Source of the DNA: Vezdaea acicularis
Taxonomy: Eukaryota
DNA: 64,000 nt
Assembly (NCBI GenBank): GCA_026025075.1
Contig: JAPEUI010000036.1
Span: forward strand, 1 to 64,000
Direction of reading: 5' to 3'
A model generated the notes under the pieces. That model was not told where the DNA came from. It worked only from the letters and a program-made list of their open reading frames with translations, and made no database searches. A program made the position numbers and the translations under genes. Numbering within the stretch: the stretch's first letter is position 1; every line of letters starts with the position of its first letter. This document shows positions 1 through 64,000 of the stretch, piece by piece.

Positions 1-871
1 AAGCGCATACAGCCTCTCTAGTTACCGGTAGCAGATGGCTTCGTGCCTTTTCGAATAGGTGGCAATAGGCACTGCACCCACCTTTAGTTGAAGGGGTTCG
101 CTTAGCGTTACCGCATGCCCAGGGTGGGAAAATCCCTCCAAAGTCGTGACCAGCTTACCCCTTACGACGGTGTCTTCCACCCAGATTATACCAGCGACTC
201 GCCAGAACCCGGCGCGATGATCATTGTCCTCAAATGAATTTGGATAGTCTTGCTCTTGGCCAATGAGCTTTTTGGGTGTGTAGAGCTTTGCACCCCAAAT
301 TCTAGGCGGCCAAGCCACTTACGATAGGATGCCTAGGAGACGAGAAGCACCAATCGTTTTACGACTTTGTGGCCATGAAATTCACCCACAGCGGTTGGTT
401 TAAATACTGGGAATAGCATGGATTAGCGATGCTGTAGTCCGCCATATATGGCATTCCCAGAGAAGACCTTATACGATGATCCGCGATTGACCCTCTGATT
501 AAGGGAAATGCGCAGAGGCAAGTATCGCCGCGTATATGATGTTCTACTGATAGTGAAGGTCAAGGAATCTTCAGAAGAGTTATTTCAATAAGTGTGGCCA
601 CAGTACAATACAACATATCAGAATTGCAGCTATTGTTAATAGCATGTTGAAACCCTTCATTTCCATACGTTAGCACGGCATTGGCACTTCTTCCTCGAAT
701 ATTATACGTAGAGACCTCCATATATACTGTACAGCGCAACCAGAATGCAACATAATACAATGCTCCGTTGGCCCAATTCCCAATTCCCAATTCCCATGCA
801 TAAAACCATTCAAGGGAGGAGTTGAGCTGTATTTGAACACATAAGAGATGCAATGCTGAAAGGGGAAAGGA

Positions 872-1583
872 CTACGCGAGAGCAGGCACCCGCGCGCTCT
901 CACCTGCAGGGGCAGAGGGTGGAGGGGGAACCTATAAAAATTCATGATTTAGCTCTATACCCTGATCATGAAATTCAAGTTCAACTTACGTCTAATCGGG
1001 TACCTTCTGCCATCATCCTTTGAAACCCGATGCCGACACCTTCTATAACTGCAAGTAAAACTGCGCATCCTATCGCCGAGTTCCTCGATGCCTTAAGGCC
1101 ACCTCGTATTGCTAGGGAGCCTCCAGTGAAAAATCCTGCGATTACTTGGAAAAGGATTAGTTATATTCGTCAATTCGTAGGGGTGTAGAGGGGATACATA
1201 CTGGCATTATACGGATCCTCTTTCTTCCGTATCCCTTTGACAGCGCAATCGAATGAAGAGAACAGGCCGCCCCAAACCCCAAAATTACCTCCTAACACTG
1301 GTGCCCGTGCCTTGATCGCTGTGATTGCGCCTATCCTGCGTTCTCCATACGGACTGTTTCGAAATCCCTTTACTCCATGCCATACTGCGCCACCGATAGC
1401 CTGGAGAATCACAGTGATCAGCACATACAAATATCAGGTGACGGACGTCAATGTTGTTAGACACTGGGAGAGCCAGATCTCATGTGCTAGTAGATTGGAA
1501 AGACGCTGTCATACTCCCATACAAAAAGCGCCTCCAAAATCACTTAAGGCTACCCAAGGGCATGGATCTCTCGTGTGATCCAT
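872..1583 (-). CDS. TIM17: Mitochondrial inner-membrane translocase subunit Tim17 (4 exons: 1583-1515, 1400-1202, 1144-990, 931-872)
   Basis: Spliced translation [45 protein letters not shown]...[16 protein letters not shown]...[27 protein letters not shown] introns keep the frame. Confidence 0.97.
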
Positions 1584-1873
1584 ATTAAAAAAAGGTCTAG
1601 ACGTATACCGTCATTCACGCAGGTCAAGAACGACTTCAGAAGATTTTTGTCGGTTGATGTTCGTTACTGGCAATATCGAAGGAGGCGAGATGATGCCCGA
1701 AAGTTTTCGGCTGAGATGTTATTGGTGGATAGGACCACCCACGGAACTCTCCGTATTCAGGACCTCGTAAGCTTTCTTGGTACCAATGACTATGTCACTA
1801 TTGTAAGATTTCTCTTCGATATCCACTGACCTGTCACTGCAATTTCTTTCAACAAGGCATCAATGATATCCTG

Positions 1874-3642
1874 ATGAATCGCTCACCATCACCGTATGGC
1901 TTCTCATATTCCCAAGTTTCGAATTCGTTCAAGCCAGCATTCCAATATTTAGTCGCTGGGGGGGACAAGGACACGAACAAGCACTACCGACGAAGACCCT
2001 CCATTGATGAACCTGAAGAAGAGGATGGAAGATACAAGACGCCAGGGATGGGTAAAATGTCTCTCCCTACCTCTTCTGACTTGCATCCCGGGTCGATTCC
2101 TTTAATCAACGTCTCTCGATCGTCTTCCCCATATCTCCGTACCAACTCGGGTCTCCTCTCTGATGAGGACGAAGATGATGACTTTGAAACTGTCTCTGAT
2201 GGGCGGCCTCTTGTTGCGTCTGACATCAGCGTGGGAGGCAGGGGCTGGAGGAGGATCCTGACTCCCGGTGGACTGGGCAATTGGCTCTTTACGACTTGCA
2301 CTGGATGGCAGGTCTACATTTGTTTCCTCGTATTCTGGGCTCTAGGTTGCGGGCTAGGTCTTTTGCTTATGAATCGATTTATCTTCTTGAGTATGATCCT
2401 CCGTGCGAAACCTAGTTCCAGTGGCATCTAACTTTTTCGATGATTGCAGCTGGTACATATAAGTAAGCTCTACATTAAACTTATGCTCTTGATCTGCCTA
2501 GATTGATCAATGCAGATTCCAGTATCCTTTGACGGCCACACTTTTCCAACTTTCAATCACGCATCTCCTGCTTCTTGCCTCGGCGAACCTAACCCGAGCA
2601 ATCTCTAGTAGCCTTATAGCGGCTGGTCTAAATGCAATCGTAGCACCGGCATATCCTGCCCCTTCTGCTTCATCCCCACCCGGATATAGATCTGCAAAAC
2701 CAGGCTCTCTCGGATCGCGCTTTTTTGGATGGCTAGTCAATGGATCTGGTGGTATCGCTGGAGGGGGGCTCCTTGAGTTTGATACGAGAACTGCCTTAAA
2801 AGTATTACCGCTTGCCGTCGTCTATATGGCAAAAGTTTTGCTAAGCAATATTTCATTTGCGTACGGTGTTCCCGTGAGTCATCTTGGCTACGCTAATGTT
2901 TCCCAGTTATGTCGACCTACCTATGTACCTCCTTGCTCGTATTGGCATTGTGCCGCTGTCCCTTATCCTAGGCAGCTATCTCCTCCGTGCATCTTACTCT
3001 CTCACAACGCTCTCATCCACTCTCGTGGCTACTCTGAATCTCCTCGTAGCCACAATACGATCTGGTAATCGTGTCATTTGGGAGAGCATAGTGGCTGGAG
3101 TTTTCTCCTCACTTTTTGTTGCCCTTTACCCGATCCTCCTCCTACGTACCTATCGCAGCATCGTTGGCTCCCTCTCCCTAGATTCCGATGTGCTTAGCGC
3201 TCACTCCACCCCTTCCAATTCAGATGCGCCGGGCAGCAAGGAGGAAACTCGCGCCGGGTGGCAGCTTTTACACTATACATCACTCCTCACCATCATCCTC
3301 CTAGCACCAATAGTATTTCTGTCGGGAGAGGTGGGGCATATGGCGCGCTGGTGCGTCTTCCTGGACGTACCGTGGTTTTGGTTCCTCGTACTATGTGGAG
3401 GAATAGGATCATGGGCCGTGTTCTTCTCAACGCTACTGCTAGTAAGGGCAACATCTCCCTTGACTGCGACTTTTCTCTTTGTGCCCCGAAGCGCATTCCA
3501 ACTTGTTATTCTGAGTCACTTCAAGATGCCCGTGTATTCATGGGTGGGTATTGGAGGCTGCTGGATTGCAAGCCTGTGGTTTGCTGTCGGCAGGAGGAGA
3601 GAAGGGAGGACTTTGGAGAGATGGAAGATGGAAGGAATCTGA
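1874..3642 (+). CDS. Nucleotide-sugar/triose-phosphate transporter (DMT superfamily)-like multi-pass membrane protein; exons 1874-2390, 2450-2462, 2516-2860, 2907-3642
   Basis: Many hydrophobic helices; motifs LMNRFIFL..YKFQYPLTAT, LLSNISFAYV..PMY..AR, RATSPLT; splice junctions join three ORF-track fragments in frame. Confidence 0.8.
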
Positions 3643-4576
3643 TTGCATTGCAGATCTTCTAAGGCAATTTTGCATTCGTAACAAGATTTTAATTCTTCAC
3701 ACAAAGTCGTGTCGAGTAACCTTCCCACGTCTCCATAAGACCAGACCCGTTTCATCGCTCTATCATCCCGCGATTTGTCTCTAACCCTTTCCTATGAATG
3801 ATCTTCATAAGCTCGATCTCTGAGTTTGTCTTCCCATTCTTCCGTCCGTCCTTTCCCAATGATGGCGACTTCTAATTGTTCAGCCGGATTTGCCCGCTTT
3901 CAAGGTCTCCTTGATGATATTGACAGAGCTGTAAGTAATAGAGCTGATAGCGCTAAAGCTAGACCCGCCAAAGGCTCACCGTGGCAAACTCTGCTTTCAT
4001 TGGTTTGCGATCCTTAAATCTCAACAGCTGATCTCTAGGGCCTTCTTGATACATCACTCGAACCAGTCATTGTCGTGGGTTTCCTTGTTCATTACATTCT
4101 AAGGCGCTATCAAAATAGGTTTGTTTGAAATCACGATGTGGTTCTGCCGGCGGGTAAGCAAAAGGCTGCACCCATGGGCTTGGGATGTCCCTTGGTGTAT
4201 CTCCAAGGCCTTCTAGGAGCTACGCGCCCTCCTGATTCGGCTCTGTCTGTAGCAGCTCTGGCATGGCCAGGTTCGAAATATAGGGTTAACTTCCAAAGGT
4301 GAGATGCAGATTCAAGACCTAAAACCGGTTTGGCAGACCGTGGTAGATAGAGGATGTCAGTAGGGGTTGGGTTCTTGAGCAAAACCTGAAGGTTGCTAAG
4401 ACAGTCAAGTCATATGGAGGCACACGCCGATAGAGCAGGTTCAATGGTGGCTCTTAGGATTGGCGCTGCTGGGGTAGTTCGTTAGAAAGAGCAGCTGGTA
4501 GTAAGTTATTAGGATGGACAATTATTTCCCGTACAGGAAAGAAGACTTGATTCTGTATGCTGCTATGATGTGACGA

Positions 4577-5249
4577 TTAGGTCTTAGCAGGAGCAAGTAG
4601 ACGGGGCCTTTGGTTAAAAAAACTTGCTCTTCCCCTTCGGATCTTGGTAACGGGTCTTCTGCACTTCTTTGGTGGCTTTACTTCGCTCTCTTCCTCCTCG
4701 GTTTCTCCTCCTGCCCCGCGCTCATTCATCTTTCTTTTCGGCAGTGCTCTCTCTTTTGTGCAAGCCCTTCTCTGCCTCCCCTTTCCTTTCCCTCCTTCTT
4801 TCGAAACTTTGGCGTTGCTGGCCTTCAGCGCTGCTTCAAGAGTCCAATCGTTGCCAGTATTTACGTAATGTTCGGCAACACTCCCTTTCGCCAAGAAGCA
4901 AGGTGCACATATTGACCATCCGCACTTGATACAGCGCTGCAGGGTCGACTTATTCCTTTTGTTGCAGATATCACATTTTGCAGTATGGGTTTTAACCTCT
5001 ACGAAGTGGATATGGAGTATTTGCGTAATGTCCAATGGCGCTCGAGGAATAGAGTGGCTAGGGGTCGGGGGAGGAAAATTCTGGCCAAATTGAATAGAGG
5101 TTAGTGCTGGAGGGATAATCACGGAAGTAGCTGTTGGCCTTGTTGGTGCAGATGATGCTCGGAAGATTGTTGCGTCCGAGGGAAGGCTTAATAGGACTGG
5201 TGATGCAGCTAGTGCAACGGAAACTAGCGTGTTAAACCTGCTTTCGTCC
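4577..5249 (-). CDS. Hypothetical protein with ZZ-like Cys cluster and basic region; 3' exon structure unresolved
   Basis: ORF contains CDICNKRNKSTLQRCIKCGWSICAPCFLAKGSVAEH followed by K/R-rich NLS-like stretches; start codon uncertain. Confidence 0.5.
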
Positions 5250-5964
5250 ATCTGCTTGACCCCGCGCCTGAAACCCTTCACTCAAGTGATGCGATTGGCT
5301 ACCTAGCTTTGCTGGTCTTAGTGTTGTCGGTTGACGTGCTTTATTCCTGCAGAGATATTCCAAGAATTATACCATAAGGGGAAAAGACAGAGGGACACTT
5401 GGATCTCATGAAGTGCGGATAAACTTTGTCAGAATCGAGGACAATAAATGTAAAGACCAGGCGCATGTCCCGCATGTATAGTGAATACTGACAAACATTC
5501 ACTTGGATACATACGCATTTTGGGTTTAGCGTGTTCTCTTCTTTTCATAATCTTCAGAGCAGGTTTCGGAATATTCTTACCTTCCTCCATTTGCTGTATT
5601 GACCTTTGATGCTGGCACTTTAGAAGTCCTCATTAACTCCTACATCGTTTTCGGTGTTAGGTATTCCGCATGTAAGCATGAAATAGCAACTTGTGCGAAT
5701 ACATGAACACCAAACTGAGGGCCGATCTTTAAAAACATACAAATAGTTGTTGCTTGTTAAACATATCTGCTGCGCTAAAAAGATCCACACGACTGATTGT
5801 ATGAGTATTGCGAGCAAAATTATAGGGGTGAACGTTGAAGAACGGGATGTATATTGTCAAGCGTAAAAGATAGGGCTAATTTATTTGTTTTCTAGCCGTA
5901 ATGGTTTCTCTGTCTCGTCTAGCTTGATAAGTAACGGATTATAAGCAATAATATCAATGTTTTT

Positions 5965-7542
<1,578 letters not shown>

Positions 7543-8467
7543 GCTGAATTTTCCGCCTCCAAGAGGGGATTTCAATAGGTATGAGAGTGTTGGCAGAGGG
7601 CGCTTTTAACAGTTGAATCTTCTTCACTTGCGCAAAGTGGAACGGTTGACTTTATAATCACTCCAGAATCGGAGCTGATCTAACCATGCTCTATGACCTG
7701 GGATGTGTCCATCAAGACGTCATACGCTGCTTATGAATCCTTATCTATTGTGCAACTGGCTTCGCCTCTCGCCAAAATTTCCTTTCCCCTCTTCTCTCAT
7801 GTTGAAGTATAGGCACGGACATGAAGCTAGGCAAGTAGATGGAGCAGGGGAATGCTGAGCTCGCAAGGTCTAACTAGCTCGACAACTATAGCTTCGAAGA
7901 TACAAGGTTGCACCGCAAAATGGTTTCTTGATGCAGCTCATCTAGGAGCAGTTGGCTTCTTCAGCAATACACTCTCACCTAATCAATAGTCCATCGTCAT
8001 TTTTTAAGAGTGCAGACTTTCACGGATGAATACAAAGTTTCATATTTGCGTGGCGTGCGATGCATCTATGTGGCGTTCTTCTGGTGCGGCTAGAGGGGCC
8101 ATTCCTAGAACCTTAAAATTTTGTCGGATCGACAACATCGTCTAAAGAACGAAAGCTCTCAGATGATGACCAACATATGATTATGTTGAGATTATCGCTC
8201 CGCACTACGTACTGGTACGTCTAGGTCTGTTATGGCTTCGTTTCCCGACATCGGCATGTGCAGCAGTCACGCAATTCTAAAACGCCGCCTCGTGAAATAG
8301 TGTTTCTTGGTTTCTGACAAATACAGGCGCAAGAGAGCAGTCGAGAGATATGGATATGTGCAAAGATTCTTGAATTTTTGTTCAGCCTTCGATATTTCAA
8401 CGCATGCAAGCAAAAATAAGCTAGTAGGAGATGATCTGCTAAGCCGTCAAAATGCAACAGACAGCCC

Positions 8468-9964
8468 TTACATGATCACTTCATTGCTAACATCCTGGAG
8501 AGGTGTTTGTTAGCGAGCCCATCTGATTGAAAAAGGTAGGATTTAGGGCTCACCCGCTTGAGTGTCTTGTTTGGCAAACAGACACAGTTCTGCACCCGTA
8601 CTTCGTCGCCAACGCCGCACTCCTTACCAAGAATTGTGACGCTCTGTACTTTAACACCGTTCTTGATGATACTCGTACTATGATCCGCGACAGGCTGCGG
8701 TGTTCCCTCTACCCTTGCCCAGGCTCCGACCTTGCTGTTCCATCCAATGATAGAATAGAGTACACAAGCATCATGTTTAATCTCAGCATCCTCCAGCACA
8801 ATGGACTCTTTGACTCGAACTCCAGCTCCAATTTGCGCACGCGGTCCAATGGAGACGTGTGGTCCAAGTTTAGCCGTAGGATCAACCGAAGCAGAAGGGT
8901 GAATGAAGACTGGAGGCAGGATATTGGCAGAAGGTGCCGCAAGCTCTTCTGACTGGTTCTGAAAGGCCTTCTGGAGATAGAGGGCGTTTGCTGGTACAGC
9001 AGATCCGGCCGTCTTTATTTGACGCCAAAAATCTTTCGTCTCGTAAACGTAGAATTGCTTGCTATCCGCAAGGTCACTAAGTATATCTTGTTCCAACCGC
9101 AGCACTTCGTTTTTCTCGCCGTCTTCATTTTCATCCTCAAGATAAGAAGAATCTAGGTTGTCAGCGGATGGGTATGATACAAGACGAGGCCGGTCTGAAC
9201 GACGCTTTATAGCACTCCGGATCGAGGGAAAGATACACTCAGTTGCGAAAAGATAGACACCACAGTTGATAAGATTTGAGATATGCGATTCTGGCTTTTC
9301 AACGTAATGAAGGACACGGCGGGTGTGAGAGTCGGACACAAGACAGCCGAAATTACTTGCCGCATCTTCGCTGACGCGAGTACCAAGAATCACAGCTTCT
9401 GCGTCCTTCTCGGAGAATAGCTTAAGCATGTCATTCAGGGGGAATGAACAGCAGACATCGGCATTCAGCACAAAGAAGCGTTCAGGTCGACCTTTGAGAA
9501 TAGCATCACGGAAGTGATAGAGACCCCCAGCTGTACCTAGAGCCTGATATTCGCGAAGGTACTTGATGGTGATATTGGGATACTCCTTGCCCGAGTCTTT
9601 GATAAAGTCTCGAAAAACATTCTCCTCATAGTACCCTATTAGAAAGACTTCCTTGATCTCCGGCACTTTAGCAATTGCTGTGAGACAATGCCAGATGATG
9701 GGATGCCCCGCGACGTCGAAGAGTGGCTATAGCAGAGTTAGACTAGACTACTGAATTCAATCATGCGATATATGTTCAGGGAACGCTTACCTTAGGCACA
9801 TCCAGTGATAACGGCCTGAATCTTGTTCCCCGCGAGGGGCCACCTACCTGATCGGCCGTGAGCTAATAAATTTTGGGATGCAAAATTGTGGGATCGCTCA
9901 CGAGAATAACGGCCTTAGCAGACGGCATACTCGCAGCCTTTCCTCTAACGGGAACTTGAAGCAT
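8468..9964 (-). CDS. Mannose-1-phosphate guanylyltransferase, GMPPA/alpha-type (nucleotidyltransferase plus left-handed beta-helix)
   Basis: KAVIL/VGGPSRGTRFRPLSLDVPK/PLFDVAG, LGTAGGLYHFRD, HYVEKP, FWRQIKTAGSA, hexapeptide repeats, ends DVSNEVIM*. Confidence 0.93.
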
Positions 9965-10266
9965 CTAAATGGGCCCGAAGTGGATTCCAAATGAGACGTG
10001 AGTTTTTCTGTAACGGTTGTCAAAGCCAAAGAGAGGGCGAAATGTCCGTAGAACTGTAAGAGCGGTCTGGCAACAGATCTTTCGAATGTGGTAAAATTCA
10101 AAGGGCCAATCAGCATCGCGAATGGCTCCAGTTGGACAGCCTTTCGCGTACGCCAACGTAGTCGCGTCTCCCCCCCCATGACGGTCCCGCTTGAATTAAC
10201 GTAACAACTATCTCGTGTTGAATTTCAAATCTGCCCGCACCCTCTGGATCTCGAGATTTGGCACAC

Positions 10267-12825
10267 ATGGCGCAGGCCCAAGTCGTATATTCGGCGTCAT
10301 CGGGAGGTGCGAATAGCCAAGGCAGCCTTTTCGACGGCAAGAAATTTTGGCTATCCGCAAGAGTACCCCAAAGGTCTTGGATCCTTCAATTAATTCAGGT
10401 ATATCAAGAATACTCTGCCGGTAGTATGTCTCACTGATTCAACGTTATCTAGTCAAATGGTGGCCAAGTAGTTAAACTTGAGCAAGATTCAGATGTTTTG
10501 ATCGCAGACCATGTGCGAAAAGACTCCCCACCCAATTCGTATGGCTCTCCGCATCAACGTAATCTCCATCTCAGATTTGATCTCACATATACTCTCAATA
10601 GATTTTCATACGAATACATAACAGAATCAGTTCTTCAGCGTGCACTTAAAGATATGGAAGCCTTTCGAATCAGACCTCGTGAGCCACCGGTCAGGTCGGT
10701 CGGATCCCCTCATGCAAGCAAACGTACCCGAACAGCTTTCACGGCAGATGATGATCGAATGCTTTGGGACTGGGTCAAAAAGGCGGAAAATGCGGGCGCT
10801 GCTCTCAAGGGCAATATGATATACAAAAGTCTTGCAGAGGCGGTCCGTATTCAACGATGTCTATAACACGACTCCCTACTAACGACTAGCTCAAAGCAAC
10901 CACATCATACCTATCAGTCATGGAGAGATCGCTGGATGAAACACGTCTGTACCAATCCGCCAATTGGGGTGCTACAAAATGCTCCACCAACCCCGCCAAC
11001 AGACCAAACTTCACCGCTGGAGCCAACATCGAACATGCCCGAGGCCGACATGGTGGAATCCAATATGAACCTTATCGCAGGAAGTCGTCAGAGTCCACAC
11101 ACTCCAGTTGTCCCAAGTCCGGTCGCGAAGTTCGCCGAACGAGAGGTTGGTGAACTAATGGATAAAGCGTTCTACATTGTCCAAATGGACGAGAGCCTGC
11201 GTAGAACCTCATGGGAGAATTGGGCACGAGAAGTAAATCGCCAACGAATATCTTCATGGCAGCGCTAATAGATCTCATAGCATCCACACCGTTCGGCCGA
11301 GGAGTGGAGTAATTTCTTCAACGCCAAAATTTTCCCTGAATGGCTTTCGCGTACCGAGAGAGCCGTTGATACCTTCGTCCTTACAAGTTCTTGCCCCAAT
11401 TCCGCCAGGCTGTCAGCTGAGAAGAAAAAGACAAATTTCCAAGCTCAGGTGGAGAAGGCGGATTATCCTACCGATACAGAAAAGTCCGCCGACACAGGGT
11501 CAGCCTCTACGAGAAGTCCATCTTTTGAGCCTGGAAGCCCCCAGACCCACTCATCTGTCATCTTCACCACTCCTTCCAAGCCAGTGGCGCTCTCAATGCA
11601 AGAATCGCATCAGATGGCCTCGCCCGAACTGGGAAAAACTTCTTCAAATGACCTTGTTGAGGGAACGCCGAGCAGGGGACGGAAACGGAAGCTTAATCCA
11701 CCCCATTCAACTAATACGCTTTCCATACGTATTTCACCTAACCAGGAGGAGCGGCAGTCCTACAAACGCAGCCGACCGAGCCCTAGGTCCTCACCAACCA
11801 AGCAGAATGAAATTCCAGACACACCGCAGCAAGTAGATCCGTACGTTTCCCGAAGACTTTTTGCAAAGGAACAGCCAGGGTCTCCCGTCCTATCGACCAG
11901 AGACGAGGACGAAGAGCAATGTGTAGAGCAAGAGTATGGGCTAAATGAAGGGAAGCCGGAAGTGAGCCTCTTACAAGATTTACAAGATTCACAAGATTCT
12001 GGTCTGCATGATGAACAAAGCGATAAAGACGAAGACGAGAACGAAGATGATACTGAAGACAGATATAACCGAATTGGGGAAGGAACACAAGCTTTACTCG
12101 CCGCTGAACCTATGCCGGTAGATTTCGATATCCCATCGCCTGAAGGGGGTTGGGCTTCCGACATCGAGCCTGAAGTAGTGCGCACCGTCGAACGCGAGCT
12201 ACACTCCCAAGAGGATCATTGGGATTCCGATGTCACAGCAGAGCCGGCTCCCGCTGCCAGCCTATCTAGCGATCCTATAATCATCGATTCTGATAAAGAA
12301 TCGGAAGATGAGCCCACGTCTCGCTCTCTCACCGAAGAGTCACCACCCCTGCGGCCTGCTCCTCTACCGCGCCAGCGTTCCGAAATCCCCGAAACGCAAC
12401 CGACACTGATTGGACCTTCTCATGCAATCACATTTGACACTATGGAGCCGCTAAATGGGTGGACCCTGATAGAGGCTCCTTCTTCCCCCCCAGCCGTCCG
12501 CGCATCCCCTTCCGCCCCTGAACCCGCGCCAGCCGCTGAGCGCCTAGATGCCTGGCTCACCTCGCATTCCGCCATACCCGAGGACATCCTTCTTTCCGCT
12601 CTCAAGGCGACGAGTATGGATATCGCGTTGGCTGAGTCTATTCTCTCGTCAATCCTGTCGACGGGCTGTATACCAAATAATCTGAGCGGGGTGTGGACGG
12701 ACAGGGATGATGAGGTGTTGAATGGATCGGATGCAAGGCTCATCAGGAAGCTGGAAAAAAAGCACGGGTCTGGCATGCTAGATGAGCGCATAAAGTTTCT
12801 GATGCACTACGGCAGGGAGGAATAG
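10267..12825 (+). CDS. RAP1: Telomere protein Rap1 (BRCT, Myb domains, acidic linker, Rap1 C-terminal domain), multi-exon
   Basis: N-terminal LFDGKKFWLSARVPQR (BRCT); RTAFTADDDRMLWDWV..LKGNMIYKSLAE/..HHTYQSWRDRW (Myb); C-terminal IPNNLSGVWTDRDDEVL..LEKKHG..ERIKFL. Confidence 0.9.
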
Positions 12826-13063
12826 TCTTGGATCTGGCTCAATATATATGGGAATCTCTTACTATGGAAGTAACATCTATTGGTTATGTTTAATCGTGCT
12901 CACTCCTAGACGCTATGTATGAGTGCAAAGGGTAGGATGTTAGTGCCCCCGGAGACGTTATGCTCCGTTTCTTCGTCTTGTCATATCTCGCAGTACGCCG
13001 TTTTGCTCTGTACCTGGCCCTATTCCATTCTATTCTTCCCAACGCCACGCCACCGCCCTCCCA

Positions 13064-13796
13064 TCATGCATACATATCGTCCCACTCCTCCTCATCGTCA
13101 TTCTCCACCGCCTTCCTCACCTCCTCCCGATTTGCCTTCTCCTTTTCCAGTAAATCCTTCCGATCCAGCGGACACGTCGGGTGCAGCTTCAGCCACGGCG
13201 TGATGCACTCTAAATCGAAGATGTGGCTTCTGTGGCACGGCAGGCGGACGACGAGAGGATACTTGTCGTCTAGGAAGGGGTTGCCGCAGATCGGACAGGA
13301 GTCTTTGGGCTTCAATGATTTTTTCGGTATGCGTTCTAAAGCTGCGTCGTGTTGTTGTGGTAAGCTTGTGGACACTTGCTTGGTGGACCAGGTTAAGGGT
13401 GCATAGGGGAGACGGGTCCACATACCGGTCAGCCACTCATCGCTCACGCCCTTAACCTCCCGCGGCGGAGCCTCCGCATCCGCGGCTAGCATTTGGATCA
13501 TAGCGTTCAGCAGCCGGTTGTTTCCCTCGCCATCTGTTTGCATCACTTGGAAAGCCTCCCCGAGTGATCTGTACACGGCCGCCATTGCAGGCGGTGTGGG
13601 GACAGCGTTAGCATTGTTGTGCGTGCGATCTTGAGAACCGGCTGTCTCCACCTGCTCGAGGGCCGTGAAGTAGGTGGATAGGTCAGGGCGGCGACGTCGA
13701 GTGGGTTGGCTGGCGGCGATGTCGTGTTCGACTGACACTCGGTTTAATTGGAGACATATATGGGAGGGCGGTACACTTACCCTCATAGGAAGTCAT
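13064..13796 (-). CDS. Small RING-H2 E3 ubiquitin ligase (3 exons)
   Basis: CPICGNPFLDDKYPLVVRLPCHRSHIFDLECITPWLKLHPTCPLDR; ATG at 13796 with short first exon MTSYE; second intron 13425-13342. Confidence 0.9.
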
Positions 13797-16141
13797 TTTT
13801 TCGAAGGCGGAATATGTCCTCTGAAGGGCACAACTGAGGAACAGGGAAAGTTGAGTTCTCGTAAACCGTACCGAGCTCTATTTTGTGGCTGTCGATATGA
13901 GCGCAGGCAGCGAATTGGCGTGCGTCAGAAAGCTTATCGATAGATCAAGCGAGGGTGGCCAGGGTCCGCCGCTACCAAGCCCTTAGGCCATACACGTCTC
14001 CCAAATACTACCCTCATGTATCTTTTGTAGGGCGGCGATATAAGAATACTCATTAAGTGCCCCACCATTGGTAGTTTTGTTTTTCTGGCTTCAAGAGACT
14101 TCATTTCGGTCCAAGTCGTGCCCCAGGGCGCCAAATATCTACAAGGAATCGTCTCGGCATCTAATGCACATCTACAAGGATTGATGAGCTGCCAAGTCTC
14201 CGACAGCGTGGCTGAGCCACGACTTGAGCCAGTTTTACGCGTCAGCGAAAGGAGGAAGAGAGCATTCGCTTTTCAGATTAACCGAGCGTGAATAGTTTCG
14301 AACATGAATCTCAGTAACTTACGAGAGCATCGATGTCTAATAGCAATCACCAGCTCTGCACGGGGATACCACATAGCCGCCGGACATGCGTCAGTCACGT
14401 CACCAACACATCAAGGGTTCAACCCTTCGCAGGCACATGACTGCCTCTCGAAACGATTGAGAATGGGATTCTTCATAAGTATGGCATTCGAGATTTCTCG
14501 ATTGTTACAGAGCCGGTTTCGAAAAGTCTCCGCGGCATCGACAAGTAAGCAATGTAAGCATACGGGCTAGCAACCAAGCAATCTCCTTAAGCGGTTACCC
14601 AAGACACCGGGTTCGTACCCAGAGTTCGCGCAGGAATTCCATCCCTAAGATTGACAATCTCCTTGTTCATACCATCGTTCGTGGAAGCCAACACCCAATC
14701 GCAAGCGCCGTTTGCCGAGTCGCATCTACCAGCCCGCGGCGGCGCCCCCATGGGATCGGTCGAGTGAGGTCAACAGCGCCAGAGCCTGATGCGATCCTTG
14801 TCCGTCCTCTACCAGGATGCTGATTCGCCTCGCCTCGCTCGCTCCAAACACGGCCGTTGTCCATGCCGTTTCGCGCGAGTGCGCAGCCACATGCGAACTC
14901 GACCCCAAGCCTCCTGGTGTCCTTGTCCAAGGAGTCCATCGAGGAGGAAGCAGGTCGTGCAACGCAGGGCGGATGGAGGATGGAGACTGTTTCTGCTCCT
15001 CAAGGGGCACTTGCGGCTAATTGGCTCACGGGCCAGAGGGTTACCGCTTTGAGACGGGAAACACCGACGCCGTCCGGAATGCTCTTTCCCGAAATGCGGA
15101 ATGCGAGCAGGGGGTAGCCCGTTCGGGCAATGTGGCGCCGCCGCGGCCAGGATGGGGTCTAGCGCATCTCCTCACACGGGAAAATCGTCGTTCGTCGTTG
15201 CCAAAGACGGGGGGGGGGCCCAGGCCGATGACTGCAGCAACGATCTGCCATCATCGAGCGTTTCGCTTTTCTCCGATGCGACAAGAACAGACCGCGCCGC
15301 CCTCTCCCACGGCTCCTTCGAAGGAGACGGTCAAGCACGACGCGTTGCCTCCAGCTGCCCGCATCGGTGCTGGATGAGTTCGTGGGGTGATCGCTCCTTC
15401 CCCGCTTAACCGTTGCGACGGCCGCAGCGGCAGCGTCGCACCTGGCGCGCATCGAAGTCGATGACGTTGAGATCAGGGTTTATGCCGCAGCACAAGGGGC
15501 TGGGCGTTATTGGCAGGAGGTCAGCAGCATCCAGCATCCAGCATCCAGCACCTCGCACCTCGCGGGGGGCCCCTTCCGAACCAGCGCAGAGCGTCGCCCA
15601 TGCGATGCAGGGTGCCGCGCTGGACGGACGCTGGATGGGCGCTGGGTGAGGAAAGGCCGGCGAACTGCTGGCCAGCGTCGCCTTTGCGTTTTGGCTGATT
15701 TAGCTGCCCGATGGGACCAGCCTCGATCGGCCAATCACCGCCGACTGATTTGTCGCATCTCGCCCGCGCGATCTTGTCTCTCCACTTGGCGCCAACCGTC
15801 CTGGGCCCTAGCCCGGCCCTAACGGCTTGAGCTAGTTCGTCCTCGGCGCGGCAGCCCTCCGGCGCGGTGAATGCTCCATTTCATTTCATCGCAGCTCGAC
15901 TTCTGCCCGGTCGACCGTTTCTCCCCTCCCCCTCGCGGTTAGTGATGCAGGGCCCACCCTCCATGTTTGCGGCGCGCCCTTTAAGAAGCTGGGCTCTCCC
16001 TCCCGCCCTCCCTTCCTCGTTCCGCCTCAGCTCCATACCTCACCTCAACCTTAAATCCTCAGACCTCGAATTGGTGCTCTAGCTCCAGTCGGATTGCTCG
16101 TTCGTCGATCTCAACACACAGTCCTCGAAGAAGCACCTAAC

Positions 16142-17270
16142 ATGCATATCAAAGCGTTCGCTGTGGCCGCCTTGGCCGGCGCTGCTGTTGCTCAGCAGGG
16201 GAATACGTCGCTGTGCGACAAGTATACCCTCGCAGCACTCAAGAACAACACGGCTGAGAACCAATTGACGCTCTTGACCCTCCTCGTCAACACCGCCGTC
16301 ATTGGCAACTACTCCAACGCCAGCTTGCCTGGTTTCGCGGTGCCAGGTATCCTCGCGAACGGCACCTACAACGGCACCAAGGTCAACCTTCTGCCATACT
16401 TCAATGGCGGTTTGGCGTCAAGCAACCGTGGAGGACAGGCCGTAGCGGTCAACTTCCTTGATGATGGTGGTGCGGTCCCATTGATGTTGAACAAGCCTGC
16501 CAACGGAACCAGCTCCAACCAATAGTGAGTTTGGCTCGAATGCTGAAAGGAAGCACGGTTGCTAACTGCTGCAGTAAACTCCTCACTCACTTGTACGAGT
16601 ACTTCGGTATGCTTCTCGGCTGCAGCCTGCAAAGCAATACCACTGCGTTCAAGCAGTACTCTGGAGGCGCTTCTCAATACAGCATCCATCAGTAAGTCCC
16701 AACGAGCAAATACCATGTATCGACATGCATACTAATTGGAGATAGATACATGGACCTCGACGTGTATCAAGTCAGCTACTTCATTGAGCAGGTTGCGCTT
16801 GCCGGTGCCTCCTTCGGTGTGACCCAAGAGGATCTTTTGGCTGTTGGCACCACCCTCGGCAAGGCCTTCAACTACAAGTGCTCTCCACCAGCTGCGATCA
16901 TTCCATACCAGGGTGCACAGGAACAGTCCATCTGCGTAGCGGACTCGTGCCCAGAGGCTGCCAATGCTTCCTGCCCAGCCAACCCCGCCATTAAGCCGTA
17001 AGTCTCGAGTTGCGTGCTCTTGCTAGCATGATTTACTAACAGATCCGCAGAGGTGTTGCCAATGCCACTTTAGCTCAGGGTGAAGGAAACTCGTCAAACA
17101 CTGCCACTGCAAGCGCTAGCAATGGCGGCGCTTCATCAACCGGTAGTGCAAGTTCATCCGCGGGCACCGCTGCTGCTTCTTCCAGCACAAGCAAGGGAGG
17201 CGCTGCTGTCCAGACTCTTGGCCCTGTTGCGGCTCTCGCTGGTGCTGCTGCCCTTGTTTTCGCCCTATAA
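16142..17270 (+). CDS. Secreted, probably GPI-anchored glycoprotein with truncated-globin-like core; exons 16142-16524, 16575-16691, 16746-16997, 17051-17270
   Basis: Signal peptide MHIKAFAVAALAGAAVA; three canonical introns with CTAAY branch points; many N-x-S/T sequons; Ser/Thr/Ala stalk and hydrophobic tail TLGPVAALAGAAALVFAL*. The gene model is firm; the globin assignment is inference. Confidence 0.88.
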
Positions 17271-17916
17271 TGGGTTCATCTGTGGCGCGAGAGGGCTTCC
17301 ACCTTGCAACGTTGTTGGCTGGGAAGGATGACGGGTGGGAAGTTAAATCTCTTTGTAAATACCCTATAGTAGAGTTCTTAGCACAGACCTTATGTGTTAT
17401 CGACGGGTGGACGAAGCTTTCAATATCATCATCTGCTATACCCCTAAAGTATGTACCTACTTCAGATTGACGCACAAAGTGATACGCGATCTATACTCTA
17501 CCCTGGTAATGCTCCTGCCATTTACGGCGTTTCCCACCATGTCGTGACACCGCAAGTTGATCGCCATGCTTGCATCACATCAGGCGAGCACAAAATAATC
17601 GCGATTGCAGTACATAAAACACGTTGCAGCGATCTCTCGATCAAACCTTGCCTCTTGAACACAAACGACCTTCTTCGCTCCTATAGCTCCAGCCCTAGCT
17701 TTTCTCGCCGCCAGTTCAACCATTGGAAAATACTTCAGCACTCGTGGACCCTTCCAGATCCTCACAGAAATTAATACAAAAAACGTTCGACTGTAAGGCC
17801 TCGTTTCCCCGCGATCGGATCGCCTGCAGGTCCCTGCAGCCACTCAGAAGCCACTCAGAAGCCACCAGCTGAGTACGACACCCGTGATTCGCGGTGGGAT
17901 CCCTGTCGCGACCAGG

Positions 17917-20900
17917 ATGCAAAATCCCAAAGGTAAAGGTCTCGACTTCGAAACGGCTGCGAAGAGACATGCGGCTCTGAGCACCTCTCTTGAAGGTTAC
18001 CGTAAAGCCATCGAATTCCTTGTCAAGGTTGGTGGCACCAATCCCCATAGCTCGAATCTCGAAAAGCGTTATCCACTAGAGTATCGGGGGTTTGAGCCGT
18101 TCGCGGAAGACCCACGGCCCACGAGAATTGCTCCATGGGAGGACTACCCCGACTACCATTTCATCCCCATCATCAATGATGGGCGCGAGGGCAAGAAGGC
18201 ATTCGTCACTTTTGAGTCCATCCCCGATGACCTGTCAGAGTCTGAAGAATTGCCGCAATCGAGCGAACCAGCTCTCAAGGCTCCAATTGGACCAGAAGCA
18301 GGAGCCGTGGGCACCAGCAGCCTGGTGACAGAATTCATATCCGACCCTTTGACCTTTGATCCAGCCAGTATTGCGAGCACTCCGTTGGCTGAAAGGCCCA
18401 GTGTATTGGAGGCATTCCTTGCTGAGCGGTTCAAAGAATTACGTGCACAAGGGCACCCAGCAGCCGCCGATGATTCGGAACAGGAGGCGTCAGAGATCTG
18501 CAACTCTTCCGTGGCATCTGAGTACACGGAGTTTCCAGTCCCGCTCTGGGGCCTATGCATGGGTTTCCATAACCGGGATTATCAAGATATGGACAGAATT
18601 GAGATGGCAGAGGGGGAGAAGTCTGACGACGTGTTCAAAGAGGGCGTAGCCATGCAGACTGTCTTGATGGTGCTCAAAACTCGGCTTAATCGGCCTATTT
18701 TGATCAATAAGAAGAATTTGGAACATACACTTTTGATCACGAAAAGGCTCCTTAACCTTGCTTGGAAGGATCGTGAAGTACGGTACGTGGGGGGCTTGGG
18801 AACGCTTCGAGATGAATACCAACCATCATTCTGGTTTTTTGCTAACTTCATACCTTCCTCCAGCCAATCCCTTGGTCTATCATTCGATCTGTGGTTGAAT
18901 TTTGAAGAAAGTATTGATGCTGCAACTTCAGCTCTTACGAGGCAATCCATTCGTCCGGAAGGACAGAGCGTAGAGGAGCTTAGTGAACTCTATACTAACA
19001 TTTTGTGGGTAAAGGATGTTTGTATTATAAACCGGCACATGCTTGTTATGAATAGAAGGGCACAAAACCTTGCGGCTCAGAGTTCATACACATATATGCT
19101 GTTGACATTGATCCAACTGTGTGTTAAAGTCCTGTCTCGTGGGGACTTTGTGGGAAAGCTAACACCTGAGGCGGAGGAGAAGTGGCACTTGATTATTGCA
19201 GAATGTGAGTTTTAAAGGATGGCTGTTGCGTCACGTCCGCTACTGCATGGATTGAAGCGGGCTAATTATGTGGTGTCAGACAAGAAACTTCTCGTGATAT
19301 GTCTCCAAGTCCTCAACAATTCAGTAGTCAACAACGAACGTCGTTTACTGCTGTTGTGGCTCGAGCTTTTTTCAAAGTCGGACTCTGTTGATGAAGACTT
19401 CATCCCTTCTCACGCAATGCGTTACCTAGAAGCCGAGTACGAGCCCGAGATCGTGGCTGCCATTTTCACAAAACTTGGTATCGAGGATGAAGAGGGAGAC
19501 AAGGAGGATGGGCTTGATCCAGAGAAAGCAGAAAAAGCCAAAATGGAAATCCCAAGTCTCGGTGCTCCACGAGGCTTTATTGCATCAAGGAGAATGCAGT
19601 ATTACGGAAGCGAAGAAGAATGGGCTGCTCGTAGAGATAACGCTGACTCGGAGGATCTTCGAAAATACACTCCAACTGCAGCATCTAAACACCTTCAAAT
19701 TTTCTATAATCGTCTTCTCACAGAGATGATAGAGAAGGACCCTGAGTTTCAAGTTATTAGCAAAGCGCCTGATGGAACTCTTGATGGACCCTCTTCGGGC
19801 CCTTCAAAAGAGCAAACAGAAGAACGCGACTATGGATCTTCTGGGCCCGAGTTTGAGGGGAGCACCGCGCCCCCCGAATCGTCTCAGGAAGATGATGAGT
19901 CCAATTATGCGGATGGTGGTGTGCTTACTGAGGTCGCTCTACATCTTTCTCCAGGCCAGATGGATGCACTAATGGTCATGATTAACGCTGGCGTCCGCGA
20001 GCAGACGGGTCACGTCCGCGATGAGAATGCTCCAAGCCTAGGTGAAGTGCGATGTAACATGCTGCTAGCCTACAAGAATGGCCGAAACCTCCTGCGTGAG
20101 CTATTGATCTTTATGGCCGTGTGGCCAATCGAAGAGGAGCATATGTATTTTAAATTGTTGATGAACATCGTCAACTCTATTTTAGACAACGGGTTGGTTC
20201 CTTTCGCGTACGATGCATTGGCACAGTAAGTCTCAGATACACCTACACTACTTGGGAGATCGCCGAAGTATCGCACCGCTCTTTATGATGAAGGCAGTAC
20301 CATACTTTGACATAACTCCAAGTACAAAACAAGCTCATTTAAGTTGCTGACGACTTTCACTCTCATAGCCCCAAGGAAATCATCTCTGTGCCACAGACTC
20401 AACTCATCAGCCTACTGACTCACATCTACGAAGCTCCCTACAAATCTGGTGCTGGAAGCAACAAGCAACGGACCACCGTACCAAAGGAGACACCCCCCTC
20501 TTCGACCGAAATCCCGGCTCCTGCAGTAAGTTCCACGGCTCCTTCTCAGCCCCCAGCCATCCTCGTACGTTTTCTCTTCCGCACCTTCCGTATTACCGTC
20601 GCCTCCCACATTGGCGCGATTCTTGCTCTTCAACACCAGTCACGCTCTGGCGTCTTTTCTACCAAGCCGATCGACTCTGTTATCGCTGCTACAGCCGCCG
20701 ACCCTACGTCTGACAGCCTTCCTGACAACTTTCCGATTACGTGGTGGGATATGGAGCGTCTCCATGACGGCCTCACAGCCTACCTTGCCTTCTTCGAATC
20801 CCTAGCTCGAATCTCCGCTTGGAAAGACTTGTTACTGGAATGTGACATTGTCTATGAGATCTGTGTCCTACTAAAAGGCCTTGTCACCCTTGACTTTCCC

Positions 20901-21353
20901 GGCCGAGCCGCTGTCGACGAAAAGCGTGCCCACGAGAAAGCCGTCGCTCACCACAAAGCACCTATCCCTAAAGCTTCTTCCACCTCTCAACAGTCCTCGT
21001 CTCGCGCCTCTTCGCCACCCCAACCAACAGCGCCCCACCACGCCGCCTTCTTCCCTTGGCCCAAAACAAAATCTGCGCTTCTGTCCCTCCTGGCGTTCAT
21101 GGTCGAGCGCTCGACCGATGCACAGGACAAAGCGCGGCAGTGGGGAGGGGTCGAAGCAGTAATGTGGTGCGCGGCACGCGGGAATCGTGTCGGTACGGGG
21201 GGGTATGAGGACGGGGAGGATTATCTCAGAGAATACGCCATTGTAGCGGTGAGAAAGTTGTGTGAGGGAAATCCTAAAAATACAGAGACGGTAAGGGGTG
21301 GGCTAGGTGCGAAGGGAGATTGGAGTGGGGAAAGGGAGAAAGAAGTGGAGTAG
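17917..21353 (+). CDS. Ataxin-10 / Ctr86-like ARM-repeat protein; exons 17917-19204, 19280-20225, 20369-21353
   Basis: Three long ORFs joined in frame by two introns; C-terminal FPWPKTKSALLSLLAFM..QDKARQWGGVEAVMWC..YLREYAIVAVRKLCEGNPKN resembles the Atx10 homology domain. Confidence 0.8.
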
Positions 21354-21542
21354 GGTGGAGATACATACACAGATGTGGTTATGTGGAGTTTACGTTACGC
21401 ATATTTTGTGGAGTTCAAGGTTATTTCAGGTGTGGAACCCGCCTTGACACATGATCTTGATGCATATAATGGGCATTCCCCCGTCCACTTCCGAATCAAA
21501 GTAGTCCCTGGCCTCGTTCTCAATTGATCGGTGGTCGCTGAA

Positions 21543-21549
21543 TATAAAA
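21543..21549 (+). promoter_or_regulatory. Candidate TATA box upstream of the secreted-protein gene
   Basis: TATAAAA followed by a pyrimidine-rich stretch, about 180 nt before ATG 21729. Confidence 0.5.
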
Positions 21550-21728
21550 AACAACCATCCCCCCGTATCCTCGCCTCTCTCTTATTTTACCAGTTTAACT
21601 TGACAATCTCGCACTCACAGTTCACAGTATATCAAAGCTGCTTGAATATATCCAGCAGTCCACGGTATAAGGACGACCTCCACGAACAATAGAATCTCAC
21701 ATAACCACCTCAGACCACCAGCGCAAAA

Positions 21729-22424
21729 ATGCCCAGAATCCTCTCCGTCCTCGCCGCAACCTGTCTCATCATGACGGCGTGCGGTCTACCGATCAATTTC
21801 GAACCCAACGAAGGGGCCAGTATCTTCACCATCGACATCGTACCCTTCCCCACCATCGCGCCTTACCACCACTTCAAAACCGATACCGCTCATCCAACCC
21901 ACAGCTACAGCCACACCCACTACCCGACCACTTCCACTTCAACTGAGCTTGCCCTCCCCACCCTCCCGAAGCCAAACGTCCCGGCACTAGCCAACCCTTA
22001 CCGCACTCCACACCAGGAACTCGTCGCCAAGCTCAACGTCCGCTCCGCCTCGGAGCATGACGCCGACGAATTCCCCGCCCTCCCGCCTCATACCGTGCCA
22101 GACGTGCATCTCCCGACCCGCGTCCCGCCACCGGACTTCATCGCCGATCTCGTGGCGCCACAGACTTCCGTGTTGGCGAAACGATCGCAGGAAGTGCAGA
22201 TCGAGAGGGAGGGCAAGGGCGGGCGGTTGATGGAACAGCTCATCGTACCGCACATCCCGTTGATCGAGGATGGTACGGTGGGGAAAGAGGGTTTGGCGAA
22301 GAGGATGGGAAATTGGCTGTATCCGAGTCGAGTGGAGGAGCAGAGAGTTGGGGTCACGAGCCCGGAGGAGAAGCGGGAGGGGAAGGCGTGGTTGGTGCGG
22401 GTATGGCAGGGAGCTGCGCAGTAA
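21729..22424 (+). CDS. Hypothetical secreted Pro/His-rich protein with dibasic (KR) sites
   Basis: Intronless 231-aa ORF, AAAAATG start context, signal-peptide-like MPRILSVLAATCLIMTACGLP. Confidence 0.7.
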   Translation: MPRILSVLAATCLIMTACGLPINFEPNEGASIFTIDIVPFPTIAPYHHFKTDTAHPTHSYSHTHYPTTSTSTELALPTLPKPNVPALANPYRTPHQELVAKLNVRSASEHDADEFPALPPHTVPDVHLPTRVPPPDFIADLVAPQTSVLAKRSQEVQIEREGKGGRLMEQLIVPHIPLIEDGTVGKEGLAKRMGNWLYPSRVEEQRVGVTSPEEKREGKAWLVRVWQGAAQ

Positions 22425-22501
22425 AGTGAAGTAGCTGGAAGGCGCCAGAGGGTGATCTCGTCTGAGGGGTATCAATATTGTTGTTTTGGTGGAGTTCGCA
22501 A

Positions 22502-23371
22502 TTACACAGTCTGTCCCTTGCTCTTCGGCGGCATGACCGCCTTCAGCGCCTCCATAGCCTCCGTCCTCGCCCTCTCATTCCGCTCCCGAACCGCTTCAGC
22601 AAGATATTCCGGGACCTCACCCACCTCCCCCGCGCCACCCTTCACCAGTTCGCCGCATTGTTCCCACACCGGCACGACGCCCGTCCAGATACGCTTCTTC
22701 AGCTCGTCCCGCTCCAGATCTTTCTTCTCGTCTCCCGGCCCGCCCTTCCTCACCTTCCCACTACCAGCCACGATGCGCACGCGCAGCAGCGCCGTGGAGG
22801 CCAGCTCCGCGGCATCGGGGGGCGTGCGGCTGTTCTCCCAGCGCGAGGCGATCACGCCGTTCGTCACCAGTCGCATCGCATACAGCTTCTCGGCCTCGTC
22901 CGTCACGACTTCGCCGTAGCCTTGTAGCACGGCGGAGCTGTAATTGTAGGAATGCGTGTTGGGCGTCAAACTCAGAACGAGGCCGCTGACCTTCGTTGCG
23001 GAGATGGTCAGGGGGATCCCCTGAGGTTGTTCTTGTTCTTGTTCTTGTGGTTCTCCTTCGCTCTCGGCCGCGCTGCTGCCTTGTTTGCTTGTTCGCGCGA
23101 GGTTCATGATGCGGCTACTCACGTATCCGTGGAGGTAGCAATCTAGGGGTTCATCGAGAGTGGAGCTTGGGTAGTCAAAGGAGCCCATGACGCCAATCAT
23201 GGGGAGGGTGGCGGGAAAGGGCGAGTCGGGGACGAGAAAGGAGACATGGAGAACGGAGCATTCGTTGACGAGAGTATGGATGGGGAGGAGGTCGTAGGTG
23301 GCGCGGCTGGCATAACGACGGACTGTTGTCGCTGGGGTAGGAGGGTAGGTTAGGGTTCTAGCGGGCGGCAT
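22502..23371 (-). CDS. Pyridoxamine-5'-phosphate-oxidase-like (split-barrel, NimA-like) flavin-nucleotide-binding protein
   Basis: RRYASRATYD, VLHVSF, YLHGYVSSRIM, GLVLSLTPNTHSYNYSSAVLQG, SGKVRKGGP, IWTGVVP. Confidence 0.88.
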   Translation of the reverse strand: MPPARTLTYPPTPATTVRRYASRATYDLLPIHTLVNECSVLHVSFLVPDSPFPATLPMIGVMGSFDYPSSTLDEPLDCYLHGYVSSRIMNLARTSKQGSSAAESEGEPQEQEQEQPQGIPLTISATKVSGLVLSLTPNTHSYNYSSAVLQGYGEVVTDEAEKLYAMRLVTNGVIASRWENSRTPPDAAELASTALLRVRIVAGSGKVRKGGPGDEKKDLERDELKKRIWTGVVPVWEQCGELVKGGAGEVGEVPEYLAEAVRERNERARTEAMEALKAVMPPKSKGQTV

Positions 23372-23779
23372 TGCGGAGGGATCCTAGGTCAGAGCTGAAG
23401 TTCGTATGATATGGTTTCCCGTGACAGCTATCAGACGTCAGTCGCATCTGGCCGCGAAAGTACCAGAGAAAGGAAGATCACAGGTGGAATGAGGGAAGGG
23501 TCACAATCGCAGTTTATACAAATGACGCCTGTTGATTGAATCGTATCGAAAGGGCGTGAAGCTTGTCCGATCAAGCTTTAGCGCAGGATAGTGGGGTGGC
23601 GCTTATCTTATCGGGAGCACTTGTCCTAAGTGGGTGAGCGCAGGCGCAAGCGAGACCGCTAACCATTATCAATTCAGGTCTCCCGAATAACCATCATGAA
23701 TAAGTGTAGGCTAGATCTAAAGACCGCAGGTGATCTGATTCCAATCCATATAGGTATTCTGGATTCGACGGTCATATCT

Positions 23780-25260
23780 TCATCCAAATGTGATCGGCCT
23801 TTCAGTCAGGCTTTTAAAAACCTCGTCCAGTGCGTTTCTCTTCCTTTTCTTGCCTACCTCCAATATGCCCTTTGCCGCCTGTGCCTCTTTGAATTCCTCC
23901 TCATCCAGTACGGCTTCTTCTGGTGGTCTCGGCAGCCAGGCTCTAATCGTACCATCTGAATGCGAAGAGAACATCTGCACGTTATGAGCCCTCCACGCCA
24001 ATGTTGTGACTCGAGGCTTTGTCGTGCCCGCTCCTCTGGACGATGCGCTGACCGGTAAGGCTTTGAGACGTTTCAGAAGTTTGCCCTCAAATAGGTCGAA
24101 TCCGAGAATCTCTTTTGGATTGGGGAAGAACATGATGTCTTTTCCAGGCGTAACGATATCCTTAGGCACAAGGAGCGGCTGAAGCTGTGCGAGATGATAA
24201 TTCCTAACCACTGGTCCGAACGCTGTCAGAGTATTCGCGCCGACAGATGCATCCCAAACTCTTATCTTATAATCATGCCCTGTTGAGACGATGTGCCTGC
24301 CATCTTCAGTCCATACAAGGCCATTCACAGCTGCACTATGGGCTTTGCCCCGCCCTCTATGCCGCGCACCCGTTCCATACCCATCGTAGCCAACAACACC
24401 AACGCTATCCTCTACATCAAGAACGCCAATACCGCTAGCACTTTTTCGAATATCCCATAACCTTATCGTACAGTCCGCACCTGCGCTAGCTAGGATATGG
24501 CTCTCGTGGGGGCTCCAAGCCACGGTCAGGACAGCTTCACGATGCCCGGCGAGTATATGACTATTAGCACCGGATCGAAGGTCCACCAAACGTATGTTCG
24601 GGTGCTGCGTCGCGCATGCGACTAGGAGATGATCCGCAATAGGTGAAATTGCATGAGAATAAATGATGGACTCAAGGTTGAATGACCCGGAGGGTTTGAG
24701 GGTTTCAGTCGTATTGATCTTTAACGTGTGGTCGTAGGATGACGATAGGAACGTTTTATTATCGAACGGGTGGTACGATAGATGTGTAATGCCGAACTTG
24801 TGACCAGTTGCTCTGTGCGATAGTTAGCTACCGCCAGGTAAAGGGATTCGACGAGAACAATATGCGCTCACTTTGGTACAGACCCGGCACGAGTATACGT
24901 GTATTTCTTCGTCGTATTCTCCACACTCTCCAGATCCCAGAGGTGTATTGATGGGTCCGCTCCGCCGGAAAGCATACTACATGTTCGTAAGGATGGTTCC
25001 TGTCAGCTGTATTGAAGAACTTACAAACGACCCTCGAATTTATCAATGACCAGACTGTTCACACCAGCCTTATGTGCCCAAGCCTCTGGCTTTTGGGCTT
25101 CGCTCGCGCTCGTAAACACATCTTTGGTGGGTCTAGGAGCGCTATCAAAACGGACATTTGGAGCAGCTTGAAGTGCGTTCACGAGTCTCGAGGTATAACG
25201 CCTCGAGACGGTGTCTGGAGTCACTGATCCGAGGGATCGATTGAAGAGTAGGGAATTCAT
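23780..25260 (-). CDS. ERCC8: WD40 transcription-coupled repair protein CSA/ERCC8 (Rad28/Ckn1-like), multi-exon
   Basis: AHKAGVNSLVIDKFEGR, GHKFGIT..YHPFDNKTFLSSSYDHTLK, LVACATQHPNIRLVDLRSG..HILAGHREAVLTVAWSP. Confidence 0.85.
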
Positions 25261-25528
25261 GCGAACAGGCGCTCACGCGTCCCCTTCTGCATGATGAACA
25301 TCTAGAAAGCTAAAAAACTACAAAGGGTTTTCAAGTGTTTTTGAAAATAGATGTTCCAGCATAGTGCAATGACGTTGAGGTTGGAGCCTTGGCTCGGTTG
25401 AAACACTTGAACGATGAAGTTCTTCGGATGGGCTTAGGAAGCTATAAAAAGTTACCACAAAGTTAATCCTTACGCCCAGATCACGTCGATTCTTGAACGC
25501 ATTACCTACAGCTTGCTTAACTTTCATC

Positions 25529-26238
25529 ATGTCCAAGAAATCCAGAGTTGAACCTCCATTATCCCCAACGCTCGACACCACAGAATCTCCTCGAAAGCGA
25601 AAGCGCATCTCCACTGTCTACGATGCCGTTGCGGGTATGCTCATCTGACATCCCGCTCGCTCTAACATGACTTTTCCCATGGCCAGCCCTTGCGCTGACC
25701 GAAGTTATTTACTCACGTAATTTTCCCTTCTCCAGGCCGCGTGTCGACAAACGGCTTCCTCCCCTCTAAGCTTGATGCTGCTGCGACGCAGCACAGAACC
25801 ATTCCCTCCCTCCAACCTTCTGCCCCCGAAGCGATCTTGACCCGCCGACGTCACGCTCCTGAACGCTATGAAGAAGCCGATCCGTACTTCCCACCAGACC
25901 CCCCGGACAATACCCCTCTCCCCCCCAAAGATCTTCTTTCCGCGATCCACGCGTACACGAGCGATTTCTACGGATGGATGCTCCGAGACAGGGAGGGAAG
26001 GGACGTGGGTGGCGCGACCTGGAAGAGCCTGGATGAGACGGCGTTGATTGCATTGGGGGTGTTGATGGAAGAGTGGGGGAGGGAGGTGGGAAAGGAAGCT
26101 GCAGATGTTCTAGTGGAGGGAGTGGGGATGCATGAAGTGGAGAGGGGTGTCGTTGAGATTGGGCCGGGGAAGGTGAAGAGCGGTGAGACTAGGAGAAAGG
26201 ACGGGAGAGGGAGGTGGAAGGGAAAGCCGCAGATGTAA
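25529..26238 (+). CDS. RRN10: RNA polymerase I upstream activation factor subunit Rrn10-like (2 exons)
   Basis: Spliced STVYDAVA/GRVS; LPPKDLLSAIHAYTSDFY and KSLDETALIALGVLMEE resemble the UAF Rrn10 motifs (recalled, not searched). Confidence 0.62.
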
Positions 26239-26615
26239 TAGTTGAGGGGGTGGGATGGACGAAGGGGGAAGGAGCGTCATTGAGATTGAGCCGGGAAAGA
26301 AGAAGAGCGTAAAGACTGGGAAGAGAGGAGGTAGGGGGATGAGCAAATGTCAAAGGTAACGAGAGAAACTTCAATGGATGGTCTGGTGGTTTACGGGTTT
26401 CAGATCATCCTTAGGCAAAGAGCAGCGCGTGCAGCACATATATACCCCCTTGAGAATCAACTATATAATGAGACGTACAGAGATAAAACTATCCATACCA
26501 TCTCATAAGCCTTAATACAGCTGTTTTTCTTGGTATATGCCCAGGAAGAGTCGACTCCGATTGTCCACAGCACCCTCTTTGGCGCCATCCCTCAGAAGTA
26601 TACCTACAGTTTTGT

Positions 26616-29179
26616 TTACACATTAGGGAGAGGATTAGTATCCTCGAAAGTTATCGCATCATCAAAAGGTTTCACTTCGTCGCCAGTCTTGATGGTTGGA
26701 GGCTGCAAATCCGCATTTGTTTCACCTCCTGACACCAGACAAGTATGCTGACCAAACCAGACCTTCCCATCATATCTCCTTGTCTTGCTTAAGGTGACGA
26801 AAGGCTCCTGATCCCTCTCTGTAGTGTTCGGGTCCACGCAGACCATCTGGCACCGTCGACATGAACCCAGCATCTGGAAATAGTGCTGACCAACTTGAAG
26901 GTGCCGCCAGCGGTCCTCAATGTATGGTTGCTCGCTACCGGGTGGCAGGCCATGATCTTCAGCGATAATGATGTTAGCGCGGAAGACTTCCGCCTGAGCA
27001 GCCTTCCCACCAGTGGCCTTGATCTGCTCGTTCAAACGATTAAGGCTAGAGCGGCAGATAATAAGGATTGGGCTTTCATTAGAGAGCAAGATCGGCCTCT
27101 GTGGGAAGGGGCAGGCCTGCGATGGAGGCGTGCTTAGCATGGGCATCGCTTGTTGCGATACCTGATGTTTTTGAAGGTGCGCTTTCGAGTGTCGGGTGGA
27201 TTGGCCAGATCCGCCGGCAGGAAACCTCGCAAGGGTACAGGGTACATCAAGAGCTGCAGTGAAGAAGTCTGAAATCTCTGACGATGCGTACACAAATGTC
27301 TTGATGTTCTCGCCACAGACCTGTGACGATGGCCCTTGATGTAGTGAATTTTCGTTGCGATAAGACCCGGGTGCCGCGTTGAGCGGGATCCTGATCTCTT
27401 TTCTCTTGAGTGGGCCCATAATCGCTCCATAGAGCTTCACTCTCAAGAAACCTTCGTCAAGGTCAATGCTTGGGCGTAGAAGTGCCATTCTTGTATGCCG
27501 TTTCAAGCTGAGGGCCTTGCCGGTGCCAAGGTGGACAAGACACCACTCCCGATCCCATGCTAGACCTTCCTCTCTCACTTCCCAGCGCTGTCCGCAAGGA
27601 ATCTTCCAGCCTCCACAGCTCTTGATAGGATATATAGTCAAGCTCTCCACATGAAACCGTGGTCTTAGTCTCGGCGGGCTCATTATCGAAGATTCCGGGA
27701 CGACTCGAGCTTGCTCAACGTAGAACTCCTTGATAAAGTCGACGAAAGCTCTAACGTCTTGCGTCGTGCTCATAGCGCCTAGACTGATTCGAATAACTCC
27801 GGTGGGCTTACCATTGATGATGTCGATTTCATGGCCACATCTTTGGCCTGCCGAGTAGTTTTGCTTCATCTCCCACGATGCCAAGTTCAGACAGGACGCG
27901 ACTCCGCCTGGGTTGCAGACGCCCCCCGTCCTCACGTTTATCTTTTTGATATTCGCTAGTTTCTCGAACTCGGCATTGCTTACCCAATCGCGTTGTGCAG
28001 TGCGAAGGTTTAGAGCCAGTATTGGGCCTTGGGTCTTACTATCACCGTAAGACGAAGTGGCTTCCTTGTATATCTCACATACAGGGACCCCGTTTCCATG
28101 ATGGAGGCTTGCAAGCTGTTCGTAGAGATCTCTGGACAGGCGACCTGTGTGCTGAGATATTTCTGCCATCGAGTCGTATAGTTGGCCGTGGACGTCGAGA
28201 GCGATACCAAGGGCGAGAATGCTATGGAATGGAAGTGTACCATCTTCCAGTCGCTCATGGATTGTTCGCTGCTTCATGATGTGCCACTGATCTTGCTCGG
28301 ATGACACCATCTCGACTGTACCTCCACCAAAATATTTTCTCCGAGCGAAGATGTAGCCAGCGCCCTTGCGGACAATCAAGGCTCCGAGGTCCGGAAAGCC
28401 AAATATCTTGTAGAAGCTCACGACGGTGAAGTCTGGTGCAGCGGCCGCGTCGGCCAGGCTGAAGGGTGACGTTGAAACGTATGCGGCTGCATCAAGGAGA
28501 GAATATGCGTTGTGCTTAGAAGCCCGAAGGCGGTTGCACCACTCTAAAGGTAGGCGACGTCCATTCAGGTTCGATTGAGCTGGATATGCAAACAAGATTG
28601 GTCTTCCATCAAGATCTCCTCGGTCCTCGGTTGATAGCCACTCTCCAACGTCTACGTCCGACTGGAAGCATTTCTGACCTGCGGCAGCTTCTTCTCGAAC
28701 TCCAACGAGGCTAGTATGCGAGTCCCTATGATAACCATACCAGAAGCCCTTGTTCACCCCTTCTGCCACACCCTCGGCCTTCGATTCTCGAAAGGCTTCC
28801 ATGACCAACTTGACGCCGGCCGTCGCATTGGCAACAAAGACCAGATCGAAATCCTCTGGTTCTGCATCGAAGAAACGCAGGGCCCGCAGCCGAATATCTT
28901 CTATCTTCCTCGTCGTGAGCTGCGAAGCTGAAGAAGCCGAGTGGGGATTGCCATAAAGGTTCGCCAACATCAACTTGGAGAATTGCTCCACGAGGGCTCG
29001 AGGGTAAAGGGTCGTTCCAGCGTGATCCAGATAGGTTCCATCTAGAGCGCAGGTCAGCTACCGAGCTAATCGTGAAGTCGAAACGCTCATGTAATCGCCT
29101 CACCCTCCAGCATGGGATACTGATCCGTGCGAAGGCTCTCCACGTTTGCGGGATACTCAGGTTTGCCTGTCTCAGCCAT
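26616..29179 (-). CDS. hxB: Molybdenum cofactor sulfurase (PLP-dependent NifS-like domain plus MOSC domain)
   Basis: YLDHAGTTLY, LYGNPHSAS, SFYKIFGFPDLG (PLP Lys), RTGGVCNPG, IYPIKSCGG, LAWDREWC, FRANI, CRRCQMVCVD. Confidence 0.96.
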
Positions 29180-31750
29180 TGCGATCTCGTGTGGCGAAAG
29201 GTCCCTTGGCAGGCATTGAGGAGCACTCATCGAGGCAGAGCGATTGAAGCGACGAGGCGTTTGAGTTGTCCATCCTCGAACGCGGAGGGACGAATTTGAA
29301 GCTCATGATATGACGACTCTGTTTGCCCTGTGCGGGTGGAGCTCGCCACGGCCCCTCACCAAAAGCACGATAGGGTCGGCGGCAGCCTCCGACCGCGCTC
29401 TCACCCACCTTCTACGAAGACATCCAGTTCAATTGGTTTACGAATACATCGAGCCCACGTTCCGTCTATCCTTCGACGAGCAGAGGTGAAACCAAGTCAC
29501 GGGAGCAGTTGTGGTCAAGTTAGCAGGCTTGCACGGCCCGCGTCAAGCCGTTCCGTCGAAAGCATGATCACGACGTAACCAACGAACTGTGGGAGTAGCG
29601 ACGAATTCTTCCATCCAGCTTCGAGAAGGTGTTTGGGACGTCGGTCGATCGCGGATGACTCGACTGCCCTCCGCGGTGCTGGGGACGACTCCGGTTAGCA
29701 TCGCCATACGCCATCGCCAGTCGAGGCGGTCTAGCTTCGTTGAGCTGAACGGCCCAAGCAGTGGTGGGCAGACCCTGTCGCCTGCGTGCTTTTTGCTGCC
29801 CATTCGAGCCCGCCCTGCTCGTCCCACCAGCCGTCGCCGGCAGATCAGCAACTTACACGCCAAGGGCTTCCCAATACATGGCCACACGAGCGCTTGCGGG
29901 CAGAGAAAAAGGAAAAGGAACATGAAGGAGGAGAAAAAAGAAGAAAGGAGAGCGCGTGCGGGCCTCGTAATGGCCATGCTTGGATCGACGCCTGGGCATC
30001 CCGATTGGGCGTGAGCGTTGGGCGCCGGGCGGGTCGACCTCCCCTTCTCGCACGGGGACGGCGGACGAGGACTGCCACCAGCGCCATCGTGAGGCTGAGT
30101 GGAGGTGGGGATGCCCGAGACTCTGCGAGAGGTATCGCTTTGGGCGACCCAACGGGGCTGGGCATGATTGGTGATGGGCGCAGGAGAGTCGCCAGAACCC
30201 AAGGCAAACGATGCAGGTCCGTCTTCGCAAGCTGCCTTCATCTGTGTCTGGCAGACGCCCACGATCCCGTGCACCAAGGTAAGAAACGCTTTGCGGTGCA
30301 CGCAAAGGGGAGCCGGGACTCGGTCGGGGGACTCGGGCGTACCTCGAACGACGTCATGCTCCTATCAGCGCTTTGCCATCCGACGGGTGATGTGACCGAC
30401 ATACTGTACGACTGCGATGCGCTGTCCCAAGTCACCAGCAGCGACGGCGCCATGCTGTTCCCCGGCAGACGCCCGCCTGTCGCCAGGGCAGGAATCGGCC
30501 CAAGCAAACGTCGCAGAGGATATACAAAAGGAGGGTGTATTTTCCGCTCCTCCGCCGTCCGCCCGGATGGTGGGGTGAATAGGGCAAAGACGTCCGCGGA
30601 CCGCCCCGCGTCTTCATTCGTCTCTGACCGCCTGCTCCTGTGCCCGCTACGGTACGCCCCACCACGTCCCCCCCACCAGAGTTTCCTGGTACCCCACGAG
30701 AGGACGCTAGTCGGGGAACGAATACATCCCACTCTCGGGGACGACATCGAAGGGAACGACGAGAGAGGTGTTGATAGGCCGACGGAGGTGGTAGGGCAAC
30801 GGGCCTGCGCCGCGCGCTGGCTCGAGCGGATGCCCAATGCACGGGATGCGTGTGTGGTCACTCGTTCCGAGCAGCGCGCGAACGGGGCGGAGTCGTTGCG
30901 TGTGCAGAATGGAATGGATGACCAGCGACGGGGCAGCCCACAGCTGATTCGCCCCCGGCCAGAGTCGAAATTTTCACTCGGCTCTGTCGCGGGGCACTCG
31001 GATCGACATCATCGAGGGAAAGAAACCCTTCCATTCCTCCCGCCATGCGGTCCACGATGCCATTGACGCCAGATCGCGCACCCTGATGGCCGGCTGACGC
31101 GGTCTGCTACTGTAACGTGACTGTCGAAAAAGGGTCGGGCTCCCCGTCGCGCCTGCAGTAACCGGATGAGGGGATTCTGCCTTATTGTACTTGGCGCGTC
31201 TTAAGCGACGTCGACGGAGAGACCTGGAGACACCGAGAACGCTGCGTGATTGCCGCACAACTGGCGAGGCTATTGTGTATTTTCGGCGTCGGCGTTTTGT
31301 GCATGATGCACGGCGAGAAGCTCACGGCGGAGGGGGGGGGGGATGTATTCCACCGGTTTGCAGCTCGGCGGGAGCAGGGGTAGTTGGACCGGAGGCGCCC
31401 CTCTTAAACAAATGATGCGGCCGCCTCACCGTCGCAAAATCCGTCTCGACAAAGCTTCACCAGAAATCTGCGTTGCGATGGAGGACGACGCACATCAGCC
31501 CTCCTTCCCAGGACGATAGCCTTTGACCATACCCTCATATAACCTCCACCGCCACCCTGCACGGACTCGAAGTCAATTCGGACCTGGCAACATTGCCTGC
31601 TGACTGGCTGCTGCGACATCCTTCCCTTCACCGCCGTCCTACCTAGCAGCTCATCCCACCTTGTAGGAGCTCTGACCTCTCGACTACTTCACGAGCATCG
31701 CCGCCCGTTGCTGCTCAAGACCCAGGCTTAGCTGGGCCGGTCTCAATCAG

Positions 31751-34563
31751 ATGTGCGACGGTTCCGGAATGAGCCCGCTCGCTCTCTCGAGTCCCCGTTA
31801 CTCCCAGAACATGGTGAGTGGGCCGCGCATGGAACGATGCGCTTGCGACGGTGCCATATGCTAATCGTTCGTGACGTGCAGCATCGTTCGCACAGCAATG
31901 CATCGTCGCGCAGCCACCAACACGAGATTGCTCGTCAGTTGAGCAATGGAAGTCACCGCACTGCGCTCACCTCCGGCTCCATATCCTCCTACTCGCCCCA
32001 GAACCTCGACATGAACTACCCCTTCTATTATTCGATGGCACGGCAGCCCTCGGGCGATGCTTACTCGCCCAATCACTCGGCCGGTTTTTCGTTTTCTCAA
32101 GGGGGAAGGATCAGGAGCTCGAACGATCTGGGGACTGACGTCTACTATGGCCAATACACGCCCACTCGTTCGACTGCTTTCACTCCTCCAGGTTCCGGAC
32201 ACCCTAACCATAGTGGCTCAGTAGGCTCCAACCTGTCATCGAGCCAAGACTTCTACGATGCTCTCTTGACTGGCATACAAGACGTTCCCCCCCTTCCCCT
32301 CCAAGGGCCCGGAGAATCCATGGACGACAGTCTAACGGGAGTGGGCTATGGACAAAGGCCGCCCCCAGAACTATTCCATAACATGCTCAATACCCTTCCG
32401 GACCATCCAACTTCAGGAATGGCTGCTCCGTCCGAGATTTATGACCATGAGGGAGTTGAAAGACCCTACGACTTACACGTGGACCAGGCTTTGGAACCGG
32501 AGGCGAAGTATCACGCGGGCAATCTTACTGGCCATCTCCTTGGACCCCCTGCCCCAGGATTTCATTCCAATACTTTTCAAGGACCATGGAACGATCAGAA
32601 CCCACAGTTCGTGGATAATTCAAGCAGACCCAGCCGAGTCTTGTTCGTGGATTCCGGACCTACTCTAGAGGAAATTCACAGTCTTAGCCGGCCACTTAAA
32701 GGGTCTATTGATATGATGCCGCGGAAGCGTCCAAGGGAATTAAGCCCTGGGGAGGCTGACGAGGAGCAAAGCAAAACCTACAAAAGGCTAAAGCCGGAAT
32801 CGCCCTTGATCGAAGACGAGAACCTTCCCCCTTGCTTTCGCTGCCAAAACATGAAGGGAAAGGTAGGCACCAAGTGTGACGGTCTTCTCGCTTCGTACGC
32901 TAACCTGACTCGCTCCAGTGCGACAACAACAAACCTGTGTGCGAGGGATGCAAAAGATTGCTTCGAAAATGGAATGACTTTCCCGTGAGCTGCCTCGACA
33001 GTCGTGAACAGTGGAAAGTCTTCGTAGAGTCTTTCATACCTGGTATGTGCCTATCTACTTCTATACATTTCAGTGCTGTGCGGGTACTGATCTCGCTCAC
33101 AGACAAGTACAACGAGCACCTTAAGGTGGAAGCGCTAAAAAAATACTTCGACTTGAATGCCTCAGGCTGGAACGAAGACCGTGGCCCCCTCAATGTAGCC
33201 ATGTCCACCGACTTTGGGCCACCAATCTGGATCGAAGTCCATGAGTTTCGACCCAATGGACCCGAATTCAAGTTCCAATTTCATTGGCGCTATAACGATA
33301 TTACGGGCAGTCATGAAAATTGGACAGAGTATGCTGCGCCGTTGGCGATCATGGCCTGGGGTCCAGGTCACAAGTTCAACGACACAGAACAGGACGAATA
33401 CCTCGATAGGATTCTAGACATGTACTTGGAGGATTTTCCTTCTGCTTTATTTGACGAGGGGGATGTTAAGCTCCCGATGTCAATTCTTCAACATGTGTGC
33501 GCATGGTACAAGCACCTGGTCCGTGAAAACGGTGAGAGCAAGAGGGAGAAGGATGAGAGAGAGGTCCTTCGCTTTGCCCTTAAAAATTTGGTTATGGCCT
33601 ACATGTTTGGCCGTACGCTGAGCTTTACAGAAAGCTCTAAGCGTGAAATCTTCGAAAAGTTTGGGAGGTCTCCCGGCTTACCTGATGAGGACTTCAATTC
33701 GAGCCGGATGCTAAATCGAACCATGAAATACATCCTGGACAAGAAACACAAGGCGCTGATGAGGGAAACTCTGGAAAAGGTCTTCCGGCTGATCATAGGC
33801 AATTCCAAAGCCGCAAGGGCCAGTGCGTTCTGTGCGATTCTCTGTATCATAATGGCCGTGGAGGAGGAACAAATAAGTATTGTCCTGAATGTGAAGAACA
33901 AACAGGGTAGGGAACCTTCAAAGAAGCACAATTCTGCTTTCGGCGAAACAGACTATTTCCGAGGAGCCATGGAAGACAAACTTCGAAAGATCATTGCCAT
34001 CTTCAACCAGACGTACGGAAAAGGTAAAAACAGCATATTTCACACCTTGGGAGAGATACGCAAAAGGCAGACAGACGACACAAAACTCCTCCGCACAGCC
34101 TTTGAATTATGGACAACGGCCAAGTGCAATGAGCCGAAGACCCGAAAGGGAAAGTCCGAAAAATCACAGAAGGCAGAAGACGTTGTGAAAAAGAGGAGAG
34201 AAAAATTTTGCAACGAAGGGTTCGACTTTCATTCTATCGAATTCTTCGATAAATTATATGAGCTATGCTCCCACCACTGTAAGCTCTCCCTAAGACATTA
34301 TACAAACAACCGAACTGACCAACACCATAGTATACTATATTCAGAGGAGGAAGAGAATCCAAAAGGGAGATGAAGAGAAATTCACGAGTCTCAACACTGG
34401 GCGTCTGGTCTGCGATTTCTTAGACCAGTTAAAGTTCCTTCCCTCCCCACCACCGCCAGCGCCGACGTTGAATGGTTTCGATCCTACATTAGATTTCTAT
34501 GAGTCGGATTTTGGGCCTGGTTTTGAGAACCGGCTGCGACAAGATTACGGATTTGCCCTGTAG
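31751..34563 (+). CDS. Zn(II)2Cys6 fungal transcription factor, multi-exon; start uncertain
   Basis: Spliced cluster CFRCQNMKGK/CDNNKPVCEGC; introns 31814-31881, 32863-32918, 33043-33102, 34280-34330 keep the frame to TAG at 34563. Confidence 0.85.
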
Positions 34564-36179
34564 CTTGATCTTTTTGTTCATCTTGTAGGATATCTACTGG
34601 GGGCGCATCTGCGGTTCGGAGTAACGGAAGGTTGAGTTGTCTCCCTTGGACTAGAACGGCGCTTGAGGTTACGAGGAGTTTACGTGGGTGTAGCGAAGTC
34701 TGTGGGAGTTACGATGGCTTCAACGCCCAAAAGTTATCTGTCTGAGAAATTCACGGGGTCCTACCCTTGCATCAGCTTGCATGTCCGTCTATGATAATAG
34801 TCCTACAGTCTCATAGGTTCGCGTGACCGTAGGGTGGAGAAGACGTGGCCCTGCTAAGTAGCCTATGTCGCTCTTCCACTGACTGGATGAAGTATGCCTC
34901 AAGACCAAGGGAGAGAAGGTTCGGGAGGTAGGCAAAGTCGTGGTGGTGTTTGAGAGCAAGCAGGTCTCGTATAGTCCCTATCGTGGGATTTAAGCCTTGG
35001 TTGACGGTCTCTTCATCCACGATCACCGCGTGAAATGCGAAGATCATGACAAGATGCTTCATCGACTGGCCCAACCGCCTTCACGCGAGATGCATCATCG
35101 AGCTGAGCGTGGAGAGAAGGATTGCCGATGAGGCATGCATGTCGAGAACCGTCGAGTGACTGCTTGCTGCGAAGAATCTGAAAGGACAATCGAAGAGTAT
35201 GCGGAGGAAAATGGAAAATCCATCTCGCTTAAGCCCTCCGACGCTAGCTACAGTAGCGTTAAGGGTTTGGAAAGCACCGGAAAGTCCCCTTCGTTGGCCA
35301 CAGTGCCCTCCTTTCCTCTTCACACACTTTCGAACGCATAATCAACCTCTGGAACTCTCTCGTCTTGCGACAGAAAGATCCGTAGTCTAGCAGGTCATAT
35401 TGGCGTTCTAGAAGAAGCTCGGGACACATTAAGGCTTCGATGCCGATCATCTATTGTATGTTCGATGGCTTGTAGAGTCACCTGCGTGTCGCACAGAACA
35501 AATTGCTTCGCGGATTCGGCACTCTGCAAAGGCTCCACACTGTTGATAGTGACTTGGTGGTGAGGTCAAGCTTCTGGGCATTCACAGAGCGGCTGTGATG
35601 GCAGCGCTGGTTGTGTGCTGCCAGGAACGGGCCTGGGAAGGGTGGGACCAAGGTGCTTTGCGTGACAAGGTTTGCTCTCGTACCCAAAATACGGAGCGCC
35701 TAAATTTAGTCTTGATTCATACCTTAGACCAGGACATATGGGAACATCAGCGTACAGGTCTGGCTCTTTTGTAGAAGTTGCTTAGTCTTTCTCTATTGTC
35801 ATCCAATGCAAGGTTTCAGTGCATTTTGCCTGAATCACTGATTATACAGCCACTGTTGCATTGAGAGTGACGCGGATGGCTTGAAGTGGCCGAACGCCTC
35901 CTTAGCGTGGTGTTCAATCTGCAAGTTCTCTCCTGACCCGCTCACCGAGCATCAGCTCATCTTATATGGCCTCCCCCATCGCCACCATCATTCTTCAGTC
36001 TTACCCTTTTACAGATGAATTCGCGCCCTCGCAGTCGTCGGCAGTGGTAGCAGCCGCTACTCAAATGTGTGAAAGTCAATGGGAATGACTTGATTACGCC
36101 GTTATCGCTAGCTAGAGTCGCCGAAGCTGTCCCAGCCCTTTCACTCTTTGCTTCTGCCCTTCTCCTTGTTGTATGCATC

Positions 36180-38291
36180 ATGACTTCTACTCTGAGTAAA
36201 CGCCAGCAGGCACGGAACGAGAAGACTCTGCAGGATTTAACAAGGAACGTCCCTGGTAACGATCGATGTGCGGATTGTCAGGCAAGGAACCCAGGTATGA
36301 GAATCTGTTCCTCCGTACCGGGGTGAGCGCGGAGCACTGACCAAATGTTCCTTTAGGATGGGCAAGCTGGAGCGTACGTCTCCCCTTCCAAGTTGCACTC
36401 TTATGAGTAATTGCGAGTCGCTTGCTACTTCATCATGGCGTTCGATGAACTTTCCAGCGTCTGAATTTCAGGATCAAATATGGCTGACGACGGCATGCTT
36501 AAACAGTTGGGCATATTCCTATGTATGCGCTGCGCATCTCTTCACCGGAAGCTTGGCACGCACATATCGAAAGTCAAATCGCTAAGTATGGACACCTGGA
36601 CAAACGAACAGGTTGAGGTAAGGTCTCCAGCAATAATGATGTGCGAGAGCAGGAGCAAGTCTGATTGGTAACTTTCGCAGCACATGAAAGCCGTCGGGAA
36701 CAATGTAAATAATCGCCAATTCAATCCAAACGGCGCGAAGCCTTCCATACCATTAGATATCGATGAGGTTGATTCAGCGATGGAACGGTTCTTGCGCCAG
36801 AAGTATGAGCATCGAGCCTTTGAGGTCGGATCTCGACGACCGACCGTCAAACACCACACAGGCTCAACGAGCTCAGACGAGCCGCCGCCTCTTCCACCCA
36901 AGCCGAACGCAACACGCTTCGGCTTCGGGGCTCGATCGGTGTCTTCGCCCTATCTATCCTCCAGTCATAACCGATTGAATCAGGACTCGCCCCCCTTGTC
37001 TCCAGATTCTCTCAGATATAATGGGAGGTCACCTTCTCCCCCAAAGGTAGACAAGTACACCCGGAATTACGCAGCTCTTGTCGGGTCCACAGGAGAAAGC
37101 ATGGAGTCTAAGCTGGCTTCTCTCAAGGATATGGGGTTTTCTGACGCAAAGAGGAATACAGTAGTCCTAAAGGGCCTGGGTGGGAATATGGAGAAGACAG
37201 TCGAAAGCCTCATTAGACTCGGAGAGGGCACTGCAGGACAATCGAGGTCGCGTGCACCGAATCCTCCAAGCTTTGATGAGCTAGTAACAGTAGCAGAGAA
37301 GCCGAAGGTTATGGCTCCCGCTCCTCCGAGTAACAACCCTTTTGAGCGACCTCCAACGAATGCTCAGCTACCTCCAACACCACATACTACTGGATCTCAG
37401 CAAACCTTTCCTCCACCCCCGATTTCAACCCAGGAATCAAGGGCCGATGGTGGCGGCTTCAGCTATAATCCATTCGGAAATTTCGTGAATACCCAGCCCC
37501 ACTCCGCTGAACTGTTGTCAAGCGGCGTTCAGATCTCCAAGCCTTCCTTACAGAATGCTGCTGGGGGTGTTTCTCTTCAGCAGCAGACCCAACCGCAGCT
37601 CGGGTCCACATTCACGAAAACCCTACCAGCCGCCCCCCAGCACGCTTATACATATCCTCAGCCACAGCTAATTCAGCCACAATCTACGCAACAGCCACCA
37701 GGGATGGCTAACGGCACCGCAAACCCCTTTCTACACCAGCCTCCACAATATCAGACGGCGACAAATCCTTATGTGCCGGTACAGGGAATACACCCATATT
37801 TGTCTGGACAGCTTGCTCAAACGCAGCCAGCTGACGCAAACGCATCCTTTCTCTATTCACAGCAGCAGCACATGCCTCCCTTCTCTGGACAGGCTGATGT
37901 GCCCGAGCAGCTTGTACGTGCGGATAAATCCAGCATCATGGCTCTTTTCAACTATCCGCATCTTGCCCCAGCACCACTGCCCACGGCTTCGCCAACCACG
38001 CTCTCGCCCACCGCCGAGCTTCCGTTGTCTAACAGTCAGACGCAGCCACCACTCCTGGTGAATGGTCCAACCCGTAGCGTGTCGACTCCTGTCGGTCCGG
38101 CCTCTGGCTCACGGAACCCATTTCTCAGCAGCAATGGAGGAGCGACGTCAGGCTCTGTGAGGATAGGAGCCATGTCAGTCGGCGGTGTAGGTCGACACGT
38201 CAGCCAGGAGAGTGTTGATATCGGTGGTCTTCAGAATGGGCGACACAGTCCTGATGCATTCGCCAATCTGAGCGCCAGGTTTGTACGATAA
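36180..38291 (+). CDS. ArfGAP-domain protein with UBA domain and NPF motifs (Gts1/Ucp3-like)
   Basis: CADCQARNP/GWASWS/LGIFLCMRCASLHRKLGTHISKVKSLSMD; UBA-like LKDMGFSD..NMEKTVESLI; repeated NPF motifs. Confidence 0.92.
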
Positions 38292-41200
38292 CGCGGTAGT
38301 CATTCGTCATGGGACGGGGGTTTGAATTAGGGAGCAGCCTGGAGGCAGCCAGGCAACCAAGGTTACGACATGCATGTCCTCCTAGAAGACCGGTGTTGCC
38401 TTACGGGGGGACTTGCACTCATTGGCGGTCATGTGCTGGTAGGCCTTGGAAACCCTAATTCCATTACAAACCGAAGCAAAGCGGTGACGCATTCGAGCCA
38501 GCACCGTCACGAACGCACCTCGATTGCTCGGAGCTATGCTCGGTGAACTCCGTAGAACGGCCTGCGGTGGACTTCTTATCGATGAGTGATTCGTACTGAG
38601 CGTGCAGATCTGATAGGACGCCATTGGTCGCGCGTCATGCACCTGCCCACAACCCCGCTCTCGCGGCCACGCCTCCCATGCCATCGCTTCAAGTTCCTTG
38701 GCTTTCCCCCAGCGGGACTCTTCGATTGAGCCGCATAGTCCCCCCCCGTCCTTCTCATGTGTGACTACTCATCGAACTCACGTCCTATTTATGCAGCCCG
38801 GAGGACGTTTGGTCGGCATCAACGAGTTCGAAATCACCGTTGACGACCGCACGAGAGACCGCCCTCAAGACATCGTCCACAACGCTCTATAACCTCACTT
38901 TTCGGCAAACGCTTAGTGCCTCGAGGCATTGTCGAATAGACGAAAGATATCGGAGCCCCAGCCAGTAAGACTCGTGCACAGCCGCCATCGCGTCGGAGCA
39001 TGTCTCCCAATCAGCAAGGCAGTCGAGATGGTACGTCCTTCCCACTCCCATCAGCCTCCGCCCGCTTGCTCCGTCCCAAACCCTGACTGACATCGCTTTT
39101 GCATCCCCACAGGTGGTGGTACGTCGGCGCAGCCTCCTCCCAAGGGCTGAGAGGACCACGATATTGGCATTCGACGCTCGTCCGCCGCGAGCCGGGCTCA
39201 TCGTACAGTCTTTGGAGATGGGAGGAAGCACGGCACTCCCATCGTGGACATAATAGTCATCTCTGCGCGGCGCGGGCGCTATGGACGGAAGGAACGAGGG
39301 GGGTGGAGGGAGGTGGGCAGTGGTGGGATGGTGGGGTGGGCTATTCACAGGTTCAGGACACGCGTCGGAGGGTGGGAGTTCTTCCGGAGTTCCACAAGAG
39401 TGGCCGTGGCTTTTATAGGCTGTCGTCCGGTCGAATGAACGTCGCTGTCTTCCCATGGCATGCCCTCAGGTGGCCCGGTAGCTGAACTCTCTTTGTGCGA
39501 TGGTGTTACCCGTGGCGCACGGTGAGACCAACCATGGTCGACTTCTGGAACGGCCCCCCTCGCCTGCGCCTGTCCACGACCATGGGCTGGAGGACGCGCG
39601 CGAAGGGGCCGGGACGGATCGAGAGGGTCGAGTGAACGGATCATTGGTGAAGTGAGATAGGGTCCGTTGCGCTCCCATCGACGGGGAAGACCTCCCGACC
39701 GGAGCCGCATGGGCTATTTGAGCTCGAGGGATTCCGCGAGGTCTTCCTAATGGTCGCCCGCTCGAATCTGCTCTATATCAGATTCTCATCCAGCCTCCAT
39801 CGCCGTCGCCCCGACGGCGCGAGCCATCACGAAGCCCGCGCGCGCTGATTACCGTAGCTTCCATCTGACGACCGACCCGATTCCCCGCACCGGCTCTCGC
39901 TTCGTTCTTCCCACGACCGCGGGCATGGATGGCGACCACGATGGGAGCGGGACTTCAGACAAGACCCGCGGCGGGAGTGAGTCCGATCGACCCGGGCGCA
40001 CCGTTTCTACCCATGGCGCACTGCGACTAACTTTGTACCTCGTCTGAGGTTAGATGGGACCTTGTACGGTTCGTGCTGAAGCCCTCCGACAGGCGGCGCC
40101 CACATCCCCGTCGCGCTGATAGCAGGGTCCCCGGCGGCCCTACGACCAATATACTCGAAGTACTGGCAGAAGCGCACGCCAGTGCGGGGCACCCGTGGAG
40201 GGTTGAACGGGGGCTCACCAGCACATCTCTCCTCACGCGAACACCGTGACCTGCTTTGCTGCTCGCACGCGAAAACGCGCCAAAACATCCAGCCGATCAA
40301 CTCGCGCTTACTCATCATCCACCACACGAGGTGGTCCGACAAAAGACTTCGACCGCGGAAGCAGGTGGAACTCGTCTTTCTCCTTGACCTCCTCACGTCG
40401 TCTCACGACTCTCCCTTTCCTTCTGGGGTATCAGGTGTTGGGGGGAATATCTGGTTTTCCGCTCATGTTCTCTTCTCTCTCCTTCCGCCCCGGCGGTTGC
40501 ATATCATGTCACCACGGAGCGCAAAGCTGTGGGCTCTCTCGTTCGGGCCTCGACCCTGCAGAGATCTGGCGTATGGGGCTACAGGAAGCTGGCGTTGCGG
40601 ATCGCATGAATTAGTGGCCTTCTACGTGCCTTCTCCTGCAGCCTTGACGCAGGAGCCATGCTGCTCTGCTGTGCGAGATGCATCCCTTCGTCACACTGTC
40701 CACCGTCACCGTCACACGACGGCGCCGCGCCCGTCTCCCACTCCCCTCTCCTCCTGCAGCGGGAGACCGGGACGTGACTCAACACCAAGGTGTGAATAGT
40801 AAATAAAGCGGTGCTCGAGCCCCCCTCATTTCCCCCCACCTACTCCGAGCGTGACCGCGTCGCCCTACTCGAGTGAGCACGACGGCCCGGCCGCCGATTG
40901 ACCCTTCGGCCCAGCTTAAGCCGAGCCGATGAACCTCCGCAACGAGCCCAACCCGCTCGCGCACGTAGGCCGGCGGGTCTGCTCGACCGCGATGGTTTCC
41001 CAACTGGCCGCCGCGAAGCAGAGCTGGGCGTGATGTGCAGTCCCCGACTTCGCTGGCCATTTCATCACGTTGCAAACCCACTCACGCGGCGAGGTCACCT
41101 GGCCGACACGATCGCTCCTCGAGCGCGCACGCCGAACACCGCCATCCTGACCAGCCGACGGCCAGCTCATCGTCCGTACGGCTCTCCTCAGTCCTCTCCG

Positions 41201-41987
41201 GGGGCGCGTTTCAGCGCATCCCAAGGCATACGACTCGATCGCGGTATGATATAGGGAGATGTAGACTGACGTGACCGTGCGCGCGACTGCCGCCGTGAGC
41301 TTGCCCGCGTCCGAGGCTATTCGAGGCTCATAAGCGCGCGCCCGTCGAAAAGGGCCGGCTGCGTCATCCGTCTCGGCCGAGGGCCGGGGTCGATAGACGC
41401 GGCAACGCATCAAAACCTGAGACATTTGGGGAGGCTCTTTGTGGGGATCGTCGATCAACGGCTGCGAGACGGCAGCACGTCTGCTGCGACGGGCCAACGC
41501 TGGAAGCACGTCATTGTCGATCTCCATAGGGTCTCTGGGTCACGGTCACGTCGCGCCTCATTTTCCAGATTGGTCGTCATCGCCCGTGCTCGGCAGCTTA
41601 GGTTGCGGGCTCTAGGGCAGCGAGCGACCTGATTCTCTGTCACACGCTGGAGCTCAGGGCCCTCTGGCGACTCTGCCCTACCAAGCTGGGCGGATTACGG
41701 ATCTCGCCTACGGGTGCTCCTAGGTGTCGACCATAAGCTTCGAGTGCCCGGTCCAGCCTATACACGGTGCTGAGCCAGGCCAAGCTTCGAAACGTGCTAC
41801 TTTGCTTCTCGGTTAGCGGAGGGAGTGTGATGGCGCTATGAGAGCTCCGCCGTCGGTCTCTCCGACTTTGCTCTCCGCTCTCTGGCTCCCTCCTCACTCT
41901 TCAAGAAGCCCGTTCTCCCCCCTTCTTTCCTCCATTTCTCTTCTTCACCCAAAATCATTCCAGAGCACTCTCGATTCCGCTGCAACG

Positions 41988-42221
41988 ATGCAAGCCGCCG
42001 CTCAATTCATGCAGCGCAACGGGCCCCTCAAGTACCTGACGCCGCCGCAAAGTCCGTCCTTCCTCCCGCTCTCGCCGCCTCCGACCCCCATCTTCTCCAA
42101 ATCCGGGGACGGCGACCGCGACGGTGAGTTGCGCTCGCGGATGCTTGTTGCAGCCTTCTCCCGGCAATCTAGGGCGCCTTTTGCTAATTCTCGAGCTGTC
42201 GCAGGTGGTGGGACCTCCTGA
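41988..42221 (+). CDS. Candidate spliced 50-aa microprotein (exons 41988-42123, 42205-42221)
   Basis: CT-rich leader, ACGATG start, intron GTGAGT(42124)..GCTAAT..CAG(42204); peptide MQAAAQFMQRNGPLKYLTPPQSPSFLPLSPPPTPIFSKSGDGDRDGGGTS. Confidence 0.55.
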   Translation: MQAAAQFMQRNGPLKYLTPPQSPSFLPLSPPPTPIFSKSGDGDRDGELRSRMLVAAFSRQSRAPFANSRAVAGGGTS

Positions 42222-42519
42222 GTCGCTTTCCCATCGTGGCGACTCATCGATCGTCGCCTACAGTAGCTCCCGCGAAGCTCGTCCACGCATCTCCTTATCG
42301 ATAAGATCGCGAAATCCCGCCGTCCTCAGCTCTGACCGCTCCTCCATCCTCGGGCGACTCGACCATCATCATCATCGCAGCATATTTCCCCATCGCCCCG
42401 TCCTATTCACACGACACATCCGCCCGCCCGTCTCTCCACGACCGCCGTCGCTCCCGACGCAGACGCATCCCTCATCGCGGTGCTTACCAGTTGAGCCGCA
42501 TGGCGGTTCCTCGGATGCA

Positions 42520-42553
42520 CACCATCAAGCACCATCAAGCACCATCAAGCACC
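42520..42553. repeat. 10-bp tandem repeat (CACCATCAAG) x3
   Basis: caccatcaagcaccatcaagcaccatcaagcacc. Confidence 0.9.
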
Positions 42554-43179
42554 GCCGCTCGCCATCTGCAGACGCGTGCCAAAGCTCCGTCTCGCTTACG
42601 CACCTCGAATCGCTTTCGGACGAGGTGACACCACCGTGCGACACCCGACCGAGGGGCGCGACAGGCATCTGTGCGACGCCCGCGCCCTAGCTCGTCGGGG
42701 AACGGGTGCGACCCACCCGACCAGGGTGCCCTACCAATACCCCGACCACGACTCTCTCCATTCACGATCTTCGCCACCGTCGCATCCGACGCAAACGACG
42801 CTGCTGGCTCCCCTCACACCGCCCTACGAGACTCGGTGCGACCAGGGGGTGTGGCTTCTTGCCGTCCAAGGCGACCTCTCTTGCGCTCTAACCGCACCTC
42901 CCGATATCTTCTGACGCCCTTACTCGTCGCGCGGTGTCCTCCACCCCGTGAAGACAACGACGGAATGGTGGACGAGCGCCAAGTGCTCGATGGCCCTCAG
43001 ATCTCGGGCCAACATCACACGGCCATGACGGCCCCGTAGCGACTCCTTCCAACCCTCACGTGGCCTTGATGATGTGTGCTCGGCCGTTCTTGCCCCCCTC
43101 GAACAACTGCGCTCCTTCCTCTTGACGCCCTCCCGCCATCCAACCTGCCTGTTCTGGGCGTACCGTCAGGGCGCATCGC

Positions 43180-43290
43180 CTCACTTCACACCACCTCACC
43201 TCATTTGGCATCACCTCACTTCACACCACCTCACCTCATTTGGCATCACCTCACTTCACTTCACCTCACCTCATGTCACATCACACTACA
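43180..43290. repeat. Degenerate TCACC/TCACT pentamer array with an internal higher-order duplication
   Basis: cacctcacctcatttggcatcacctcacttcac occurs twice in tandem, flanked by further TCAC(C/T) units. Confidence 0.9.
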
Positions 43291-43401
43291 CGAAGTTCTC
43301 TCGACCAGACTCACATTGTCATCATGCGGAGAGGATACCATCATACTGCCAGTCGTAGAACCATCCATTCCGCGTTCTACGTCCTCCTTACCTTTCATGC
43401 T

Positions 43402-43470
43402 TCTCTCTCTCTCTCTCTCCCTCTCTCTCTCCCTCTCTCTCTCCCTCTCTCTCTCCCTCTCTCTGTCTGT
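43402..43470. repeat. (CT)n microsatellite with CTCTCTCTCTCC higher-order unit
   Basis: Direct inspection. Confidence 0.95.
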
Positions 43471-44886
43471 CCTCCTTTTCCTCTACCAATCTCTCATTCT
43501 TACATTCCTATGCGGTTATCTTTTCTGAATTTAGCGTTGCGCGTTTCACACCATGTCAGAATCCATTTTTCCTCCATGTCCACGATCACCACGGCCTTGT
43601 CCTAGACCTTTCCCCGTCTGAGTTTGATTTAGCTGGCTTGACGTACTACACATCCTTTACAACAGTAACGACGGCACGACGATAACCCTTATGCCCCCTC
43701 TCATCTGCTCACGAGTTTCCTTGCTCCTTCCTCTCATCTGCGTCTTGCTTCATCCCTTTGTCGACAGGTGTCAGTTTTGGCGTTGGTGTTTTTGTGTGCT
43801 ACGGTACAGGGTATGGTGCGGGTGCGTGGGTGCATCCACGCATATAGATCGGTTTGTCGGTCGTCGGTTGGTTCGCACATGGCTAGGATTGGGATGCAGA
43901 CCAACGGGATTTACGACAGGATGAACGGATACAGGCCCACGCGATGTCATTTTACTTTCTTCATTGGCGATGCTAGCGCTTTGGCCATCATCGCATAGGG
44001 GTTTCGGATTTTTTCTGGGTAGGTTTTGGCTTTCGTTTTTCCGGTTTCTTCTCGTCGCGACAGGGGCCTGGGTTGGCGGGTTGGTTGGTTGGTTTGATTG
44101 GATGGATTATGCTAGATTGCTCTCCCGGCGTTGACGGCTTTGAGTTTGCTTGTGGAAGGGAAGTTTCTCTTGCGTACAATATAGCGCCTTCATGACTGTG
44201 GACAAGTCTTGAAATATATACCATTCATACCAATGAGGTCCACATGTATGCATATAGCTTTCCTACAGATGGGTACCTTTTACCAGCAACTCTCTTTACC
44301 ATCTGCTCCCTCATCCATTTCCCCCATCAGCACCGCATTATGGTTGCAAAACAATGTATTCTCCATCCACAACAAGAACTCCAGACCATACAATCAGCTC
44401 AGGATTCTATCTGCCGACATTGCTGCTGATCAACCTAAATGATAGCTACCAAAAATTGAACTGTTTCAAAAGTCAGAAATTTACATTGCATTTTTCAAGA
44501 TTGCACAAAAAGTGAAGTGCAATTACAAATATTAAAAAAAAAATTTCATTATCCATATAAATACTTTAAAAAACATAAAATGACATTAAGAGATTGATTG
44601 AGATTAAATCAGTTGATAGTTTTGTAATATTTTTTAAAATATTTATAGGGTTTTAGTGAGGATATTAACACTCAACAAAATTGTGATTGATAGAATTAAA
44701 ACTTTAAAAGGCATATATAATATTAATTCTTAGAAACATATTATTAGTATATAAAAAAGCATTGCAGAATATGGTTGTAAGTGTTTTACATTTGCCAAAT
44801 AGCTCATGCTTGATAAAGTTATTTTAAAATCTAAAGATTACCTGGATCTAATGAAATATGGAGTGGACAAATATATCAAATATTCT

Positions 44887-45611
44887 TGTAAGAACGCAGT
44901 GGCATCCGCTTAAGGCGCGCCGGCGTGCCCTAGACGGCTGTTCTTGTTTAGACGCCGACGGCGCTCAGGGAACGCTTAGTCAGCGCGCCTCTTATATATA
45001 TATCGAGTCGGGTCCGCTAAAGACGCGGCATCGAATAGTCTTGACCTATAGCTAGTCTTAGAATCTATTCAGGTAACCGCAATTCATTTGTTATATCACT
45101 ATATCGCTATATGTTATGGGACACGAGGTAGGGCGCGTCTGGGCAGGAGGAAGCATCGCCCGGACATAGGGGCTAAAGGGTAGTGGCATCTGGACGCAAG
45201 GATAAGGAGCGATCCTATGGCGTCTACTAATAGGGGCAGCGCTTGTACGTCATGCGACTGCCCTAGGACGGACAGCGCCTGCCGCGACTAGCAGCGCTGT
45301 CTTGTCCAGGCAGCCACGACCGGATATCCTTTGCCCTATATATATAGATGAATCCCCTAGCTAGATGAATGGAATAACTTCTTCATAAACACCGTTTACT
45401 GACAGGACGCCCCGTGCCCTGACGTATCGATGCCAGGACGCCCCGTGTCCTGACACTATATCATATAGCCCTGTGACATCGCTAGCTATCGCCAGCGGCC
45501 CGCCTACCCCTATAGCCTATTAAACACGCAGTGACACCGCAGGCGGGCTGCAGATGGCGCCGGCCTGCCATGCTCTCAGAATCAGGGGCAGCTATTGTGC
45601 CCGTCCTTACA
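44887..45611. mobile_element. Solo LTR (725 bp)
   Basis: Starts TGTAAGAACG, ends CGTCCTTACA (9/10 inverted match); flanks ATTCT / ATTTT (5-bp TSD with one C>T); internal TATA-like runs and a duplicated CAGGACGCCCCGTG motif. Confidence 0.85.
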
Positions 45612-46753
45612 ATTTTTCAATAAGTGTATAGCATTCTGCAACTTATGACATTTTTGCTATATATATTATAGATAGATATTATTCATATCAGAACACATTT
45701 AATATTAATTTTTAATCTCAGTTTTACTTTTACCTAAAGTATTATATTTTAGTAAAATAAATATTGTTAACCACTTGATATATTCAACAAATAAGGTAAT
45801 TTAATTTTTAAAATAACCGCATAATAAAAATTATTTTTATTTTTTTGTTTTATAAAAATATTATCCTGCAATATTCAAGATCAAAATTGCAAAGTGCTGT
45901 AGTTAAGTAAATGTAATGTTGATTTAAAATCATCATTTTTGGTGATTCACTAGATATAACGTTTATTACATATATATACTTTTCTTGATTATATTTATTA
46001 GTTAATTCTGTAATATAATTTTCAAACAACAAGCATTGTAAAATTCTATTGATATAAAAATAATGTATAAAGTTTGACATATTTATATATGTAAATATGC
46101 TTAAGTTCAAATTTAGAAATTAAATTATCAAACATTACAAATATAAAATTTTAATAATCATTTGAATTACAATTGCTTTAATTTGATCTATTAAATTGAA
46201 TATTTCTCAACAACAATTTAAAAAATTTCTATTCAACTTAGTAATGGTTGAAAAATTATTTATTTATAACTTTCTGACACATTTAATTAGAAATATATAA
46301 AATAAAATAATCTTTACTATAAATATACATTTTAATTTATAAATCATATAGTGGAATTAATAAAAATTTAATTACACAAAATAGTTAATCAATTTTAAAA
46401 CTTATAGGTTTTGTTATATCTTCAATGTAACTTAATAGTAACATTTTAACCTAGGCTTACATATTTAAAATTTTTTTAAAATTAATTAATATATCTCATA
46501 AGCAAAATAATTGCACAAATTATAAAAATTCTTATTTACTTTTTTAATGCATCAGTACACCTTTAAAAGATTGCTTTTGTTTAGATCAAACTGATAATAA
46601 GAAAACAATTAGTCAGCATTATCAACATCCGCAATAAACTTGTTAAAACTAGCTGGCAAAATTAAAACAGCTAAGCAATATGAAATTTTTTTAAACCTAA
46701 TTTAAGATGTTTGATAATAAAGTTTTATTTGATATATTTAATTGCATAGCTCT

Positions 46754-47017
46754 TGTCGTGAACCTGCCTTCCCGTGACTGCTGCTACGGCAAGCCTGCGC
46801 TACCCCTGCGTCACGTGATCACTGTCATATGGCAAAGTGGGAAAGCGCTGTGGAATAGCTCCTCAGTATTCAATCGTATAGATATTTACTATTGACTACT
46901 AAACTATTATATCGTATATTGCGTGCCGCCTGCGTGTCTACTGCGTGCCCACTGCATCCCGCATCACTTATCCAAATTGATCCTAGCCGCTCCCTGCTCG
47001 TACGCTACATCCTCACA
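46754..47017. mobile_element. Solo LTR (264 bp)
   Basis: TGT...ACA termini with perfect 5-bp TSD GCTCT (46749-46753 and 47018-47022); GC-richer than its flanks. Confidence 0.82.
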
Positions 47018-48533
47018 GCTCTAATATTTTATCATAAAGTATTTTACATATATAGCTTGGATTTATTATATGTTATTTATTTCTATTTTATATTATTTTA
47101 TATATTATCATTATATCTTTCAATCTAACAACTATAAAAATACTGCCTGCATATGCTTTGTATAGTGTTTGCATTTTTGCTGCAGACAAAATATAAACAT
47201 TATTCATTTGGCATACTTTTCGAAAAAAAGTAGGGCTTGTGCTTATTTTTATATATACATCTTTATTTTTCTAAAAGGTTATGGCAAGAATTAAAAGTTA
47301 TCAAAAAACATTAAATATTGCTATTCAATAACATTCAAAATTAAATGTTGATAAATATTCAAATGATTAAAACTAGCTTAAATGTAGAATTAACAGACAC
47401 AAGTGGTGTCATATTGTGTGATATGTTATAGAGACATATTGACTTGATTCTGATAAGAAATAGAGCAGACTTAGGGACAATGGAAAGAAGGAAAAGATCA
47501 GTGGAACTGTCTTGCTCAAGCTTCAAGCCATAATTTGGTATAACGTAATGGAATGCCGTAGCAAGAAGAACGTGGGTCAGGCCGTGAGGGATAAAATTAT
47601 TCAAACATCAAGAACCAGATGGGAACCTCGAGTAGCAACAGATCAATATAGAGCCGCCCGAGAGAGTTTGGTTGATTTCCAAAAGTTTTAAAGAATATAT
47701 AGCCACAGAGAAACCTATTGCGACGTCAAAAGCAAAATTTGTTGTTGCAACAATAAACAGATAAACATATTGCGTTCAAAGCCACCTAAATAGAATCTTC
47801 GAACTTCCCTTGGAATCACCTGAACAGGATCGTCGAATTCCCCCTGAAACCGAACCTAACACCGGATACCCAGCCTTTTCGCCGGGTAAGAAGAGAGAAA
47901 CAAAAGCGATCGCGCCTATTGACAGATAAGATGTATCGCCGTACCAACTAATCCCAGAGCACCATACCGTCCATCGTGCGATTGTTTCCGGGAATATCCA
48001 GTATCTCGATCGACTGTAGATCGATCAAATATCAATCGCCGCGCCAACCGGTCCAACGGCGCCGAGAAAAAACAAACGAACACACGAACACGAACCCTGC
48101 CCTAGATATCTTGTGCGAACTCCTTGCCACAAAGCTGTTGCCGAGAAGTTACAGGAGCTATTCAAAAGGTGCGCCGAGAAAATTTGCTTGGCAATGGGTG
48201 TGCTCCTCCCTTACACCCTTCCGGAATACGCCAATTGTCCCAACACTGTTTAAAAAACACTTTGTATCATTTCAGAAAGTCAAAGTTTGAATACCTAAAT
48301 GTTCTGCCGGTTATGGACACCTTTCTGCTGTCGTTAAGGTCATTATTGAGTATGCTGCAATTGAAAATAGAAAAAGTTGGCTAAAGGCAAGCATGAACCA
48401 TCCTACCTGATGTAGTGCCACTGAGCCACTTGCCTTCTGATCGCTTGATGCAAGTCTGTTTAGTAGGCCACCGAAATCCGCCCAGGAAAAAGGGGAGTAG
48501 CGAAAAGTAAGCACAAAGCTTGACGGAACGCCA

Positions 48534-51500
48534 CTAGTGATGCTCATATAATATCCTTAGCGCCCCACCGTGCAATCCAGAATATTTACTTAGGAGGAGT
48601 CGAGGAAATGGTAGGTGTAGCTGGAGTGACAGCTTTGGAAGAAGTTTTCTTAGCTGCCGCTCTGTGACCCTCAATGATAGCGATCTTCTTGCGCAAAGAG
48701 TGCCGGCGACCAGTCAAATGAGCGACAACTATGAGCAGGTCAGTTTTGTTCTACATACGGTGCAGAATGGTTCTCACGCTTTTCCACGTCCTTACGATCT
48801 TCGGCCTCAACTCCATTAATAGGACCGAGGTCAGTCTTGACATCTTGCCCAACGGTGCTACCCTTCTTTTGTGCTGAAGAATCCTCATTCTCAAGAATGG
48901 CCTCTAGCATTCGCAATGCCGTGAGATATGCCATTTCGCAACCTTTAAGGTCTTCTCCTATTAGCTCATTGACTGCTGCTGAACGGCTCATCTCCACAGC
49001 CCGTTCATACATCAGCTTCTCAGCTGTCACGCCAGGTGTCAAATGGAGTGTGTCTGATGACGATTCTCGGCCTGGATCTAATGAATCTTGATTACTGGTA
49101 TGATTAGGGTGAGATACAGGTAACTGGCTCTGGGCGTCTTTCAACTTCTGGCGGACAAATTCGGCTTTTTCTAAAGTTATGTTGAATCTGTCGCGTGTCC
49201 ATTGCACCACGTTATTGAAGCGAGTGGCCATGGCTGGATTTTGAGATGGCTGCATATCTGTTCTTGGCGTAGATGCTTCACCAATCACCTCACCACGGTC
49301 TTTCCGATAGAACCAAGCGCTGGCAATGTCCATGCCCTTCGCTAAGAGTCCTAGAGCTTTGACGTATAACACTAGAGCCTCTTCTGACAAGATCATCATT
49401 GCATCTGCTGTCAGTGCGACTCCTTCGTGTACATGTTCGCCATTGGCTGTTTGTAGCCCAAGCCCGTGGTCTGTTGAGGGGACCATCGGGATGAGCTGAG
49501 CGTATTTGACCTCAGCGAAGCCATATACCACGTCACTACGCGATGCTATCTCTTCGACAAGGTGAGTTACTCTGGAGTCCTCATCCTGCGGCCCCTTAGC
49601 CTTAGAATCACCAATAAGTATCAAGCTACCCCTAGGTGCTGGATAGACAGGAAATGCTCCATACCCCTGCGGAGGTGATGGACCCTTTCCAAGAGTCGGT
49701 GGCGAAAACCCAATGCCGAATAGCCTTAAATTTGCGAGATTTAGGGCTTTGGAGATAGCAGACGTTGTCGAGGTAGGACTGGCTCCGTATTGCCTTTCGT
49801 ACGAATTCTTCCGAGAGTGGTGCTGATCTGGACGCTGATGACCCGTGGCGATCTGCATAGCTCGAGACGGAGGCGCTTGAGTTCCAGTCGTGGACGTTGG
49901 GTGCCCTTGCGTTGTAGCACGACGGACCATCGCACCTTGCTGAGGAGCGGATTTTCCATAGCCTCCATGAACACGTGGACTAGCAGCTAGCTCATCCGCG
50001 AATGCATTCATGACAACAGCCTGCTTCTCGACAACGACGTAGTCACGCTCAAACGCAACATCCTGTTCCGCTCTTTGCCGTAATTCTCGGACTGCTTGCT
50101 CGTTGCGTTGTGCAGCTCGCTCTCGTGCGACTTGATTCGAGTTGCGGCTTACGTTTCTCTCCATTGGTACCGCGGCTCTTTGACCTTGGCCCTGTATCAG
50201 ATCTTGTCTACTGGGAGCCGTCGCTGCAGTCACTATCGAAGGGCGCCGATTGGTCTGAGCTGTCTGTCGTGCTTCACGTACACCAGCAACGTTGGCGAAG
50301 TTACTGCTATATCGTCGGCCTTGAGCGCTGGGACGAGAAGAAGCGCCTTGCGGCGGCAGGGAAGGGGGTTTCTGAGGCTCTTCGCGAACTTGAGCAACTG
50401 CGTTACGTCCATCGCCAAGCCCACAGTCTTGTTGGAATAAACCCCTTTCTGCTGTAGATCTGCTCTTTTCGTCAGTCACGGCATACTTCTCCATGTTTTT
50501 TGCTGCATCAGGAAGATCTTCCCGCCGAAGGCCTGGTATGTCATCAACGATGACAGGATCGTTGAAAAAGTCATCGAAGCTCATTCGCTCCACCGGCTTC
50601 CTTCGCAGAAGGTGCCGAATTAACCTTTTCACATCGCTGCTTACGAGGACGTCGTCCGGGAATCTTATCTTATCTTCGTTCTTCTCAATCTTTCGAAGAA
50701 GTTCAACGTGATTTGCTGCCCTGAAGTAAGGCTTCCCAATCATCATTTCAAATAAAACAGTGCCGACAGACCAAAGATCGGCCTTAGCGTCATACTTCTC
50801 GTAACGTAGTATCTCGGGTGCCATGTAAAGTGGAGAACCACATAGAGTATCTGCCAACGACGTGGACGGTAGCGATCGCGCGAATCCGAAATCAGCTAAT
50901 TTCAACATTGGTAAAGAATTGACCCCAGCTACTGGGACCAAGGAGTTCTCATTAATCGCATATGAGACGAGAGACGGGTGCGCCTTTAGGAAGTTCGGTG
51001 ATGGGTTGAGTAGCAGATTTTGTGGCTTGATGTCTCGGTGGACTAGATTCTTTGCCCGAAGAAACTCTAGAGCACTTGCTAGCTGTTTGAGAAAATGGCG
51101 GACGACGACCTCGTGGAAGCCACCATTTGGACTGGTTGGATACTTTGTTGCCATGTCGACAGTTGTCTCATGCTCCGCAAGTCGATCACGCTTCTTGATG
51201 AAGTAGGACAGGTCACCCAAGGAACAGTATTCCATGATAAGGTTGATATGTTTCGGGGTTTCGAAGCAATCAACAAGACAGACGATATGGGGATGCTGCA
51301 AAGCCATCAAGATGTTGATCTCCGAGGTTAGATTCTCTTTTAACTTCTTGTTGAGCTTTGTCATGTGCACTTGTTTGACTGCGGCAATGTTGCCTTTCTT
51401 CTACGTCATTAAACTCATTAGCTACTTCTATAGGCCAGCCAGGATGCCCAAGTCTCGACTGAGCTTTCGAGATCATATACGACAGACAAACAGCAAACTC

Positions 51501-51631
51501 ACCACATGTACACCTTTGTAGACAATTGCAAAGCTCCCTTTACCAATTTCCTCGACAATTCGGTATGGCCCGACATGCCATTCTTCTCTTGAGCTTTTTG
51601 ATCGAGTTGCCCCAGACCGAGGCGCAGCCAT
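48534..51631 (-). CDS. ATG1: Autophagy Ser/Thr kinase Atg1 (at least 3 exons; exact 3' end slightly uncertain)
   Basis: [71 protein letters not shown]-terminal ERDYVVVEK and [15 protein letters not shown]. Confidence 0.97.
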
Positions 51632-52643
51632 AGTGGCGGGAAAGCTTCGATTCCCTTCCTCGAGCTCGAATCCTCCGATACGCAAGTGATTCAGACTATT
51701 TGTTGCATTAAATAAGTGAAGGTCGTGTGGACAAGCTCATCGCTCGTGAGAATGGAAGTCAATGATGGAGGATTGGGGCCTCGCCCAAGCGAATGTGAGA
51801 CCGTCAAGGAATTGAGGTTCAAGAACTTGCCGAAGATTAGAGACTGGACGTTCAGGCTGTAGCGATCTGTTGCAGGCAACAAAAAGGGCGACTACCAAGG
51901 TGTCGTTCGATAAGGCTGTACCTTACAGTAAACGAGAGACTAGGCTGCTAAAGTCCAAGCTCCGTCGCAGGGTCTAATGATCTGTGTTGGAAAGTTAAAC
52001 TTCTGTCGAGAGGCTGGACATGAGGGGGAAAGTAGGCCGGAGTTGGATGCAGGAGATGAGAGTGAGGATGGCAAGCTCCAGCGGTCGGATGGCACCAGCT
52101 TGAGAACGATAAGGTGTGAAGGGAGATATTAGAGGTGGTGTGAGAGGATGGAGAGAGAGCGAGGGCGAGGTGTGACTTGATGACTGGGACTTGGTTTCTC
52201 GGGTGCTACGACTACGCGATTCCACCATAGGAGAACGCGATGGGTTACGTTTGGCTGGTGGGCGAGCTTGGCTGTCAGCGTTGTCCCAACCCATTCCCCC
52301 TTTCATAAGGATTCAGTCGAGGCTGCATAATTAGATGGTGTACAACTATCAATTCTCCGTGAGTACTAGAAGTTTGGTTTGTGTACGAACGAGTGTCTTC
52401 GTGACAGCCTGCCGTAGTAGAGATCGTTATCGATACCCCACTGGGGCTTCCCCGCCATAGGCGCAAGGTTGCATCAGGTGCGCACTTTTTGCGGATACCC
52501 CACGAAATAAAGCCTTGATCCATCGCAACCACTGCATTATCTACACCCCTTCTCAACAGTGCAAATCACTACGTACTGAGTCGTGCCCGCGCTGAACTGG
52601 TTGATAGTCGTTTTTAAAGCGAAACCAAGTCCTCTCGAAGGCT

Positions 52644-55476
52644 CTATATCCCCAGACCCCGGACGAGCAGCCAGAGTACCACCGGTACAATTACATTATC
52701 ATTCCCACCAGTAAGGACTGCTTCCATCAAGCTCGCTCCAGACGCCGCAAGGAAAATTTTGGACATGCCTGCACCCCAAGACTCCATCCATCCACCTGCA
52801 ACACCCCAAATCCTGGCTATTACTAATCCAAGCGTCACCGCGGCGGCAAAGGCAAAGCTCCCTTCTAAGCTCTTGCCACCACTCCAGAGCCACTTATGGC
52901 GGCCGAATCTACGGCCAATGAGTGATGCAGCTGCATCTCCCATGCCCACACAGATTACACCTGCGACCATGCCGATGTCCCTGCTTCCAACGTCCCAGTC
53001 TTTCCAACAACCCGAACCTGTTCGAGGCAAAGCAGCCAAAGACAGCCAAAGTGGGATAGCACAGCCAATCAAGAGGAAAATGTGAGAGACTATAACCGGG
53101 CCACGAAGGTCTCGTCCGTCAACATAGGGCTGTAGGAAGTAGGCTAAGGGTTTAGACAATGGCGGGAGCTGAGATGCGCGGAAAAGGTCAAGGAGCAAGA
53201 AGATAGCAAGGATGAGAACAAGTGCGAGAGATGCGAAAGTCGGGTCGATGAAAGTACAGGGGAGGAACATAGCAACCATCATGCCGTGGAAAACCTTTCG
53301 ACGAGTATCAACTTCAACGATGGTGTTGAGACGAAGAACAACGGCCATCCCTGTAATGAGTACACCCAAGCAATAGGCGCATATCAAGAGGCGGGTGTTT
53401 GCTTCGCCGAAGGTGCTCATTCGAATTTGAGCTAAACGCCGATATTGACATTTGGCACCAAAGGTGTAGGAAGGAAGACAGATCCAGCCGTCCAATTCCT
53501 GAGAAGTGAGCCATAGCCTTAGACTCGGTATGTTTCCAAAAAGATATCCAATCGCCCACCCAAATGGTTCGCTTTGATTCAAAGCATATGTTTCAACATA
53601 CGGACGTATTCCGATCAGAACGATGCAAAGAACGACAGTGTATACATATGCAGCGTACGTCCACTTTCGAACCGTAGCTTGCAATGGCGTCATCGACAAG
53701 TAGAATTGCACAGTTGAGGGCGTAGATCTTTTGCGTCGCGACTTCGACCCTCGCCCTGTTTCGTTCCTAGAATTTGACGGAAGAGGAATAGGCAGAGTGT
53801 TTCGTCGCCTTGAACGAACTGGCTTGGAGCCAGAGCTGCTGCCATTGAGAGTAATCTCAGGGCCCTGTTCAGTCCCTCCGATAGACGGCAACTCGTTTCT
53901 TGTCCCTGGGTTGGTCCGTTCAGTAGTATGAGAAAAGCGACGCTTCAGACCAATCGTATTTTTCTGACTCAAATCATGGTCAGCTTCACTATCCTGCTCA
54001 TGGTCCCTAAATAACCCAAATTTGCCTGCCTTCTTTTGCAGACTCATATTAAGGAAGCCAAGGAACACATTTTGAGCCCTTATCAACTGTCCAGCTCGCC
54101 TAAATCTTGACCTTGGTATCCTTGCCAAAGTCACACCCCACTGGATGACTTGGCCGCAGAGGACGAAAATACAGACGCCACCACCCCAAATCAAGGCCTT
54201 CAAGATGACCGTTTGTGGAGCACTTGCGTGAATGAGTACATTTATTAGTGATATAGATAGCAGGTGTACTTCTGCTGGAAGTAAACTGGTTGTCGTCAAG
54301 TATTGGAGTACGGCTACCAGGGATTGGTGAAGAGGGTAAAGTATTATCAGAATCTCCCGATCTAATGGCAGGTAAGATCTTTGCTGGGAGAAAGCCTTTC
54401 CAGCGCGAGTGGTGTGTAGAGTCCATTTCGTCCGCGGCATGAGCAGCGGAAGACTAGCAAGAAGCCAGTGAACAGTGTCATAGCCGTCGATTCCGGCAAT
54501 GTAAGAGAAAACCCCTTGTGGTATCGCTGAGATGCTAAGGATGAGGTTTGGGAGAATGGAATGATGGAATGTCGGAAGAAGTGACAATGTCACCAGAACA
54601 GGAAGGAATATCGGATAAAGGAGGGGTGCTGGGTCAAATGTAGACGGAATGCATATCCTAACCCTTGCCGACCCGTTCAATGAGTTGTAGAGAAGGCGTA
54701 ATGGATACAACGCATACAATAATAGTACAGTCCCGAAATGAACCAGAAGTTCTCCTGTCATCTTTATTGAGCAGCAGATGGAAATAGGTCTTTCTCAAGT
54801 ACTCACCTTGGTACCATTCTCCAGCCGCTTCCTGCACATTTTCGCTGTAAAGTATTGCTATCCCAATGGCTCCAAGCAGCCCTACTTCTGTTCCTCTTCG
54901 AACAAACTCGGCGTGTCGTTTCTTCTTCCGCCTTTCCTCTATCAATGAGGTCCGTTCAATACTTAGTTCCCTCTCATGTTCTAATTTACTGTACGTAATA
55001 GCCTCCAAGCTTGCAATCGACAACCTTCTTGCATCTATTTCGAGATACGCTGGGGTGAGAAGTGGGCTGGGGGTGCTGTCCGAGTTCGGTCCTTGCGTAT
55101 CTCGAAGCCCTTTCCGAGGCTTTACCGGGGGTGCAGGCAAGCGGCGTACGATAGGTAGACTCTCATCGTCTGCTTCGCTGCCACTGTCTTCGGCCGAGGT
55201 TGACTGTTTCCAACGAGTCGCTTCGTTTCCATCATATGTCGCATAATCGTTCTCGGATGAGGACTGGGGGGGCGTTTGAGGGAGAGAACCTAAGTCAGCC
55301 GATTCGATCTCTCCTGCCTCCGTACTAGCTTCTAATGAGATTCCGCGGCGGTGGTATGGATGAGGCGAGCGTGAGAGATTTCTAGAACGCCAGGACTGGT
55401 GAGGGGTCAAACTGTCATCGTCGTGAAGGTTGGAGCGGCTAGGTGGTAAGTTTGGCGCATTAAGGTTCTTGGGCAT
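52644..55476 (-). CDS. SEC59: Dolichol kinase (2 exons)
   Basis: EVDTRRKVFHG, YVDGRDLRGPVIVSHIFLLIGC, GVICVGMGDAAASLIGRRFG, KSLEGS, GGNDN. Confidence 0.93.
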
Positions 55477-56776
55477 TTCGGGAATCTGCGAAGGAATGTT
55501 TCCATAAGGCTAAGACGTGAGCTAGACCATACTGCGGCGGCTAGATCTAGCGTAATTGAAGCTGATACAGCTTGAATGCAGGCTTTGAAGCTTGGTGTAG
55601 CCTCGTTGAAATGGAACCTTGTTTTGTAATGAATTTGTTTTCACATGCTCAAGAAGCTTAATTCAGTGGGTTGGGAAGCAGCATGTCAGCTCGGCTGCGG
55701 GTTGGCTCTTTGCCATACTTGAACCACATTCTGCTCCGGCAGAAAAAATGTTTCTACGATCAGTAATTTGTAGTTCTTCACAGTCTGTTATAAATTATAC
55801 CCTTTGCAGTATTGGAACAATGCAATATGCACCGAAGATGTCTACTACTACCATTCAAAAGTACTGCAAATAAGTCTTACATTTGAACGACTACTCAAAA
55901 GCATGACCTTCTCCCGCCCTAAACTTTGGAGGCTATTGCAGCTAGCTTCAAAACAAGAATTTGAGCGAATACCTGGCGAACGCATAACTGGTAGTTGATT
56001 TGATCTTTCGCCTAGTATACGCGGACTTGGGGCTATAGATGCTCTTATGATGTGTGCTTGAAAATAGACTAAGCTGGCGTATACATTGAATGCGTAGTCG
56101 AGGAAGCGTACACATAGACACGCAGTAAATAGATATTAAACCATAGGGCTCTCAGCTGAGTAAGGAACCGCTAAATGGTGTTCAATTTCTAAGTCCTATC
56201 GTAGTCTTCAAAGCTAGACTGGGGTCGAGTTGTCATTACCCCAGTTGCGTCTGTGCTGACAGGTCCGGAAGTTTATTCCTTAGTCTTTAGCAAATATTGT
56301 GGTGCGTCTTGCGTTACTTAGTGAAGATAACTGGCGGACAGAAGCTGTTGTGGAGTCAAGAACGCTCATTCTCAACAGATAGCTTCCTTTCCATACTGTA
56401 AGCGGCAAGAAAAGCACTAGGCCCCTGCCCATCGTGATTTGTATATAGACAGGGTAGTGAACCCTTTAAGGTAGGGAAGCCTTTAACAGTTATTTCTTTT
56501 TATGTGATAGTCGAACCACCTGTGAGACAGAGAATCTTTGATGTCATCTTGGTTTTATTGCAATGACTTCATACGAGAAGAGTGTTCCTTGTTATTGTTG
56601 TTTAAGTCTCGTGATAACCATCCATGGAACTGACCAAGATAGTTAGTATTATTTTTATTGCTACTACCGTAACTAATTCAGAAGAGCGGAAAAAGCGCCT
56701 ATGACTGTTGCTAATTGTTAAAACGACCGCTGCAACTCATTTGATGGAAGAATAAATGGCAGGACCCCTATTGTGG

Positions 56777-56800
56777 TTTGCGTTTGCGTTTGCGTTTGCA
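56777..56800. repeat. (TTTGCG)n hexamer repeat
   Basis: tttgcgtttgcgtttgcgtttgca. Confidence 0.85.
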
Positions 56801-57259
56801 TCGCTGCAGCGTCCAATTGACTTAAAAATATGGAGAGCCGCTTAGTGTCGAAATACTGAATCGCAGTGGCCGTTCATCCTGATTAGAACAAGGTCAAAGC
56901 CCTAATTTTGTTGCTGTCATCCCCAATTGCCGTAGCAAATCAATACATGAAAAGAGGGTTATTCTGGTTGTTGTATTGAATAGTAGACCAACAGGCCTAA
57001 CTAAGGCCAGATCTCTGTCGGAGCATGCTGCTAACATTGCTAATCGAGGGCAATATCTACAGGAGAGACCTCTATCGGCTGATGCGTGCCACTCAGAACA
57101 GCTTAGCTAAGTCGGCTTGAGCTGTTCTTCCGCCCCAAGAATTACTAGCAGATAGCCACTTGACGCACTAAGTATGCAAGACGAGTGTAGTGCTTAAGGA
57201 AGCAAATCCGAGCCGTAGTATTGATGCAAGACTCGCATGACTCCCATCTCATCAAATAC

Positions 57260-59812
57260 TCACCCAAGCAACTCGCGCATACCATCCCCAACTACGTTCA
57301 GGTATCCGAGCTGAGTGATTGCGCTTGGGTCCCAACCACCCCCTTCGCCTTTGCCGATCGCGGTTTCAGCCAAATGTTGTAGCGCCCCATGGCCCCCTTC
57401 GCCCGCACTCAATAGCTGCAACTTCTTGCCGATTGCATCACCTATTGCAACGTCCCAGCCTTGACATGGAGGCCCCTCAATTACGGTCTGAGATAGCCGC
57501 CTCGCTCGTATTAGGCTGTGCAGATCCTTCAGACCCTTCCATGCCTCTTCGCGCGTCTCGGGACAGTCGACAAGTTCCACGAGAGTGAGTGCAGTAAGCG
57601 CAGTAAAGTGGTGATCTAGAGGCGGGGAGACGGGTCCTGTTGGTCGACTAAGCAAAGTCACCATCAGCATCGCCAAGGGAATTAGGTCAAGCGGCTCCGC
57701 AGATGGCGCATGACGCGTTATCAGTAATTTAACATGATTCACTGCGAGCTGAAGCAATTCGAACGATGGGAGGGTTGCCGAGAGTGGTTCGGTGAAGCGA
57801 GCCAGTTCCCCTCGGAGGAGCTTTGAGACGAGAGGTGCTGAGGACGATGCAGGCGGGAGGACTGAAGCATGAGAGACAAAAAGATCTGCTAGGTGACCGA
57901 TGATGCATGAAAGTCCTAGAGAAGGGCGATGGGTCAGCTACGCACACACGCGGAGAACGGAGGAAGCTTACGAGCAAGATTATAAGAAGATTCGCCAAGA
58001 AGAGAACGATCTTCGGGAAGGAGCACTACGCTGTCATCCGAGATGAGGACAGGATTCGATGTGCTACAGGCGTTCCAGCGATCGATGATGATGAGAGTCC
58101 ACCAGATGCGGCGTGCTAGCTTGGCATCGGAGTCGGGGTCACCAGAGGAGTGCTTCTCGGCCCGACGATTGACCTGCATTTTCAGATGATACGCAAGGCC
58201 GACGGCCATGCCGAGCCAGACACTGCGAGGAGATCCTAGTTGGCTTTGCATGATAGCCGAGCCATGATTATCAGCCGCGAGGGCCATGAGAATGATGGTC
58301 TGTAATAAAATAAGGTTCGTGGAGATTGTACGGGTAGCAGCATTTTCAAACTGAGAGGCCGTTATGAGATCCACTGCTTTCCTCGCGCTCTGAGGGTCCA
58401 GCTGTGGTAAGCCTGAGGATGGATAGGACCTAATGCATGCGTACAGAGCTTCAAGGAACGCCTCTCTTAGTGTGACGGGGCAATTGGCAAGCCGTGACCG
58501 TAGTCGAGATTTCGAGTCGGAGAGCAAGGGTAAGGTAGGATGTACGAAGGAATAGTATCTATAAAATGGTGAGCAAGCATACTCGTAGGTGATACCTATA
58601 TCACGTACTTGTCAATGGTCTTTTCATCCCATTCCAGTATAGCATCGCTTGTGTTCTGTTCGGACGAACGCGTGTCGCTTGGCTCATATGGATTTGCGAG
58701 ACTAGATCGTCGAATGTCCGACGGATTTTGTCTCCAAAACGGCTGAGCAACGCCGTTTGGTGAGAATTGCGGCCTGTAAATTCCAGAAGTTGAATTTGGG
58801 TCGGCTATGGAGGCGGTCGACTGTGGCGTCTGCGAGTTCGGGATTGAGGAGGGGTGAGGCAAATGACGTGGGATGTCCTGCGGAGGCCATGCACCTATGG
58901 ATGGTCGTTGTGGCATGCCAGAGCCGTACGAAGAGCTCTGGAGCTCATTTGATGCCGAATGTGTCCTCTTTCGTAACCTCGAGTTAGCCCCACCAATCGA
59001 AGAAGAGGGTGAAAATTCTTCATCTCCTCGGGGAGACGTCCCATCGTCATACATCGGCATGGACTGCATATCGCCCGTCTGCATGGAGTTTTCGAGAGTG
59101 TTCAGACGATCGGCAAGTTCTTTGATGTAGCTACGCACATCATCAGCATCTTTCTCGGTCTAGTTCGCAACCGTCCATCTCACCCTTTGCTCGGTCCTCG
59201 TTTCATTGGGATTCTGCTGAATTGACATCGAGAACCAACGCGCTTGCAGCTGGAACATTGATCCGGCCCCGACTCGGATGTCGCGTCACAGCGTATCTGC
59301 ATCGAAGTTAGTCGAATACTGATTTCGGAGAGGTAGGACCATGCGCCGACCTTTTTTCGGCGACATTCATCGCAAGCCCTTGATACCTTTGATCTCTTTC
59401 TTGGAGCCATTGTGGGATCGGCACCTTGGTCGTTTGGGTCTCCTTCACCGGCGCCGAATTGCTCCGTCGGTGAACTTCCCTGCTCGGCCTCACGACCACC
59501 TTGCAGCTGCACGGCCATGTCCGAGTCGCTGCTTGTCATCATTCGCATTTGCCCATGACCGTCATTTCCTGATAGTTGGAAATTGTCCGATGAAGGCAGG
59601 GCTTGCTGGCTGAAGAAGGGCCCGGCATTCACGCCCATATTGCCCGTTGATGGAGAGGGATATGATGGAGGCACAGCCATCTCTGGGACGTCATCGTGGC
59701 TAATCGCCGCGGTCATCGACTTTGGCGAATGCATCGGACTATCTGCGTGCGTCGACGGGCCGTTCATGTTGAATTCTGTCGATGTGGTGTTCGGTGCCAC
59801 ATCTGCTGCCAT
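57260..59812 (-). CDS. Zn(II)2Cys6 transcription factor, Rgt1-like (glucose-responsive type), multi-exon, with fungal TF middle homology region
   Basis: RKRSKVSRACDECRRKK/IRCDATSESGPDQCSSCKRVGSRCQFSRIPMKRGPSKG/YIKELADRL; ARRIWWTLIIIDRW. Confidence 0.88.
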
Positions 59813-62800
59813 GTCGTCTGCTCAGTCGCGGCAGCAGACTCGCATACCTCGGATAAGATGCGCAGATTGTCCGTCTGAAGCAGAAGCTGCCACGCGTGCC
59901 GAGTTCCTCAGCGACGAAGAACAGGTGAAGTGGAGATGAGCAGCAACGGATGCCCACGAACGGCGCCTGAAGGGACACGATCCGGCGGAAAAATGAAGGC
60001 CCGTGGGAAGAGAGCGTGGGTCGTTCTGGTTGTGGGGGAGACGGTAGGAATGGAGACAAGCTTCGGGAAGTCGGAAAATCGGCTTTGCAATGCTCCGTTG
60101 GTGCGCGTGCCCGTACGAGAGCTCTGCCTCATCGGTCAGCGCTCAGAGGCATTGATCTCGTCAGGGGATGGAACGATGGCGAATGGGTCCTGTATCACAC
60201 GGCGACCGTCGACTGGCAGCAGCAGAGGAGAATGGAACGGAGCAGCGCACAGCTTGGGTCGGGCGCGGGAGGGTCGGGAGCGGAGAAACGATGAGACGAG
60301 ACGGGAAAAAAGGTGGAGGTCGAGTCGGCCGAAGCGAGCTGGTGCAGCTTCCAGCTCCCCCGTCCGGTCCCGCAGCCTTTTTTTTCCCTCCAGCCCTCCG
60401 CCCGCTCGCTTCGCGGCCGGGTGCTCGTGCGGGCCACGGCGCCCGGCTTGCATCGTCCCACTCTCGCCGTCCGAAGACAGAGGAGAGAGGAGCGGTCGAG
60501 CTCCAGCGAAAAGTCAATTGCACACCTCACCGGCAGCCTTCCTGCAGGAAGATCGGCACGGCGGCCGTGTCGTATGGGCAGGCGCGACTGGCGGGCGGAT
60601 GATGGACCGATGAGCTTACATAACGCGGCGGTCCATCGGCAAGCTCTCCGCGTCGCTGTTCCGCCCTCGCAGCACGACGTAATGAGTAACGTGGTCCTGG
60701 TTGACTCCACATTCCCGTTCTCGTACTCGACTGCCCTTCCCCTCGTGCCTCGACCCACGCACGACGGGCGGTGCATTCGTATCGTGGTCGCTCGCTACCT
60801 CCCCGACCCCGAGAGGGCCTTCTGACTGGCTGCCGTCATGCGTTTCGGGCAGAGGTGGGGAAGCTTCATAGACCCTGAATGCAGTCGGACGCCCGAGATA
60901 GCCATCGACAGCAGTCACTTGCTTAGTTTGCCTATCTCGGACGAAGGCAAGTTCAAGACGGGGGGCACTGCCGCATTTCTCGGCTGGCGACGGGAAACGG
61001 GCAAGACGGGGCAACCGACGCTCACGAGCCCTTCGTGCCCTTCTCCTGCCCACCGACGAATCGGGAGAAAGTAAGAGGCGCTGGTGCGCGTTCGCCTCAG
61101 TTTGCCCGACCTGTCACCCTCCTTCGTCCTCATAGACGTCGTGATGTCGTGATATCGCACATCCTAGCGTAGATCCAGCGTCAAAGGGAGCTGCAATATC
61201 TCTGGGGCTGTGCGGATGGGAGACAGCTTCGCATAGCAGCTAGATACGCTGCCTGACCACCCTGCCAATCAGTCTCTTACGTCTTCCTGATTGTCATGGC
61301 CGCACTGAGGGAGGCACCGACGATGGGTATGTACGTGCTTCCGTATGAACCTGACAGCGCTTCCATCACTCTAATGAATACGGCCAGCACCATCCAAACA
61401 AGCACTCAAGCTTGGTGTTCACGGTTGCGGTGATTTCTCTCTGCAGCGGACGCCCAAAATGCTCCGTGAGCGGCCCAATCAGATCTGCCATGCAGCGAGA
61501 TCCGTTGTACATATCGGCATACAGAGGCGAACGATCCCTGTGGTGATTGTGGCCGGTCTTCCGTACGACGAGGTCCGACATGCAGCCCACCAGATCAACA
61601 CCACATCGCACCTAGAATAAGCTATCTGTCTGGACCATCGGCCTATTCTTACCCACCACCCTGATGACGGAGGATCATTGCATGCTCCGTAGCTAATTAC
61701 ACTGGCCTGCCACGCACGCCGTGTAAGATTTGTTCGCTTGACTGAAACCATCACCGTTTGGGAAGAATAGAGAGCCTCTCTCTTGGCCGCCTCCGCGGTG
61801 ATGCAACCACGACCATCATGCGACGACTGCTGGAGGGCATGGTGTCTTCAGCGGAGCGCTAGAAGGAGCATAGACGCTTTCGGAGGCCTGGCCAAGACGC
61901 TCACGATGCGATCTGCCGGGGTCGAGGTACAGACGACTCGGTATTGGTCACAGATCCCTATGGCTCGAGACGTCGGAAGTACCAGCCCCCTCGTCGAAGT
62001 AGTCACGGATGACAAGCTAGGATGAAGGCCAAATCTCCTTGGGGACGCACCGACCTTCGCCTGGCCCGAGACACCGACCACGCCCCCTCACGGAGTCGCC
62101 GCCCTTGTGCATTGCGCCTGCATTCCCGCCGCCATCGTCCTCATGCCGCGGCAGGAGTGGCCGGTACGCCACCATTCATCTTCACGATCCCAAAGGAACA
62201 GGCAGCACCAATAACACAATGCCATCATCTTCACACGGCTTCTGTCGCAGATCATGCACATCGCACCACCAGCGCGCATCGAGGGTCGTGGGCCTTCCGG
62301 TCAAACACCAAGGTTGCCACCCTCCCCGCCTTTCGATCCTCGACCTCCACCTTGACGTCGACACCGATGTCCACGACGCCGTTCCGCTCTAGCGTGGCCC
62401 CACCGACAACGTTTGGACGGATAGGCAAGCTTCACATCGCGACTTCAAACGCCCTTGTATGTCATCGTGACGATGATCACGAACCGACCTTCAAAAGAGG
62501 AATCTCCGCGAGGTCCGGTCCGCGCACGTTCCCGATCGAGGGAGGCGCGATCATTTGGGGTCAAGTCGAGGCTCCCTCGACGCTGCTACTTGCGACTGCC
62601 GACTGCGGGGGCTGGGAGATTATCAGAGAGTGCCACATGGAGTGGTCTTGGATCGCGAGCATGACTTCACGGGCGAAGCCACCGAGGGGCTTGCAGCCGG
62701 CCCCCAAGAGACCAGAGACAGCAGCAGCCATACCGAGATTGGGCGAAAGCGGCGCGCGCGAGTCTAGAGCGCTGGAGATGACGGGCATCCGCGAAGTCTT

Positions 62801-64000
62801 ACGCACAGAGCCCGGGCATGCTCTCTCGTTCGATGGGGGGCCCCATCATCCCCCAGCGCATCCGCGAGGCCCTGACGACCCAAATGAAGGCCACGCGGGA
62901 GACGGGCGATGATTGGCGGGGCTAGAGGGTTCGGCTGCGCGTGGGGAGTTTCCATGCTGCTTCTCGAAGGCCCTTGGAAATGTCTCTCCGACGTCTGGTA
63001 CGGGGGCACTCGACCATGTGTCGCGACGCATGTCACAGCCGGGATGCAGGTGATGGGATGCAGGGCCTCTTGCAGCGGCCGACCGGCATCCGCCGCGTCG
63101 AGTTGCGCCAGGTCGGCGAGATGGGCGGGGCGCGATGGTCAGGGAGAAGGTTAAAGTTATGCTCACCCATCCCCGCCATCCATGTCCGTACCCGTTTCTC
63201 AGGCAGAGCAGCGCCGAGCGTGGACGTGGAACAAACACTCGTTCAAACACACTAGTGTCGCCCTGCGCCAGGGGATGCGTCCAAGTCGGAAGGGGGGGGG
63301 GAGGAAGAGAGGCACACGCACTTGGGGGTTGGGGTTGATGGGGGGTGGGCCGCCGTCGCTGACACGCCGGGGCGGAGTTCGCTTGATCCCTGCGCCTTCT
63401 CTTGCGCCTTCTAGCGTTCTTCAGGCCCCGGTCGCTCGCCCCATCCCGGATGGGAAGGGACGATGTGGCCGACCCAGACCGAATCGTGCGGACTCGGGGG
63501 AATGGAGGGGAGGGAGAGGAGGGTGTTCGGGAGACGAAGGATGCGGCGGGCCCACATTTCCTGGTCGACGACGATGGGTGTGAACGATCGGTGCACGACG
63601 GTGCCTGTGTCGGGGAACAGCAGCACCGCACCGCAACACAGGAATTGCACGTGAATCTCGGCGGGTCGTCGGTTCGCTCTCGCGTCGACTGATCGATCAA
63701 GTTTCCGTCACGGCCGGAACAGCGCCGGAGCAGCGGCGCCGGATCGGCCGCTCGTGTGGGGCGCCGCGGTCGGGAAGAAGAGGGAAGGCCCCGGTCTGGC
63801 GGCCGTTGAGCGTTGCCGATCGCATCAGGGCTGAGCGTAGACGAGGAGCGTGGAGGGGACAGCAACGAGGAGCCAAGAGCGTGGGTGGAGGGTGGTGGTG
63901 CAAACATGCGCCATCGACCACCCCCAGTCACTCTCGTGCCATGTGTGCGACGTGCGAACTGCAGCGCCGACCTTCGTCCGACCGCGAGAATCCCCCCACC

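Follow-up and report, generated by a model that had tools for sequence, protein, structure and literature searches.

The window analysed here is a 64,000-nt stretch of the genome of Vezdaea acicularis, which is 18.9 Mb in size. A GC-rich gap between an ArfGAP-UBA gene, which ends at 38291, and the minus-strand ATG1 gene hosts a series of micro-ORFs; the flanking genes and the introns are of a fungal kind. Three of them, named A, B and C, have the motif G[DS][RH]DG[GS]GTS in common and lie on one strand within 3.3 kb. The features of the locus are as follows.

36180-38291: ArfGAP gene upstream of the cluster, with introns and a UBA-like domain
39000..39030, plus strand: exon 1 of ORF A, with an ATG that has A at -3 and the first half of the motif
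39031..39112, plus strand: intron of ORF A, 82 nt, at the codon and phase of the intron of C
39113..39150, plus strand: coding part of exon 2 of ORF A, which has 22 codons when spliced
39281..39418, plus strand: 45-codon ORF that opens with a weak motif-like stretch (39284-39313)
39500..39655, plus strand: ORF D, 51 codons, with a weak, possibly diverged copy of the motif (39590-39619)
39925..39976, plus strand: exon 1 of ORF B, with ATG 39925 followed by the whole motif unspliced (39928-39957)
39977..40053, plus strand: uncertain candidate intron of ORF B, 77 nt, 25th percentile in splice score
40731..40778, plus strand: stretch E, a possible decayed copy of the end of exon 1 of C, out of frame
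41860..41987, plus strand: C+T-rich leader of C, a probable transcription start region with a predicted start site
41988..42123, plus strand: exon 1 of ORF C, codons 1-45 plus one base
42124..42204, plus strand: 81-nt intron of ORF C, in phase 1 and interrupting the shared motif
42205..42221, plus strand: coding part of exon 2 of ORF C, with the rest of the motif and TGA 42219-42221
42222..44230, plus strand: probable 2-kb 3' UTR of C, of presumed extent, with CACCT and CT repeats
48743-51400, minus strand: main exon of ATG1, oriented towards the cluster

The structure of ORF C proposed in the initial annotation was recovered as claimed: it starts at ATG 41988, with A at -3, contains the 81-nt intron and has 50 codons when spliced. 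Exon 1 carries two pairs of Pro-directed sites (T18/S22 and S29/T33), lysines 15 and 38, and the first motif half. The intron has a GTGAGT donor, a GCTAAT branch at 42183 and a CAG acceptor, and its splice score lies at the 99th percentile of 168 coding-flanked pattern introns, a set that includes false introns, so that all percentiles given here are only a guide. False introns are to be expected in the set because the broad intron pattern is no commoner in real DNA (396) than in shuffles (406). Strict-pattern introns also appeared in 300 shuffles of the region, with a mean of 0.83 and at least one in 56% of them, and the intron pattern alone is weak evidence for gene C. Removal of the intron at exactly these bases has its decisive and independent support in the junction, which rebuilds the motif present unspliced in B.

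The coding signal was evaluated with background models built from 845,369 bases, consisting of the window and 781 kb out of the organism's own genome. GC contents at the three codon positions of C are 0.62/0.58/0.82, where 265 long ORFs show a GC3 of 0.53 in the median, and C has the top in-frame coding score among all 150-nt windows in six frames at 38.2-45 kb. When compared with 399 ATG-started 45-codon stretches in GC-rich DNA, a null set that contains C itself plus real short exons, its coding score is reached by 3.3% and its GC3 excess by 5.8%, and the coding score taken alone is modest. It was found by protein search that C is single-copy in its own genome. With these signals and the motif together, ORF C is very likely a real unannotated small coding gene, and the support for it is stronger than the initial annotation could show. 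The same annotation held C to be the only convincing gene signal in about 6 kb. This was not confirmed, as two more strict introns, 39031-39112 and 39977-40053, lie on the same strand and each is tied to a short motif-bearing ORF. An upstream in-frame ATG at 41838 was rejected as the main start of C (score -3.3; located before the C+T leader). It would lengthen C by 50 residues if a longer transcript exists, and is overlapped by a three-codon ORF at 41830-41841.

The CT-rich leader reported for C was borne out, with a best 50-nt C+T content of 0.84 at 41913 against background 95th and 99th percentiles of 0.78 and 0.86. The best leader values of A (0.66) and B (0.70) are at the background level (median 0.64, 75th percentile 0.70), and among the three ORFs only C has a strong C+T leader. 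Between B and C there is an AATAAA at 40802, and further on, near 44212, an end signal rich in A/T. In the coding profile, 42222..44230 contains no ORF with a clear coding signal, and no main ORF was found downstream of C on the same strand; if A and B are uORFs, their main ORF could be C itself. The arrangement would fit one RNA for A, D and B plus another for C with a 2-kb 3' UTR, or else one long RNA. The presumed 3' UTR has tandem repeats at 42520-42553, 43173-43285 and 43402-43468 (10-nt; 35-nt of CACCT units; CT). Another strong C+T-rich stretch (0.84) lies at 40360-40500, ahead of ATG 40506, which opens a 97-codon ORF with no coding signal; the stretch may belong to a 3' UTR or have served as leader to a copy now decayed.

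For ORF A, both splice sites and the branch point of the intron are kept and the splice score lies at the 82nd percentile of the 168 introns. The spliced junction reads R-D-G|G-G-T-S, which is the same as in C, and the coding score is 1.8 with a GC3 of 0.50. ORF B has 40 codons unspliced, with its stop at 40045-40047, or 25 codons spliced, with its stop at 40077-40079 and a weak second half-copy of the motif across the junction. Its coding score is 2.5 unspliced and 1.3 spliced, and in the spliced form another frame outscores it. Codon bias therefore gives little support to A and B.

The motif is the link among the three ORFs. In A and C it arises only after splicing, and their introns interrupt it at the same codon and phase, while B carries it unspliced. 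In a blind test, nine junction residues were compared in 131,274 pairs among 513 pattern introns from the 845 kb of own genome. A-C was the sole pair matching at 8 of the 9 residues; no pair matched at 6 or 7, and 26 pairs matched at 5. Over the seven core codons, which encode identical residues, A and C differ at 0/7 first, 0/7 second and 5/7 third positions, and the chance that all five changes fall at third positions is about 0.001 (21/20,349, by our own arithmetic). The two introns are unalignable, with 87% of 2000 shuffles scoring as high. The ten codons of B and C differ at 1/10 first, 1/10 second and 6/10 third positions, but B was first noticed through its peptide likeness and this bias is partly built in, so the independent test is that of A against C only.

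Searches with a single copy as the query gave the same grouping. When the motif of C alone was used, B ranked 1st of 1,689,906 unspliced positions (45 bits, with the next at 35; 40 bits was reached in 0 of 2000 local shuffles), and A was the first non-self entry of 65,605 loose junctions (44 versus 34). When the motif of B alone was used, the junctions of C and A ranked 1st and 2nd of the same 65,605. All three ORFs preserve the motif as an amino-acid sequence, whereas no likeness remains between their introns or their flanks. The third-position-only changes between A and C, their unalignable introns and their unique junction match together point to an old duplication followed by purifying selection on the peptide. 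We take A and C, on these sequence comparisons, to be products of an old duplication, and the motif is very probably under selection as a peptide. A DNA- or RNA-level element was rejected, as the motif is split by introns, its third positions vary and its +1 frame is not kept (by eye). The in-genome paralogues thus serve as evidence of purifying selection on a peptide of 9-10 residues.

Weaker candidates lie within the cluster. With a three-copy profile, the motif-like stretch of ORF D ranks 50 of 1.69 million and that of the ORF at 39281 ranks 29 of 1.69 million; two such hits occur in 1% of 2000 shuffles, a value for which the threshold was chosen after the hits had been seen. Among 11,282 segments, stretch E ties for the closest DNA match to the last part of exon 1 of C, self-matches excluded, and no acceptor that would complete its motif was found. 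We regard D, the ORF at 39281, the half-copy at the junction of B and E as possible copies of the family.

Outside the cluster, the seven-residue pattern has 9 matches genome-wide against 9 in the control, so that only the clustering is unusual. By protein search no other copies were found in the own genome, and 15 of the 17 matches of the exon-2 pattern lie elsewhere in the genome, where the control gave 21. Three other spliced-pattern matches were discarded (their motifs are weaker, and the last upstream stop is followed by no ATG in frame), as was a DNA match on C42, which is a simple repeat. A 302-codon frame (L108 978-1886, minus strand; G000:C309) with no Pfam match has two R-D-G-x-G-T-[ST] stretches 51 residues apart, either a chance occurrence or the motif embedded in a larger protein. 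The exact seven-residue core occurs once in a fungal fucose-lectin-like propeller protein (L104 670-1971; G000:C187), probably by chance.

The initial annotation described C as built around two tandem Cdc4/Fbw7-type phosphodegrons. The Cdc4 consensus is I/L-I/L/P-pT-P-<KR>4 with a second phosphate at P+4; S at P0 binds more weakly and natural Cdc4 substrates also carry mismatches (PMC5216119). Both Pro-directed sites are indeed present and largely fit: T18 and S29 have I/L/P at P-1, T/S at P0, P at P+1 and no K/R at +2 to +5, and S22 and T33 supply the second phospho-acceptor at P+4. The fit fails at P-2, where Tyr16 and Pro27 stand in place of I/L. The degron part (codons 1-26) has a coding score of 4.2. 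A doublet of such sites occurs in 2 of the 399 null stretches, most likely the two in-frame starts of C itself, and single sites number 14 in 122,032 residues (14 of 231 long ORFs). A Cdc4 orthologue is encoded in the own genome (L118; the best F-box match is yeast Cdc4, E 5e-92). The genome also has an FWD-1/beta-TrCP-like F-box gene. The Cdc4-like sites of C are plausible as putative phosphodegrons. Among A, B and C they are confined to C, and the selection that can be seen falls on the C-terminal motif that C has in common with A and B, both of which are degron-free. The description of C as built around the degrons is therefore not supported, and the sites look like an added turnover timer on C. 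The feature of interest is the motif-sharing microprotein cluster at 39.0-42.2 kb, not the degron pair. As for the retained-intron isoform, the unspliced frame of C is stop-free over 77 codons as had been reported, but the intron has no coding signal (score -0.3), the intron of A, at 82 nt, is not in frame, and retention would split the motif, so that such an isoform is not supported.

Our tentative explanation, given a little less than an even chance, is that C is the largest member of an old tandem micro-gene family whose motif peptide acts in trans, with C as the timed form; action of the family in trans, taken as a separate claim, is put at just under evens as well. The ORFs A, B and C would be translated into disordered peptides whose working part is the Gly-rich acidic motif, a short linear motif that would bind one receptor domain in trans. 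The receptor would most plausibly be a peptide-binding propeller or a part of a ubiquitin ligase, comparable with the action of Pri peptides on Ubr3. C would be the regulated form: it would be transcribed from a promoter of its own, carry a long 3' UTR and possess two sites of the CDK/MAPK-then-GSK3 type through which SCF-Cdc4 may remove it. A, B and perhaps D would be motif-only forms, possibly on one polycistronic RNA. The comparisons suggest a family of overlooked regulatory peptides.

The main rival is a cis-acting nascent-peptide signal. Under this alternative, which we consider unlikely, the motif would slow or stall the ribosome in certain conditions, A, B and D would be uORFs controlling the translation of C on a long 5'-extended RNA, and the copy of C at its stop would set the stability of its own mRNA with the long 3' UTR. 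Sequence-dependent uORF peptides are established in fungi, with the arginine attenuator peptide as precedent; A and B have no leaders of their own, all motif copies lie upstream of or within C on one strand, and in C the motif abuts the stop. However, in uORF peptides that stall the ribosome the distance to the stop tends to be constant, and here it varies from 0 codons (C) to 8 (A) and 14 or 29 (B). C also has its own C+T leader, with the AATAAA at 40802 separating it from B. Conserved-peptide uORFs are short, conserved at the amino-acid level and sometimes interrupted by introns, but unlike them the cluster has no main ORF after C on the strand and repeats its motif in several ORFs at varied stop distances. 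If C is instead taken, along the lines of the initial annotation, as a stand-alone phosphodegron microprotein or a decoy for Pro-directed kinases, GSK3 and SCF-Cdc4, and the motif as secondary, then the fit of both sites from P-1 to P+5, the rarity of doublets, the coding signal over the degron part and the presence of Cdc4 in the genome are accounted for. A and B, which keep the motif with no degron, are then left unexplained, P-2 is Tyr and Pro rather than Ile/Leu, and single sites are found in 14/231 long ORFs. We consider this quite unlikely.

A reading in which A, B, D and E arose by duplication of an ancestral small gene and are now defunct or decaying, with only C or no member functional today, is decidedly improbable. 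The weak codon bias of A and B, their missing leaders, the frameshifted look of E and the failure to find a homologue would agree with such relics, but A keeps 7/7 residues with five synonymous changes while its intron interior has become unalignable, and its two splice sites, its branch point and an in-frame ATG of good context are preserved as well. A free calcium-binding loop, with the peptides acting as ion-dependent ligands or buffers, was also considered, as D-G-D-[HR]-D-G in B and C fits the pattern Dx[DN]xDG (PMC3123361). Only 2/3 copies fit, since A has Gln and Ser in place of the first two Asp; C ends four residues past the loop with no downstream acidic ligand, and the invariant residues are the Gly-Thr-Ser end and not the first aspartates. 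This is very improbable.

When compared with known systems, the cluster resembles in its layout insect pri/tal, a polycistronic gene at a seemingly non-coding locus, with four motif-sharing short peptides acting in trans through the ubiquitin ligase Ubr3 (PMC10635573). Both have several small ORFs at one locus with one selected motif. The differences are that the present cluster belongs to another kingdom, that A, B and C are spread over 3.3 kb where pri is one polycistronic mRNA, that two or three of them have their own introns and that one has Cdc4-type sites. The ORFs of the cluster may or may not share an RNA; only C has a strong leader. By eye, the motif of A, B and C does not agree with the arthropod Pri motif. 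The fungal cluster would thus at most work like pri/tal and is not a member of it. A bolder reading makes it an independently arisen fungal counterpart whose motif peptides are clustered or polycistronic, in which splicing inside the motif activates the peptide, a ubiquitin ligase is retargeted and one member is timed by a Cdc4 degron; we think this doubtful.

Like the Cdc4/Fbw7 substrates cyclin E, Sic1 and Ash1, C has L-T-P-P-x-S and L-S-P-P-x-T with the P+4 site and no basic residue at +2 to +5; unlike them, it has no Ile/Leu at P-2, the sites occur in one of three members and they are putative, being read from sequence. The beta-TrCP degron consensus is DSGxx(x)S (PMC11403584). The motif resembles the beta-TrCP/FWD-1 degron in having an acidic residue, a Gly and a Thr/Ser a few residues on. 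It differs in that a basic residue precedes the Asp and in that the Gly of A and C lacks a preceding Ser; the phosphorylatable first Ser is absent from these two, and in B the S-G is preceded by Gly. Judged by its sequence, the motif fits no receptor consensus fully, and it fails as a family member for both the beta-TrCP degron and the calcium loop. Yeast microproteins such as Nrs1 are, in the accessible text of a review, small regulatory ORFs missed by annotation (PMC11413187). C resembles Nrs1, as far as it is described there, in being a small unannotated ORF, but the microproteins named in that text each come from one gene, and it describes no tandem cluster with a common motif; the word 'tandem' is absent from the review.

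Homologues were searched for in several collections. Exon 1 of C gave no candidate among proteins of 24-79 residues and 9 candidates among proteins of 80-2000 residues, none of them at E<=10. Unspliced B gave no candidate among proteins of 22-70 residues. HMMER over 1.84 billion representatives gave 0 matches at E<=0.001, and two frames submitted to exact look-up were absent. The ESM Atlas had no usable match for C and only leads of 0.77 and 0.75 for B; Pfam gave nothing for C, B, D, E or a 216-codon alternative frame; PDB gave nothing for B and only one low-complexity Pro-rich match for C; and the 2 Rfam matches were far below threshold. Two loci from a metagenome scan were set aside as low-complexity matches with no start, intron or motif. 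Prokaryotes dominate these collections, which depend on gene calls and on words in common and contain small ORFs of fungi in low number, so that missing homologues are weak counter-evidence; the queries were unspliced frames or exon 1 and not the spliced forms, and a relative with nothing but the complete motif in common would escape detection.

In published full texts, four motif strings returned only unrelated papers. Searches of the openly accessible literature on microproteins of fungi, loci of the pri type, uORFs with conserved peptides and surveys of small ORFs in fungi showed no such fungal cluster. A small-ORF survey of 31 genomes used start-to-stop ORF finders, and the four strings are absent from three of its text supplementary files (PMC7394265). 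Two of the three motif copies exist only after splicing, and therefore gene finders and intron-blind small-ORF surveys would miss the motif. This could be the first motif-sharing microprotein cluster found for fungi. If translated, the ORFs would represent a new family of fungal peptides whose defined motif is usable for synthesis, mutation and as bait, and comparing the junction peptides of orphan introns would offer a simple route to more such families.

Some features of composition were observed around the cluster. A very AT-rich block, down to 26% GC, occupies 44500-47500 and is possibly a mutated transposon relic; two short GC-richer islands lie inside it, near 44.9-45.6 and 46.75-47.0 kb. 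Further GC-rich islands with long overlapping frames are located at 29500-33000 and 59900-64000, and the one frame of these tested against Pfam gave no match. In the own genome, GC3 is correlated with upstream GC (r 0.49, 309 ORFs). Of the two ORFs with the highest GC3, one is a cyclin gene (L062 7611-8918, minus strand), with a GC3 of 0.85 and GC-rich upstream DNA; it belongs to the compositional class of C, and the setting of C is thus common to at least one regulator.
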